63,610 bases of DNA from positions 66,556-130,165 of the forward strand of contig DF237000.1 of assembly GCA_000708835.1 (NCBI GenBank). The letters are read 5' to 3'. Under the pieces are notes generated by a model. It was given only the letters and a program-made list of their open reading frames with translations. It had not been told where the DNA came from and did no database searches. The stretch's first letter is position 1. The number at the start of each line of letters is the position of its first letter. This DNA is from Klebsormidium nitens (Eukaryota; Plantae; Klebsormidiophyceae). This document shows positions 1 to 63,610 of this stretch, one piece after another. Made by a program: the position numbers and the translations under genes.

Positions 1-307
1 GACGCCCAAGCCCACCGAAGCCTCTCCTCAACCCCCGATGACGCACGCTCCGTCAACCGGGAGCCCGACCATCCCTACCGGGCCCCCAATGCGTACACTT
101 CTCCCGGAGACGTTCCCCCCGATATTCACTCGTCAACCGGAAACTTTTGCCCCGACTCCCACAGAAACTTCCCCTCCTCAACCGACTCCGACCCAGCCAA
201 CCGTGAAAACGCCTAAGCCGACCCCTAACACCGAGTCCCCGCCCATTAACCCTGCTCAGCCGCCTCCGGCTCAGGCACGGCGACTGTCGCGGAAAGCCCT
301 CATCTGA
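1..307 (+). CDS. 3' end of a Pro/Thr-rich (HRGP/mucin-like) protein, 5' part outside the window
   Basis: The frame is open from base 2 (TPKPTEASPQPPMTHAPSTGSPT...PTPTQPTVKTPKPTPNTESPP...RKALI*) to TGA at 305-307. P/T/S-rich composition. Confidence 0.6.
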   Translation, partial: TPKPTEASPQPPMTHAPSTGSPTIPTGPPMRTLLPETFPPIFTRQPETFAPTPTETSPPQPTPTQPTVKTPKPTPNTESPPINPAQPPPAQARRLSRKALI

Positions 308-1745
308 AATAGTACATGATTGAGAAGGTTGCTCAAAGATCGCCGGTTCTTAACCCATTGTTTGCTCGATTGAGAGATTGAAAAGCAGTGGCTTCGTCTC
401 CTCATCAGCTTATAGAACCGTACGAAAGAGTGTAAGATTGAAAGAATGGACTAAGCGGTTAAGTGTAGCGTCAAAGTGTAAAACAAGCTTAGCCACCTCC
501 TAAATCCATAAAGTAATGCAGAAAATTTGATGTTGATTGATCTGAACCACTAATCAGAGGATAAGTTATCGATACAATCTTCCATCAATAATTTGTGACT
601 CCGGATCACAGTCACATGGCCGGGCCCCGACCACCGCGTTTGAGAAACATCCGATCCACGGAGTAACTCTCGAAGTTGTAAGAGCAACGCCTGCATTGAT
701 TGTGTATTCTAACAGTAGGGATCATGGCAGATCTCTGTGGACTTTGCGCTTCGGCAGGCTGTACGAACAGGCAATTCAATGATCAAGTAGATTTATCGTG
801 TCTAGTCCTAAATGACTGAGCCCGATCGGCCACACGTGACGTGATACTGTAGCCATGTATAATGATGCCAGAGGACCCAGTGACCGGCCGCTTGTACCAT
901 GGAGTGCGGTTGCCAGGGGCCCGCGCCCCGTTGGTGCCGCGGGCCTGCTAGCGCGCTGTACGGCTACGTTTTTACAGAATTTTGGCCCAGCTTGAAACCT
1001 TCATGCCAGACATGCAAAACGTCTGATGCATGGAATGATCGAGGCAAGTTTACGTGTTGCAATTGTGCTCTTGTAATTTTGTTGACGTTATAAGAAGGTG
1101 CATGCACGATTCAATATCTGTGTACACTAACTGATACAGTCTCTGCGACATAATGATTGAGGCTAGGGCAACCCAAATGCCGCTGGCAAGCCGGCCTGCG
1201 TGGTTGTGCGGTGCAACAAGAAGTAGGCTCAAAGTACAATGATCGAGCAGTGACTTACTAGTTAATGTGCTCTTATGATGCCAGGATTCCTTGCACGTGA
1301 TTCGGACCCACAGCTTTCTCAGTCTGGCAACCGACTTGCAGCTCGCCGATATGGGGCCAGCCTGGCGGCAGCGCGCCCGGTAATATGCAGTGCAAGTGGA
1401 GCCGCACGTCGCCATACCGCAGTGTGTACGTCGGCATTTTTATATGAGATTTTATATCGAGCTGGCGCAACACGCGCGCAGAGCTTGAAAGAGGAAGGTT
1501 AGTCATGCAGGCGAAAGAGAACGACGGCCCGGTTCACCTAGCAAGCTTTGAACAGGTAAAGCTCTTCTAGGCACTCCTTTGGCATTCCACGTTGTCTCTC
1601 CTGCGTAATGATACCGAGAGAGCGGGCCTGTTGCAAAAAAGTCCTTGCTTTCAGTCAGGAGCATGTCAGTCTTGAGACTCTTTACACTAGCTCAAAACCT
1701 CACAACCTATACCCGCATCGTCCACATGGTACTGCTGCGCAAACC

Positions 1746-4700
1746 CTAAGCCCACTCTTGATTAGCCGCGTCCGGCAAGCAATGCCCCGGGTGTCGCTTA
1801 AACGAATACTGAATGAAAAGGTGTCGCCCCGCATCCCACGTCACGGCGAAGTCCTTGGCCGTGTGCGCAGCTTCCTTGGGCCACCTATACGGCTCTTCTT
1901 TCTCTCCGTTTCGCCCGTACCCTTCTTCCTCATCCCCTTCCTCTCCCTCGTCATCGAAAAGCTCGTCGTCTGTCCCGTTGTAATCGTACGTCTCCTCGTA
2001 CCCTATCGCGTTCCCGAGCCGGTCGAAGTAGTCGCATTCCGTTACCGCTAGCAAGGAGTGGGCCGTTCCGTTCCAGTAGAGGGACCGGACGGCGGTGTTT
2101 CCGGTGCTCAGCTCGTACAGGTTCCGCAGCATCCGCAGGTCCCACGCCAGAACGGACTCGTTCTGGCCCCCGGTGAAGCAGAACGGATAGCCGCCTTCGG
2201 AAACGAGCGCAACGCCCCATTGCACGAAGCCGAGTAAGCCCTGACAAGAAAATGAAAGGCTTGAAGATTGAAAATATACTGTACAGCGGTCACGATGGGT
2301 CTTATTGGCCGGTGGTATTCAGGTGATTAGTGTGCTTGGTCAACAGCATGCGTCACAGAGCAGAACTCGTTCTGTTCCCCGGTAAAGTCAAAGGGGTAGC
2401 CGCCTTCGGAATAAGCGCGACGCCCGATTGGTCGAAGCCGCAGTATCTGAGAAGAAATTCAGATTCAATGTGAGGAGATAAACCAGAATACATGAGAGAA
2501 TTTCAAAACTTGAAAAACCACAAGCCCAGGGTTTTTAACTTGGACGCCGAAGGGGCACGTGGCGCCCTCTCGTCGGCAGATCCCCTCACCACCAAACAAT
2601 CTCAAAGCCACCAATCTAGAACCTTAGAAGTCCGGAAAACCCGAGTTTTCGTTGCATTCTCGCCTCAGCAGACTTTGAAGACCCTTTCCGGACCCTTCTC
2701 AGACGCTTCGGGACCTTTTTCAATCCTGTTCTAGAAGCGGCCGTCTTTTGACGCTTTCCGGACCCTTTCGGGACCCTTTCCGGCGGCTTTCGGCCGCTTT
2801 CCGAACGCTTTCCAGACGCTTTTCGGACCCTTTCCGGCCATTTTTCAGACCGTTCCGGACCCTTGCCCGTCACTTTCCCGGCACTTTCCAGCCGCTTTCC
2901 GGTCCGGACGCTCCGGGCTCACCTGGAGCGTACAAACTGCGCCCCTCGTCCGCAGATCCCACAGCTTCACCGTCGTGTCCCGACTCGCTGACGCCAGCAG
3001 GTTCGGCAGCGCTGCGCTCGCGCTCATCTGCTCGACGCCGCCCGTGTGTCCGAAGAGACGCGTCCGAATCGTCGCACGCTCCATGTCGCACACGTACACT
3101 CCGTAGCCGTCCGTTTTTGTGGCCGCGGCGGCGCCCTCGAAGCCGGAAACGGAAGCCGGAAGGGCGAGGAAACGCTCGACGGAGAAGCCGAGGGAGAGGG
3201 AGCCGTGCGGGTCGTGGCCGCGCGTGGCTTCGGTGTTTTCCGCGTCGTTCTCGTCCTGTTGCAGAATTACAATTCTACAATTACAATCTAGGTTATAAAA
3301 ACCTCGAGATTTGCAGGATGTGAAGCGATAAGGGAAACAGAGCAGTAGGGATTTCAGCAGTTCAAAGTTCTGCAGCTATTGTAGTGTTAGAAGCACCTGC
3401 TTCCGTGTCGATCTCGCCCTGAAGCGCACGGGTATCAAGGATTCGACGTTTTTAACGTGTCTCGAACACATTAAACGTTTTGATGATTGGCGTTTTCCGC
3501 CATTCTTGGCAGACTTGACATTTATAGGTTATCGGCGTTTCAGCGTTTCTGGGTTTGCAGAAAAGTAATGTTCCAGAGAAACATTCCAAGGAAAGCAGAG
3601 CAAATACTTCAGCAATTCTCAGTTTCGGTGGCCTCTGTAACGTCAGATACTGCCTGCTTCTGGGTAGACCTCGGAGAAAACCTGAAAAGCTTTGCAGTGT
3701 TTCGCATTCTAAGTTTCCCATGATCGTCAATCCGTGCAACCGGAGATCCGACTTGGCAAGGTATACGAAACACTAACAGCGGGTGCTTAAGCACCAAAAC
3801 CAAATGCGCGGCGATCCTCAATCTGAAAATGACAAACAAATATAGGCTCGTACGAAAGCCAGAGGGCTTTCGAAGAAAGAAGACATCCGGGTGCGCTGAG
3901 AGAAATAAGGGTTGCCCGTTCACAAGAGAGTTCTTGTGTTCTTGAGATCGCCATCCATCCTCAACGAAACGACTCGGGTGGATTCGCTGGGGCTTACCAG
4001 GTCGTGGCACTCGAACCAGACTTCGTACTTCGCCCGGATCCTCTCTTCCTTTTCCTTCGTGGTTTTTGGATCGTGCAGGATCCCCTGCGGAGAACATACT
4101 CCAAGAGTCAACGAAAACTTTATCATGGGTACTTAAAGTCCTCTTCCTCAGGCGTCATGCGAAGGTCGGGTTAGCTGCTTCTGACGGGGAGTCGTTAAAA
4201 ATGAAGAATTGCTGCGAATTAAGCGACGACTTCAAAGCAGCTCGATCACCAGAAAGGTTAGATATACATGTTGCAGATTGGAAGAGGGAGACCTCGGCCG
4301 ACATGAATCAACATCAAAGACAAGAGAGTTTCGGACCCTATGTGCTCGATAGAAAAGCCAGACTTACAAAGCTGACTGCGCTCCTAAGATGCAAACAGGA
4401 CTCTTGACTCACTTTAGTTGAGAAGCAAACCTATCAATCAAATTGGATTGAACCTTGAATCAACAGCGCAAGCGGGAACTAGATTGATGTAAGTCGATGC
4501 CGAAAGATCTCCACCCGCTCTGGAATGCAGAGCAGCACCAAAACACTCAAAATAGAGTCATCTGCTTACGAACCTCGATGCGCATGCCCGAAACGTCTTT
4601 CACGTGCTTTTCGACCGAGCCAACGTCCCAGTACTTCACTTCCTTCCCCACGGATGCAAATAGCCGGTCACCAACCATGGTTAGCCCTTTAACCCGACCT

Positions 4701-6778
4701 CCTGTTTGCAGCGTGTACTGGCACGAGACGGCTTCGTCTTCCATAGCGAATGCTTTGACGCGGTTATCGCCGGCGATCCACACGAGTTCTCGCTCGCTGT
4801 CGACGCACGTGGCATGACCTGAAGATGAAAAAAGGGAAGTGTTTTGGGATTCGAAGGTTCGCCAATGTAGGTCAGCGCGTTGTTCCTCTTTTGTCTTATT
4901 GGCACGAGGATTTATCGAGGATAGAGCGGAAGCTCAACGGTGGTTACCTGACTTCCTTTCATTGCCTGGACCATTCAAGAGTTGGAAAAATAGCCCGCTC
5001 ACAAATCCCGTAAGATTTAGCTGTCACGTATCGGAGATATTAAAGCGCGGAAAGCACACTAAATCACCTCACTCTGCTTTGAAAGATTGCAACATGAATG
5101 TGGAGCTTTTCTGAGGGTACGGTTTCTTTAAAGCCATTTCCTTTCAGTTGTACAAGCTGTTGATTGTCATTCTCAGATGAGAACGCCATCAGAAAGTTTG
5201 GAGTATCACAATGACCATGACGAGGGTCAGTATGCTATAAGCTGAGGCCTGTTCAAGACACGAAGGTACTCAGAGAAGTTCGTAAGTTGGCACTAATCTG
5301 AAATGCGATGTGAAGGGTCCTCTCCTGAACGTCGTTTCATCCAACAACACTTCTAGCACGTCCTGAAGGAACAGGACTTGTAGCTTCTTCGAGAGTACCT
5401 GGCTCCCAGAAACCAGGAGTTTCATACTCCAGCTTGAAGTCTGGGTCGCGGGTGGACGTCTTGGGTTCGTCATCAGGCCCTCTTCTCTTTGCAATCTCCA
5501 AAGCAGGAGCGCGGTCCTTCCAGCCTGCTCCACCCTGGGGAATCAAAGACAGTTAGTGTTTAGCGGACAGGTGTTTTAAAACCTGGTATCGCAAGGCGAT
5601 GCCGGCAATATTTGCCAGCAAAGATTTCAACATCGACAAAAGTCCTCTGCTTTATATTACATAAACGAAGTACGCGCAGACGAACACTGGACTCCTCTTA
5701 ATTAATGAACCTCAGGCAAAAATATTGCACACCAAGGGTTTGAGTTAAAAAAACCTGTGCAGATGAGCACTTCTTTGGTTTGGTCACACTACGAAGCTAC
5801 GAGATGCACATCAAGGGCCTGAAACCTACCACAGAACGGAAGTTTCGAAACTCCAAGAAACGAAGGCAACCATTTTAAGGCAGCTGAGGCAAGTGTCAGG
5901 GACTACAATGAGTACTCTTAGTGCAACCTAGTTGCATCTACTGCTCATATCATCCTATATTTTCAAGCCTTCAACACTGAGAATGTTTTTGTCCATGAAA
6001 TTACAATCGACAAAATGAGATAATGTTTAAACAATGAAAGTGTCGTTGTCCTCACTGCGATTGCTATCAAGCTCCCATCCCCGCTGGCAGCCGTTCCATA
6101 GATCTGACAGCATTCGCTGGTCAGCACATCACAGCGCGCCTGATGAACGTTCTGTGCCGCCTTAGATCCAACTGGTGCACTTGCATCAAACCCAGGGTTG
6201 AAGCGGGCTAAGTGGCTGCTATCTTTCGTCGGCGCTGGCGCTGGAACGATTCTATTATCCTCTCCGTACTTTTTCACCCTCTCCTGGAGCATCTGCTTGG
6301 AGAGGGTGGGGTTGGTTGCCGTCCTCAGAAACATGTCCACAAATTCCATCTTGGTCACGTGAGAGCCCAAGCCAGACCTTATTGTCAGAGTTCCGTCCCG
6401 CTGATCAAGGGTCTGCACATCGAAATGGTGCAGCTGGTCATACATTGCATCCAAGTGGTCTGTCAGCCGCTTGTCCAGCTCAGCGATGATGTCAGCATGC
6501 GTCACCCCTGCGGGGATTCCAAGCCCTGCGCTGCTCTGCAAATTTAGCACCCTCCCTAACTCAAACAACCTTGCAAGCTTTTCGCCAGCTGAGCTCTTCT
6601 TGTTCTCTTCCAGTTGATCAGCATCTGGTGGGATCAGTGTTTCTGGAACCTTCTTCCCACTCAGGACCTGGCGGAAGAATTGGTCCATGATTAGAGTGCC
6701 CGCAGGTCCCTTGACCCTTTGTTTCTTTTTTGGAGGTTGGGCCGAGCCTCTGAGAGAAGCTTGTCCTTTTGAAGTCAT
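1746..6778 (-). CDS. WD40-repeat protein, about 670 aa, 6 or more exons
   Basis: Phase-consistent GT-AG exons 6778-6056, 5534-5399, 4818-4574, 4084-3998, 3255-2923, 2240-1746. WD motifs: GHTGGVEQMSASAALPNLLASASRDTTVKLWDLR, FCFTGGQNESVLAWDLR, VKYWDV. A small exon could be missed in 3256-3997. Confidence 0.8.
2345..2455 (-). repeat. Decayed intronic copy of the acceptor and first ~90 nt of the last WD40 exon
   Basis: Reverse complement ...ctcag atactgcggcttcgaccaatcgggcgtcgcgcttattccgaaggcggctacccc...gggggaacagaacgagt aligns by eye with the true exon start ...gtcag ggcttactcggcttcgtgcaatggggcgttgcgctcgtttccgaaggcggctatccg...gggggccagaacgagt (2240 downward). Confidence 0.85.
2680..2905. repeat. 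Degenerate short-period tandem repeat (ctttccggac-like units) next to an intron donor
   Basis: Repeated variants tttccggaccc, tttcgggaccc, tttccggcggc, tttccgaacgc, tttccagacgc. Confidence 0.8.
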
Positions 6779-7328
6779 TTTGGCGTCCTTGCAAAGAAGC
6801 GAAACAACTTATAAGCAGCCGAGCAGCAGACCTGCCAGCATTACATGGCGACTTGGACATGCGTAATGTAAGACTCTGCTCTGCAGGACAGCCATTCCTT
6901 CCCCATCATGACTTTATCTTGATTGTCTTATTGTAGAAGAAGCAATGTATAACACGGTACGTACATATCATATCAGAATGCTGCCTCACCAGCTAGCCTG
7001 AGCTAGCCTTCACAGTTCACTGCGATCCAGCATTCATGCAATTTGGCGCCAAAGAAGACGGGTTGGACCTTGGTTTCGCAAACCGGCCGCTGTTGATGTG
7101 ACACGGCCGTGTGTGCAAACAACCGTCAACCGTCGCCGGGCGGCTGGTATCATGCAGCACAGCATGAAGCCAGCAATGCCGTCAGTGATAGAATGCCGGT
7201 TCCTGGGCCGGCAAACCTTTCTTTGGTTAACCAGCTGTATTTCAGTACACCATGTAGATACTTTTGCACACAGGCCCGGCCGGGGTAGTCCTACTACCGA
7301 ACCGCACAGCTGCACAGCGGCATGCAGC

Positions 7329-7412
7329 CTGAGCCTGAGGGCAGTGAGGGGCGATTCGCACCCGCAAAAGTATTGGAAAGTTGGCGGGCGCGAATCGCCC
7401 CTGAGCCTGAGG
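7329..7412. repeat. Hairpin with 13-bp perfect arms, bracketed by 12-bp direct repeats (possible micro-MITE)
   Basis: aggggcgattcgc (7347-7359) and gcgaatcgcccct (7390-7402), with an inner cccgc/gcggg pair. ctgagcctgagg at 7329-7340 and 7401-7412. Confidence 0.7.
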
Positions 7413-8259
7413 AGCTGTAGGATCGAGATGCAAAGCTTCGTATTCCCGTACGTGTCACTGCGGGGTCAGTGGCTAGCTGGATATATTTGACCAAGATACA
7501 TAGGATCCGGATGCTTTTTTCTGCAATTACAGTGCTGCATTGTTGCTGTCACTAAGGCTACAGCATGGGGTACGTACTACGCGCGCCAATGATGCCTGCG
7601 TCGGCGTCACTTCTACCCATATGCCAGATGGCATACTCGCATGGTTGGAAGGCCACACGATTTGACCGTATATATAATGATCTTTTCCCCCAGCCAAGTT
7701 AATCGGAGCTTCATCATCTACGTCGGTACTATACCTTTGCAACAACTGGGATCAAGAGTGGCCGCGCCAGAGTCTTTCATAGGACCTTAAGCGTGAGGCC
7801 TTTCTTGGAGAGCTCAAATCGACCGAAATCTAGGAACAAACGACTGCAATCACATCTGGAGTCTCTCTGTCAACAATTCGTACAGAATAGAAAATGTTCA
7901 AACGTCTGGTAGTTTCATGGGTTAGGCCCTTGTAACGCCTATGAAGCTAAATGTCTAGGCTAGCATAGCTGCGATGCCCTTAATCATATCAGAATGCGTC
8001 ATATCACGGCCATTCAAACAGATTTGCTTTTGCTATCCAAAAGCGACCCTCGGTTGACTCGGACAACAACTAAGACCAAGTAGTGAGCAACGTACGCAAA
8101 CCTACGCGACACCTAGACAACGGTTTTTAGCCTCAATCTGTGATGGTCAATGGTCTTGCATGTCAACCTTTGAAGCGCTATCCTCAGCCGCAACCGGGCA
8201 TAGATGGTACAAGACCGGGTTTATACGTGGTTGCTAGACAATAAAACCTTTAAGGTTAA

Positions 8260-10773
8260 CTACGAGCTGAAAAACTCGCTAGCTACCAGGGCCAAGTTGA
8301 TGACCATGGTAGGCACCAGCACAAACCACGTGAGGAATGCGAACGCGGTTGCGGCGCGTACTTTGGAACTGAACTCGCTTGGAGTGCCGCTTAGGAAGTC
8401 TGTGTCGACAGTGGCAGCAGCGCAAGCGGCTCCAAACAGGAGAAAAGCCAAGATCTGCACCAGAATTTATAATCAATCTCGAGACGAACTGTGGATGCGC
8501 ATGGAGATGCTTTTGAAAACCTTCCGTGTGCTTGAGGGTTCATACATGTGCAAGAACACAAGCACCAAATGAAGGACAGCATGACACGAGTCTCTGACGA
8601 CATCTGCCTTTAGTGGAAGCACAGAACACACAATCGTCAAGTTGCGAAGGGCCTCAGCAAAGAAGGCCGAGCCCATCGAGAAGTGTCACACAAAGAACTC
8701 ACCAGATCTCCAAGAGCGACGATGAAAGGCTTGACGCCTCCGCCAACCGCCATCTTTGCGAAGGCCTCCAAGAGCTCAAGGACTGCCAAGATGAGCGCCC
8801 AAACAAAGACAATGACAAGCATGGAGAGACAGAACTTGTAGGCCTTCACATCCTCCCACGTGAGGCCCCCAACCTTGGACGCTGCCATGATCTGCAGACA
8901 ATCGGCGATAGATACTTCAAAAATTTGTACTCAGGTAAGTGATCTAGGTAAACAACTGGACCAATAGCAGTTCCCGCGGACCAGGAAATAGCCCCCTGGC
9001 TCGCAAAGTACTTCCCAAACACGGAGACCAAATAGACGAGTGCCAGTCTATACCCTTGACAAACTTCAACGCCACCCCACACGCAGGGCTTGGTCGATTG
9101 GAAGTGCTTCAGATCAGTTTGTTGAGTTGGAATGACAGATACATAGTGATCCTCACGTAAAATGAATTCTACGTTGGGCAAGATGTTGATCGTTCGGCAT
9201 TGGGGTAGTGTACAGTTGGAGAGATCGATGCATGAAGTCATTTAATTTGTGACCAAAGTGATTAATCATTCCAAAGATCTAAACCCCAGGCTTGTTCATG
9301 CGGATGCATTGACTTGCACGAAGCTGCCACTGCCTTTAACTTAGGCTGGGATCTATACCAGTTCTTTGATGATCTGATATTCAACAACAATCTGTGATTA
9401 TCTAACGGAACAGCCAGCTTATCTGCTCGAAAAAGATCCCCTTCCTCCCTCTGAATAGCAGAGCACCACGCAAAAAATTTGCTTGGAAAATATTATCTTG
9501 CAGCTCAATTTCCCAATCCCCAGCTATTGCAACTTCATAAAGTTGCTATTTTCGATTTACCGACCAAACACCAGTACTCCTGGCAGTAGTCAGACTCGGT
9601 CAGGTGGTGTCTACTTCATACGCATTAGCCAGGGAGGGATGGAATCCCAAGAGCTGGCGACACCTTGACCTACTTTGGGAAACAACCGCAGGGGTCCGTA
9701 TAAACTACCACGCGCCACACTAGCAACGATTGCTGTGCAGACAATGGGTCCCACCAGTGGTTCAAGAGTCTGTTTCGAGATGACCTGAATTTGCTAAATC
9801 TGGACGTTAGGGTTGGGCATTTACCTCGCTTCTGCTGGTCCACTGCCTTAAAATGCCCTTGGAAACTTCTAAAAAAACCTAGTCCGCACCAAAGCACAAT
9901 CTCAAAGCAACGCGGACTTCCACAAACTGATTCTCCAAATCCCCAGCACCTTGCACCTTGGCTTAAAACTCGCAGGATGGTACAATAGCACTTCTTTTGA
10001 GTGGTTTCAGTGCTTGATAAAACTTCCCTGAGACCAATGTTACTATTTTGAATTTCAAGTCGACTCTCTGCAAAGTTGTACATAATCTCTTGGGACAACG
10101 CAGACGCACAAGGTCACAGGAGTGATGAAACACTGTTTACACCTATTGAAAGAGCGGAACAACTTCATTATCAGGCGCCTACGTGTGCAGTCTGGAGTGT
10201 ACTAAACTGCCCATAGGGCGACAAGCTACATGGAGAGATACAAACAAACGAGATTCTGGAGACAATGTGTACAAGATAAAGGCCTGTAGAAGGAAGCATT
10301 CTTTCAGAACAAAGTTGGAGAGGGCACATAAATGCAGTGGCGCAAGACAAAGAAGTTTTTTGTTTGCTTCATACGAGGAAGTGTCGCATTTCTTAGGCAA
10401 CAGAAAGTGCATACCCAGTCCTGTCATGAAGCTTAAAGCAATGTTACCGCTCAAGAGCTCAAGGTAAAATGAGGAACCTCTCCATGGCTTTCAATACGAA
10501 GCGATGACATCAACTTCCAATAATTTTCGTGTTGGACCACTCAGAAGTTGACAAGCTGAGTAAAAGACTCACCGAAAAACCTATCAATGCAAAGAGGACT
10601 TGCAGGACTCTCAGCAGCGAAGTCACGAGCGAGAGCTTCTTCACATCCCTGTTGGCCCCTGTGTCATACGCTGCCGTGGGGTGCTTTGGGGGAGGGATGC
10701 CATAAGGGGACGCTGCAGCCGCAGGGTAAGCGGGTTGGGCTACAGGGACAGCCTGAACCCGAGGCTCCGCCAT
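8260..10773 (-). CDS. CASP-like (MARVEL-fold, 4-TM) membrane protein, CASPL5-like
   Basis: Exons 10773-10573, 8891-8703, 8454-8260, all phase 0. The motifs LLRVLQVLFALIGFSIMAAS, YKFCLSMLVIVFVWAL, GDLILAFLLFGAACAAA and RAATAFAFLTWF match the CASPL pattern. Confidence 0.8.
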
Positions 10774-12173
10774 GTGTGCAGACTTTGGCGTGATGGAACA
10801 GACCAAAGCGATGAGACGGGGATGAGACGAAGAAGGGAAGCGGACACAGCAGCAACGCAACAAGGGCCGAGGAACAAAGCAGCTAAAGAACTGGGGTTTC
10901 GTTTCTCGTCCAAGCAGCGTTGCCGCTGGGAACTCCAGGTGGACGAGCTTCAGTTTCAGGAATCAGGTATTACAGGTGATGCGAAAGGTGGTGGAAAGAT
11001 GTCATGCACAGTGCACTGATGGTCTGACGCCTGGACTCCTGTGGACTCATGTCAAGAAGAGATTCCAAGAATGGTCAAGGTCCAGTGGCAGGAGGAGAAA
11101 ATGAACCAGTCAGCTGCTGCCAGCGCAGGGAACCGAGGGGAGTGTGCCGCGAAAATCCTGGAAACAGAGCGTTCGCCTCCGCTCGATGAATATTGTTCTG
11201 ATCGGACGGTGTCAAGGCAAACCTACCCCGGTATTGCATACCGTCGATGAGAAATGTATTTTTATGGACGGACGCAAACTTGGTTCCTCCAGATTCCGGC
11301 CATGAAGGATGCCAGTTGTCACTGCATATTGATGACGTCATCATGAAATAATTGCTACGTCGTCAAGGCCACGCCATGATGAACTTATTGCAACAATTAG
11401 GCGTATCCAAATTACGTGTGATTGAGGTATTTTGAATTGTGGGGGGCCGGCCTGGAGCGGGGTAGGAATTCTGATGGGGGGGAGGGGCTGGGGCTTGATC
11501 TGCTGGGCTAAGGTGGGAGGGGGTTGGGGGGGGGCTTGAGCCCTCTCGCCGGGGCGTAGCCCGGCCGATGTTTTAACCAAAAATTGGGGGCAAATATTTT
11601 CCGGCCTTTCTTACCCGCTTTGGCCACCTGTAAGGCCAGCTAGATCGAGGCTTGTGGCCCTTTTCCTTAGGCTAGGCCGCGGAGGAGGGGGGGGGGGGCT
11701 GAGGCCTTGAGAGAAAGGGGCCTGTAGAATACCTGTACCCCGCTGCCACTTCAAGTAAATAACAGTACGTCCATACATCACCGCCCCACTGAGCCCTTCA
11801 AAATTCAGACATACTTTAAGTGAAGTTGTTTCTTGTGCCAAATCATTTGTTGCCCAGGCTCGAGTAGGTGGCGGGAACTTGGTATGAACCATCAAACCAA
11901 CACAACGCGCTACATGTTGATGTTATAACTCAATTAATGTACCATACATAGCATGTGCAGACATGAAGCTCGTGGCCGGCACTGCTGCTAAGAAGCTTGT
12001 TACTGTGTCACAGTAATAGCTTGCCAGATTCGTCTGTATTGTTGCAAGCCTAATGCACAAAATGTGAGTTGATAACATTGTCCTTCAATCGTGACTGCAT
12101 TTGTTGTACTGGTTTTATGATTTATGAATAGGTCAAACGAGCTTGCCCTCAACCTCTTTGCAACAAAGCTCAA

Positions 12174-15100
12174 TCAATACACACGGGCCTTTGGTGGTAC
12201 ATACTCCATCTCGTCGTCCAGGGGGTGGCTGTGAACCGGCCTATAATCGAGCTCCACCTTCCCATCCTTCCAGAAAGCGACGGTGTGCTTCATCCAATGC
12301 TCATCGTCCCTCTTTGTGAAGTCCTCCCGAGCGTGTGCTCCGCGGCTCTCCTTGCGGGCTTCGGCAGAGTGCATGGTGATGGACGCGTTGATCAACAGGT
12401 TCTCCAGCTCCAGCGTCTCGGTGAGATCAGTGTTCCTGATCAAAGAAGTTGGACAACATCAGCCAACGGTCCTGACGCATAAGAGCTTAACAACGACTCA
12501 TGCTTTGACAGCGTGCGATTCGCTGAATGCCTCAGACAGGAAGCGTGAATCCAGGTCCGCAATGTACCTTCAGGGCGGCAGCACTGCCATGACCCTTCAA
12601 ACAGCCTGTCAAAATACGCACTGAAAAAGGATTTTGCCGAGGCAACTCGACGTTCTGGGTTATGCACTAAAGAACGCACCAGGATAAGTAACGCCGAGAG
12701 AATTTATGAGCCGCTTGCAAGCCAAGCTAAGACATCAAATCGACCACACCCCCGCTCAAAAAGAAGGCTCGGAGCAGACCTGTCCATACTATTTTGCAGA
12801 GGCGACAAGCACCGAAGCACGTTCTAAATGGGCAGCACATCAACAATCGCCATTGCCGTCATACCTCGAAACCTGACAGGCGGACAAGAGAAACAACACG
12901 ATTCTACACAAGAGACGGACACCCCACACACCTGACGTTACAACACCGCGCACACGAACAAAAGACACACATCACACACCCTCACAAACAACTCAAGGTT
13001 GTAGAACTACCTCTGCCAATGGTTCCGGTCGGCGTCATCATCAGAACACGCTCGTCACTGAAACGGCAACTCCAAAACCGCAATCCCAGCGCCAACTAGA
13101 ACCTCGTTACTTGCAAACAGAGAATGAAGTACGAACTACCTAAGAGATAAACCAAGGGCCCACAGACATCCGGACAACCGCATTCTAAACCATACAAAGA
13201 TCAACCAAGGGCTCACCAGACAAGGCTCCGGTCGGCCGTCTTGACGCGCTCGTAGCTCTTGACCGTCTCGTCGATGAGTTGGCAGCCCTCCTCGAGCGTC
13301 TCCTGCGTGCGGAACACGGCCGCGTTGTTCTGCATCACGCGCTGCATGCGGTTCCGAATCTCTGCGGTGGTCAGGTCGCCTGACGCGAAGCGCACGCGGT
13401 CGAGCGCCGCGATCGTCGCCTCGCCGGCGTTCTTGGGGAGGGGCTTGTGGGACGCGCCTGCAGTGGCATTTTGCAGGACGTCAATGATTGACGTATGTAG
13501 CGAGTATGAGGCGTAGAAACTGGTGTGAAAACGGGTTTTAAAGAGAGCAGCCAGGATGGATATGGGAAAGACGACAGTCCAAGAAGAGAAAGGATAAACA
13601 TGTTTCGTGTTCAATCACGTAGAGCACTTGACTAAGTAAAACCCTGCAACCTGGTGTGCAAGCCGGTCGAATGAGCGAGTGACGTGGCGATGTGTGTGGA
13701 ATGCAAAACCAGTCGGATATAGTCTTGAGGCTAATCACGGAGACGTTTGAAGGGTACGTGAACCGGCTCCTTCAACATGCCTGCCGCTTTTTCTAGAACC
13801 AGCTTATCAGCACGTCTGTCATCAAGGTAAACCGTACTCACATGCGATGTCAATGGTACATATGTGACCTTGGGCCAGTCTGCCGTTACCAAAGTCCTGA
13901 CAGCGGGCTTTTCAACAATTCGGACGGACGCAATTTCCTGTCTTGATTGATGATGAGCAGCAAAGAAAGACCTCAAACTTGCTGACATGGGAGCGCACCT
14001 TCAAGCACCTAAACCAGAAGCTTCATCCATGGACCGACCTTGTCACTTTTCCGCAAGTGCAATCCATTCAGCGACTGCACCTCACAGTAAACCCAAAACC
14101 CCCAGACTCTCCACCCACCTGGCTTGTGCTTCTCCGCAACCCGCAGCCCGCACGCCCGCCCAAAGACGACGATGTCCAGCAGCGAGTTCGCGCCCAGCCG
14201 GTTCGCGCCGTGCACCGACGCGCACGCGGCCTCGCCGGCGGCCATCAGGCCCGGGACCAGTGCGTCAGGGTCGCCCTTCTTGGGATTGACCACCTCGCCG
14301 TGGTAGTTAGTGGGAATACCCCCCATGTTGTAGTGCACGGTTGGAAGGACGGGGATGGGCTCCTTGGTGACGTCAACGCCGGCAAAGATGGCGGCGGTTT
14401 CGGAGATGCCGGGAAGGCGCTCTTTTAGGACCTCGGGGGGGAGGTGGTTCAGGTGGAGGTAGATGTGGTCCTTCAGGGGGCCTGCCAGAGGAAACATGCA
14501 TGTTGCTTTTCGCGCTTCAAATAGGGGTCGGTGGACAAAATTCTTCGGGATCAATCCAGTGTCAAGAACATGGTGAAACGCAAAGAACGGGAACCTCTCC
14601 TATCGAAGCACAGACTTCTGCTCTTCGCATAGCAGCCTTACCAACTCCGCGCCCCTCCCGGATCTCCATCGTCATCGACCGGGACACCACGTCTCTCGAC
14701 GCCAGATCCTTCGCCGTTGGGGCATACCGCTCCATGAACCGCTCGCCCTCGCTGTTCCTCAAGATACCGCCCTCTCCTCGGGAGCCCTCGGTGATGAGGC
14801 AACCGGCGCCGTAGATACCGGTAGGATGGAATTGGACGAACTCAAGGTCCTGCAAGTGATACCAGAGACACGAGACTTGTTGAACTGGAAGAACGAAGAG
14901 AGAAGAGTTAGAATAGTCGAAGTGGAGTAGAATGGAGTAGGCGACCGTGGGCAAGAAGCGAGCGAGCGAGCCTGGTTTGAAAATCATTTCCTTGGGGACT
15001 ATGCAGGAGCTCGTTCGTGGACGAAACTACCATTTTGGCGCGGCTGATGATGTTGCAGACAGTAATTCCTCTTCAGACTACTGTGAACGCGCCAAGCCCA

Positions 15101-18087
15101 TGACTTAACAAACCTAAACACTGCTCTTTCCTTTTGAGAAATTAGAAACAATCCGCGCTTCCATGAGTTTCAGAACGCCGTCAATGCTTGTTTGCGCAAT
15201 CTGGAGTCATACAGCACTCTGAAGCTTGCGTGTAAACTTGATAGACCAATCCTATTTCGCTTGTTCTTTTCCTTCCTACAAGGCAGGAACAAAACTGTCC
15301 ACTTCCTCTCAGGAACAAATCGTCCCTGCTACATCGCAGAAGGAGACCCACCTGGAGGGGGATCCCCGCACGGGCAGCCATCGCGTTCCCGTCGCCCGTG
15401 CACGTGTGCGCTGACGTCGCTGAGAAGTAGGCGCGGCCATAGCCGCCGGTCGTCAGGATCGTCTCGTGAGCCCGGAAGCGGTGGATCGTCCCGTCCTCCA
15501 TGTTGAGAGCGATGACGCCGCGGCAGGAGCCGTCCTCGTCCATGATCAGGTCGAGAGCGAAGAACTCGACGAAGAACTGCGTGTTGTGACGCAGCGCCTG
15601 GCCGTACAGGGTGTGCAGCAGGGCGTGACCGGTGCGGTCGGCGGCAGCCGCGCACCTGAAGAATAAGCGAAACAAGAGGACGTTGGTGACGGCCTCGCAA
15701 GTAAGAAATATGATGTAAACTTTTGACTAGAAGAAGCTACGATCAGGCATGATTTTATACACGAGGAACTGTGACTGCGGGAGTCTACAGCAGGGCGAGC
15801 TGGTGGCGGTCGGCAGGGCCATATTCCTGCAAAGTGAGGTTTTATAATGGAAAAGGACGACAAGTTAAAAGAGAAACTACAATCGAAGGACCAACCTTCT
15901 ATGAATTGAGGAATTGAAGATACAGCAGAGTCGATGCCCACAATCCCGTCCATTCGAATCCTTCAAACCAAGTCGGTCTCACTCATCCCTATGTATTTGT
16001 TCATATGACTCGTTCCCGATCCTGGCCGAGACCTTGCTCCCATAACAACCTCTGCGTATTCTAGTCCAACCAGTCAGAATCGTACATAGTCGGAACGCAC
16101 CTGTATGCCTGACCACCCTTGCCGAACTCAAGGCTCTGGCCACCGAACGCGCGCTGATAGATCTTGCCCTCATCCGTCCGGGAAAACGGCAGCCCGTAGT
16201 TCTCCAGCTCGTACACCGCCTTTGGGGCCTCTCTGCACATGTATTGGATGGCATCCTGATCGCCCAGCCAGTCACTGCCCTTGATTGTGTCGTATGCGTG
16301 CCACCGCCAGTCGTCCTCGCTCATGTTGCCAAGGGCAGCGTTGATGCCCCCCTGCACAATAAGCAAATGCGGGCAGATGTTCATATGTTGCTAGCAACAA
16401 TATGACTAATCAGAAGTAAAAGCTATTGCTGAGGCTCCATGAGAATAGTGAAACGCCCCGCGTTGAACCACCGCCAGTCATTCGAGCCCCGGCCAGGAAT
16501 GCAGCACACACCTTTCTTTCTTCCTCTCTTTCAATGAGGACAGGAGCCTAAGGTGCCTAAGTGGAAAAGTGGCAACCTGCCAAGAAGCCACTTTCCTGTG
16601 ACTTACTGAAAAAGCGAAAACTGGGGAAGCAAGGGTTTCACAACTTGTAACGTGTTTCTTTAATTTCCAAGTGGCAGCAACACTGTTAACCTCATCAGTA
16701 TGCAACATTGACAAGATGGGTCTGATGAGGCCTAACTTTGCAGCGCAAATCGCGATCTTACAATAGAGCCTCCTCCGAACACTTTTTTCTGTTTTTGGTC
16801 AGCTTTCTGGGCAACCGAAGCACCAAGCAGACACACGCTTTAGTCAAGAACTACAATATTACATGAAGTTCAACAAAAAATCCTCCCACATCAAAGAATA
16901 ACAGCAACAATGAGCCTTCACCTGTGCGGCCACCGTGTGGGATCTTGTCGGAAAGAGCTTTGTGATGCAGGCAGTGTTGAAGCCTCCTTCAGACAATCCA
17001 ATAGCGGCCCTCAGTCCCGCACCACCGGCTCCCACAACCACCGCATCATAAGTATGGTCCACAATCGGGTAGGCGGCAGGTCCACCAGCCTGCAGACAAC
17101 AAGTCACAGTTTCGATGAAGCAAGTTAACGATCAACCCTGGTATATCGTTCTGAAGAAAATGTACGGCGTTGACTGCACAGCGCAACCACTTTCTGCATG
17201 AGATGAGACAAGGAGTCTGGAAACATGAATTGAAATAATACATCTTAACTTCTTCTGTTCTAGTTGGATCCGCTTAACTTGTTATGCAAGTCAGCTCAAC
17301 TTTTTGGCCTAATCCCTCCATCACATCCAAGGTAAGAGGAGTGGTGTATGCCTTACAACAACTTGCCCTGGAAGCGTCAGGGAAACAAGGAAACATATGC
17401 TCAAAAGCATCGACCTCGACTCTCTTAGACGGAAAAAGTGGCGCTCTAATTATATTCCCAATCTACTCTCCTCTATCAAATGGATACTATGTACCTTCCT
17501 CAACGAAAGCACAGCAACAGGGATTGATTATCTTTCGCAATCAACTACAGCAACTCAACCACAGCAACCCAGTGGCTTGCTGCATGCAAAACTTCACAAC
17601 GTTTCCTTTGAACTCCTCATACCAATTTAAGGGGAAGGAAATAGTGGGCAAGAAGCGACAGAAGCTCAGTAGAAAACTCAATGGTGATTTTGAAAACAGG
17701 CTAGGAAAAGACATATTCACGTAGTTTTTTAATTTGGACCACCAATTATTCTTACTCAAGATGCTTGCAAAAAAAGTTTTGCAAGAGGGTGAGCAACACA
17801 ATCTGTGTGCTGTGGTGATTGATGAGTCATTTTGCCGTACATGGATGCAATAGAAGAAACAACCATACAGCACCCTCAAACCAGACAATCAAGCCAAACT
17901 TGGAATCAGACGACAACAACACTTGATTAGTATGCAATATCCAGTTTGTGAGACATACCTCATTTCTGGTGGTACTCGGAGCGCTGTTTGCGAGGATCCT
18001 CAGAGCAGGCCTGCTGGTGTGGAACGACCGCCCGCGGAGCTCGGTGCCTGCGACCGGCAGCAGCCGCGCCGCCACCTGCTTCAACAT
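12174..18087 (-). CDS. SDH1: Mitochondrial succinate dehydrogenase flavoprotein subunit, 8 exons
   Basis: Presequence-like exon 1 ([10 protein letters not shown]...[11 protein letters not shown]). Conserved motifs [87 protein letters not shown] and C-terminal PPKARVY*. Confidence 0.98.
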
Positions 18088-18832
18088 GGTGAAGCAGAAG
18101 CAAACAACCTAGACAAATCCTTGCAACACCAAAACCTTTCCTCGTCCTTTATTTCCACTTTCTCCTTGCAAATGTCAAACCTCAATCGTTGATGTGGGTG
18201 GCTACAATCTGCGCCGAAAACCTCCTCGCTGACAAGGTATTCACTGATCCACAGACGCACAGACTTTCACGCCCCTTCAATCCAGAAAAGAGAAGGCTAC
18301 CAATGGCCCAAGCACGGGCCACCCTAATCCTGAGCTGCAGTGTGCGCTTGCTGATCTCTCTAGAGTGCTGCTTCTGCGCTGGCAGACGTGGCCGCACCTG
18401 AACTGCGTCAGCTAGGGGATAGAACTAGAGGCGAATCTGAGGAGCGGGGCCTGCTTGATATATCCTACCACTGTTGAAAAATTGCTGACCTGTGAGCATT
18501 GGACCCGTCGATGAACAGCAGCTGCCATTTGACGCTTCAGATGGTGACTGGATTCGAAGACCTAACTTCACCAACTTTTTAGGGTTCTAAATCTCAGACT
18601 CAGAGTGGCAGCCTTACAAGTTACAAGTAATACAGCAGCAGCTCATTGGTCCCTGTACGTGAGTTCCTCTTCGCCTTCCGTACTTCCAACTTCTAAGCTG
18701 ACCCTTGAGCATCTGGCATCTATCCATCTCTGCCCCAGTCTCTCTTTCTTCCCGCTAGTTGCGCTCGGTAGCAGCTCAATAAAGATTTGGTTTGCTCAAT
18801 CAAAGAAAGCGCGGTTCGCAAAAGTAGCAATC
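18088..18832. promoter_or_regulatory. Short divergent intergenic region (likely bidirectional promoter) between SDH1 and ALDH7
   Basis: The ATGs at 18087 (-) and 18833 (+) point away from each other about 745 bp apart, and this space must include both 5' UTRs. Confidence 0.55.
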
Positions 18833-21800
18833 ATGGCGGCTGTGGAGAACGGGATGGGAAACAGCGAGCTCCTTGGACAGCATGCTTTCCTGGCCGGTAC
18901 GTTGGCAGCGCTTTCGTTTGATTTCGATAGGAATCCTTGGTTGTACGAGTTGAGCTGACCTCTGTAGCTCAAGTGAGAGCTTCAGTTGACAAAGCTTTTC
19001 TGAAAGAGCAGCTGTCGAGTTTCCACGTTATTAGTAATTGTCTTGTGATTTTTGGACCGATGCATTTGTATCAGCAGTGTCCTGCTTTTTCACCCTCAAG
19101 CACCTGAGGTTCTACTCAAGAATGATATGAGTGTGAGGAGGGAAGCCTGTCAGCACTCTGATGGCCATCGTTTGCGTCGTCCATGTTCCTGATATCTGTG
19201 TGATTTCTGGGAAAACTCTAATGGAAACCCTTATGCGAAAGTCATATTAGCAAACCTCCAGCTACCTGGTTTGGTCTTTAATCGCCTGACTACTAACCAC
19301 TAGGTGCAGACCAAGGGGTCATGATGCACCACCAAAAAAGCTTTAAGAAAAAGTGTATTCACGCAGTCAGTCAGACCAGTGACATCGGATCAGTGGATGA
19401 TTTTGATGTGATTGCTTTGGCTCAGAGACCTTGTCCTCGGACATACTTTTTAAAGCACAAAACACCACTCTAAATGGCTACTGACAAAGAGTTGGGACTG
19501 CGATTTGTCAGCTTTTACTTTTAGAAATATGGTAAGAAGTCTCGCTCATCTTGGCTGCCAAAATTGTGGTCTGCAAAGTACTGACAGGATCAAGCTTTGC
19601 AAACAAGAATGTCCTTGTACGGATGCAGACCTTGGCATCCAGGCTCACAACCCCGGCGTCTTCGGTGGCTCTGCCGTGGGAGGCGCTTGGAGCGGTTCAG
19701 GCCCTGTCATCACCTCAGTCAGCCCCAGCAACAACAAACCTATCGCCACAGTCCAAGAAGGCTCTGTTCAAGACTATGAAGAAGCACTGAATGCGTGCGA
19801 GAGTGCCAAGGCGACATGGATGGCTGTTCCTGCACCCAAGAGGGGCGAGATTGTGCGTCAGATTGGGGATGCATTGAGAGCGAAGTTGGCCCAGCTTGGG
19901 CGGCTTGTGAGCCTGGAGTGTGGGAAGATCCTGCCAGAGGGCATAGGGGAGGTTCAGGTGAGCGGGACCGCTTTAGTCTTCGCTTTTAAAACGAAAACTT
20001 GATGTTACTTGTAGCAGAGGTTTGTTTTATAGCTCATCAATTCATTTCCAAGCTTTGTGCAGTTTTGGTCTTAGCTGCGATCCTGACTGTGATCCTGACA
20101 GTGATTATGACTGTGATCCTGACTGAGAAAGGAGGATACTCACAGCTCAAGGATCTTATAACACTTAATCGGAACCATTTCGTACAAGTTGGCTGGATTA
20201 GAGCTGGGGTTTCCGCACATGTGTTCTAAGGTGACACGGTGGTTGCGGTGGTTGGTATGATTTGGAGTGAAGGACTCAAGCACACAACAAAGAAAGCTGG
20301 CCAAATTTTGCAAAAAGGAGGCACAGAATGACGGGACTTCGAAGTGATGTGACAAACTCCAATCTCTCTGAACACGAGTCAGCAATTTCACCTGCCCTCA
20401 CCACCGTCTTGGCAGGCATTTGTAGATACTGACATCTGTGCTTCGGGACCGGCCCGCAATCAAACTAAAGGGTTTTCAGAACGTTTCCTGAGCAGGAGTG
20501 CGCGGCCATAGGCGACAGGCCTGCGCTGCGTTTCAAAGGATGCAGGAAAGATGATCCCCTCTGGTTGCTGATTCATCTTCTGACACGTGTCCTCACATGA
20601 TTGGCAGGAGTTTGTGGACATCTGCGACTACGCGGTGGGGCTGAGCCGCATGCTGAACGGCGCCGTGCTGCCCTCCGAGCGGCCCAGCCACTTCATGATG
20701 GAGCAGTGGCATCCGCTCGGGATCGTGGGCGTCATCTCTGCTTTCAACTTCCCGAACGCGGTCCTTGGGTGGAACGCTGCCATCGCATTAGTGACAGGAA
20801 ACCTTGTTGTCTGGTAAGCAATAAACTGTTCTTCAACAAAGTCACTTCCTACATAAGTCCTTCCTCGCGCTCAGTGTACACGGTTCTTGGGCGGAACGTC
20901 CTCATTTCAAAGGTGACAAAGATCGTCGTGGTCTGGGGTCTTGAAAATACCCTTTCTTTGTCCTTTTTTCCCTCCTATAAAAGCTCTCCCGATCTCTTCG
21001 CATCAATGTCTGTTGCTTCTACCAGCCATTTCAGTTGATTGCTCTACCCCCGATTTTGAAAATTCGTTTTTATGTCAATGTTGAGGGCAAAGAAGTTGCA
21101 GACAAAGCAACCAAGTAACAGCAGGGGTTTTTGACAAAGAAGTTCGTTCGAGGTCATCAAAGTTTGTTGGTCGATTAGGAAAGGCGCCCCAACGACGTCC
21201 CTGTTCATGGTCTCCACGGCCAGAATCTTGAGGAAAACAAGGTTTCCAGGAACTCGGCATCAGCTGTTTTCGGAATAGGAATGATCATAAAAAGCGACAC
21301 ATGATTCACCGTTTGACGTCACTGAGGTTTGTTTCTGTTTACAGGAAAGGGGCTCCGACGACGTCCCTCATTACCGTCGCCACGACCAAGATCATCGCCG
21401 AGGTGCTGAAGAGAAACGGGCTGCCGGGCGCGATCTTCACCTGCGTATGTGGAGGAGCGGAGATTGGGACGGCTATGGCAGAAGGTGGGTGAAAGACGCA
21501 CGTTCCGTTCCGTTTCGACACAAAGAAGCATCAAGGCTGGGCGTTCAGTCATGACCAGCGAAAGGTTGCTGTATAAGAGTTTAGGTTTCAACATGTCAAG
21601 AATTGCGAGTCTTCCTTCCGCCTCGTGTCGGACAAGCTGTCCTTGTCCGCTTCGGTAAGGACAGCGGCTGGAGCCGAGACCGACTTAGTTAGGACAAACG
21701 GAAATAGAGACTAAAAGAGGAACCAGCTTAGACGGCTCAATTCGTTCAGCGTGGGTATAGACCCAGAGCAAGCAAGGCTGGAGCCTACAGTTTTCAGTGC

Positions 21801-24800
21801 AAGTTTGTGAGTAACGTCGTTTTGGAGCTTACAGTTCCGCACAGATTGGAGTCCGCTGTGCACGATTTACAGTTGTCATTGTAAACGCTCCTGCTTATTA
21901 CGATTTGCAGACAAGCGCATCAATCTGCTGTCGTTTACGGGCAGTCCTCGCGTGGGTCAGCTGGTGCAGCAGAAAATAATGTAGCGTTGACAATATTGAA
22001 AAAGCATCTTCTCAGATCACTCCTGCGTACCGATTCTCGCAGACAAGCGCATCAACCTGCTATCGTTCACCAGCTCCCACGTGGGCCAGCTCGTTCAGTA
22101 GAAAGGATATCCGTGAGCGCGGGAGGTTTGGAAACATTTTGGTGTTCAACTCCTTCTCACCATTTCTCGCAGACAAGCGCATCGACTTTGCTGTCGTTTA
22201 CGGGCAGCTCTCGCGTGGTCTAGCTCGTTCAGCGGGAACGTCAATCTAGGAACACGGGATCTTTGGAAAAGCATTTTCTTTAACAACTCCTACTTGCTAC
22301 TTCTCGCAGACAAGCGCATCAATCTGATGTCGTTTACGGGCAGCTCCCACGTGGGCCAGCTGGTGCAGCAGAAGGTGGCCGCGCGCTTCGGGCGGTGCCT
22401 CCTCGAGCTGAGCGGCAACAACGCGATTGTGGTCATGGACGATGCGGACCTGCAGCTAGCCGCGCGAGCGACGCTGTTTGCGGCTGTGGGAACGGCGGGG
22501 CAGCGATGCACGACCTGCCGGTAAGCTGAAGTCATCTGGTTTCTCGGACTCTCTGGGACTCTGTTTTATCCAGCATATCAAGAAGAAGAGAACGATGGAG
22601 CGTGGTCATAGCCGATGCGGACCTGCAGCTCGCTGTGCGTGCGGTGCTGTTCGCGGTTGGGGGAGCGGCTGGTCAGCGATGCACGACGTGCCGGCAAAGT
22701 CGGTGCCTTTGATCTTCCCATTTCAAACCCTTTCAAAACTCCTGTATTTAGCACCGACTTTAATTTCGCTTATGGACGACGCGCACCTGAAAACTCGCCC
22801 CGCATGCTAAGCTAGTTGCGCTCGTGGGAACAGCGATGTACCATCTGCCGGTCAATAATCTGTTCGTGCGCGGTGGAAACTCCCCCAGTTTTTCTGCTTC
22901 GAAACATAGTCATCCGATGAAGACTTGACGTGGGTCGGCTGTGATACGTAGTCAACCGATATGGAGATTAAAAGTCGACGTGAGTGCGCTGGCCACTCTG
23001 TTCGCTGCGGTTGGGACGATGAGCGATGGACGGGATTTTGGACGGCTGCAGTTTGCTTCATCGGAGTTGGAGATCGATCCATTTTCCCTCTCTTCGCCGA
23101 GTTGAGAAGTTGCCTTCGGCGCTTTCGTGACCTTAGCCGACACCAACATGCAGCTGACTGCACGCGCGGTGCCTTCTTGCTGCATCAAAAAAGGGAGTAG
23201 ACGACGTTTTCGAAGTTCCGCCTCAAGGATTCCTCAAGCTGCGACCCAAAAACCGCCGGCATATATCAACAAATCAGCTATATTTCGTCCCCCAGGCGGT
23301 CATAGGGGCACTGGGGAGCATTCGACGCCCTCATCCCGCAGCTGCTGGAAGTACCTGCTTCAGCTGCGGCCGAAAAAGTCCGCGAAAGCCCCTTGTATTG
23401 GTTTGTAAACCCATCGCATATGCTCCACAGGCGGTTATACGTGCAAGAGGGTGCATACGACGCCCTCATTCCGCAGCTGCTGAAGGCGTATAAGCAGGTG
23501 CGGGCGGGGGATCCCCTGGAAGAAGGAACGTTGTTGGGGCCGCTTCACACCAAGGATTCCAAGACTCGGTTCCTCGACGGGATTGGGAAGATCAAAGCGC
23601 AGGTGAGATCTGACCCAATAAATTCTGAGGTGTTAGCTGGCAGGATGGTATGCTCGTACTCAGACCCTGAAGGTTCCGGGAGTTAAAATTTCGGCAAAGA
23701 GTGAACCTTTGAGAAGATCTGTAAGATTCACAAGAGTGGACACTTGGACGACACCCCCTGCAATACTTTTCTACGCAACTGCTGATCCGCGCCTTCATCA
23801 TGTCTTCGGGAATTGCGGTTAGCCCTTGTCGCGTTACCTTTGAATCCACTGAGGAACGGTTAATAAACCCTCCCTTGTCTTTACGATCCCTTCAGCCTCT
23901 TACCAAATGAGATGCTGTGATCTCTCTATCTATCTTCTGCAGAGTCTCGCTAATCAACTGTGAGTTCTCGTCCTTAGCTACCTGCAACTTCCCGTTAACC
24001 AGCTCATTCCTCATCTCTGAAGCCTGCAGGATTCTGCTGATGACCTTTAACCCTAATCGAGAAGCGCCTGGCAGAAGACGAGATTACTGCTCATGCTCTC
24101 ACGCAACGTGACCCTTGGCCGTGTCCGGTTGGTTAACTCCCATCAACTGACCGAGTTCATTCCGCAGGGCATCTTCTAACAGACTCGTAATCTTTTTCTC
24201 AACCTCTAACCTTTTCCTTAACCCCTCTAGGGCGGGAAGATCCTGACGGGCGGTGCCAGGATCGACCGCGAGGGGAACTACGTCGAAGCCACGATCGTCG
24301 AGATCGCAAACGACGCCGGGTGCGTGAAGGAAGAGCTGTTTGCGCCGGTTTTGTACGTGATGAAGTTCAAGACTTTGGAGGAGGCGATCGAGCTCAACAA
24401 TTCGGTGCCGCAGGGGCTGAGCAGCAGCATCTTCACGACCAACCCGGAGACCATCTTCAAGTGGACTGGGTAAGTTGTACTGAGTCTTTCACGTTCTCTC
24501 AGTTCGGGCTCCTTATATTTCCGTCCTCTCCCTCCGTTCTGCAGTGTGCCTGATTATTTGCTCAGAATGAGCTCCCGAGTCCACGGGGGTTGAGCAGCAG
24601 CATCTTTACGACGAACCCGGAGAGCCATTTTCAAATGGACTGGGTGGGTCTGCTTTTGGTCGTTTCGTTTACAACATCCTCGTAGCTAGGTTTCATGGTC
24701 TTGCTCCTTCCCTTTACCGCTCAGAGCAAAGCAACGAGTGGCGCGGGAGCTGGGCAGCAGCATCTTTACGACCTATCGCGGGACTATGTTTAAACCACGT

Positions 24801-25737
24801 CAGGTAACCGCGGGGCGAAGACCGTCTGGAAACCATCTGCAAGTAGACCGGATGAGTTTTTTCAGACCAAAAGCTCTTGTCCCCTCACTCTCTGTAGACT
24901 CGCAACGGCTGACTACTGCGACTGTCGCTTTGTCTAAATCAACATCCCAACTGAACCCGAGCGCTCTCGTAGAATCACTTTTTTCCAGGCACAATAGCCT
25001 CGACTGTAAGTGTCCCCGTTTCGACCCGTTTCAAACCGCTTTCCTCCCACGCTCACTCCTTGAGTCTTTCGGCGCTGCAGGCCGAACGGCAGCGATTGCG
25101 GCATCGTGAACGTCAACATCCCCACGAACGGCGCCGAGATCGGCGGCGCATTTGGCGGGGAGAAGGCGACGGGGGGCGGCCGCGAAGCCGGCAGCGACTC
25201 GTGGAAGCAGTACATGCGGCGAGCCACGTGGTGAGCGGCTGCGGCCCGAGCGTTCGCGAGAAGAGGCCCAATGACGTCAGCTGACGTCACGCAGCTAGGC
25301 ACCTACTCGTCGCAGCCTTTGTCAATCTAGTTTTACCAATCGACCGCCACGTTCCCGATGTTCCGGCCGGTTGAGTTCTGGCCGCTTTGCGTTCTGGCTT
25401 GTGCTGAGCCGTTCTTATGCAATTGGGGTAATTGCCGGGACTTTTGTCGCTCAGTTACACGGCAAACCTTTGATCCCTGGTTTGACGTTTGCGAGAATGC
25501 CGATCGGCAAGGGCTCTGTTTCAGCTTGCTTGTCCACCTAGTAAGGTGTGGTCTTGTTGAAGAGAGCGAATTGGCTGTGGATCAGAGCAACTCCTGTGGA
25601 TTTGGAGACGGTTTTCGGCGCAGGATGCAAAAATTGCTTACACGCGTCCATCGTTTCTGACTTCTGGTTCTACTTCTTGCAGTACGATCAACTACAGCAA
25701 GGACTTGCCTCTGGCTCAAGGGATTAAGTTCGAGTGA
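18833..25737 (+). CDS. ALDH7B4: Aldehyde dehydrogenase family 7 (antiquitin / alpha-aminoadipic semialdehyde dehydrogenase)
   Basis: Spliced exons give [73 protein letters not shown], catalytic [39 protein letters not shown] and PLAQGIKFE*. Confidence 0.97.
21170..25020 (+). repeat. Decayed copies of exon ends and splice junctions in ALDH7 introns
   Basis: gcagacaagcgcatc acceptor copies at about 21906, 22038 and 22167 precede the true one (~22306). Other copies at about 21175, 22610, 22790, 22990, 23110, 23290, 24575 and 24740. Confidence 0.9.
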
Positions 25738-26463
25738 CCCAAGTTTGCGGGAAGGTATTTTGCACGTTGAAGGAGCAGAGTAATCACACCCTCGCGGTTG
25801 TAACATATGAGACTCGTGAGCTTGAAGCTAGTGTATCAGGTTTACTGTTTAAGGTTTAGTTGCTTTGTAAAATCTCAATTCAGCCATTACTCAAGGCAAC
25901 ATCAGCGATAGACCCTTTGAGTTCCTACGCTCGCTTGTAACGGACGCTTTTGGTGCATGTAAAGGGACCGCAATTGTATCTGATCGGATGGACAGGCCCC
26001 GGGTTAGTGACGCTTACACCTGAATAGCTCATTGCCCTCTGCGGGCTCGCGAGTCACCGGCGTTCAGATTGTATACTCGAACTTACAAAGTTATTAGCTA
26101 GATGATCACTGTTGATCTGGCCAAGACTATCTGCTTGAGATAACAGCGTCCCGACTTTAACAATTAGCCTTTGAAGACTTTGCTTGCATGCTCCAAGTTG
26201 ACTAGCTGGCCTGCATACAACTGCATGTAACTTGTCGATAAATGCGGTGGCCATCGTAAGGCTAGTTGCAAACTTACTCGGAACGGGCCGAGTCGGCGGC
26301 CCGGCCGTTTGGCACTTCCGGCGCATGATTGGTTGCATGTCATGCAGGAATCACGGCTAATTGCAATCAATGCAGGCCGGCCAAGAGCTGCCAGGTGAGC
26401 TTCAATTCCGCGCGGCAACCTTGCATGTCCTATGTGAAGTTGCGTAGATCGGTGCATCGCATA

Positions 26464-26495
26464 AATTGGATGGTCCCGGGCCGGACCATCCAATT
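26464..26495. repeat. Perfect 13-bp stem hairpin within a longer imperfect inverted repeat
   Basis: aattggatggtcc-cgggcc-ggaccatccaatt. Outer gtgagctt (~26394) and aagctcac (~26516) also pair. Confidence 0.8.
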
Positions 26496-27191
26496 AAATC
26501 GCGTATGCAATATGAAAGCTCACATGACATCGCCGCCAATCGACCCGACTTTTTATATTAGCGCACAAAGCAGAGACTATTGTTGACGTACGTTCGCGAA
26601 TGGGTGCACCGGATCATTCGATCGCATATATCTGTCACTAGCTTTTTATCATGAGGCATCATGACTCGTAACGCAGGTTGGCTGATAATCTGCGCCATGC
26701 AGATATGTCGAGAACTCGACGTGAAATAGTTCTTGTCTGCACGAACCTGAGACGATGAATGAGAGAATGCAGGCTATTGCTAGTGAATGATAAGTACTGT
26801 GGATATGGCCAAATGAATGCATGTACGGTCGATGATTGATTGATGCCTAGCTGTGCATTGCAAGTCTCTCTGCGGCCTGCTGTTACCACTACCTCTACAA
26901 CTGAGTCAGCTGCACTGGACGTCTACATACACTAAAACCCCGTATTTGACAAGAGCTAGAAAATTTTGGTGTTATCGGATTGCGAAGTTTGACTATGGGC
27001 GGTTGGGAGCCTGTGAACAACTTTTTTGCGTTTCTCTGAAACATGGCAGCCGAATGGTTCGAACGCCTGATCGGATGAAAAGTAAAGAAAGACACGCCAC
27101 TAGAGCTGGAGGGGGAATCCAAATGAATTGTTTGCTAGACTGAGAGCGGTCGCTTTTTATGCGTATCTTTCATTTCTGCACATGCTATATC

Positions 27192-29029
27192 CTACGCGCG
27201 CGCTTTTTGCTCGCATGGGCTCCCGGGGCATTGCTCCGAGCTCAGAAACTGTTTGCAGTAGTGCTCATCCGTATACGGCTTCCCGTCTAGCTCCTCGACC
27301 TCGAACACGTAATGATTGAGATACTCCATCGTCATCGCCTGCACGATCTTGCTCTCGAACCCCTCCTCGAGCCACTCCCGCGGCGGCTCTTGCAAGCAAT
27401 AATTTCCTTTCCCCAACGCCCAGTTCTCCCGCGGATCGATCGGGCCCTCCACGCACCGATCCTCCAACCCAATCAACTTATACGCTTCTTGGTATACCCT
27501 CAACGGGTGACGCAGGATGACGTCGCGGCTGATGACGAACTGGTTGCTTGCGTAGAAACTGGGCTCGACTTTCCCCCCCGGCTCCGCCGACAGGTCCTTC
27601 CCGAAGATCGCGGCAAATCTCCGGAAGCACGCCTCAATGCGTGGGACTTGGCAAGCCCCCGTGGGGAACTTGGACTTGCCCAGAATCTCGAGCGGTCGGT
27701 CCACGTGCCAGTGATTCAGCCAATGAACGTTGAGGGCGGAGTACGTCGAGTTGGGGCGCAGGCAGCGGAGCCACGTGAAGATGTCGCGGCGATGAGATGG
27801 TGGGCTGCAGAAAAGAAGGGCGACCAGATTCATGGGGTTGCGCTGGAGTTGAAAGAAATCGACAGTGGCTGCAAAGCTTTATCAGTTTAATTGACGAGAG
27901 GTATGCGGATCGGTTGTTCTGGGCTTCGGTAGACGTCGCCGCGATGAGATGGTGGCCTGAAGGAAAGAAGGGCGACCAGATCACTGGGGTTGCGCTGCAG
28001 TGGTTGAAGATTGGCGGTAGCGCTGCGAAAGTCCTACATCTCGATTGGACGAGGTTGTGCTTATCATTTTTCCTGGGGCTTTGAGGTATTGGGGCGGGGG
28101 CAGCGGAGCCACGTGAGAATATTTTCCCGATGAGATGGCGGGCTGCAAGAAGGTGGGGCACTCAGCCGTTTTACTCAAAAGGCGTTGCGCTAGAGTGCTT
28201 AAAAGTCGACAGTGCGAGGCCAGATTGAAGGAAGCTAGTGTGCTGATTGGTTGTTTGTGCTTCGTTCAGTAATTTGGAACGAAGGCAGCGGAGCCAAAAT
28301 GAAATTGTCGCCCGGATGAGATGGCGGGCTGCAAACGAGTGCGACACAGAGTAGGAAGGAAGCTGTGCTGTACGGTTCTCGTTCTACCTGTTCAGACAAT
28401 CCACGTGTTGAGACTGAAGTCGAAGCTTTCAGACCCGCTTCGCATAGGGGCGTTGGGATTCGAATTAGGTTCGGACCTGGTGTCAACTGAATCTGCCAAA
28501 CACAACCGATTCGGTCATCATCCAAGTGGAAGCCATACTGAGGTTGGTTGGTAGAGTATTGTGCTATATTTGTAGAAGAGAGGACCTTTGGGCGGAAAAT
28601 GCCCAGCTCCACGATATTCGCTGTCCGTTGATTTGGGACCTAGAAAGTACCTGGGTCCTAACCAGGCTCGGCTACCAGGCTCAATTCTGGTTTCCGACCA
28701 GTAAAGATGTTAAAAGAGTCTGGTCAGCACTCGAGTCTGGACATTTGATCAGCTTCTAGTCAGCCCGTGATCGACCTCGTGAACCGCACAAAGGCCTGTG
28801 CAAAGAAAGACGGGTTTGCATGCTCACTCTGAATGCACAAATGCTGTCAGGTCCGGCAGGTTATGGTAGTAATCCACGATGAACTTGAGATACACGGCCG
28901 ACTCAAACGCCCGGTTCTCGCAGTAGTTGGGCGCCGAGGCATTGGTCCTCTGATACACGTGCACAGCGAATTCCTCCGTCCATTCTGGCCAGCCTGCATC
29001 CCAGTCGTGATAGACAGCTGGAACGATCA
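27192..29029 (-). CDS. DUF3431-like protein, 5' exon(s) not located
   Basis: Exons 29029-28828 and 27804-27192 join in phase (VHS-D-PPSHRR). The motifs NRAFESAVYLKFIVDYYHNLPDLTAFVH, ASNQFVISRDVILRHP and MEYLNHYVF resemble DUF3431. Confidence 0.7.
27765..28345 (-). repeat. Three decayed copies of the acceptor and exon start in the DUF3431 intron
   Basis: The motif gatgagatgg(t/c)gg recurs at about 27791 (true junction), 27944, 28129 and 28315, with the shared flank ggcagcggagcca at 27763, 28099 and 28284. Confidence 0.85.
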
Positions 29030-29473
29030 CTAGGGAGGAGTTCCATGGGGGCGACTCCTGGAAGGGAAAGAGAGTCTCGGTTAGGTCTTGTTTAATATCT
29101 GGTCAAGGTGGTCAGCCTCTCTTCGAGTGCCCTTACGCGCACAATGTTCCGCCAGTTAATGAGTGAAGCCGATAAACTTGATCAGGAGAGACGATAGTGC
29201 ATGACGGCAAGTCCCAAAAAGCTGACGGAACCTGATCGTACTACTTGGGGGTGTAGATTTCGATCGAAGTGGGTTGAATGGGGATGTTCTTAACCGAGTC
29301 GACTCGATACCGACCAGCACATTTCTCAGTCAGGCAAGATGGCTGCAACCGCCAGCTGGGGCAACTGAACTCTGAAGAGTCCTCGGATTACGATCTGTGT
29401 CGCTTACGCCTTTCTGTGACTTCATGGTCAGGCATCTCAAATCAATTCCCAATAGAAGCAGAGCATCCCCATA

Positions 29474-29654
29474 AGACTTCAATTTAGGTAAAGTAAGCTT
29501 CAGGTGAAGTAAGCCAAGCAGCCTGGGGCGAGTGGGTTTAGTTTTGGGGGTTAGGGTGGGTTCGGGTGCGGAGCGGGTGATTTTGAGGGTTAGGTTTTAG
29601 TGTTAGGCTGGGAGCTTACTATACCTAGAGCTTACTTTACCTAAATTGAAGAGA
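29474..29654. mobile_element. 175-bp non-autonomous TIR element with telomere-like internal repeats
   Basis: 23-bp perfect TIR cttcaatttaggtaaagtaagct (29477-29499 and 29629-29651), imperfect to about 45 bp. AGA on both sides (putative 3-bp TSD). Internal gggttaggg and gggttaggttttag. Confidence 0.7.
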
Positions 29655-32356
29655 CATAACATCCCCCTCATCCCTCTTCTGTCAGAGACATAAAGAAGGG
29701 AAACTAACTAACGAAGTCTCAGGGACAGCTCAGGCTCCTAACGTCTTCTCAGACTTTCTTTGGGCTTTTTCCTGCAGACATCCAGTATTTGTGGGTAAGG
29801 TCAACCAACCGACTCTCTCCCACTATAGGACCACTCGACAATGCACGTTCTCACATGGCAGTGACTGGCGAACACCATTCTCATCCCAAGACCTTTTAGC
29901 CGCATGTCAAGGTGACGCTGACGAAACAAGATAGCTTGTCATTAAGCAGTTTTAGCTGGGCCTGGTCACATAGACAAATCTTCTGAAAATTGCCGTCTTG
30001 ATCCTTCTGGAGTCCTATCTTGCTGATCAACTGGCTGATTCTCATCTGTATGCTTGCTGTCCAGATTACCAGATCTTCCTTTGCGGTGAGCTTCTCCCAT
30101 GAGCTGGATCAAGTGGTGGCATCTAACTTTTATCCGTACCTAACCAGGTGAACCGGTGTGACGTGTGAATGGAAAAGAGGGAAGCGCCCTGTCTCTTGCT
30201 GCCCAGTCTACTCAACCATATCCTCCTCATACCAAGCAAGCTTTCAGATAACATCATAAATGACCCCTGATTCTCCAAAAACTGTTCTTCCTCCCCTCAC
30301 TGACTCGTTCTATCCAAGTCCAACTAGTAACCATGACTGCGGCAAGCTCTAGTGCTCTGGTTCAACAGAACAAGCCTTGGTCTGCAAATCGGATAGCAGC
30401 ACCTTAGCACCTGTGTAGGGCAGGAAAGAATATGCCCAGCCTGCTGGTCAACAAGGCCCCCGTAATCAAAGGACAGAGATTTATATCTGCCCTTGGTCAG
30501 ACGGTTTGAAGCTTTCTCAGAAAGACCACGAGAAGGGTGGACTTACTTAAGTTTGTCGGTCACGACCACTGACCCAATGCTTTCACTGTCAACAACCTGA
30601 ACTCAGGCTTCTGATCAGGGCTCTCTGAGCCTGAGAACGACAAGACACCCAGACAGGCTAAACCACAAGACAACCCATGTCTACTCACCAGCAGCGGTTG
30701 CAGCGCCGGGTGCACTTTTTGGACTTCAGAAGCCAAGGTTTGGACTCCCACCCCGCTCTCCAAGATTGGGAGCTCAGCCTTGGCCTCTTGACAGGTGCAC
30801 AGGTTTGGCCCCGGGTTGAGGATCAGGACAGTGGGAAGACCCCACCCCAAGTCATTCTGCAGCAAGAGGATAGCGGCCAGAAGGGCGAGAGTTGCTACAG
30901 CGAAAGAAGCCAAGGCGGCAGCATAGGGGGTCTTTGAGTCAGAGCGGGAACACGCCTTTAGAAGGCGCAGTGACAGCACCATTTCTGGTGGTTGTGGGCC
31001 CTTTCAATGGAGGTTTGGCCAGCTAACCAGGGCTGGTTAGCAGATACTCCGGCTGCTTCAAGTTGGAGTTCGCCTCAAAGCAGCGGTTAAAACCTTCGCT
31101 TAGGAGCCCCGGGATCCCTGTGTTTGTTCCTCCCAGGATGCGCTGTCACTGATGGAGCAGATCAAGATTCCAAAGTAAGATCTATAAGTTCACTGCACTT
31201 TCAACCAGCGGTGAGCTGAGTTCGATCTTGATTCCCAGGATGGATCATTGGAGTTGATCAAGCCACATCCTTGAGCCATCCACTGTCTGGGCATTGGCAA
31301 TGGCAGCATACCTATACCCCGCCAAATGCGCGCTTTTGAATCGCACGGGCTTTCTTGAAAGCTCTTAATTAAGGAGACTTATCCATTCGATCCGGCCACC
31401 AACCCTCAGCTGTCTTGATTACGGCTACCTGTGATCCACACACACTGCAGTCAAGAACTTGAAAGCAGGTGTGAAGCGAAGCCTGCCCTCTCCGTCTTTT
31501 TGGTGGGCTTACCACCTGTTAGCTTCTCTGTGTCTCTGTAATTTTAATATTATGTCTTGATACAGATTGCCAGCTGCATTTGCTTCTGCGCCTGCTGCCT
31601 GTGATTCTAGTGTGCCCAGTACCCTGCACATGAGCTGCCAAGAACGTTCAACTCGGTCTGGGTAGGTATATGTATTATCAGTTGCATGCGCCAGACTTTT
31701 GGGTCAGTGTGGTTCTTCCGACCAACCTGCTCGTTTTCGTGAAAATATTAGTACAACTTAGTCAGTCTGTTGCAGAGTGAAAATAGTGTAATTCAGATGA
31801 CACTAAAAGTGGCAGGTTGGTCGGGGAAAAGCTGTATACTGTTGTGAAATTCTACCATAGACTCACCGCGCGAGTCAGTGACTCATTGGTCATGCATGGC
31901 GCCAGCTCCTGTGCATACGCGCTGAACCGCATCCCGCTATTTCCGGTCTGCTCAGCAATTGCACCACGATAGATACACCATTGTACCCCGTGCGACATCT
32001 CCGCGCAAAGAAGGGGCTCGTAGGTACATAAGATACTGTGTGTCGGACCCGGCCGGGGCCTACTAGTACCGGTACTTACCAGGTACAGGCGATCTGGTTG
32101 CTGATCACTACGGTATACAGCAGGACGGCCTGGCCATGCAAGTTGTACGGGACTTGATTTACGTTGACCAGATTGTTCCTAGAATCCAATGGATGTGCCC
32201 ACTGCCTAGATGTGCCCGGGAACGGGCAGGGTTAAAGCTGGGGGTTTGGGATAATCGAAGTATAGAGAGTGTCATTTTGTAAACTTTACGGTATGCGGTT
32301 CCGTGATTCCCCGAGCACGAATCCTAGTCAAACTGCTCTAATATATAAAAGCAAAT

Positions 32357-32551
32357 ACCGTACTGCTACGTACTTTCGGCAAAAAATAAATAATTATGTG
32401 CCCTGCCGAATTTCGCTGGAAAATATTTTGGAGCGTTAATGGTCGATAACGGTATTTTTTAGCTGGTAATACTAGGTCTGCCGAAAAGATAGAAAGTTTC
32501 ATAATTAAATTTTTGGCGTCGAAGGTGCCGAAATCAAATAGCAGTACGGTA
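32357..32551. mobile_element. Tc1/mariner-type MITE, about 190 bp
   Basis: TA-ccgtactgcta ... tagcagtacgg-TA. AT-rich interior with subterminal tttcggca/tgccgaaa. Confidence 0.75.
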
Positions 32552-32571
32552 TAAGTACGTTTGTAAATGCA

Positions 32572-32597
32572 GGGCCCGCGGTTTATGCCGCGGGCCC
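32572..32597. repeat. GC-rich 10-bp stem hairpin
   Basis: gggcccgcgg-tttatg-ccgcgggccc. Confidence 0.8.
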
Positions 32598-33252
32598 CGG
32601 CGGTCAATGCGGGCCGGGTGACTGTGACATCATCCGTCAAACCTTCGCGTGCCAAACCCTGAGAGGCGCGCATGCCGCCGCCGCCGGATCGCCGCCTGCG
32701 GCAAATCCGTCTATCCGACGCGATCGCATCACTGGCACGATTCTAAGTTCGATTGTACCTAGCCCATCGTGGCCCGTGGAGGATCAGAGGACGCTAGCAG
32801 CTCTCTATAAAGGGTGCCGCCAGGGAACATTCCGCGGTCATTCGGGGGGCTGCATTTGAAAATTTGAGAGCACTGCCAGAGGGCTGAACAGTACTTCAGC
32901 CTACCAGCTTATGACCTGTACATGTGGACGTAAGCGTACACGTAAAGGAGCTGGCTGGTCCGGGGCGACGGCACCTGGTCACTAGAGACGCGCGGTCTGA
33001 GTGAGGAGATGGACATAAGGCGTGGTGTCAGAACCGTTTTCAAGCCCGAACCAGATCACCGCAAGGCCTCCCCCCCCACCCCTGCCCCTGTCCCCTGTCG
33101 CCACCAGCCTTGGGGCTGTTTTCAGCACCCTATAGACCCCTGTTTGGCCCCCGGGGGGGGCCGGGGCTGTCCCCTGTCGTAAATTGCGGTGATCTGGCTG
33201 ACACTAGAAAACAGTTTAGACACCACGCCTAAGGCAGCCCTTGTTGCAGCGG

Positions 33253-33985
33253 AGGGAGGTGGAAGAGCCTCAAGGCACTCTTCTTGGCGAGCTGAATGAT
33301 TGCCGAGAAGAGGACAGCGGGGGCTGTTTGACAAGGGTGCGTTGGAGGAAAGGAGATCAGACTGCACCCGTTCCGAAAGAGAAAGAGCAGCAGGCGGAGG
33401 GTGAAGCCAGCTCGGAGCTGCGTGGAAAGCAGGGCCTCAGCAATGAGCAGAAACGCATCACCGTCAAGGAGTACGAGGTGTGCAAACAGGCGGCCTTGTC
33501 CAAGCAGAAGACCTTGGAGGACGCTGCGGAAAGCCTGAAGAAGGAGATGGACTCTGCAAGTAGGTTGCAACTCTTTCCTTTCTCCGTTCTTCTGAATATC
33601 ACTAAGATGATTCTCAGCACAGTTCTCCACAACAACAGTGCTCCAACAGTGCGCCGGGACTTGCTCACCTTCAGGACGACTTTGCTGAGGTCCGAAATCT
33701 CAACTCTCATCTCCAATCCTTCAACTTGAAGACGTTTGGTAATTGAGGGCACCGTGCAGAGGAACCGTGCTCAAAGTCTCAGCCGTTATGTAGATGAAGA
33801 TCTGCAGCAGTGATCTTGTTCCTGCCTGAGCAATGCGTTTTGCGACAGGGGAACAACATGGGTGTGTGGATATGGCGAACGGGCCTCAGACACTGCTGGA
33901 CGCAGCAAAGCGATTTGAGGAGGCCAAGGATGCGTACTTGAAGGCCATCAAGGTCGCCCGGCAGGCACGGCAGGATATGGGGGGT
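33253..33985 (+). CDS. Hypothetical charged/coiled-coil protein, partial spliced model
   Basis: The acceptor ttgttgcag at ~33252, donor GCA A|GTAGGT at ~33559 and acceptor gcgacag at ~33849 are phase-compatible. Helical segments AALSKQKTLEDAAESLKKEMD and LLDAAKRFEEAKDAYLKAIKVARQ. Start and stop not established. Confidence 0.4.
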
Positions 33986-35766
33986 AAGCTGGTGGTTTTT
34001 GGGGGCAATGAGACTTAAGCGCCATGGCAAGAAACGCCATATTACAAGCACCAAAGGAGCTAATTAGTATCACGTGTACCCTTTTCAACCTCAGTTCTAG
34101 AGAACGAACCTCACTCGTCCCACTGAAGCACTGATAACCCTTCCTAGTGTCCGTTAGCAGAAAGATTCCACCCAATTCGACTCACCACGATCAACATCGC
34201 GAAACCTGTGAAGGATTCTGCCAGCTCATGAGTGAAGGCGCACCCCAGGATGATGAGTGATGAATTATTTTTACTGCTGTGCCACAGAACACCTCAAGCA
34301 CAACTCCACCGTCTAAGATGGGGAGGCATAAATTTTAAGAGTGCAATGGAGCTGTACGGCTCGAAATCTGACTGACATCTGGCGGCGACACGGCCCATGA
34401 ATACCACCAAGGCTTCTGTCGTTTTATTATAATTTATACTACTCTAGAATAAGGAGTAGCCTGCAAGTTGAAGGTGACATCCGGGTAGCCTGTTTCAGCC
34501 GGCATGACAAAATTCCGAAGGTCGCCACTTACAAATGACCCGGTCCGTTTCTTCTTTGCCTCGCAGCTTGGAACCGGTTCATAAACGATCTCAAGGAGGG
34601 GGCGCACAACGGAGGTAAGTCAGCAACGGTACGGTACGGACCGCTTTATCTTTCCAAATGTAGAAGTACGCCTTGCTTGGTTGTCTCGAGCTTTCACTCG
34701 TAGACTCGTGGTGACTTGAGCTGTGCGTGGTAAGTGATACCTCTGGATTGTAGCTGGCAAACTCTTCTCAGATCGTTCACCTGCTTTGCATGCAGGTCGT
34801 GTGCGCGTATGGACGTGAACATGTGCCTCGCGATGATGCTAAACGCAGAAACTCTAATAGTTGATCAGGCCCATAGCTTATGCATGCGCTTCTGGATGTC
34901 GTTTGCGGCAAAGCCCTCAATAAAATCCCACAGAAGTACCTTGCTTGTTGCTTGTTGATTTGCAAGGCAGTGAACGCCGAGGTAAGAATTGAATCGACAC
35001 GACGGTAGTAGAACCGAGATTAAGATGCGAATGCTGCATGTATAGTCGTTCTAGCTCTCCCTCTTTGATCACATGTATGTGACGATTCTAGACGGACCTT
35101 TTCGGAAGTACAGTGCAATTGTGGTACCTTACGGTTGTGCACGTGGCCAGGCTACTCAGTGTATGAAACATACTCAATGTAAACACATGGCTCACGCAAT
35201 ATATTGTGGTTGACGTACGCGTGTCCGACATATACACATGTACACGTGCTATTAAAGTAGAGTCAAAAACTTTCAATCGAGTTTGCGTCCAAGTGACTGC
35301 AGGGTTGACTCATGCTCGCCTCTCCGAACGAGCGGAGCCTCTCCGACTGGCGCTGCTGCCGGGCACGCTTGCATGACATCGAAAAGGACTCGAAAGTCGA
35401 GCTAAAGAGTTCAAGTCGGTCGGACCGTCCGCGCCAGCCGGACTTCACTTCAAATCTTAAAAACAGTGTTCAAATTGCGGACGTCATGCTTCTGCTTAGT
35501 CAACCGTGAATTCCAGAACTTATGTACTCGATTGAACATGATTCTGGAATGCGCGCATGCCCCTTACAATAGAGCATTGCATATTCCATCGATAATCTTG
35601 CTGCGCCGTAGAGCCCAAGGTTAGATTTCACGCGGCCGCTTTCTGTCTGAGTCATGTATGCCAAAGCTGGCCTAGACGTTCGGCTCCCAAGTTTCTACTC
35701 TTACCGTTTGGCTACAATTGACTTTGTTTATACGAGCTTTACGTTCCCAAGTAACTGCACGCGTCC

Positions 35767-37284
35767 TCAGTCTCGTTGCCGGTCCAAGAAATCCGGGTCT
35801 ACCCTGAACCTTTCTTGGAACTTCGTAAACCACTGGTTAAGGATGCTAACCGGCACGTGCAGCATCCCGTCGTTCGAACTCGAGAACGACTGCATAAAGT
35901 GGAACAAGTTTTCCCCGACTTTCCGCGCGAACTCTTCCGCCCTTTGTTGCGCTCCGACTACCGCCGTTGGTAGACTCGCCGCGCTTTCGATCGAAATCCC
36001 AATTTGTGCTGGGAGGGGGGTCCCGTCCGCAGTTTGAGGGCTCCCCCCTGGAGACGGCCAGACTAGGGGGATCACCGCGCTGGGGCGTTGGGAGTTGACG
36101 GCTCCCCGGTATTCCCAATTGGAGCCCGGGGATTGGACGTAGACTGCGAGAGCAAGCTCGGGATTGGGGAGGGACTGCTCGGTTGGTAAACCGAGGAAGA
36201 TCTCCTTGACCTGATCGTAAGCATCACCTGCAAACAACGAGAACGTATGGCTGAAGATTCGAGCAGGTTCAAAAAGCTTCGGATCTCATGCCATCATGAG
36301 GTCTCTATTCTGTTTCCTAGTCGAAGTTCTTTTGTCCAACTTGTTTGCTTTGGAGCAGACAATGGATTTGAATTAGAAAAGGAACGTTTGGCATCTTCCT
36401 CTATGGCATGTTTTCTTCGAAGCTCTTCTCTCCCTTTCACTATATCGAACTGGTTCGTATCTGCAAATAAAGAGAGAAGGTGGCTCGAGATATAAAGGGA
36501 CTGCACTGCATCGAAAAGTGTGCCCCAGTATCATAATAATTTTCAACAAATTGGATTCGAAAGAGAGAAAAGCGACAGTCAAGCGTTTGCAAGGCGCCGA
36601 TAAGACGAATGCTAGACAGCGACTACAAACGACCTGAAGCCTCCTTTGGAGGTTTGCCCCCACAATGTTTTTTGCTTCTTCCCTGTTCTTGTTGCTCGTT
36701 TGATTGGACTGTTGAAACCAGTCAAAGGCATGTCAGAAAAAATCGAGAATTTCGCAAGTACAGAGCATTATGACCGGTTCACATCAATGATGGTGGACCA
36801 CTCAACACACGAGGCTAGCCAGGCATGATGCCATGCGGACCTTGTAATGCCCAAGCGCCGGCCGGCCGCTTCTGGAGACTGGCTTCGATTGGTGTCATCG
36901 AGCAAAGACCAGGGCAGTGGAACATTTCCAAACCATGGAAGCACCGGCGTTAACGAACCTTTTGGAATGTCAGAACGATGAGCCCGCGTACAGTCTACAG
37001 TTTTTACAGACAAGCATCGCGATCACTGTCGCGCTTCTTCCGTACGGCAACACGCCCCCCCCCTCCAAAAGAAAGTGCGACTCTCGAGGGTCGAGAGAAC
37101 CGCAACGCGGTACAAATGCAAGCTGCCACCAGTTGCATGCCCTGAGGAAAGTAGTTTGACACCATGCCTCACCTACGTACATGCTCATGTTCATGACCCA
37201 CCGCTGTGTGTCAACCTGGATGAACCGAGAGGAGTCCAGCTCAAAACTCTTGCCCGGGAAGTAGACGTGGAACAGAGACGCCAT
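35767..37284 (-). CDS. OPI10/Hikeshi-like protein (DUF775), 2 exons
   Basis: Exons 37284-37173 and 36227-35767 join in phase 1. Motifs ALAVYVQSPGSNWEYRGAVNSQRPSAV, AQIGISIE, FARKVGENLFHFMQSF and WFTKFQERFRVDPDFL. Confidence 0.88.
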
Positions 37285-38674
37285 CTTTCCTCCGAACCTA
37301 GCTGCAACAGACTGGCTGATTTTCTGTGGGTTATATGCTGACTACAGCATATAGCCCTGAAAGGTCGCTCCGTCTTAACAGTCTTGTCAGATCATCTTTC
37401 CAACCACTGCTTCTGGGTTAGTGGCACCCACATTTGCACAATTCTGAGGTTTCGAAGGAAGCGCCAGCATGGGCAGCATTACGGGCCAGCACGGCAAAAT
37501 CCTGTTGCTCATCAACCACGAAGGGGTTCCATTGCTAAGACACTCCTGGAACGGAGTTCTCCACTCAAAATCCTTCGATTATAATCAGAGTAGGAACAAA
37601 AGCTGCTTGACAATCCTCTCCGTCGCTAGCTGCTGCTTCAACTGCCATGCTGCATTTCACATCGTGCAATCGTGCCTGTTTTCGCTGCCCCACTGCTTTC
37701 GCATCTGCATTTCGTATGCAGCACCTTCCATCTTCCCAATCAGACCGTGCGGGCCGAACAGATGCCGCTATTAGTTAAAGGAGGGCCAGCTCCTTTCTCA
37801 ACGTTCTCCCCAAGTTCTAGTACCTACTAGTAGTCCAGCAAATGGGCGGAATTCAGCAAGGCGTTCATGCATGAGCAGAATGGAGCCTTGGAGGCGTGAC
37901 TAGGCTTTGCTTTGCTTACAGTATGTGCCTGGTAATAGCTAGGCTGCGCCGGTTTGCCTGACGCGAGTGCTTTGACCGAAAAGCACGGTGACTTTTTAAC
38001 CGGAATTCAGGGGCAATGATGTGTCATACGTGTATCAAACCGAGCCAGCAGACCAGGCCCGTTTATCAGGACCGATACCGACAACGGTTCATGGTGAAAG
38101 GCCTTGTTCTGCGGTTGGACAACACACCGAGCTTCGCTTGGCCAACAGTGGCAATGGCGAGAGATCCGCTGGCTGTGGCAGTACTGGCAGCTTACCGGCA
38201 GGGATGCTATCTACCGTACTTGGAGTACTCTGGGTGCCTCTTGCTGCATGGTGACTCCGGTTGCTTCTATTTCTTCAAGCGCTTCAAGCATTCTATGTGC
38301 TGGCAGCTAATCACCTGGAGCTCAGAAGCACTGAAGCCTTGAAGCTGTGAACTCAGAGGAGGCAAGGCGGCAGCTCCATTTGCGGAGCTTTATGTAGGAA
38401 CTTCAGACTCCAACGTGTCCGGATCCTCCCCAAGTATGCCTACATTGACGACCAGTGTTGGCCTCGATCTGCTGGCGATTTGAACTCACCACCACCTCCG
38501 TCGAAGTCGTCAGCCTTTGAGAAAGGGCTCTTGGTTGTACTGCTCACCTTTTGAACTAAGGGACCCTGTCTACTAGCATCTCTCCAACCTCAGCGCTGCA
38601 GCACATCAGCGTGGCGATTCATCTCCCCAAAACCCAGTAGTCGCCATCACGAACTTGTGTCCCCCCAAAAGAAG

Positions 38675-41600
38675 ATGGACGTCATTCTCCAAATGCACAA
38701 CCAGAGCTACGCCCACCGCGTGTGCCTACTGGCCCAGAACCCGCGAGTCTCCATTCTTCCGGGGGGCAAGTTTGGCGAATCAGCCGAGGAGCTTGGTCCA
38801 AAGAAGAGTATGCATCACGGGCCCAACCTAGTTCTCCTGCGGAACTGCACCGCCAGCAAAGCTGAGATCATTGCCCACATTCACACCACCTTTCTGAGGA
38901 GGTGAGAGGGGCCACACAATCTTTCTGATGTGGTTAGCTGTCCTGTGTGAACGTGCTCTGCTTTGTATAGCTTGGATTTTCTCTTTGGCCCGGACATTGC
39001 TGTTCCGTAGAGAGCATCAGCTGATGTACTCAGACCAGCCTTTCTTCGGACCTGAGCTATGTTGTTTGTATTCCATGATGGCCCAGCTTACTCACTCTTC
39101 TATCTGAGGAAGAACGTTATTCAGTGTGGTGGTTTGTTTCTGGAAGTATCGTCTACCAGCAATGATGAGGAACTGCAGAGGTTCAAGACGGTGTTCATAC
39201 TGGTCTTGCATCGCTTCACTACTGTATGAAAAGCCCCCAAAAAGAGTGCACGCCCCGAGCTCTCTCTCAGCATTGTTTGTTTGGAGCATGACCTTTTGGC
39301 CCCGTAGACAGGAGCCCCTATTTTTCCAATTGGGCTCACCTGTTTAACCGAATGCTTGTAGAAAGAGCCATCAAAGCACTTGTAGAATTGCTAAAGTTGA
39401 CGAATTCTGCCTTTTCTTATCGGATCGAAGTTCTGTGGTTCCTTTGGTATGGGCCCTGTACTTCCAAGCATACTGAACTTGCAATCTTCTCTTGTCTGCA
39501 GATATGTTGCGCGCATCTACTGGTGCCATCACACAGCGATGACCAAAGAGGCTGCCGCAGCTCAGGTTGCGGAGGACTTGTGTCAATTGATGAAAGCCCC
39601 CACGGCAGGCACCCACAGCACTGGCCTAACCTTGAGAGCAAACGGGGAAAGCCAGGGGAAGCAATTTGGTGACTCCGACTGTGAAACGGCTAGCCGAGGA
39701 GTGAACGGTCCTGTCAGCGAGAGTAAGTCAAGCGTTGGAAAAATTGAGGGGACGGTTGCGAAGCTCGCGAACAGTTTTGGCAAGGATGCTTGTTCATTGA
39801 GCAATACTGAGACTGAAAGCGAGTCACGGGGAAATTCACTGCCAGCGCTTGATGGAACATCGCAAAATGGGGAATCGAACGTGGATACCGAACAGTTGCG
39901 GTCCGACCGGCATGAGAACGGAATGGCCACATCAGAAAGGGACGTGAAGTTGGAAGGAAACGAACCCGAAAGTGAAAGCAGAGGTGAGAAGGTAGACGGG
40001 ATGGGCGAGGAAAGCAGAAGCCAGTACAGGAATCAAAACGGAAACGGAGAGGCAGTATCCGACCTGGAAACAGGCCACGTGGAAGGGGGGCCGCCGAAGG
40101 TGCGGCTGCGGACCCAGGCGTGTCCGAAGGCGCTAGAGACGTTCTTCACGGACAGCATTCCGGACGTCGAAGTGGGCATGGTGAGAGTGCGCCCTTGGTG
40201 GCGATTTTACGTTTTCTTTTCGTTGGGGAGCATTTGCTGTTACCAGCATCAATGGGCTGAGTGTCTTGCACTTTGGGCCTATTGTCGCTTGACCGTTCTG
40301 GAATCAACTTGAGATTCTCTGAAATGCCACCTCCTTGGGGGAGATCATCGAATACAATGATGCAGATCCCCCCTACCTGCCCCAGGCCGAGTCCTTATGT
40401 TTAGTTCCTCCCCAAAGTAACGACGGCAGCCAAAATTGATTCACGTTCTGGTGTCGCTGGAGCGCATGCACCCCACTCTCGTGCATAACCACGTAAAACC
40501 TGTGGCCCTGTTCTGAACGTGTTCAGTGGCACTCCCCCCAAGTTGTCTGCTCTTTCTTTACCCCCCAGCAGGCTGAATTCTTCCGCGTCTTCCGGTGTCG
40601 CCAACCTTGATGCCCCCACTCTCGTAGATAGCCTGCAAACTCCTCGCTTTCTTACAGACCATTCTGAAAACGCCTGTGTTTTTTTCAATCACCCACGCAG
40701 GCCGGTTCACCCACGTCCTAGGCGCCGCACATCACCCCTCTCGTCAAAAAACCTGGGGATCCCTCTCTCTTGAATTTTGGATTGCAGCCCCCCAAACCGC
40801 CTCTAGTGTTTCCTGGCGGCAGCCCACATTCACCTACGTCCTAGTCATCGCCCGTTTCCACGTACCCACCTTCATCAATAATATAGTTTCCCGAGAGCTT
40901 CTTCTTGATGGGCCATTCCTCGTAATTGCCTGTGTTTTCTTTCCCCCCCCGGCCGGCCCGGTTCACGCACTTCCTGGGCGTCGCCCCCTCTTTCGTGAAC
41001 AGCTTCTCTTCACAGTTTCATTCCCACCCCCCCTAACTCCCTCGTGCTTTTTACCCCCCCGGCAGGCTCGATTCACGCACGTCCTGGGCGTCGCCGAAGT
41101 CCACGCCCCCTCTTTCGGCAACAGCGCGACCAAGCGCTGGATGTACTACTACGGAATCAGCCCCGCGGAAGACGTCTACTTCCAGCGTGATCTCCGAGGG
41201 GGGGAGGGTTCCGAGGGCCGCGGGACGGGGGATTTGCAGTGCTTGCACGAGGGGAGCGTCTCGAAGGCCGTGTGTAAGATGGAGGAGATTCTGGAGGCGG
41301 TTGGCTGGCCGCTCGGCAGAGACACCACGGGTGCGTTTCCGCCTTTGTCTCGCGCTTTTCCTCACGCCCTTTACGTTTACTTACTCACTCTTACTCTTTT
41401 GTCTTTGATTCGATTCGATTCGATTCTTACTCTTCGATTCGGAAAGGACAAGCCTGACAGATTGCTGGCGCTTTGGTTTCAATTTCATTCGTGCCTTTCC
41501 GCTCTTCCTTGGCTAAGTGTTTTGTGAACAACGTTCACATCTTTGACACCCCGTTCTTCTCGTTGCAGCAACGTTGCACGGCGTTGCGCAATGTCCCGCA

Positions 41601-43008
41601 TGGTCGAAGTTGCTGGGTTCTGTAACATGTGACCCTGTTGGGTCAAAAGCATGGTTTGGTTTCGGTTAATATGGTTCGTCGAGTCTCTTGTTCTTTTCTC
41701 CCGCAAGCAGGAGCTGCGCGGGGTTCTGCTACCCACACCCGCACTGGACACCTCTTCATGTGGCAACCGTGAGATGGTTCTGCATCTCATTACGTCTACC
41801 GGACCCACGAACGGTTTGCTTTCACTCTTCGACCCTTCTGCTAACCCTGATCAACGACTCCGCGCAGGATCACCATGTGTCAACACTTTCAGTGCATTGA
41901 CCATTGTCTTATCATTGTTAATAGCGGTCTCCTCCCCCCAGTGTTTCTATTGGGCCAGCTCTCTGCAACTCAAGGATCCTATTCACAACTAGATAGGAGA
42001 CTCTTTCCTGTCCGGTTGCAGTGATCGACCTGGGAGCTGCCCCAGGCGCCTGGACGGCCTACCTGGCGGGACACGTGGCACGTGTTGCGGCCGTCGATCC
42101 GGCCGAGATGGGGGCGGACGCGATGCTTGAGAACGTGACGCACATTCGGAAGGCGGTGAGGCTGGCCGCCTGTTCCAATTCCCTTTCTTTTGATTTCGCC
42201 GCTCTTTCCTACTTCTTTTCGCCCTTGGTTCTTTGTTTGGGTCCGAAGCAATTGTGTCCCCCTCAGACTCTTTCTGTTGTGAGTTTCTGTTCGTTTCGCC
42301 CGAGGACTCATTGGAGCAGCTTCGCCCTCGTTGCCTGTCAAAAAGTGCACTTTCCAAAACAGGTTTGCGTCTTCACACGTGTCCTTCCCGAGTCTGCCGG
42401 GTTTTGCGGGCGATCTGTCGGTGCCCCTCGTTTCCGTTCAACTTTATCAGATTTGCTGCATGAGCATAACTGGCACCTCGGTTCAAGCTGATCCTACAAG
42501 TTCACAAAACCCGGGCCACTCGATAACGACATCTAGATGATTGAAGCGGTCGATTCCAACTTCAAGAGAGTGGAACCCCTCAATAACGACATCTAGATGA
42601 TTGTACCGCTCAAGAACTGCCGGCACACCAATCAAGCTCAGCTGAGGCGCACAGATCTGAAAGCAAAACAAATTTGACGCTAACAAGGCCACGCTCCACA
42701 TGTTACAGGCTCTGGACGCGAAAGATGATCTGGCCACGTGGCAGCGCGATCAGCTGAGCGATCTCTTAGTGTGCGACATCAACAAACACCCCAAGGAGGT
42801 CCTCAAGTGGTCGGAACCGCTGTTTCCATTCCTGCGGCCGGGGGGGCTCTTCATCATGACCCTTAAATTCTTTGGAAAGGCGCGCGATAAGACCGAGGCG
42901 CTCAAGTTGCTAAGCCCGAGTCTGGATAAGCATTTTGTAGACATGGACTGCATATGGCTGCTCGCAAACACGGTGCACGAACGGACGCTTGTAGCCCGGA
43001 AACGTTGA
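38675..43008 (+). CDS. FtsJ-family (RlmM-like) SAM-dependent RNA 2'-O-methyltransferase
   Basis: Phase-consistent exons 38675-38901, 39502-40180, 41066-41330, 42022-42155, 42709-43008. SAM motif VIDLGAAPGAWT, plus VAAVDPAEM, SKAVCKMEE, LVCDIN and IMTLKF. Confidence 0.75.
40690..41065 (+). repeat. Decayed copies of the exon-3 acceptor and start in the methyltransferase intron
   Basis: gcaggccggttcacccacgtcctaggcgccgc (~40697), attcacctacgtcctagtcatcgcc (~40828) and ggttcacgcacttcctgggcgtcgcc (~40960), versus the true gcaggctcgattcacgcacgtcctgggcgtcgcc (41062). Confidence 0.85.
42525..42605. repeat. Two-copy intronic tandem repeat, 60-bp period
   Basis: ataacgacatctagatgattg at about 42525 and 42585. 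Confidence 0.8.
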
Positions 43009-44600
43009 TGTGGCAAACTGGAGCGGTCGTAAACCGAAGCGGTCAGGCGCCATCAAGGCAACTGCAGAAATCATGCTACATGTCATTTAGAATCAATAGG
43101 CGATGTGCACGAGTGCAGGGCAAACTTACGAGGTCCATGCAAATTCCATTGCGGAGGAGGTTTACTTTAATTATCGGGTCGCAAATCTACACGATAGGTA
43201 TGTGCATTGCAGACCGCTCTACGTATGTGCCGACCGACGAGAGAACAATTGACGCTGCTTGCAATATACCATCATTGTGAGGCTCGTGCTCAAAGGATCC
43301 GATATGGTCCTAAGCGAGGTGCAGATGGTCACTAGTCGATGAGTCTAAACCATGAGTCCGATACAGCAAAGTTTAGCCGGTTCAATCGCCGTGCTTTGTA
43401 CAATGAGGCTCCAAGGTCGCAAGAAGCCATGCTCAGTCCACTATATGGGCTTAGCCCGAACTTTGGCCGGCCGGACTCATGCTCTCAATATTGCCCACCT
43501 ATAGTTCAAGATCAGAAAGTCCGTTTTTGAATCTTGGTGGCCCCATGTTAAGCCGTTCATGTTCCCTCAGCACTTGCGGCCCGCGCGGCCCATCATAAGT
43601 GCATACGTACATACATTACCGTGGGTTGCCAAGTTGAATACTTAGAGTAACTTAGAGTAATTACTGATGATAGACGGCATTGTCCGATCAGCATGCATTG
43701 TATCATGTTTTAAGCAGCCTGAAGTTAGCCCAGGCCCAGCGCCCCGGGCCGTCTGATCGATACAACGCGGTTTCCAGTGAACATAGCGAAGGGACTCTAT
43801 CGCCTCTCAGAGGTCGAACATCGTGGAGATCATGCATGCCACGATTTCCAAGAGGTCGACCATGCAATTATGGAGTTATATATTGCAACTCTGCTCATGA
43901 CTTCGATCAAATCTCCAAGCAGCCAAACTGCATACGAGACGGTACCAATAGTAACAGTACGAATCCAGTGAAGCTAGGGCTTCGATCTAGGTTTGGACTA
44001 ATGTAGCACATAAAGATTCAGTTAGTAGGGTAGCTAGGCGTTCAGATCTCACTGCTGATTTCCATGTACCAGTATGCCATGGATGATGGAAGCCTAGGAC
44101 TACCGTATGGCCCATGTGGCTACGGCGTTTGAAAAGAGAACATCCATGCATGCTATTTACAGCACGCCTATCTATGCTCGTCGTTTTGCCATGTAGTTTG
44201 CCCTGCCAGGCGCCGGTCCGAGCGCGACCGCGTGGCCGCTGGCCGGCCGGCGCGGCCGCTGCATAAGGATGCCTGACACGCCGGCGCACAATCCGGACTC
44301 CAAATTCCGGATGACTTCCATATCACGGAATCAGCATGATCACTACCCGTACATTTCGGAAGTGACGTCAAATAGTCAGCTCCCACATAGTCGGTGCACC
44401 GTCCGATCTCGTGTACGGCGCTGGACGCCAGCATCTGACGAGGTCAGAATGAGGCTCCTAAATTAGGGGATCCCGGTATGTGCGAAAAAGGCCGGTCGAG
44501 GAAATCATCGAAACGCACGGGCCCACCGCCGCTCGATAAATTCCTCGGAGGCAGAGGCAGTGTCATTATTCCGGCCGTATCTGAGTGCAGCTATGAACAA

Positions 44601-44894
44601 TACCGTAGTCCAACGTGATGATTCCGAATAAATAAATAATTATTTGCGTTCGGAAAGTCAGAAATTCGGATTTCCTATTCGGAAAGTGAAATTTCGGAAA
44701 GGTAAAATAACCTTGAAATGGTCCTTGGGAGCCGTAAAACTGCCAAAAACAGCCAAAAACTCCCCTTCGAAGTGAGACCATAGGGCATTCGGATTCTTGT
44801 CGGAATCAGCATATATAATTCCACTTTCCTGGTCGGATTGTTGAGAAATAATTCGAAACAAAATCGTTCGGAATCATCACGTTGGACTACGGTA
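44601..44894. mobile_element. Tc1/mariner-type MITE, 290 bp
   Basis: 26-bp perfect TIR ccgtagtccaacgtgatgattccgaa (from 44603; reverse complement ends at 44892), flanked by TA on both sides. AT-rich interior with repeated ttcggaa. Confidence 0.9.
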
Positions 44895-45779
44895 CCCTTT
44901 GACACATTTTAATGGTTTTCATCCAATATTAGATCCCCGGTATTATCAAAATCCTCTCCGAGGGAGTCACGTCAGAGGCGGGGTGAGATCCTCCCCAGGG
45001 AGTCTCGGAAGGGGCCCTCGCGCCACAACTTCACGTTGGAAGAAGACGACCAGAGCTTCATCATGAGTTCATGAGATTCAGACTGAGAAGGTCTGGTTGG
45101 CTAAAGCTCCAAGAAAATGGTCGAAGAGAAAGGAAAATGCATGAGGCTGGAGGGGGCACGCAGGAAAAGAGGCTGTGCAAGACATCCCTTGGTTTCTCAA
45201 ACCTGAAGATTGAAGTGCAAATAGGTATCTGTCAGGGATGCGGTCTCTTTGACTTCTAAGAGTGCGGCTTGCAGAAAGTCATCAATCTACACCGTCGCGC
45301 CCTTATCTGCTCTTCAGGGGGACGAGTCATTGAAGAGTTTGATTGTTGAGGTTTGGAAGAAGTCATACAAGAAGGGGGCGCCATGACTTTCAGGCACTTG
45401 CTTGTCAAAAGCAGACGTTGAATCTGTTGCAGGCGCCACCTTAAATGTAAATCATAGAGTAGGGGCCAGCAGAAGGGGTTCTTTATCTTGAAGGGGCGCA
45501 TTTACTCAGCACATGCAAACAAGACTCACACACCGTTTGATCTGTAGCACTGTGGAAGATCCGAGGGGTCGAACTGCGGTACTTTGAGTATCCCCTCAAC
45601 TTGGAGAGCACAGTCAATACATTGAACGAATAACATTTACAAAGCCGGTCAACCAGGGGTTCCCAAAGTTCAACACATTCTGCCCGTCCAAGAAACATGT
45701 GTAGTGCCTGCAAATGTGCGCTTTGAGCGTGCAGACGCTTGGAAGCCGTTGGAGTTAGGTAACTAGGGTGGGGGACAGA

Positions 45780-48412
45780 ATGGCCGTAAAGAGCGAGGCC
45801 CCTCGGCGGGTGCTCGTGGCCGTCAGCTCGTCGCGCAGCTCCAAAGATGCTCTGCTCTGGACATTGGACAAGCTCGTTCGGACGCCCGATGACATCCTGA
45901 TGCTGCTGCATGTGCTGAAGCCTATCGAGTACATCGCCACCCGAGGTGAGGAAGAGTTCGAGCCAAGCCCTTGTGACAAGCTTACAAAAGAATTGCAAGG
46001 AATGAAGGAACAACAGCTATGTTCAGGGACTGGCTGATGAGTAGGGAGATGACGGTAGAAAGTCAGTCCCCTTGTTTACCTTTTGTCATCTTGGAAACGT
46101 AAAGAACTGTGTATCTGAGCTCGTTTTGTTTGCGGGGCAGCGACCTTGACGTTGCTCATCAGTGGGGCATTTTAAACATGCCCCTTAGGTTGCTTATGGT
46201 TACTGCCCCCAAATACCGTGGGTAAACTTGGGTTCAAGGTCGCTGCTGTGGACAGGCAGAAATCTTGGCTAGGGCTACCTGTGGCGCGTTTGGCAGAGGC
46301 CCGTTGTTGCAATGCTGGGGGTTCTCGCTAAAACTGAGCAAGCGCGGAGTCGAGGCCCCTTTACAGTCAAGAGTTGGATATATGGACTGGTGCCATGGCT
46401 TCTGTGGTTACAGTAGGGTCACATGTGTGCTTCACTGAGCATCTTTCTTGACATGTTTATGGTGAAGTAGTGCATATACATGGCTCTGAAGTTATTGCTG
46501 GGAACTAGTGACTCCTAACTTTTAGGCGCTCTACTCAGCCTCCCCAGAGGTGGTTTTGCCCAGAGAACATGATCTGGACGTTTTGATAGCTCTTCTCTAG
46601 TACTCTTTATTTGGCAGCATTATACCTGTCCTTCGGTTGATCTGCCTTCTCTGCACTGCGGGCCATAGTGGCGTCATGGGGTGGGTAAAATTCAGTCAAA
46701 CCTTTGAAATGCACCCCCAGAGATCTGTGCTTTTGATTCATAGCATGGGATGCAGACATGGCCCCTGTAGAAGTTCCAGCGGTGCCCCTTCTCAGGGGGT
46801 AAAGTTATTCTCGGAGCTGTTCATTGGTCTGCAAATCTCACCCAGAAGATTCCTTTCAAAAGAGCTGTTCTCGAGGAACACAGAACTCGCTTTTACAAGC
46901 CTGCGCTGAGACGCATTGGTGCTTACTTTAAAGTACACCAGTAAACAGGCTCCGCTCTCCGCTCTCCAACCCAACGCCACCAGTCCCCTGGGGCAGTGAC
47001 CTATCTGAATGTAGCCCTGAATCGATGCAAATCGAGTAGGATTTTAGAAACACCTCGCGACCCCTCACCACAATTATTTATAACTCGTTCGTTGTCCACA
47101 GATGGCTACGTGGACGCGTCGCAAATGGACCCCGCCGAGGTGCAGAGGATCGGTCTGCAGGCGCGCGAGGTGGGGGGCGAGCTGCTGGAGTCTTTTGAGG
47201 CGCTGTGCGCCCCAAAACGGGTGAGTTTACCTTTTGAGAGTACCCCCTGTTTTTCTTTCAAGCGCTCAAGTGACTCTTGCTAGCTTGGAACAAGGTGAAT
47301 CCAATTCCTCCTCTATGAACGATTTCTATATTACATCACCCGGCAGCTTGGAACGTGCTTTTACCAAGCATTGTATCTAGGGCAGCTGAACTTGGTGCTC
47401 TCTGGACCATTGCTTTGGCTGCCTCTGTTTGATGACTTTCGTTGGGGCTGAGATATCAGTAGACAGTGAAGTGGTAACTTTGGTTGCAACCATAGGGCAC
47501 AAAGAGATACGATTTACTGCACGTTTTGTATCGTCTCGTTGTGGATCCAAAACTCGTTAGCCAACTTGCAAAGTGGTTGGTAGACAGTAAAAGTCTCCTC
47601 CTGCCAGGTGGAGGCGCTGACAAAGCTGGTGGAGGGGGACCGTCGCAAGATGATTCTGGAAGAGGTGCAACGCATGGGTGCGACGGACCTGGTCATGGGG
47701 GGCAAGGCGCGGCGCATCATGCCAAAGTAAGCACGTTGAGTCAGGACTGTCTGGGACTTAGCCAAGTGGCTGGAGTTGATCTGATCGGATTCGATATCTC
47801 CAGACAGTTGCATATGGCGGCGGAGATCTTTTGGGAGACTCGTAGCATGCTTCGGAAGTCCTCAGTTGTTAGTCAACAGACGACATTCAGAGGGCTTTGA
47901 GGTTTGGCGCGGCTGGATACACGCGTTGAAGACTTGTCTTTGCAACCCGGCCAAACACCTCTTAGATGAGCACGGTGATCCATTTGAACGATGTAGATGC
48001 TCCGAGCTTGGCAAGAGCGCTTTCTGCAAGCACGCCTTTCGCTTGCTGCATCTCGTCTTGGATACGACACTGTCTAGTCGTGAGCTTTCTGGACCTTGTT
48101 GGCGATTATTCCAATTTCACATGCTCTGTCATTACGAATGGGCGTCAGTCACTCTTGTATACGCGCAAAGGTGCGTGTAATGAGTCCGACTGTCAAACGC
48201 AGTCAAGTAGTTTTAGAATCTTTACCACTGCTGCGATTGTGGAGTCTGAACCCGGACGAACAAAAGAGCGCTTATTTTCCCTATTGAGATCAACCGAATA
48301 GGCACCGCTTATTACAAATTGCGCGTCTTCCTTTGTACAGGTTGAAGAGCACAAGCCTAGCTGACTACTGCCTGAAGCACGCCCGGTGCGCGGTGACGAT
48401 CATTCGCAAAGG
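45780..48412 (+). other. Universal stress protein (UspA-like) domain
   Basis: RRVLVAVSSSRSSKDALLWTLDKL...LLHV; VEGDRRKMILEEVQRMGATDLVMGG; TSLADYCLKHARCAVTII. Confidence 0.9.
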
Positions 48413-51400
48413 CCACGTGGTCCAATCAGCGCCCGCCAAGCCGGCTCTCCTGCCGTCTCCCTCAGGGACAAACTTCCCAACAGGCCTTGCTTCTGGAACG
48501 GCGGACGTTTTCACCGCCCCCCAGATGTCAAGGACAGCCCCGACAAGGCCCGCCAGCGACAAGCCCGTCCTCAGCGAATCAGATCGCGCCAGGTGGCGGA
48601 GCGCCGCTGACGCAGCGCCGGAGGAACCCGAGCCGGTTGGTGACGTCACGGGGATGGGCGTCAGGCAGCAGCAGACGATCCCGTGGGGTTCCGTGATTTC
48701 TGAGGGGGGTCAGAATGGCAGGGAGATCACCCCCGGGGACGAGGAGACGAGCTCGGATTACATGGCGCGGATGATCTTTAAGGCGAGAGCGGAGGAGCTG
48801 ACACTCGCGTTGGCAAAGCTGGAATCGGAAAACGATCCCAACGTATTCATAGCGGAAGAACCCGTCATTGAGAAACCGGTCGCCAGTGAGGACGTGGTCG
48901 CTGCCGAGCCAGAGCACGATTCTAAAAAGCCAGACGACGGTTCTAACGCCGATTCCGCTTCAGAAACGAAGGAAGAAACAGTCGAGTCGAATGCTGCATC
49001 GGCTGCAGGAGAGGCCGAAGCCAAAGGGGGCCACGTGGCCGAAGCTAAAGGGGAACACGTGGCAGCAGCTCCAATCACCGGGCAGGGGGACGAGAGTGCA
49101 GCGAAGGCGGGTGATTATGTGGCAGCTGAAGAGGGCGACAAGTCAGAGGGCGACAAATCAGCGGTGGCGGACAAGGAGGTTGATCCGAACAGTCTGTCGC
49201 TGGGCGATGCACACATTGGAGAAAACAAGGTGGGCCTTGACTTGAGACATGAATCCTGGTCGACCAACAGTGCTTGAAAATGATCAATCGGGCTGCTTCG
49301 TGTTTCTCAGGGAATACCGTGGCCGCTCATTCTGGGATCAAGGTGAAACCTTCGTGAGTCTCCAATCCATGGTTTGATTACTCGGCCGAGCGGGAAGGGC
49401 CCATTTTTTGTGAAGGAACCAATTGCGTAACATTTTCTCGCCAAGGCAATGGACTGCCAGTCTTGGCGCAATTGATTGGTTGATCTGCACTGCTTGGGTG
49501 TTTCAATAAACTGAAACTCTGCCCGCATGAGGTCCCAACCTTGTGTCGAATAGAAGTGGTCCGTCCTATGCGTAACATCTGGGGCACTTTCATGAGTGAA
49601 AAATATCTTCGGTTTTTTCGCCAAACCCCAGGAAGCTTGAAAGCAGTGAAGCCCATGATCCGTCCAGGATCCTAAAGCTAAAATCCTGATCCTTTTTTCA
49701 AAAAGCTGCCTCTGTCTTTCCAGCTCCACCTGCAACTCCACGTCGACAACCTCGACTCGGAGGCGTCGATCCGCGCGCACGAGGACAGCTTCGGCGATTT
49801 CAAGTCGCACAGCTCGCTCGACAACGACATCCTGAACATCATGGCCGTCGCCAAAGTCGAGGGCGTCGAGAAAGCGGGCGAAGTCAACGGGTTCATCCAG
49901 TATAAGCGCCCGGAAACCCCGGCATATGCGCGCGGGCTGGAGGTGTTGGAGGTCCTCGACCGGTGGCTCGTCGCGAAGCAGGCGGAGCAGTTGCGCCTCC
50001 AAACGGCGTCCGAAAGCGGGCGCAGCACGTCCGAAACCGTCCGAACGGAATCCGACGGTGGTGGGCGGAACGAAAACGGAAGCGTCCGCAGCGTGACGGA
50101 GGAAGATGTGCAGGAGTTGACGGGGCGAGAGGCGCCCGCGCGGTCCCCGCCCGAGAAGACCAAAAAGGGGGGCCGTTTCAGCAGGCTGTTCAGGGGGAGG
50201 GGGAAGAAGGAGAAGGGCGCCAAGGCGGCCAAGGCGGACGCGGTGGCGGGGGCGGCACCCGAGGCGCCAGCTGCCGCAGAGGATGACGTCACGATTTCGG
50301 TCAGCGAGGTCGACCGTGCCGTGGAGGAGTTCTGGGACGACTCTCCGCAGTCCGTGACGGTCACCGACGGCGGGCCCGACGAGCCGGGGCTCCTGAGCCG
50401 CATCGCTGACATCATCATCGCGGAGGAGGCGGAGAAGACGCGCCGGGGTGACGTCAGCAGGGCGAAAGACGTCAGCAAGGCAGATGCCAACGAGAAGAGC
50501 ACTCAGGGCCGTGGTGACGTGGCTTCCCGGAAGGATGACGTGGCGAAGCCCCGGCTGCTGCCGACGGAGGAGGGTACGGAGGATTCCGGGTCCGTGTGCG
50601 ACGAAATGGACCGCGGAGGGGATGACAACATGAAGCGCATGATGGAAGAAGACGAGAGCGTGTCCGGAAAACCCATCGTCGCAGCCCCGAAAGCCAAAGC
50701 CCCCGAACGGAAAGCCGCGGCTGTTGAGGCCCCGGCAGGTCCCGTTTTGAGGGCCCCGATCCCGGAGGGGCTTCCGCCGGCGGGGAGAGTCAAGGTGAAG
50801 GTGCAGATGCTCAACCGGGAAGCCCGGGGGGCTCCTCAGAGCGGACCTGTGAATGTGAAGACAGAAGCCCGGGGGGATCCCCCGACCGAGCGCGTCAGCG
50901 TGCGGATGCTGAACACAGAGGTGCGGGAAAGTGTGCCGACCGGTCGTGTCAGCGTGCAAATGCTCAACGCAGAGGCCCGGGGGGGTCCACCGGGGGAAGC
51001 GCTCGCACAGACTGGGGTGTCGAGACGCGTCTCCCGGGCTTTGTTGGAGGGCATGGTACCCGATATGCCGCGAGAGGACCCAGAGGAAGGGATGCCCAGG
51101 TGAGGATGCCACTTCTCAAAAAATGAGAGGCAACGTTTAGAAAAGGAACGGTTCAGCAGGTTTCTTGTGACTTGAATGATGTAGTGTTCATTAGTCTGCC
51201 CAAGGCGTAACAGGATCTTCTGCAAGGTAAGGACTGGCCAAGCCTTTTGCTCCTCACGCCTGGAAGGCTCATAGTAACAAAAGCCAGGGGCATCAGTTCG
51301 GTAATTCGGATCGCATATAATCTGGCATCGGAGACACGCTTGATTTTACGGTTTCGTGCTCCAAGACAAGATTTGCCTCAGCCGCATTCCTCTGTTACCA

Positions 51401-54400
51401 TCCAAGCGATTGAGGCGTCGTTGATTTTCCACTGTGTTTCTGGTCAGGGCTCCTTCATAAGCTAAGGGCAAGAGCTCGAAAAGGATTAACACGGGAGGGT
51501 TTCGGTCATGCCTCACGCATACACCTTGTAGGGAACGGCGCTCACATCACATTGGGATTTGCTTCCAAGCTTTCTTTTCTCCTTTCTCAGGCCCGAAGGC
51601 GCACCTGAAGGCCCCCCACCGGACGCTTCGGACGCGTACAAAGCGGAGCTGTCCAAATACACGCTGGAATCGTGGCTCGGGATTGGCCAGTGCGTGTCGC
51701 GTTTCCTCGAAGACGACCGCAGCAGCATCAGCAGCGAAGCGTACGACTCCGTTGGGGGATCCCTCGACACGGGGACCCCCGTCAGCCTCTCCTGGGACCC
51801 CGAACCCGCTGACGTGGCAGCTGTCCAGGGGGGACACGTGGCGGACGACTGGGGGTACGGCTCGAGCCGGCTCGGGGGTGGAGGGGAGAGACAGGAGAGT
51901 TCCGTTCCGTTCCGGTCCGTTCCGTCGCAGCCGGTTGCGGAGCCAAGGAAGGAATGGGTCAAGCAGGCTGTGAGGCAGTACGAGAACAAGGGGGAGGAGG
52001 AGAAAGCGTCCGGCGCGCGGCAGGCGGTTCCGGAGGTGCAGGGGCGGGTGTCGGATCTGGCGGAAGAACGAAATGCGAAGACGCAGGGGGGCCGGAAAAC
52101 GAGCGCAGGAGCAGAAGCGAAGAACGATGCAAGGTCAGCGAACTTAGGCACCCTGAATGAAAGTTCTTTCTGCAGTGACTTGTTTCGGCAGAGCTTTTGA
52201 TCGAAGTGTGAGTGCCCGGTCCGGGGCTTTCAAATGCGGGATTGCTTTTCAGCGATTGCGCTGCGGGAAGAGTTTTTCTCTGCTGCCGGAGTTCTGCATG
52301 TTGTTGGAACACCTCGAAGTCTTTGCAGGGAAGTTTGACCACGTTCTGAGCCTTTCCGAGAGTGGAAGTAAGCTCCCAATTCGTCGAATAAAATCTCGGG
52401 CAGCTTTTTCTGGTACTTTTGATTGAATTTAAAAATTGTTTGAGAGAGTCGTTTGTAGATTGATGGATGCACTTTCAATTCCGACTGCAGGCATGCTAGG
52501 GCGTGGAAGATATCTTACCCTTTCTGGGTTTCAAAGACTGTCCATTTCAGAACCTGGTTACACTGATCTCCTGGTTCTGCTTACTTTCTTTTCGCTGGCT
52601 GGTTTGGACGCTTCGAGTTACTCTGAACGCCGACGTTGTCTTTTCATGCTTCAATTACATCAGCACCATTGGCATGACTCTGCTCACAGGCTTGTTCACA
52701 AGTAAATAGTGCATGGTCTATCAAAATCGCTAAACCCGGCCGCGACCGGCCCTTTCGGACGCCCTTGAAACCACATTCGGACGTTCCCTGCAGGCGCGAC
52801 AGGGAGCTCCGGAGCCCCTTCTCTAGTTACTGGACCGCGGAGGCCACCACGTCAGCCCCCGACGACGTGTCCGCCCAGTCGAGCGCTCCCCGTTTCGGGG
52901 GGATCGCTCTGAACCCTGACCCGCGCCCGTCCACCCCCCCCGGCCAAGGAATCGCCCCCCTGCCGTCGAAGAGTCCGGATATCGCGCTTCCGAAACGACA
53001 GAAAGAAAAGAGGAGCAATGCTTACGATCCGCAGTGGGCGATTCCGGTGAAGAAAGAGAGTTCCGCGCAGTTGAGGCGGCATCCCAGCGAGACGGAGCTG
53101 TTTGAGGAAGAGGAGCAGGAAGGTGAGAGCTTGAAGCGATCTGAGTGGAGCGGATCTGTTGTGATTCTTTAAAAGGAGGAATATGGTGCAGATTCGCTTT
53201 GGTGTCTGGTGGTAATGACTACGGTTTGAGTTTGCACGTAAACCAATCCTTGAAGATTCCTCTGCAAAGGCAGCTGCCAGTCAATACTGCTGCCGAATCG
53301 TTCTCCGGACAAAATCTCCCATATCGTTTCCTTGAAAGCCAGTCCCTGTCCTCATTACCACGGCTCCCATTGTGCGAAAATCTGTCGTCGGTTCAGCTTT
53401 GTAGATCTTTGAGTGCTGAAGGTTTCAGCTCGCAAACGTGTTCTTCTTGATTATTCTCCTTGTCCATCGTCACCTCGATTCGTTTAAGTTCCCTCTGCCG
53501 CCTCCTGCAATGAATGACACTCCCCTTACATTTTTCATTAACCCAGCCGCTAACCTACCCTTGTTTATTCCGCAGACTTCCTGCCCCCCGCCTACCAGGA
53601 GGAGTCCACTTCGGCGGACCCCCTCTCAGCACTGAGTATCAGCCAGGCGATCACCGACTTGGCCGCGTCGACGTTTGCTGACCTCATCACCGACGGGCGC
53701 ATCTCGACGAGCCAAGTGGCGGCGTGGCGGGACGAGATTGCGTGGCTGACGTCACCCGGAGACCAGGTCATGGAGATGGTGGCGAGCACGGTGGAGACGC
53801 GGACGGGCAGCATGAAAGACGTGAGCATCGGGTTTGGTTCTCCCTTAACCCGGGGGTTGTTGCCCATTTTGGCGCTTGAAGATTTGAGCGCGGAGTGTGG
53901 ACTAAAACGTGACTATCCTTTTAGTATGGCTTGATTTCCCTTCTAGTATTGATTTCGGTAGCAAGTTGGGGACTCGCGGTGGGTTTAGGTTCTAGCTAGT
54001 GGCTGCTTCTGTCATGGATAGTCGGAACGAGCCGGCCATCTTTGAAAGCTCGTATGTTTTCTGGTCTTCGATTTGTGTCTGGCGCATGCTTCTCGCCCAT
54101 TGCTCGGACGTCGGAGCTTCGCTCCACCCGCCGCCCTCCTCGTAGAAAACACCTCCCTTGCTTCGGACACACGTGTCACTATCCCGGACGCTTTCCCTCT
54201 TCAGATCATCGTCCAACGGCTCCGTCCGGACGTCCAAACGCCCTACCTGCACTGTGCTCGATCGACGACCCGCTCCTGCGCATCGAACTTCTTCATTTCT
54301 ACTCTGATTTGAACGCGTATCTTATCTTTCGGACGCTTGGCCTCTCCAGATGTCGTCCAATGGCTCCATCCGGACGTCCAAATCTCCCTCCCCGCACTGC

Positions 54401-56559
54401 GCTCGCTCGACAACCTGCTCCAGCGCATCAAACTTCTTCGTTTCCAGCCTTTTCTCGAACGCGTATCCTTGACTTTCGGACGCTTTCTCCTCTCCAGATC
54501 ATCGTCCAACGCTCCGTCCAGACGTCCGGTCACGGCGCTTGCTCAACGAGTTGCTGCAGCAAACGAATCTTCTTTGCTTTCACTTTGTTGGGACGCATAT
54601 CTTACTTCCGCGGACGCTTCTTCTCTTCAGATCATCGTCCAACGGCTGCGTCCGGACGTCCAAACCTCCCTCCCCGCGCTGCGCTCGCTCGACGACCTGC
54701 TCCAGCGCATCGTGCTGCGGCTCAACTCGGGCGGCGCCGCGAGCAAGCGCGAGCTGATGGGCACGCGCGAGCAGACGGTGCAAGTGCTGAAAGCGGCCCT
54801 CATGATCAACGAGGAGGTCTTGCAAGAAATGGCGGTGCCCGCTGTTTACTGGGCGTCACTTCCAAAGGTGAGGGCTTGGACGTTCCAAAATCTGAGGCTT
54901 GTTAAGAGTTTGCAACTTTTGATCTACTCGGTTTTTGTCAGTTCACATTACTGCAACGGCCGGCAGACGGTTAACGAGTTTGAAGCGGCGCTGACGGTCA
55001 ACGAGTAAGTCCTGCAAGCCATGCTGGTGCCCGCTGTTTACTGAGCTTGATTATCGAAGGTAAGGGATTCAAGCTTTTAGCAGGAATTGCACCGGCAACG
55101 GCTAGCAGTCGGTGTCAATGCTCAGAACTGCGCTTTTAACTTCGCCGTGAATGAGGAGCTCGTTTTCTTGATGGCGGTGTCAGCCGTGGCTGGTCGTTGC
55201 TGCAACAGCTGAGGAACAGTTTTAGGGGTAGGGTTCAAGTCTTTTCACAACTTCAAGTTGGAGCAAGCGCGAGCAGATGATGCAGCTCGAAGCAGTCGTA
55301 TGTGGAAGAAAACAGCTTCTCAATGCTCAACCAAGCACTACTGAGGTTCCTTCCGACTTTCTCCTCGGTGGTTCGCTCGATTTCTAGGTATCTCGAAATC
55401 CTTAGATGCTCCGCAATCTTCCCTGCAGACCGTCAAGCAAGGTCGCTCGAAAGTTGCAAATTTGAAGCCTGAAACCTCAAAATCCTCTTCACAGACCATC
55501 ACGCAAGTCTGCTCTACAGTCAAAACCCTAAACCCCCAAACCCTAAACTCCTAAAACCTTTTTTGCAGACCATCAAGCAAGTGGTGGGCGGCGACATCTT
55601 CCAAGCGCTCACCAGCAAGTCCGCCAACCCCACGCAGCTCCTCCTCGCGGTTAACCCCAAAACCCCGCGCAACGCGTTCCGGGTTATCAATAATCTGGAG
55701 GCCGCGGTCCACATGTGGCACTCCATGATGGTCGAAATGGCGGAGCCGCTCGCAAAGAAGCGCGCGGTATACGCGAGCCGCGCGTCGGCGCTCGTGCATG
55801 ACCTCAAGATGACGTGGCCGGGCCTGGAGGCGACGGAGCTCGCCGAGTTCAAGATCACGCGCAACACGGTAAGATTCCGGTTCCGGTCTGTTTTGGTTCC
55901 GTCTCTTCCGTTCCGTTTCGATCCTTTCGTTCTGTGTCTGTGGGAATTTGTGCGTTCTGTGAAAGTATGTGCGCAAGCTCAAGATTACGTGGCCGTGCTT
56001 GGAGGGGACAGAGCTCGCGGAGTTCAGATTGCTGTAAGATTTCCGTTCCTGTTACCATTCGTTCCGTTCGAACCTGGACTAGATCCTGGCAGCTTCCAAA
56101 ATCTCGGACTCCGCTGGCCTCAAATGGTCTCAGAAGCGGCTTGCTCATTATTACCGTGCTGCTCTGTTGCAGGACATTGGACGAGCTATTCTGGAGAGTT
56201 ACTCGCGGGCGCTCATCAGCCTGTGCGGGAAGACTATAACCTGCCTCGACTACCTCCTGACCATGGACCCGCCCGAGAAATCCGCTAGGCGCTCCCGGTC
56301 CCGCCAAACGCCCGACCGCCAACCGTCGCCGTCGGAAAGCGTCAGCAAGTCTCTGACGAGCAGACCCTCCGGGGGAAGCGCTTCACGGCGCTCGATAGAC
56401 ATTTCAGCCCTTTCGCGAGCGGCGGAGTCGCCGCCCGAGAATCCGATGCGGCGGTCGGTAGAGGTGACGCCAAAAGCGGAGGGGGGGTCCGGGTCGCAAC
56501 AAGGTCGGGGCTGGAGGTTTTTCTCACGAAGAAAATCTCTATCTAAAGAATCAGCGTAA
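45780..56559 (+). CDS. Predicted USP-domain plus PRONE (RopGEF)-domain fusion protein, 11 exons, about 1,569 aa
   Basis: Exons 45780-45945, 47102-47220, 47608-47726, 48341-49229, 49724-51099, 51591-52133, 52794-53122, 53576-53820, 54631-54867, 55569-55868, 56173-56559. All are GT-AG and phase-matched, totalling 4,710 nt. The only doubtful join is 49229/49724. Confidence 0.7.
53576..56270 (+). other. Divergent PRONE (plant ROP nucleotide exchanger) domain
   Basis: ALSISQAITDLAAS, WRDEIAWLTS, DVQTSLPALRSLDDLL, QVLKAALMINEEVLQEMAVPAVYWASLPK, DLKMTWPGL and DIGRAILESYSRAL match RopGEF motifs in order (ALAISNAITNL, WRREMEWLL, LPALRKLD, QILKAAMAIN..LPK, RFPGL, DVGQAILESYSRVL). Confidence 0.88.
54180..54630 (+). 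repeat. Three decayed copies (~133-148 bp period) of the exon-9 acceptor and start
   Basis: cag|atcatcgtccaacgg-like junctions with AG at 54203, 54348 and 54496, before the true AG at 54629. Confidence 0.9.
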
Positions 56560-58879
56560 CGGTCACTCCATCGGAGGGAGTAGCAACTCAACCACTGGTA
56601 AATGTATACGGGCAGTTTGGTCGGAAGGGTCACAGCACTTCGTCATCCTTGTCGATTTGGAGTACTAGAAAGCACAGTGAAAATGAAGGTGTAGTGACAC
56701 GGACTTTTTCTGGGTTTGGTCGTGGGCTTCTGCCGGTATTGAAAAGCGTTCTGGTGTCGAACATTGGATGAAAAGAGTCTCTCGGATTTTCTCTAGGGTC
56801 GGCACTACGCGGCACTAGGTGATGGGAATTTCAGTGCACGGGCTTGAGTAAACGCCGGGCATACGAGTTTCCAACCGAGGGAACTGCGAGTCTAAATTGT
56901 CAATTGGTAACCACAATCACTAACTTAACCCGTCTATTCTAGTTGTACAGTTTTGGATCGAACAATAACATGGACGGTCCTGGTCAGGCAGGCTACCGAG
57001 TATAAGCTGGCTCAAGGACAGTATTAGAAGGCACGTCGTAGCACTGAACATTCCGTTGTCATAGGTGTCAACAAGTTGGTCGTTTTTGTGGAACTCGCGG
57101 AACACAGTGCCCGCGCAAGTGGGACTTTTTGCCACGTGCAAGACTCGGACGCTTCCAACTTGTGACTCGGATTCTAAGTTCACCCAATGCTCAGGGTCGC
57201 TTCCGAAGTTCCGTCAACGTGCCGCCACTGTCTAGGCTAAGATTTGTCCATCAGTGGGGCCAGGCGCAAACTTGCCGAGTTGTGCATCGATTAGTGAAGC
57301 TACCGTCCTTGATTATAGATGCATGATTCGACGTACCAACTGGCAAGGTTCGATTGCATGATGAGCTCAGCTGGTTACTTAAGTGCGCAGCCTCAGTGGG
57401 CAAACGATTGGCCGGCACCGTCAAGCCTGCCAGGTTGCCAGCTAGATTGTGACTTTCGGACGGCCATCAGGCTCTGGCGGATCGTTGATGCATATTTACC
57501 TAGCTAGTATATTATCGATCATATTTCATACGCGCAATTTTGCAATGAATGATCATGCATAACTCATATTGCTGCGCAGACGGTGCACGCGTCAACTTAC
57601 ACCCACTGGGCTCTAGTAACTCTATTGCATGTACTTGGTGACCGTTAGGTGCAGTGCCAGGGCTGCTAGCTAGAACAGATCGACCCCAAGATCCCCATTT
57701 CAAGTCACGTCCTTTACCGTATAGTACCCCATGGAAAAGCTACTAGCCTGGCTAGAGTTGATTAAAATTGCAGTTGGCAGCAGACTGCTTCAAGTCGATA
57801 GTGTCACTTCAGTCGTGTGGGCCGAGCCTGGCCGCGCCGGCCAATGAATCCGCGCAACCAAGAAGCCGGGTGCATCCATGGTTTGTTATACATTGACGAC
57901 GTACTTTCGGCGGCCAAATGCGTTTCAACTCTCTATACGCGAGCCCAGCTTTCAGCGCTGGTAGGACCTTCGCGCGGTCAGAACGCAGTGCGAGAGTTTC
58001 GATCATGCGGCGCATACGATGAGAGCACTGCAACGAGTCAACTACGACATACTTGTTTCGCCGTCTGATGCCCGGGCTCGAGCAAGTAATTCCAGTCAGA
58101 TCAATAATTCTCGACATGTGAGAAGGCTGGACGGGATCCCCACCGAAAGAGGCGGGCCGGTGTGTGTACAACTGGCAAGCTGCCAACGTACTGTCGCAAA
58201 ACGGTCATTTGAATCAAAGCAGGCAGGCCCAATTTAACGGCCCAGAAGTGATACAAATACGTAACTTAAGTTTCTACTCATAACTCGTCTGACGTTCAAT
58301 CAAATACTTAATCCATCTTTATTTAAGACGCCACATACAACAGCGGGCCCACTTTACATAGTACCATACCGAAGACTGAAAGGACACTCCGCCTTGAGAC
58401 TGTCGATCCACGTTTTGTCCGAGAAGCCAATAGATAGTCTGTCGCTCTTCAAAAGACATCCTTAGGCGACCTCCAAAAGATGTCGCCCCCGCTCGCGCTG
58501 GCTGGTCTCTTTTCTTTTTATTTTTCTTAAAAGCCCCAAAATTGCCCGCAGCACATGACATACCGAGTCAAAGACCCGCTCATTTGACTTCGGATTCAAG
58601 CGATGACGATGACGCCTCCTTCTATTCTCAACCCCATTTCCCTCCTCTCCTATGCGCCGCTCTCACTCATCCTAATGCGTTCTCAGAGGAGCCTCAGCAA
58701 GATTTGCGATCTACGTTCGTGCCTATCTTATAATGACGGTTCTTAAAACTGTACCAAACTGTTCAGTATCCTGTCGGTTAACACCTCAAGCCGTCGACTC
58801 CTTGTTCGGATCCCCGGAGGGCCTCTGCTTGACGTCAGAGCGACGTCAGCCGACCTGCCCCCACGCGCGCAGGCGCTTT

Positions 58880-61800
58880 TCAGACGCAGGTGAGCGACGT
58901 GCCGGCCGCGTTGTAAGTTGGATTCGGGTTGATCGCGGCGTTCAGGCAGGGAACCGTGCTGCCATCTGCACAGAGAAAGGGGCGGTCGTAACTTGTTTCA
59001 GTCCCTTTCGAAACACAGCGGCAATTGAATGTAAGACTACAAATGGGGAGGTGTAAGAGTATCAAGGAAATATTTCATCCCGATCGATGTTGAACCGCCG
59101 GCATGTGTCATGTGGCTTTGTAAGAGGCCGATAAGCGTCTGCTAAATTGAGACTCAAAGCTCAGACAGAATTCGATTTATCAATTCCAGTTCGCGGGGAG
59201 TGGGCGATAGTAATCTTGGCAGAACCACGACAGGGTCTCCACAGACTTTGCAAGCGCGCCTTATTCGAATGGTCCATTTGCCCCAAATGTCGAACAACAA
59301 ATAGAGAAGGGGCGCTAACTGTGCAACATCGTCACGCTCAATTCTTGCTAATCAAGCGCACAAGCTGAACGTTTTACAGCCCATCTGAAGCTCGAGACTG
59401 GGTGTCGTTATCCTCCTTTGACTGCAGCATACGGCTCGAAGAAGTATCTTTCGCATCCTCTTTCGCATCCTCCATAGAAGTTATTGTTAGAAACGACTCA
59501 TCGTAGGCACAGTTCAATTTGAAAAGTGTCCTTCGCGTTCTTCATAGACGTTGATGTATCGAAGTGACTCACCATAGACGTTGATAAGGCCGTACATGGA
59601 CACGCCGTGCACGCCGCAGATGAATCCGTACAGCCCGGGCTGTGCAAACGTCAGGCTGACGGTGAAGCCCAGCTGCGCCACGTCATTGGGCTCGATCCCG
59701 AGGCGCTTGTCGTTGTCCGTCCACACTGGGGCGTCCGCATTGGGGCCGAAACCTGGGTTGATTTTGAAGGAACAAGAAACTATCAGATTCGGGGTTCAAA
59801 TCAATGGGATATTTGGATGACGTCATCCTCGGCGACTGAACGTCCCGAGAGCCTACCCGTTACGTCGCCCCGATTGGTCATCTGCTCATCGGCGAAATGG
59901 CACCAGGCGACGATGGAGTATTTGATGCTCTGACCCGAACCTTCCTTGCGAAGCCAAGGCATTGGACGCCCTCTTTTCGACCTTTTATATCTCAAACGAC
60001 TGGAAGAAAGCCATCAAGGGAGTGAGACGTCATCTTCGAGATTGAAGACGCACGAGCTCACTCCGCACGCGCGGATTGAGGCTGTCTTCGTAAATGTAGG
60101 ACGGGAGTCAGTCAAATTGAGACGGCGAAGTCGAAGACTTTGATTCCGCCTTTGAAACAAGAAGGCGAGGCGACTCTTGATCTGCCAACGAAGCTCGCCG
60201 TCCCCAGGAAAGCTAGACGAGTTCCATCAGACAAACTTCCATCTGCGTTCGTTGGTTCGCAATCAAAGTTGAGGCTGACCAGACAGCAGGACAACAGACA
60301 GCAGCACAACGTCAGTCGACAAAAAAGTCCAGACTATGCGGACCCGGGCAGAATAACCCGTGGTAAACCATGAGATCGTGTCCGAGCCAACCTTTAGCCC
60401 AGCTGAGAACAAATTTTTAGGGTTTTAGGTTTTACCCTAAAACTCTAAAAACCCTGAAACCCTAAAAACCTAAAACCCTAAAAAAGCCCTTTTGTGGTCG
60501 CAAAAATTGGCCTCGGATCTGAAGAGGAATTCTGAGGTCCTTGAAAACGTCCAACAATCTGGAAAAAGGGTACCTTGCAGCTCGGAGTGGCTCACAAAGA
60601 ACTCCGACTATCTTACGAACGGCTTAGATCTACTGCGTCAGCTGCGGACGGTGGTTTGTTATTTGAGTCCTTCAGTTTCGGAACTGGAGTCAGAGCACCA
60701 GCACTCTGTAAGAAAGAGCACCCATTGGAGTTTGAACCAACGTCAGGCAGAGCGGGTAACGTTCAAATCCAGCGAAGCTTCCACGTTCAGGAACCTCCAG
60801 GTTAAGATAACCGCGCGTCCTAACCTTGCACGGTGTGGGGCGTGGGGTCCGACCAGATCCACGTGGCGGTACAGGGCGCCTTGCAGTTGACCGGGTTGTT
60901 GAACGCGTTGATCTGCCACTGGGGGAAGGTTACGTTACCCGGGGCGTTAATCACCGGGTTAAACGTCTGGCCTTCCGGAACTCCGGCGCACGAGGCGAGG
61001 CCGGTAGGAGGGCCGCAGCCGCCGGGGCAAAAGATGTACTCGGTTCCCACGTTGTTGTAGCACTGGTTGGGGTTATTCACACCGGCCGGGGCGGGCACAC
61101 CGGGGGCTGTATGCATAAGAAAAAAGAGGGGGTGAGAAGGACGAAAGAAACGGCGGCACATTGAAGTGTGGTTCAAGCAGGCAGGTTTGAGAAGAACGTT
61201 CCACGCTCGGCGACGCAAAAGCAGGGATTGCACCTTGCCGGTCGCCTCTTCGTGTGGTGCAATAAATCGGCGATTGCGACCCAATGCTTTGTTTCGAGAA
61301 TCTGCAATAGAACCCCCTTGGCAACTGCTAAGAGGAAACTGGAGCATCGTGACTTTATGAGTTCAGAATATCCAAAATGTGCCTCGAACAAACTTTTGAC
61401 GGTTCTACAGTTGATATCTTCTCTGAATTGTGTTGAGACTGAGTCGCCGAAACAGGAATCAAAGAGAGGACGAACGGGTGTCTCGGCAACAGCAAGTTGA
61501 TCTTTGAATCTACTCTGAGGCATACTATCTCTCAATCACTTTGACAATCTGTAGTTCAACCCCGGTAACGTAGGATGCACTTTTTAGAATCTTCTTGGAC
61601 CTTCACAAACGTAGACAAAGTTTCTATTGCAAAGGCCTCTTCAAGAATGGCTCATTCTTTCAAAACGAGATGGAACCCATTGTCAATTGACGCGTGAGTG
61701 TGACACTCACGGAGCACCACAATAGTTCCGAAGATCTTGGTCGGGTTGGCGGTGTCAGCAAAAGTGTACGTCCCCGGGACTGGAAAGACCAGCACCACAG

Positions 61801-62670
61801 CCGCAAAGGAACCATCAGTGACGTCATTCAGGTATCCGGTTTCGGCTTCCACAGGGACGATCTTTGGGAGGTCAGATGCGGGAACTGCATCAAAACGAGC
61901 GATTGTTATCAACAACTCAGAGAGTAAGATTTAGGGTTTCTCCCATGCGGACCAGACTCCTGCAATGAGCAGAGTACATACAGCGAAAATAGAGCTAGGG
62001 TACTCTTCTCTAGTTTTCGATTCCAGGAGCGATTCCAGGAGCGATTCATCTCCATCATCGATCTCTGTTAATCTGTGCTGATTTCTTGTTTCGTTCCTGT
62101 TCCACTCATTACTTTCTGATGAATGATGTGAGGTGGGAGAGGAGATGACAAGAAGATGGCAGCTTCAAAAAATCACAGGCCCAATAATGAGGATACACGA
62201 CTTTCTGTGAAGCACAGGCGAGAGGCCGGCAGCCAAAGATTGGGCTCCTAATCCATTGCATGGCTTGATCTCCTACATCTAGCAACTCTGGCAGTCTCCT
62301 AGCTTAAGCATCTCGAATCCCCAACTTTTTCGCCAGCTCCTTTAACACATGGAGTTTGAATGCTTGCAGAATCATTCTGAATGAGGCTTAGGGATTGTTG
62401 GCAGCTCACAGTTGACGGCATGGGGCTGCCCATCGACCAACAAGAAGGTTGCTGAACAGGGGGCGACGCAGGCAGTGGATCCGAAGTCCTGGGGGGTGCC
62501 GGCAGGGCTGAGCAGAAACGTAAACCCAATGTAGGTTGGGTAGATGTCTGGTGCGGCCGCGTCTGCATGAAGCAAAGGCAAAGTTACAGATGAAAGCAAA
62601 TAGGGGGCAGTGCATTATATGGGTTGTAATTACAGTAGATGAGGACTTGCCAGCTGGCAACGGCGGCATC
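58880..62670 (-). CDS. Tandem cupredoxin (plastocyanin-like) domain protein, 5' end probably further upstream
   Basis: Phase-1 exons at about 62670-62634, 62563-62411, 61879-61709, 61108-60829, 59749-59572 and 58970-58880. The second domain has PHTVQ...LYGFICGVHGVSMYG (type-1 Cu ligands His, Cys, His, Met). Confidence 0.75.
60414..60485. repeat. Interstitial telomere-like repeats in fold-back (head-to-head) arrangement
   Basis: tttttagggttttaggtttta followed by ccctaaaa, ctctaaaaa, ccctgaaa, ccctaaaaa, cctaaaa, ccctaaaa. The terminal 20 bp are perfect inverted repeats. Confidence 0.85.
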
Positions 62671-63610
62671 TGAAAGAACAGAGGAGGGGCATGTGCCCTC
62701 GCAGAAATGACTTCAAAAATTCAACAGAAGGTTTGAGAGGGCACTTTCCTGTGAGAACGTACATTCAACCTATTTAATGGTGGTTGAATATAATGGAGGC
62801 CAGGATGCTTTCATATCTGGGGTCCTAAAATTCGCAAGGGTAAGAGGAGGTAATAGTCAAATAGGTGCTGCACCCGCAAGAAGGGTGGGTGAGGGAGGGG
62901 GTCACAACAATGCTCTTCTTGAAGGGTTGCAGGACTAGTTTAAGTGGAGCCGTTGTAGGTGGGACAAATAAATTGCAGCGGCATTTTCCAAACGTGTGCT
63001 GGTTGACAAGTATTCTGGGGTTGGAAGCTATATCAAAAAGAAGGAACATGATACAACACTGAAAGTGACTTTGACGGGTCACTTTCACCAGCTAGTAAGT
63101 TGAAAGGAGGCGTGCCAAAGGGTCCCCAAACTTATGGAATGCCACCTGTTGAGAGGGTGACAGTCTATGGACTTTTCTTAATGGCATTGCAGTTGAACGG
63201 AGAAATACAAATATGGTCTCTCCTACCCAGAACCAGGCAGTGCAAGCAGCCTTTGAAGGCCTGTGTCTTGGACTCTGTTCTTTCATGGCTTGTATGAGTT
63301 TGCAAGATTCCCTTTACAAGAATGTTAAGACAAGAGGACAAGGATACCACAAACAAAGGGCAAAGAGCTGGTGATTTCTTCAGGCACAGTGTGCCTGCGT
63401 GGCATTCCTTTTACAATGGCAAAGAATAAGGGGCAAATTTGTCCAGCGTGACGACCAACAATAGTTTCCAGGCTGCTTCCACAGTCCTTAAATGAAGTGA
63501 CTGCTCAACAGGAGCCAGCACCTGCTGCCTACCCTCACAAGATACAAGATAATAGTACTCATTTAAGGCTTGAGGAATCTGTTTGGGCTGTAAGGCATTG
63601 CCAGGGAGGG

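Follow-up and report, generated by a model that had tools for sequence, protein, structure and literature searches.

Every land plant relies on ROP GTPases to set cell polarity. Universal stress protein (USP) domains occur fused to signalling modules in plant USP-kinase and USP-kinase-U-box proteins and in bacterial KdpD. The land-plant RopGEFs, among them Arabidopsis RopGEF8 (2ntx/2nty) and Marchantia KARAPPO, carry a PRONE domain of which the WW-loop is a conserved feature (PMC7057574), and their termini are short, variable, disordered and regulatory (PMC11194304). An older study dated the origin of RopGEF signalling to a time after the charophyte algae (bioRxiv 10.1101/385682); later work makes PRONE much deeper in origin (PMC12445832). 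"PRONE-like" proteins are also known from Archaeplastida other than land plants (Elias 2008; Mulvey and Dolan 2023, both as cited in PMC11194304 and PMC12445832). A functional ROP is present in Klebsormidium (PMC12445832), as are RopGAP/REN GAPs (PMC10625565).

The gene described here lies in the window that we analysed, 63,610 nt of Klebsormidium nitens contig DF237000.1, and provides a concrete example of a PRONE protein, expressed as well as conserved, from the earliest lineage with a true ROP. It bears on how ROP activators were controlled before receptor kinases and RopGEFs were paired. Its architecture, a lineage-specific domain fusion and not a new kind of system, is unusual in its USP head, its giant arm and its lack of a WW-loop, and it permits one to ask whether exchange needs the WW-loop, what role a USP domain plays beside a GEF and whether such a protein can replace a land-plant RopGEF.

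One reading frame joins a USP domain to a PRONE domain

The first-pass annotation of this DNA had proposed eleven exons on the + strand between 45780 and 56559, read in one frame through ten canonical phase-matched introns, and recomputation bore out both the exons and their coordinates. All ten introns are GT..AG and phase matched, and the spliced frame of 4,710 nt has a single stop. The product of 1,569 residues consists of a USP domain (9-157), an acidic linker of 1,031 residues, a PRONE domain without a WW-loop (~1197-1474) and a tail. An in-frame stop lies 7 codons 5' of the start of exon 1, and the initial "MA" is kept in two related loci, L002 and L004. The relatives that we found (L002/L003, L004, L005 and L007) are all close, Klebsormidium-like kin. 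The features of the gene are as follows.

45780..45945, + strand: exon 1, start codon and N-terminal USP part; Pfam Usp 26.6 bits for the exon alone
47102..47220, + strand: exon 2, USP; joint 47220/47608 in contigs of four runs; kept in L002, L004 and L005
47608..47726, + strand: exon 3, USP; the degenerate ATP motif begins here (motif 47698-48356); joint 47726/48341 in four runs
48341..49229, + strand: exon 4, last part of the USP domain (as far as 48407), then first part of the linker
49230..49723, + strand: intron 4, 494 nt; read-through stop at 49275-49277, AATAAA at 49505
49724..51099, + strand: exon 5, linker; 39 conserved codons, then the first ATG (49841)
50162-50215 and 50786-50956, + strand: exon 5 motifs, basic-hydrophobic and RV(K/S)V...ML repeats, respectively
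51591..52133, + strand: exon 6, linker; strongly conserved island of ~80 residues (51637-51876); joints in four runs
52794..53122, + strand: exon 7, linker; joint 52133/52794 in four runs; kept in L002 and L004
53576..53820, + strand: exon 8, N-terminal PRONE, domain from ~53623; Pfam PRONE 38.8 bits; aligns to AtRopGEF8 chain 35-96
54631..54867, + strand: exon 9, PRONE; WW-loop deletion site 54703-54738 (residues 1287-1298); Pfam 54.6 bits
55569..55868, + strand: exon 10, PRONE; Pfam 39.6 bits; aligns to 2ntx chain 222-319
56173..56559, + strand: exon 11, last part of PRONE (as far as 56271), S/R/P-rich tail, end motif 56509-56547, stop TAA 56557-56559

At every residue, the predicted protein is identical to that of GenBank GAQ80317.1 (KFL_000510180, Klebsormidium nitens), and this exact match confirmed that the host is a streptophyte alga, as the proposal of an early streptophyte had it. 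It also means that the fused model, which had been put forward as a novel architecture, is already public annotation, with the UniProt name "PRONE domain-containing protein". A search of the searchable literature found no paper that joins a universal stress protein to a PRONE domain, discusses the fusion or names the gene or protein identifiers.

Transcripts cross the junction between exons 4 and 5

The fusion turns on the removal of intron 4. At its 3' end, exon 4 has the conserved motif KEVDPNSLSL and the donor AAG|gtgggc (49229), which is joined to the acceptor tctttccag|CTC (49724) in phase 0 on both sides. The ATG at 49841 is the first in frame in exon 5, and, going upstream, the frame closes at 49682; no ATG lies between the two. 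Such an arrangement could also be read as a pair of neighbouring genes, one for a USP with its end at 49275-49277 and one for a PRONE protein with its start at the ATG at 49841, the join being an artefact of annotation or of read-through. The stop 15 codons into intron 4, the AATAAA and the conservation of the methionine at 49841 would all suit such a pair, for which the first-pass annotation had named a signature, RNA ending after 49277 with none spanning the junction. The RNA contigs that we examined showed the opposite: in each of the four runs (X1, X4, X7 and X11, from four studies), transcript contigs had 49229/49724 as a spliced joint, whereas no contig in these runs covered intron 4, and contig depth was 0 at 49400-49599.

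The other joints fit the same model. Those of introns 2 to 6 were found in contigs of X1, X4, X7 and X11, the exon 1/2 joint was recovered as a loose-end consensus in 4/4 runs, and the exon 10/11 joint was confirmed by a transcript fragment from K. subtile (P0002). Two contigs, of 6,068 and 6,057 nt, pass through exons 2 to 7, begin ~900 nt 5' of exon 2 and extend ~1,905 nt beyond 52999, an extent that fits a 745-nt 5' untranslated region, the 4,710-nt coding sequence and a 613-nt 3' untranslated region. These contigs, assembled from short reads, are consistent with one RNA molecule carrying both domains. KFL_000510180 is transcribed as an mRNA of ~6.07 kb that is spliced at ten introns.

A third reading allows for the fusion and adds condition-dependent isoforms, in which retention of intron 4 or use of an internal promoter would give rise to USP-only and PRONE-only proteins beside it. 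Retention of intron 4 would yield a USP protein of 446 residues, the methionine at 49841 (Met471) is conserved in the relatives, and rare isoforms could be hidden because the transcript evidence consists of short-read contigs, from which such variants are dropped. Nevertheless, the same four-run contig set did hold weak retained-intron contigs for introns 2, 5 and 6 and held none for intron 4, and we regard such isoforms as highly doubtful.

The junction is conserved as coding sequence in related algae

The order of the exons is the same in L002/L003, L004, L005 and L007, and full 11-exon intact frames of 1,519 and 1,530 residues were recovered among the relatives, with identical junction positions and phases. 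At intron 4, the donor, the acceptor and the phase are conserved in all four relatives (L005, L002, L004 and L007). The intron itself is only ~50% alignable to L005, in contrast to the flanking exon ends (75-89%). In the 39 codons that precede Met471, the window differs from L005 at 0, 2 and 10 sites in the first, second and third codon positions, respectively; judged by this third-position bias, these codons are evolving as coding sequence, as would be expected of the internal exon that had been proposed from the open frame. The read-through tails past the intron 4 donor, in contrast, are not conserved, being 15, 43, 14 and 14 codons long.

Both the transcripts and these comparisons argue against two adjacent genes, a reading that is largely refuted and that we consider extremely improbable; the locus is almost certainly one protein-coding gene, as the first-pass annotation had supposed. 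Constraint extends over its whole length: dN/dS relative to the relatives was 0.04-0.40 in every exon, and exon 3 stood at 90% amino acid identity to L002 and L004, with dN/dS of 0.04-0.07. On this sequence evidence, purifying selection maintains the fusion in the related, Klebsormidium-like algae. A metagenome scan with an alignment of exon 8 returned one weak 2.5-kb locus only (L006), of unclear kinship.

The PRONE domain lacks the WW-loop

The whole protein scored 194.1 bits against the Pfam PRONE profile (PF03759; cut-off 27) over residues ~1197-1474 and matched AtRopGEF8 (2ntx) at 3.3e-36 in two colinear blocks, chain 35-124 and chain 174-352. Residues 1197-1286 align ungapped to chain 35-124, and the beta-arm region (2ntx chain 84-104, PMC6767298) is present by sequence alignment. 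The domain is colinear with that of AtRopGEF8 in these blocks, the beta-arm region included, and its assignment as a RopGEF PRONE domain stands as far as the profile and the AtRopGEF8 match are concerned. It is not a standard one, however. Where 2ntx has 49 residues (chain 125-173), the Klebsormidium protein has 12 (1287-1298), a net loss of 37; no WW motif occurs within residues 1287-1298, and L002 and L004 have the same gap. The N-terminal PRONE helix has also diverged from that of the land-plant proteins. As an algal PRONE homologue of limited similarity to land-plant RopGEFs, the protein resembles the "PRONE-like" proteins of Elias (2008) and Mulvey and Dolan (2023), so far as the citing papers describe them.

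The WW-loop was reportedly found by Thomas et al. in 2007 to be important for activity. GEF activity is not to be assumed for this PRONE domain without it, and exchange may be altered or lost. The fusion could thus be real and its PRONE domain no longer be an exchange factor, only binding ROP or other partners so as to scaffold or sequester them, or serving another GTPase. Besides the missing residues, WW motif included, which are missing in the relatives as well, a search with exon 10 as a single sequence brought up hardly any plant RopGEFs, an outcome that indicates strong divergence. Yet the remainder of the domain aligns to AtRopGEF8 free of gaps and is strongly constrained (79-85% identity to the relatives, dN/dS 0.14-0.20), active land-plant RopGEFs have WW-loops of anywhere between 25 and 50 residues (PMC7057574), and the alga's ROP and RopGAPs need an activator. 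We therefore hold the loss of exchange activity to be somewhat unlikely, and prefer to read the protein as a RopGEF variant.

Exon 10 searched against a library of 1.84 billion representatives yielded fragments only, with the full protein standing behind a 176-residue cluster representative; one exon 10 match, P0004, proved false, consisting of PKD repeats. A long-protein search with the PRONE region, in which eligible representatives ran from 863 to 2,746 residues only, was blank. In the ESM Atlas, the best 30 clusters for the PRONE part were of PRONE alone, with no Usp co-domain, which hints that the fusion is uncommon.

The USP head is full length with a degenerate ATP motif

The N-terminal domain matches the Pfam Usp profile (PF00582) at 55.3 bits (cut-off 24) over residues 9-157, covering positions 3-141 of the 141 in the profile. 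Its closest solved relative is Arabidopsis At3g01520 (2gm3; 2e-11), a structure reported to be AMP bound. As in plant USPs of the At3g01520 type, the Usp profile is matched at full length and residues of the C-terminal block around "LVMGG ... CLKHARCAV" are present. Unlike in those proteins, only one glycine out of three is kept in the ATP motif, G-x2-G-x9-G-[ST], the other two being replaced: in the alignment to 2gm3, whose counterpart reads G-x2-G-x9-G-T, residues 126-140 read G-x2-A-x9-T-S, a form that is invariant in the relatives. The fusion also differs from USP-kinase proteins and KdpD in that the partner of the USP domain is a GEF and not a kinase or a transporter.

The first-pass annotation had seen in this domain a nucleotide-sensing input, and one could indeed suppose that the head is a true sensor of adenine nucleotides (ATP, AMP or cAMP) or of stress that gates the GEF directly, as its full length, its strong constraint and its likeness to At3g01520 would allow. 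The degenerate motif speaks against such a sensor, as does the lack of any sign of contact between the USP and PRONE domains across 1,000 residues, and we consider it unlikely. Given the two replaced glycines, the head may not bind ATP in the classical manner.

A long acidic linker and a short C-terminal tail

Another departure from land-plant RopGEFs is the N-terminal flank of 1,190 residues, which opens with the USP domain. Within it, the linker (residues 160-1190) carries a net charge of -58, and A, E, S, G and P are its abundant residues. It is not featureless, as many islands are invariant between the relatives. AF2 models of exons 6 and 5, built from alignments of 3-4 sequences, had mean pLDDT values of 49 and 44, respectively, with helices only, at the conserved islands; with low confidence, the linker is predicted to be mostly disordered. 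Pfam gave no match above threshold on the linker exons, and an ESM Atlas search with exons 5 and 6 gave no usable match. At the other end, the S/R/P-rich, disordered tail of ~95 residues resembles the regulatory tails of land-plant RopGEFs and fits a short terminus. Two basic-hydrophobic motifs are conserved, one in the linker (residues 578-595) and one at the C-terminal end (1554-1566).

A proposed lineage-specific RopGEF variant with a long N-terminal arm

On the best reading of these results, the protein is a RopGEF variant specific to its lineage, which is regulated or scaffolded by its long N-terminal arm. The PRONE part would still bind the alga's own ROP GTPase and exchange its nucleotide, probably as a dimer. 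Regulation and scaffolding would be the task of the arm, which would stand in for the short disordered termini and the receptor kinases of land-plant RopGEFs; in contrast to these RopGEFs, the Klebsormidium protein has no known link to a receptor kinase. We lean towards this account of the PRONE part and the arm, and think it likely that the gene as a whole is a single, expressed, conserved fusion that exerts ROP exchange under the control of its N-terminal arm. More tentatively, the USP head may serve mainly to dimerise or to bind partners, and not as an ATP-binding domain of the classical kind.

A bolder proposal is that Klebsormidium activates ROP through this single WW-loop-less PRONE protein, with the USP head and the 1,000-residue arm coupling it to stress or energy state. 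We judge this distinctly improbable; if true, it would represent a control of RopGEFs independent of receptor kinases, possibly older and later replaced in land plants. The two basic-hydrophobic motifs, finally, may be membrane anchors that hold the protein at a membrane, or sites for a kinase or for calmodulin.

One gene joins a USP domain to a PRONE domain

The first-pass annotation had proposed that a universal stress protein (USP) domain and a PRONE domain are encoded by a single gene at 45780-56559. We read 45500-57500 and joined the exons by script, which reproduced the proposed exon model exactly, as follows.

45780-45945, + strand, exon 1
47102-47220, + strand, exon 2
47608-47726, + strand, exon 3
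48341-49229, + strand, exon 4
49724-51099, + strand, exon 5
51591-52133, + strand, exon 6
52794-53122, + strand, exon 7
53576-53820, + strand, exon 8
54631-54867, + strand, exon 9
55569-55868, + strand, exon 10
56173-56559, + strand, exon 11

All 10 introns are GT..AG with agreeing phases, and the spliced frame (4,710 nt, one stop) specifies 1,569 amino acids. An in-frame stop lies 7 codons upstream of the start ATG at 45780. As had been claimed, the critical join, from AAG/gtgggc (49229) to tctttccag/CTC (49724), is phase 0 on either side, and 39 codons of exon 5 precede its first ATG (49841, encoding Met471). If intron 4 is left unspliced, the frame terminates at the stop at 49275-49277; the frame of the ATG at 49841 is closed upstream at 49682, with no ATG between. 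Antisense to exon 5, a 601-aa open frame occupies 49307-51112 on the minus strand, most likely as a codon-composition by-product of this G+C-rich, A/E/G-rich exon rather than as a gene.

The cluster containing a Klebsormidium subtile Trinity transcript fragment also includes a 1,569-aa protein, GAQ80317.1 ("hypothetical protein KFL_000510180 [Klebsormidium nitens]"; UniRef100_A0A1Y1HUV1, "PRONE domain-containing protein"), that is identical to our model at every residue, so that the fused model is already public annotation. When single exons were searched with Pfam, exon 1 matched Usp, and exons 8, 9, 10, and 11 each matched PRONE. In the whole public protein, Usp scored 55.3 bits (residues 9-157, profile positions 3-141 of 141) and PRONE 194.1 bits, split over two stretches.

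RNA evidence for a single gene

Twenty public runs from seven studies contain roughly half of the words sampled from 47000-52999, the amount expected from exons alone. We compared this interval with the contigs of four runs from four studies. In every run, introns 2, 3, 4, 5, and 6 were each skipped precisely at GT..AG by a contig, implying that the contigs are assemblies of spliced RNA and not DNA. The 49229/49724 joint, for which the first-pass annotation had proposed an RNA check, was found spliced in all four. Across the contigs of these runs, depth was 0 in the bin at 49400-49599, the bin at 49200-49399 was covered by the last 28 exon bases only, and no contig retained intron 4; weak retained-intron contigs were seen for introns 2, 5, and 6. 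Because the joint is spliced in all four runs and intron 4 is without a contig, the outcome of this test, named at first pass as the one that could refute the fusion, favors a single gene. Two separate genes are extremely improbable.

The exon 1/2 joint was also seen, as a loose-end consensus at 47100 matching the end of exon 1. Two long contigs, of 6,068 nt (run X4) and 6,057 nt (run X7), begin ~900 nt before exon 2 and extend ~1,905 nt past 52999; their lengths fit a 5' untranslated region (UTR) of ~745 nt, the 4,710-nt coding sequence, and a 3' UTR of ~613 nt. Contigs built from short reads do not prove single molecules and hide rare isoforms; condition-dependent separate isoforms are very unlikely. 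If unspliced, the implied 5' UTR (about 45035-45779) carries 11 upstream ATGs with short upstream open reading frames, which hint at translational control.

Conservation in related algae

Searching with exon 5 recovered three relatives (73%, 44%, and 42% identity), and exon 4 as the query brought up further ones. The relatives' contigs came from Logan (L005 and L007-L009) and from a JGI metagenome (L002/L003 and L004). All carry, on a single strand, the Usp exon and exon-4-like and exon-5-like open frames, with PRONE exons wherever the contig reaches. In L002 and L004, tblastn with the model protein found 11 of 11 exons colinear, and every splice site falls at an identical position and phase in a junction search, except that the L002 exon 4 acceptor was assigned by matching the L004 context; the reconstructed frames are unbroken (1,519 and 1,530 aa). 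Both contigs derive from JGI sample 3300060284 and are orthologous loci with ~95% protein identity; the pair reflects either a recent duplication or the presence of two closely related Klebsormidium-like strains.

The window, L005, L002, and L004 share the intron 4 donor AAG/gtgggy and an acceptor exactly ten codons ahead of a conserved DSEAS, and their read-through tails past the donor are unrelated, stopping after 15, 43, 14, and 14 codons. The 39 codons upstream of Met471 are kept as protein among relatives; between the window and L005 they show 0, 2, and 10 differences at codon positions 1, 2, and 3, the signature of coding sequence. In the same comparison, intron 4 is ~50% alignable, versus 75 to 89% identity for the adjoining exon ends. 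Against L002/L004, dN/dS was 0.04 to 0.20 for the exons encoding USP and PRONE and 0.29 to 0.40 for exons 4 to 7 and 11 (linker and tail), with synonymous sites nearly saturated.

Taken with the gene model and the RNA joints, the relatives establish that one expressed, conserved protein bears both domains and that the fusion is real. Its claimed novelty holds in part: the protein is already in GenBank and UniProt but has apparently never been discussed in papers, since our literature searches found none joining "universal stress protein" with "PRONE domain" and none by gene identifiers.

Properties of the two domains

Among solved USP structures, the nearest is Arabidopsis At3g01520 (2gm3; 2e-11). 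The ATP-binding signature of the MJ0577 class is G-x2-G-x9-G-[ST]; At3g01520 has G-x2-G-x9-G-T, whereas the aligned K. nitens protein has G-x2-A-x9-T-S (residues 126-140), invariant among relatives. The motif thus gives no backing to the nucleotide sensing suggested at first pass, and a true nucleotide sensor is unlikely; dimerization or partner binding would be the more likely role of the USP head.

The match between the PRONE part and AtRopGEF8 (2ntx) stands at 3.3e-36. Residues 1197-1286 align without gaps to chain positions 35-124, taking in the beta-turn at 84-104 (PMC6767298); 12 residues (1287-1298; window 54703-54738) then replace 49 of AtRopGEF8 (125-173), and the alignment picks up again at 174, running to 352. 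The K. nitens PRONE lacks the WW-loop and WW motif of AtRopGEF8, a deletion common to the relatives; models of RopGEFs from rice and Arabidopsis give the loop a length of 25 to 50 residues (PMC7057574). The PRONE part would somewhat more probably than otherwise be the alga's ROP activator, or at least a ROP binder, with the N-terminal arm supplying regulation, membrane targeting, and partner binding. A catalytically silent PRONE is a lesser possibility.

A preprint on KARAPPO that used the K. nitens proteome dated RopGEF-mediated ROP signalling after charophycean algae (10.1101/385682). A 2025 review has since assigned PRONE-GEFs to red algae as well as Viridiplantae and reports complementation of a Marchantia rop mutant by the Klebsormidium ROP (PMC12445832); RopGAP and REN homologues are found in K. 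nitens (PMC10625565). Of the large ESM-Atlas clusters, the 30 that lie nearest the PRONE part all contain PRONE alone. The fusion is a variant of RopGEF, of moderate relevance to the evolution of ROP signalling.

Linker, tail, and exon-edge copies

The linker (1,031 residues, net charge -58) is probably mostly disordered: AF2 models of its pieces, from very shallow alignments, gave pLDDT of 44 to 49, with the conserved islands modelled as a small number of helices and a single hairpin. Its invariant blocks lie across the exon 4/5 join, in a helix near residues 500-520, in a basic-hydrophobic motif of the GGRFSRLFRGRGKK type (residues 578-595; window 50162-50215), and in an ~80-residue island (906-985). 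A similar conserved motif, of the WRFFSRRKSLSK type, stands at the C-terminal end (residues 1554-1566; window 56509-56547). Both motifs may serve in membrane binding or as calmodulin or AGC-kinase sites. A linker repeat, RV(K/S)V..ML..EAR (window 50786-50956), has three to four copies in K. nitens and one in L002 and L004, so its copy number varies among relatives.

Introns 8, 9, and 10 contain decayed direct copies of the adjoining exon edge and splice site (within 54150-54711, 54771-55069, 55415-55582, and 55794-56026). The exon 9 acceptor with the first ~80 nt of the exon recurs at about 54208 and 54353 (61 to 92% identical to the reference copy), with a shorter 27-nt copy of the acceptor edge at 54485. 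The donor ends of exons 9 and 10 have one copy each (75% and 83%), and the exon 10 acceptor has two.
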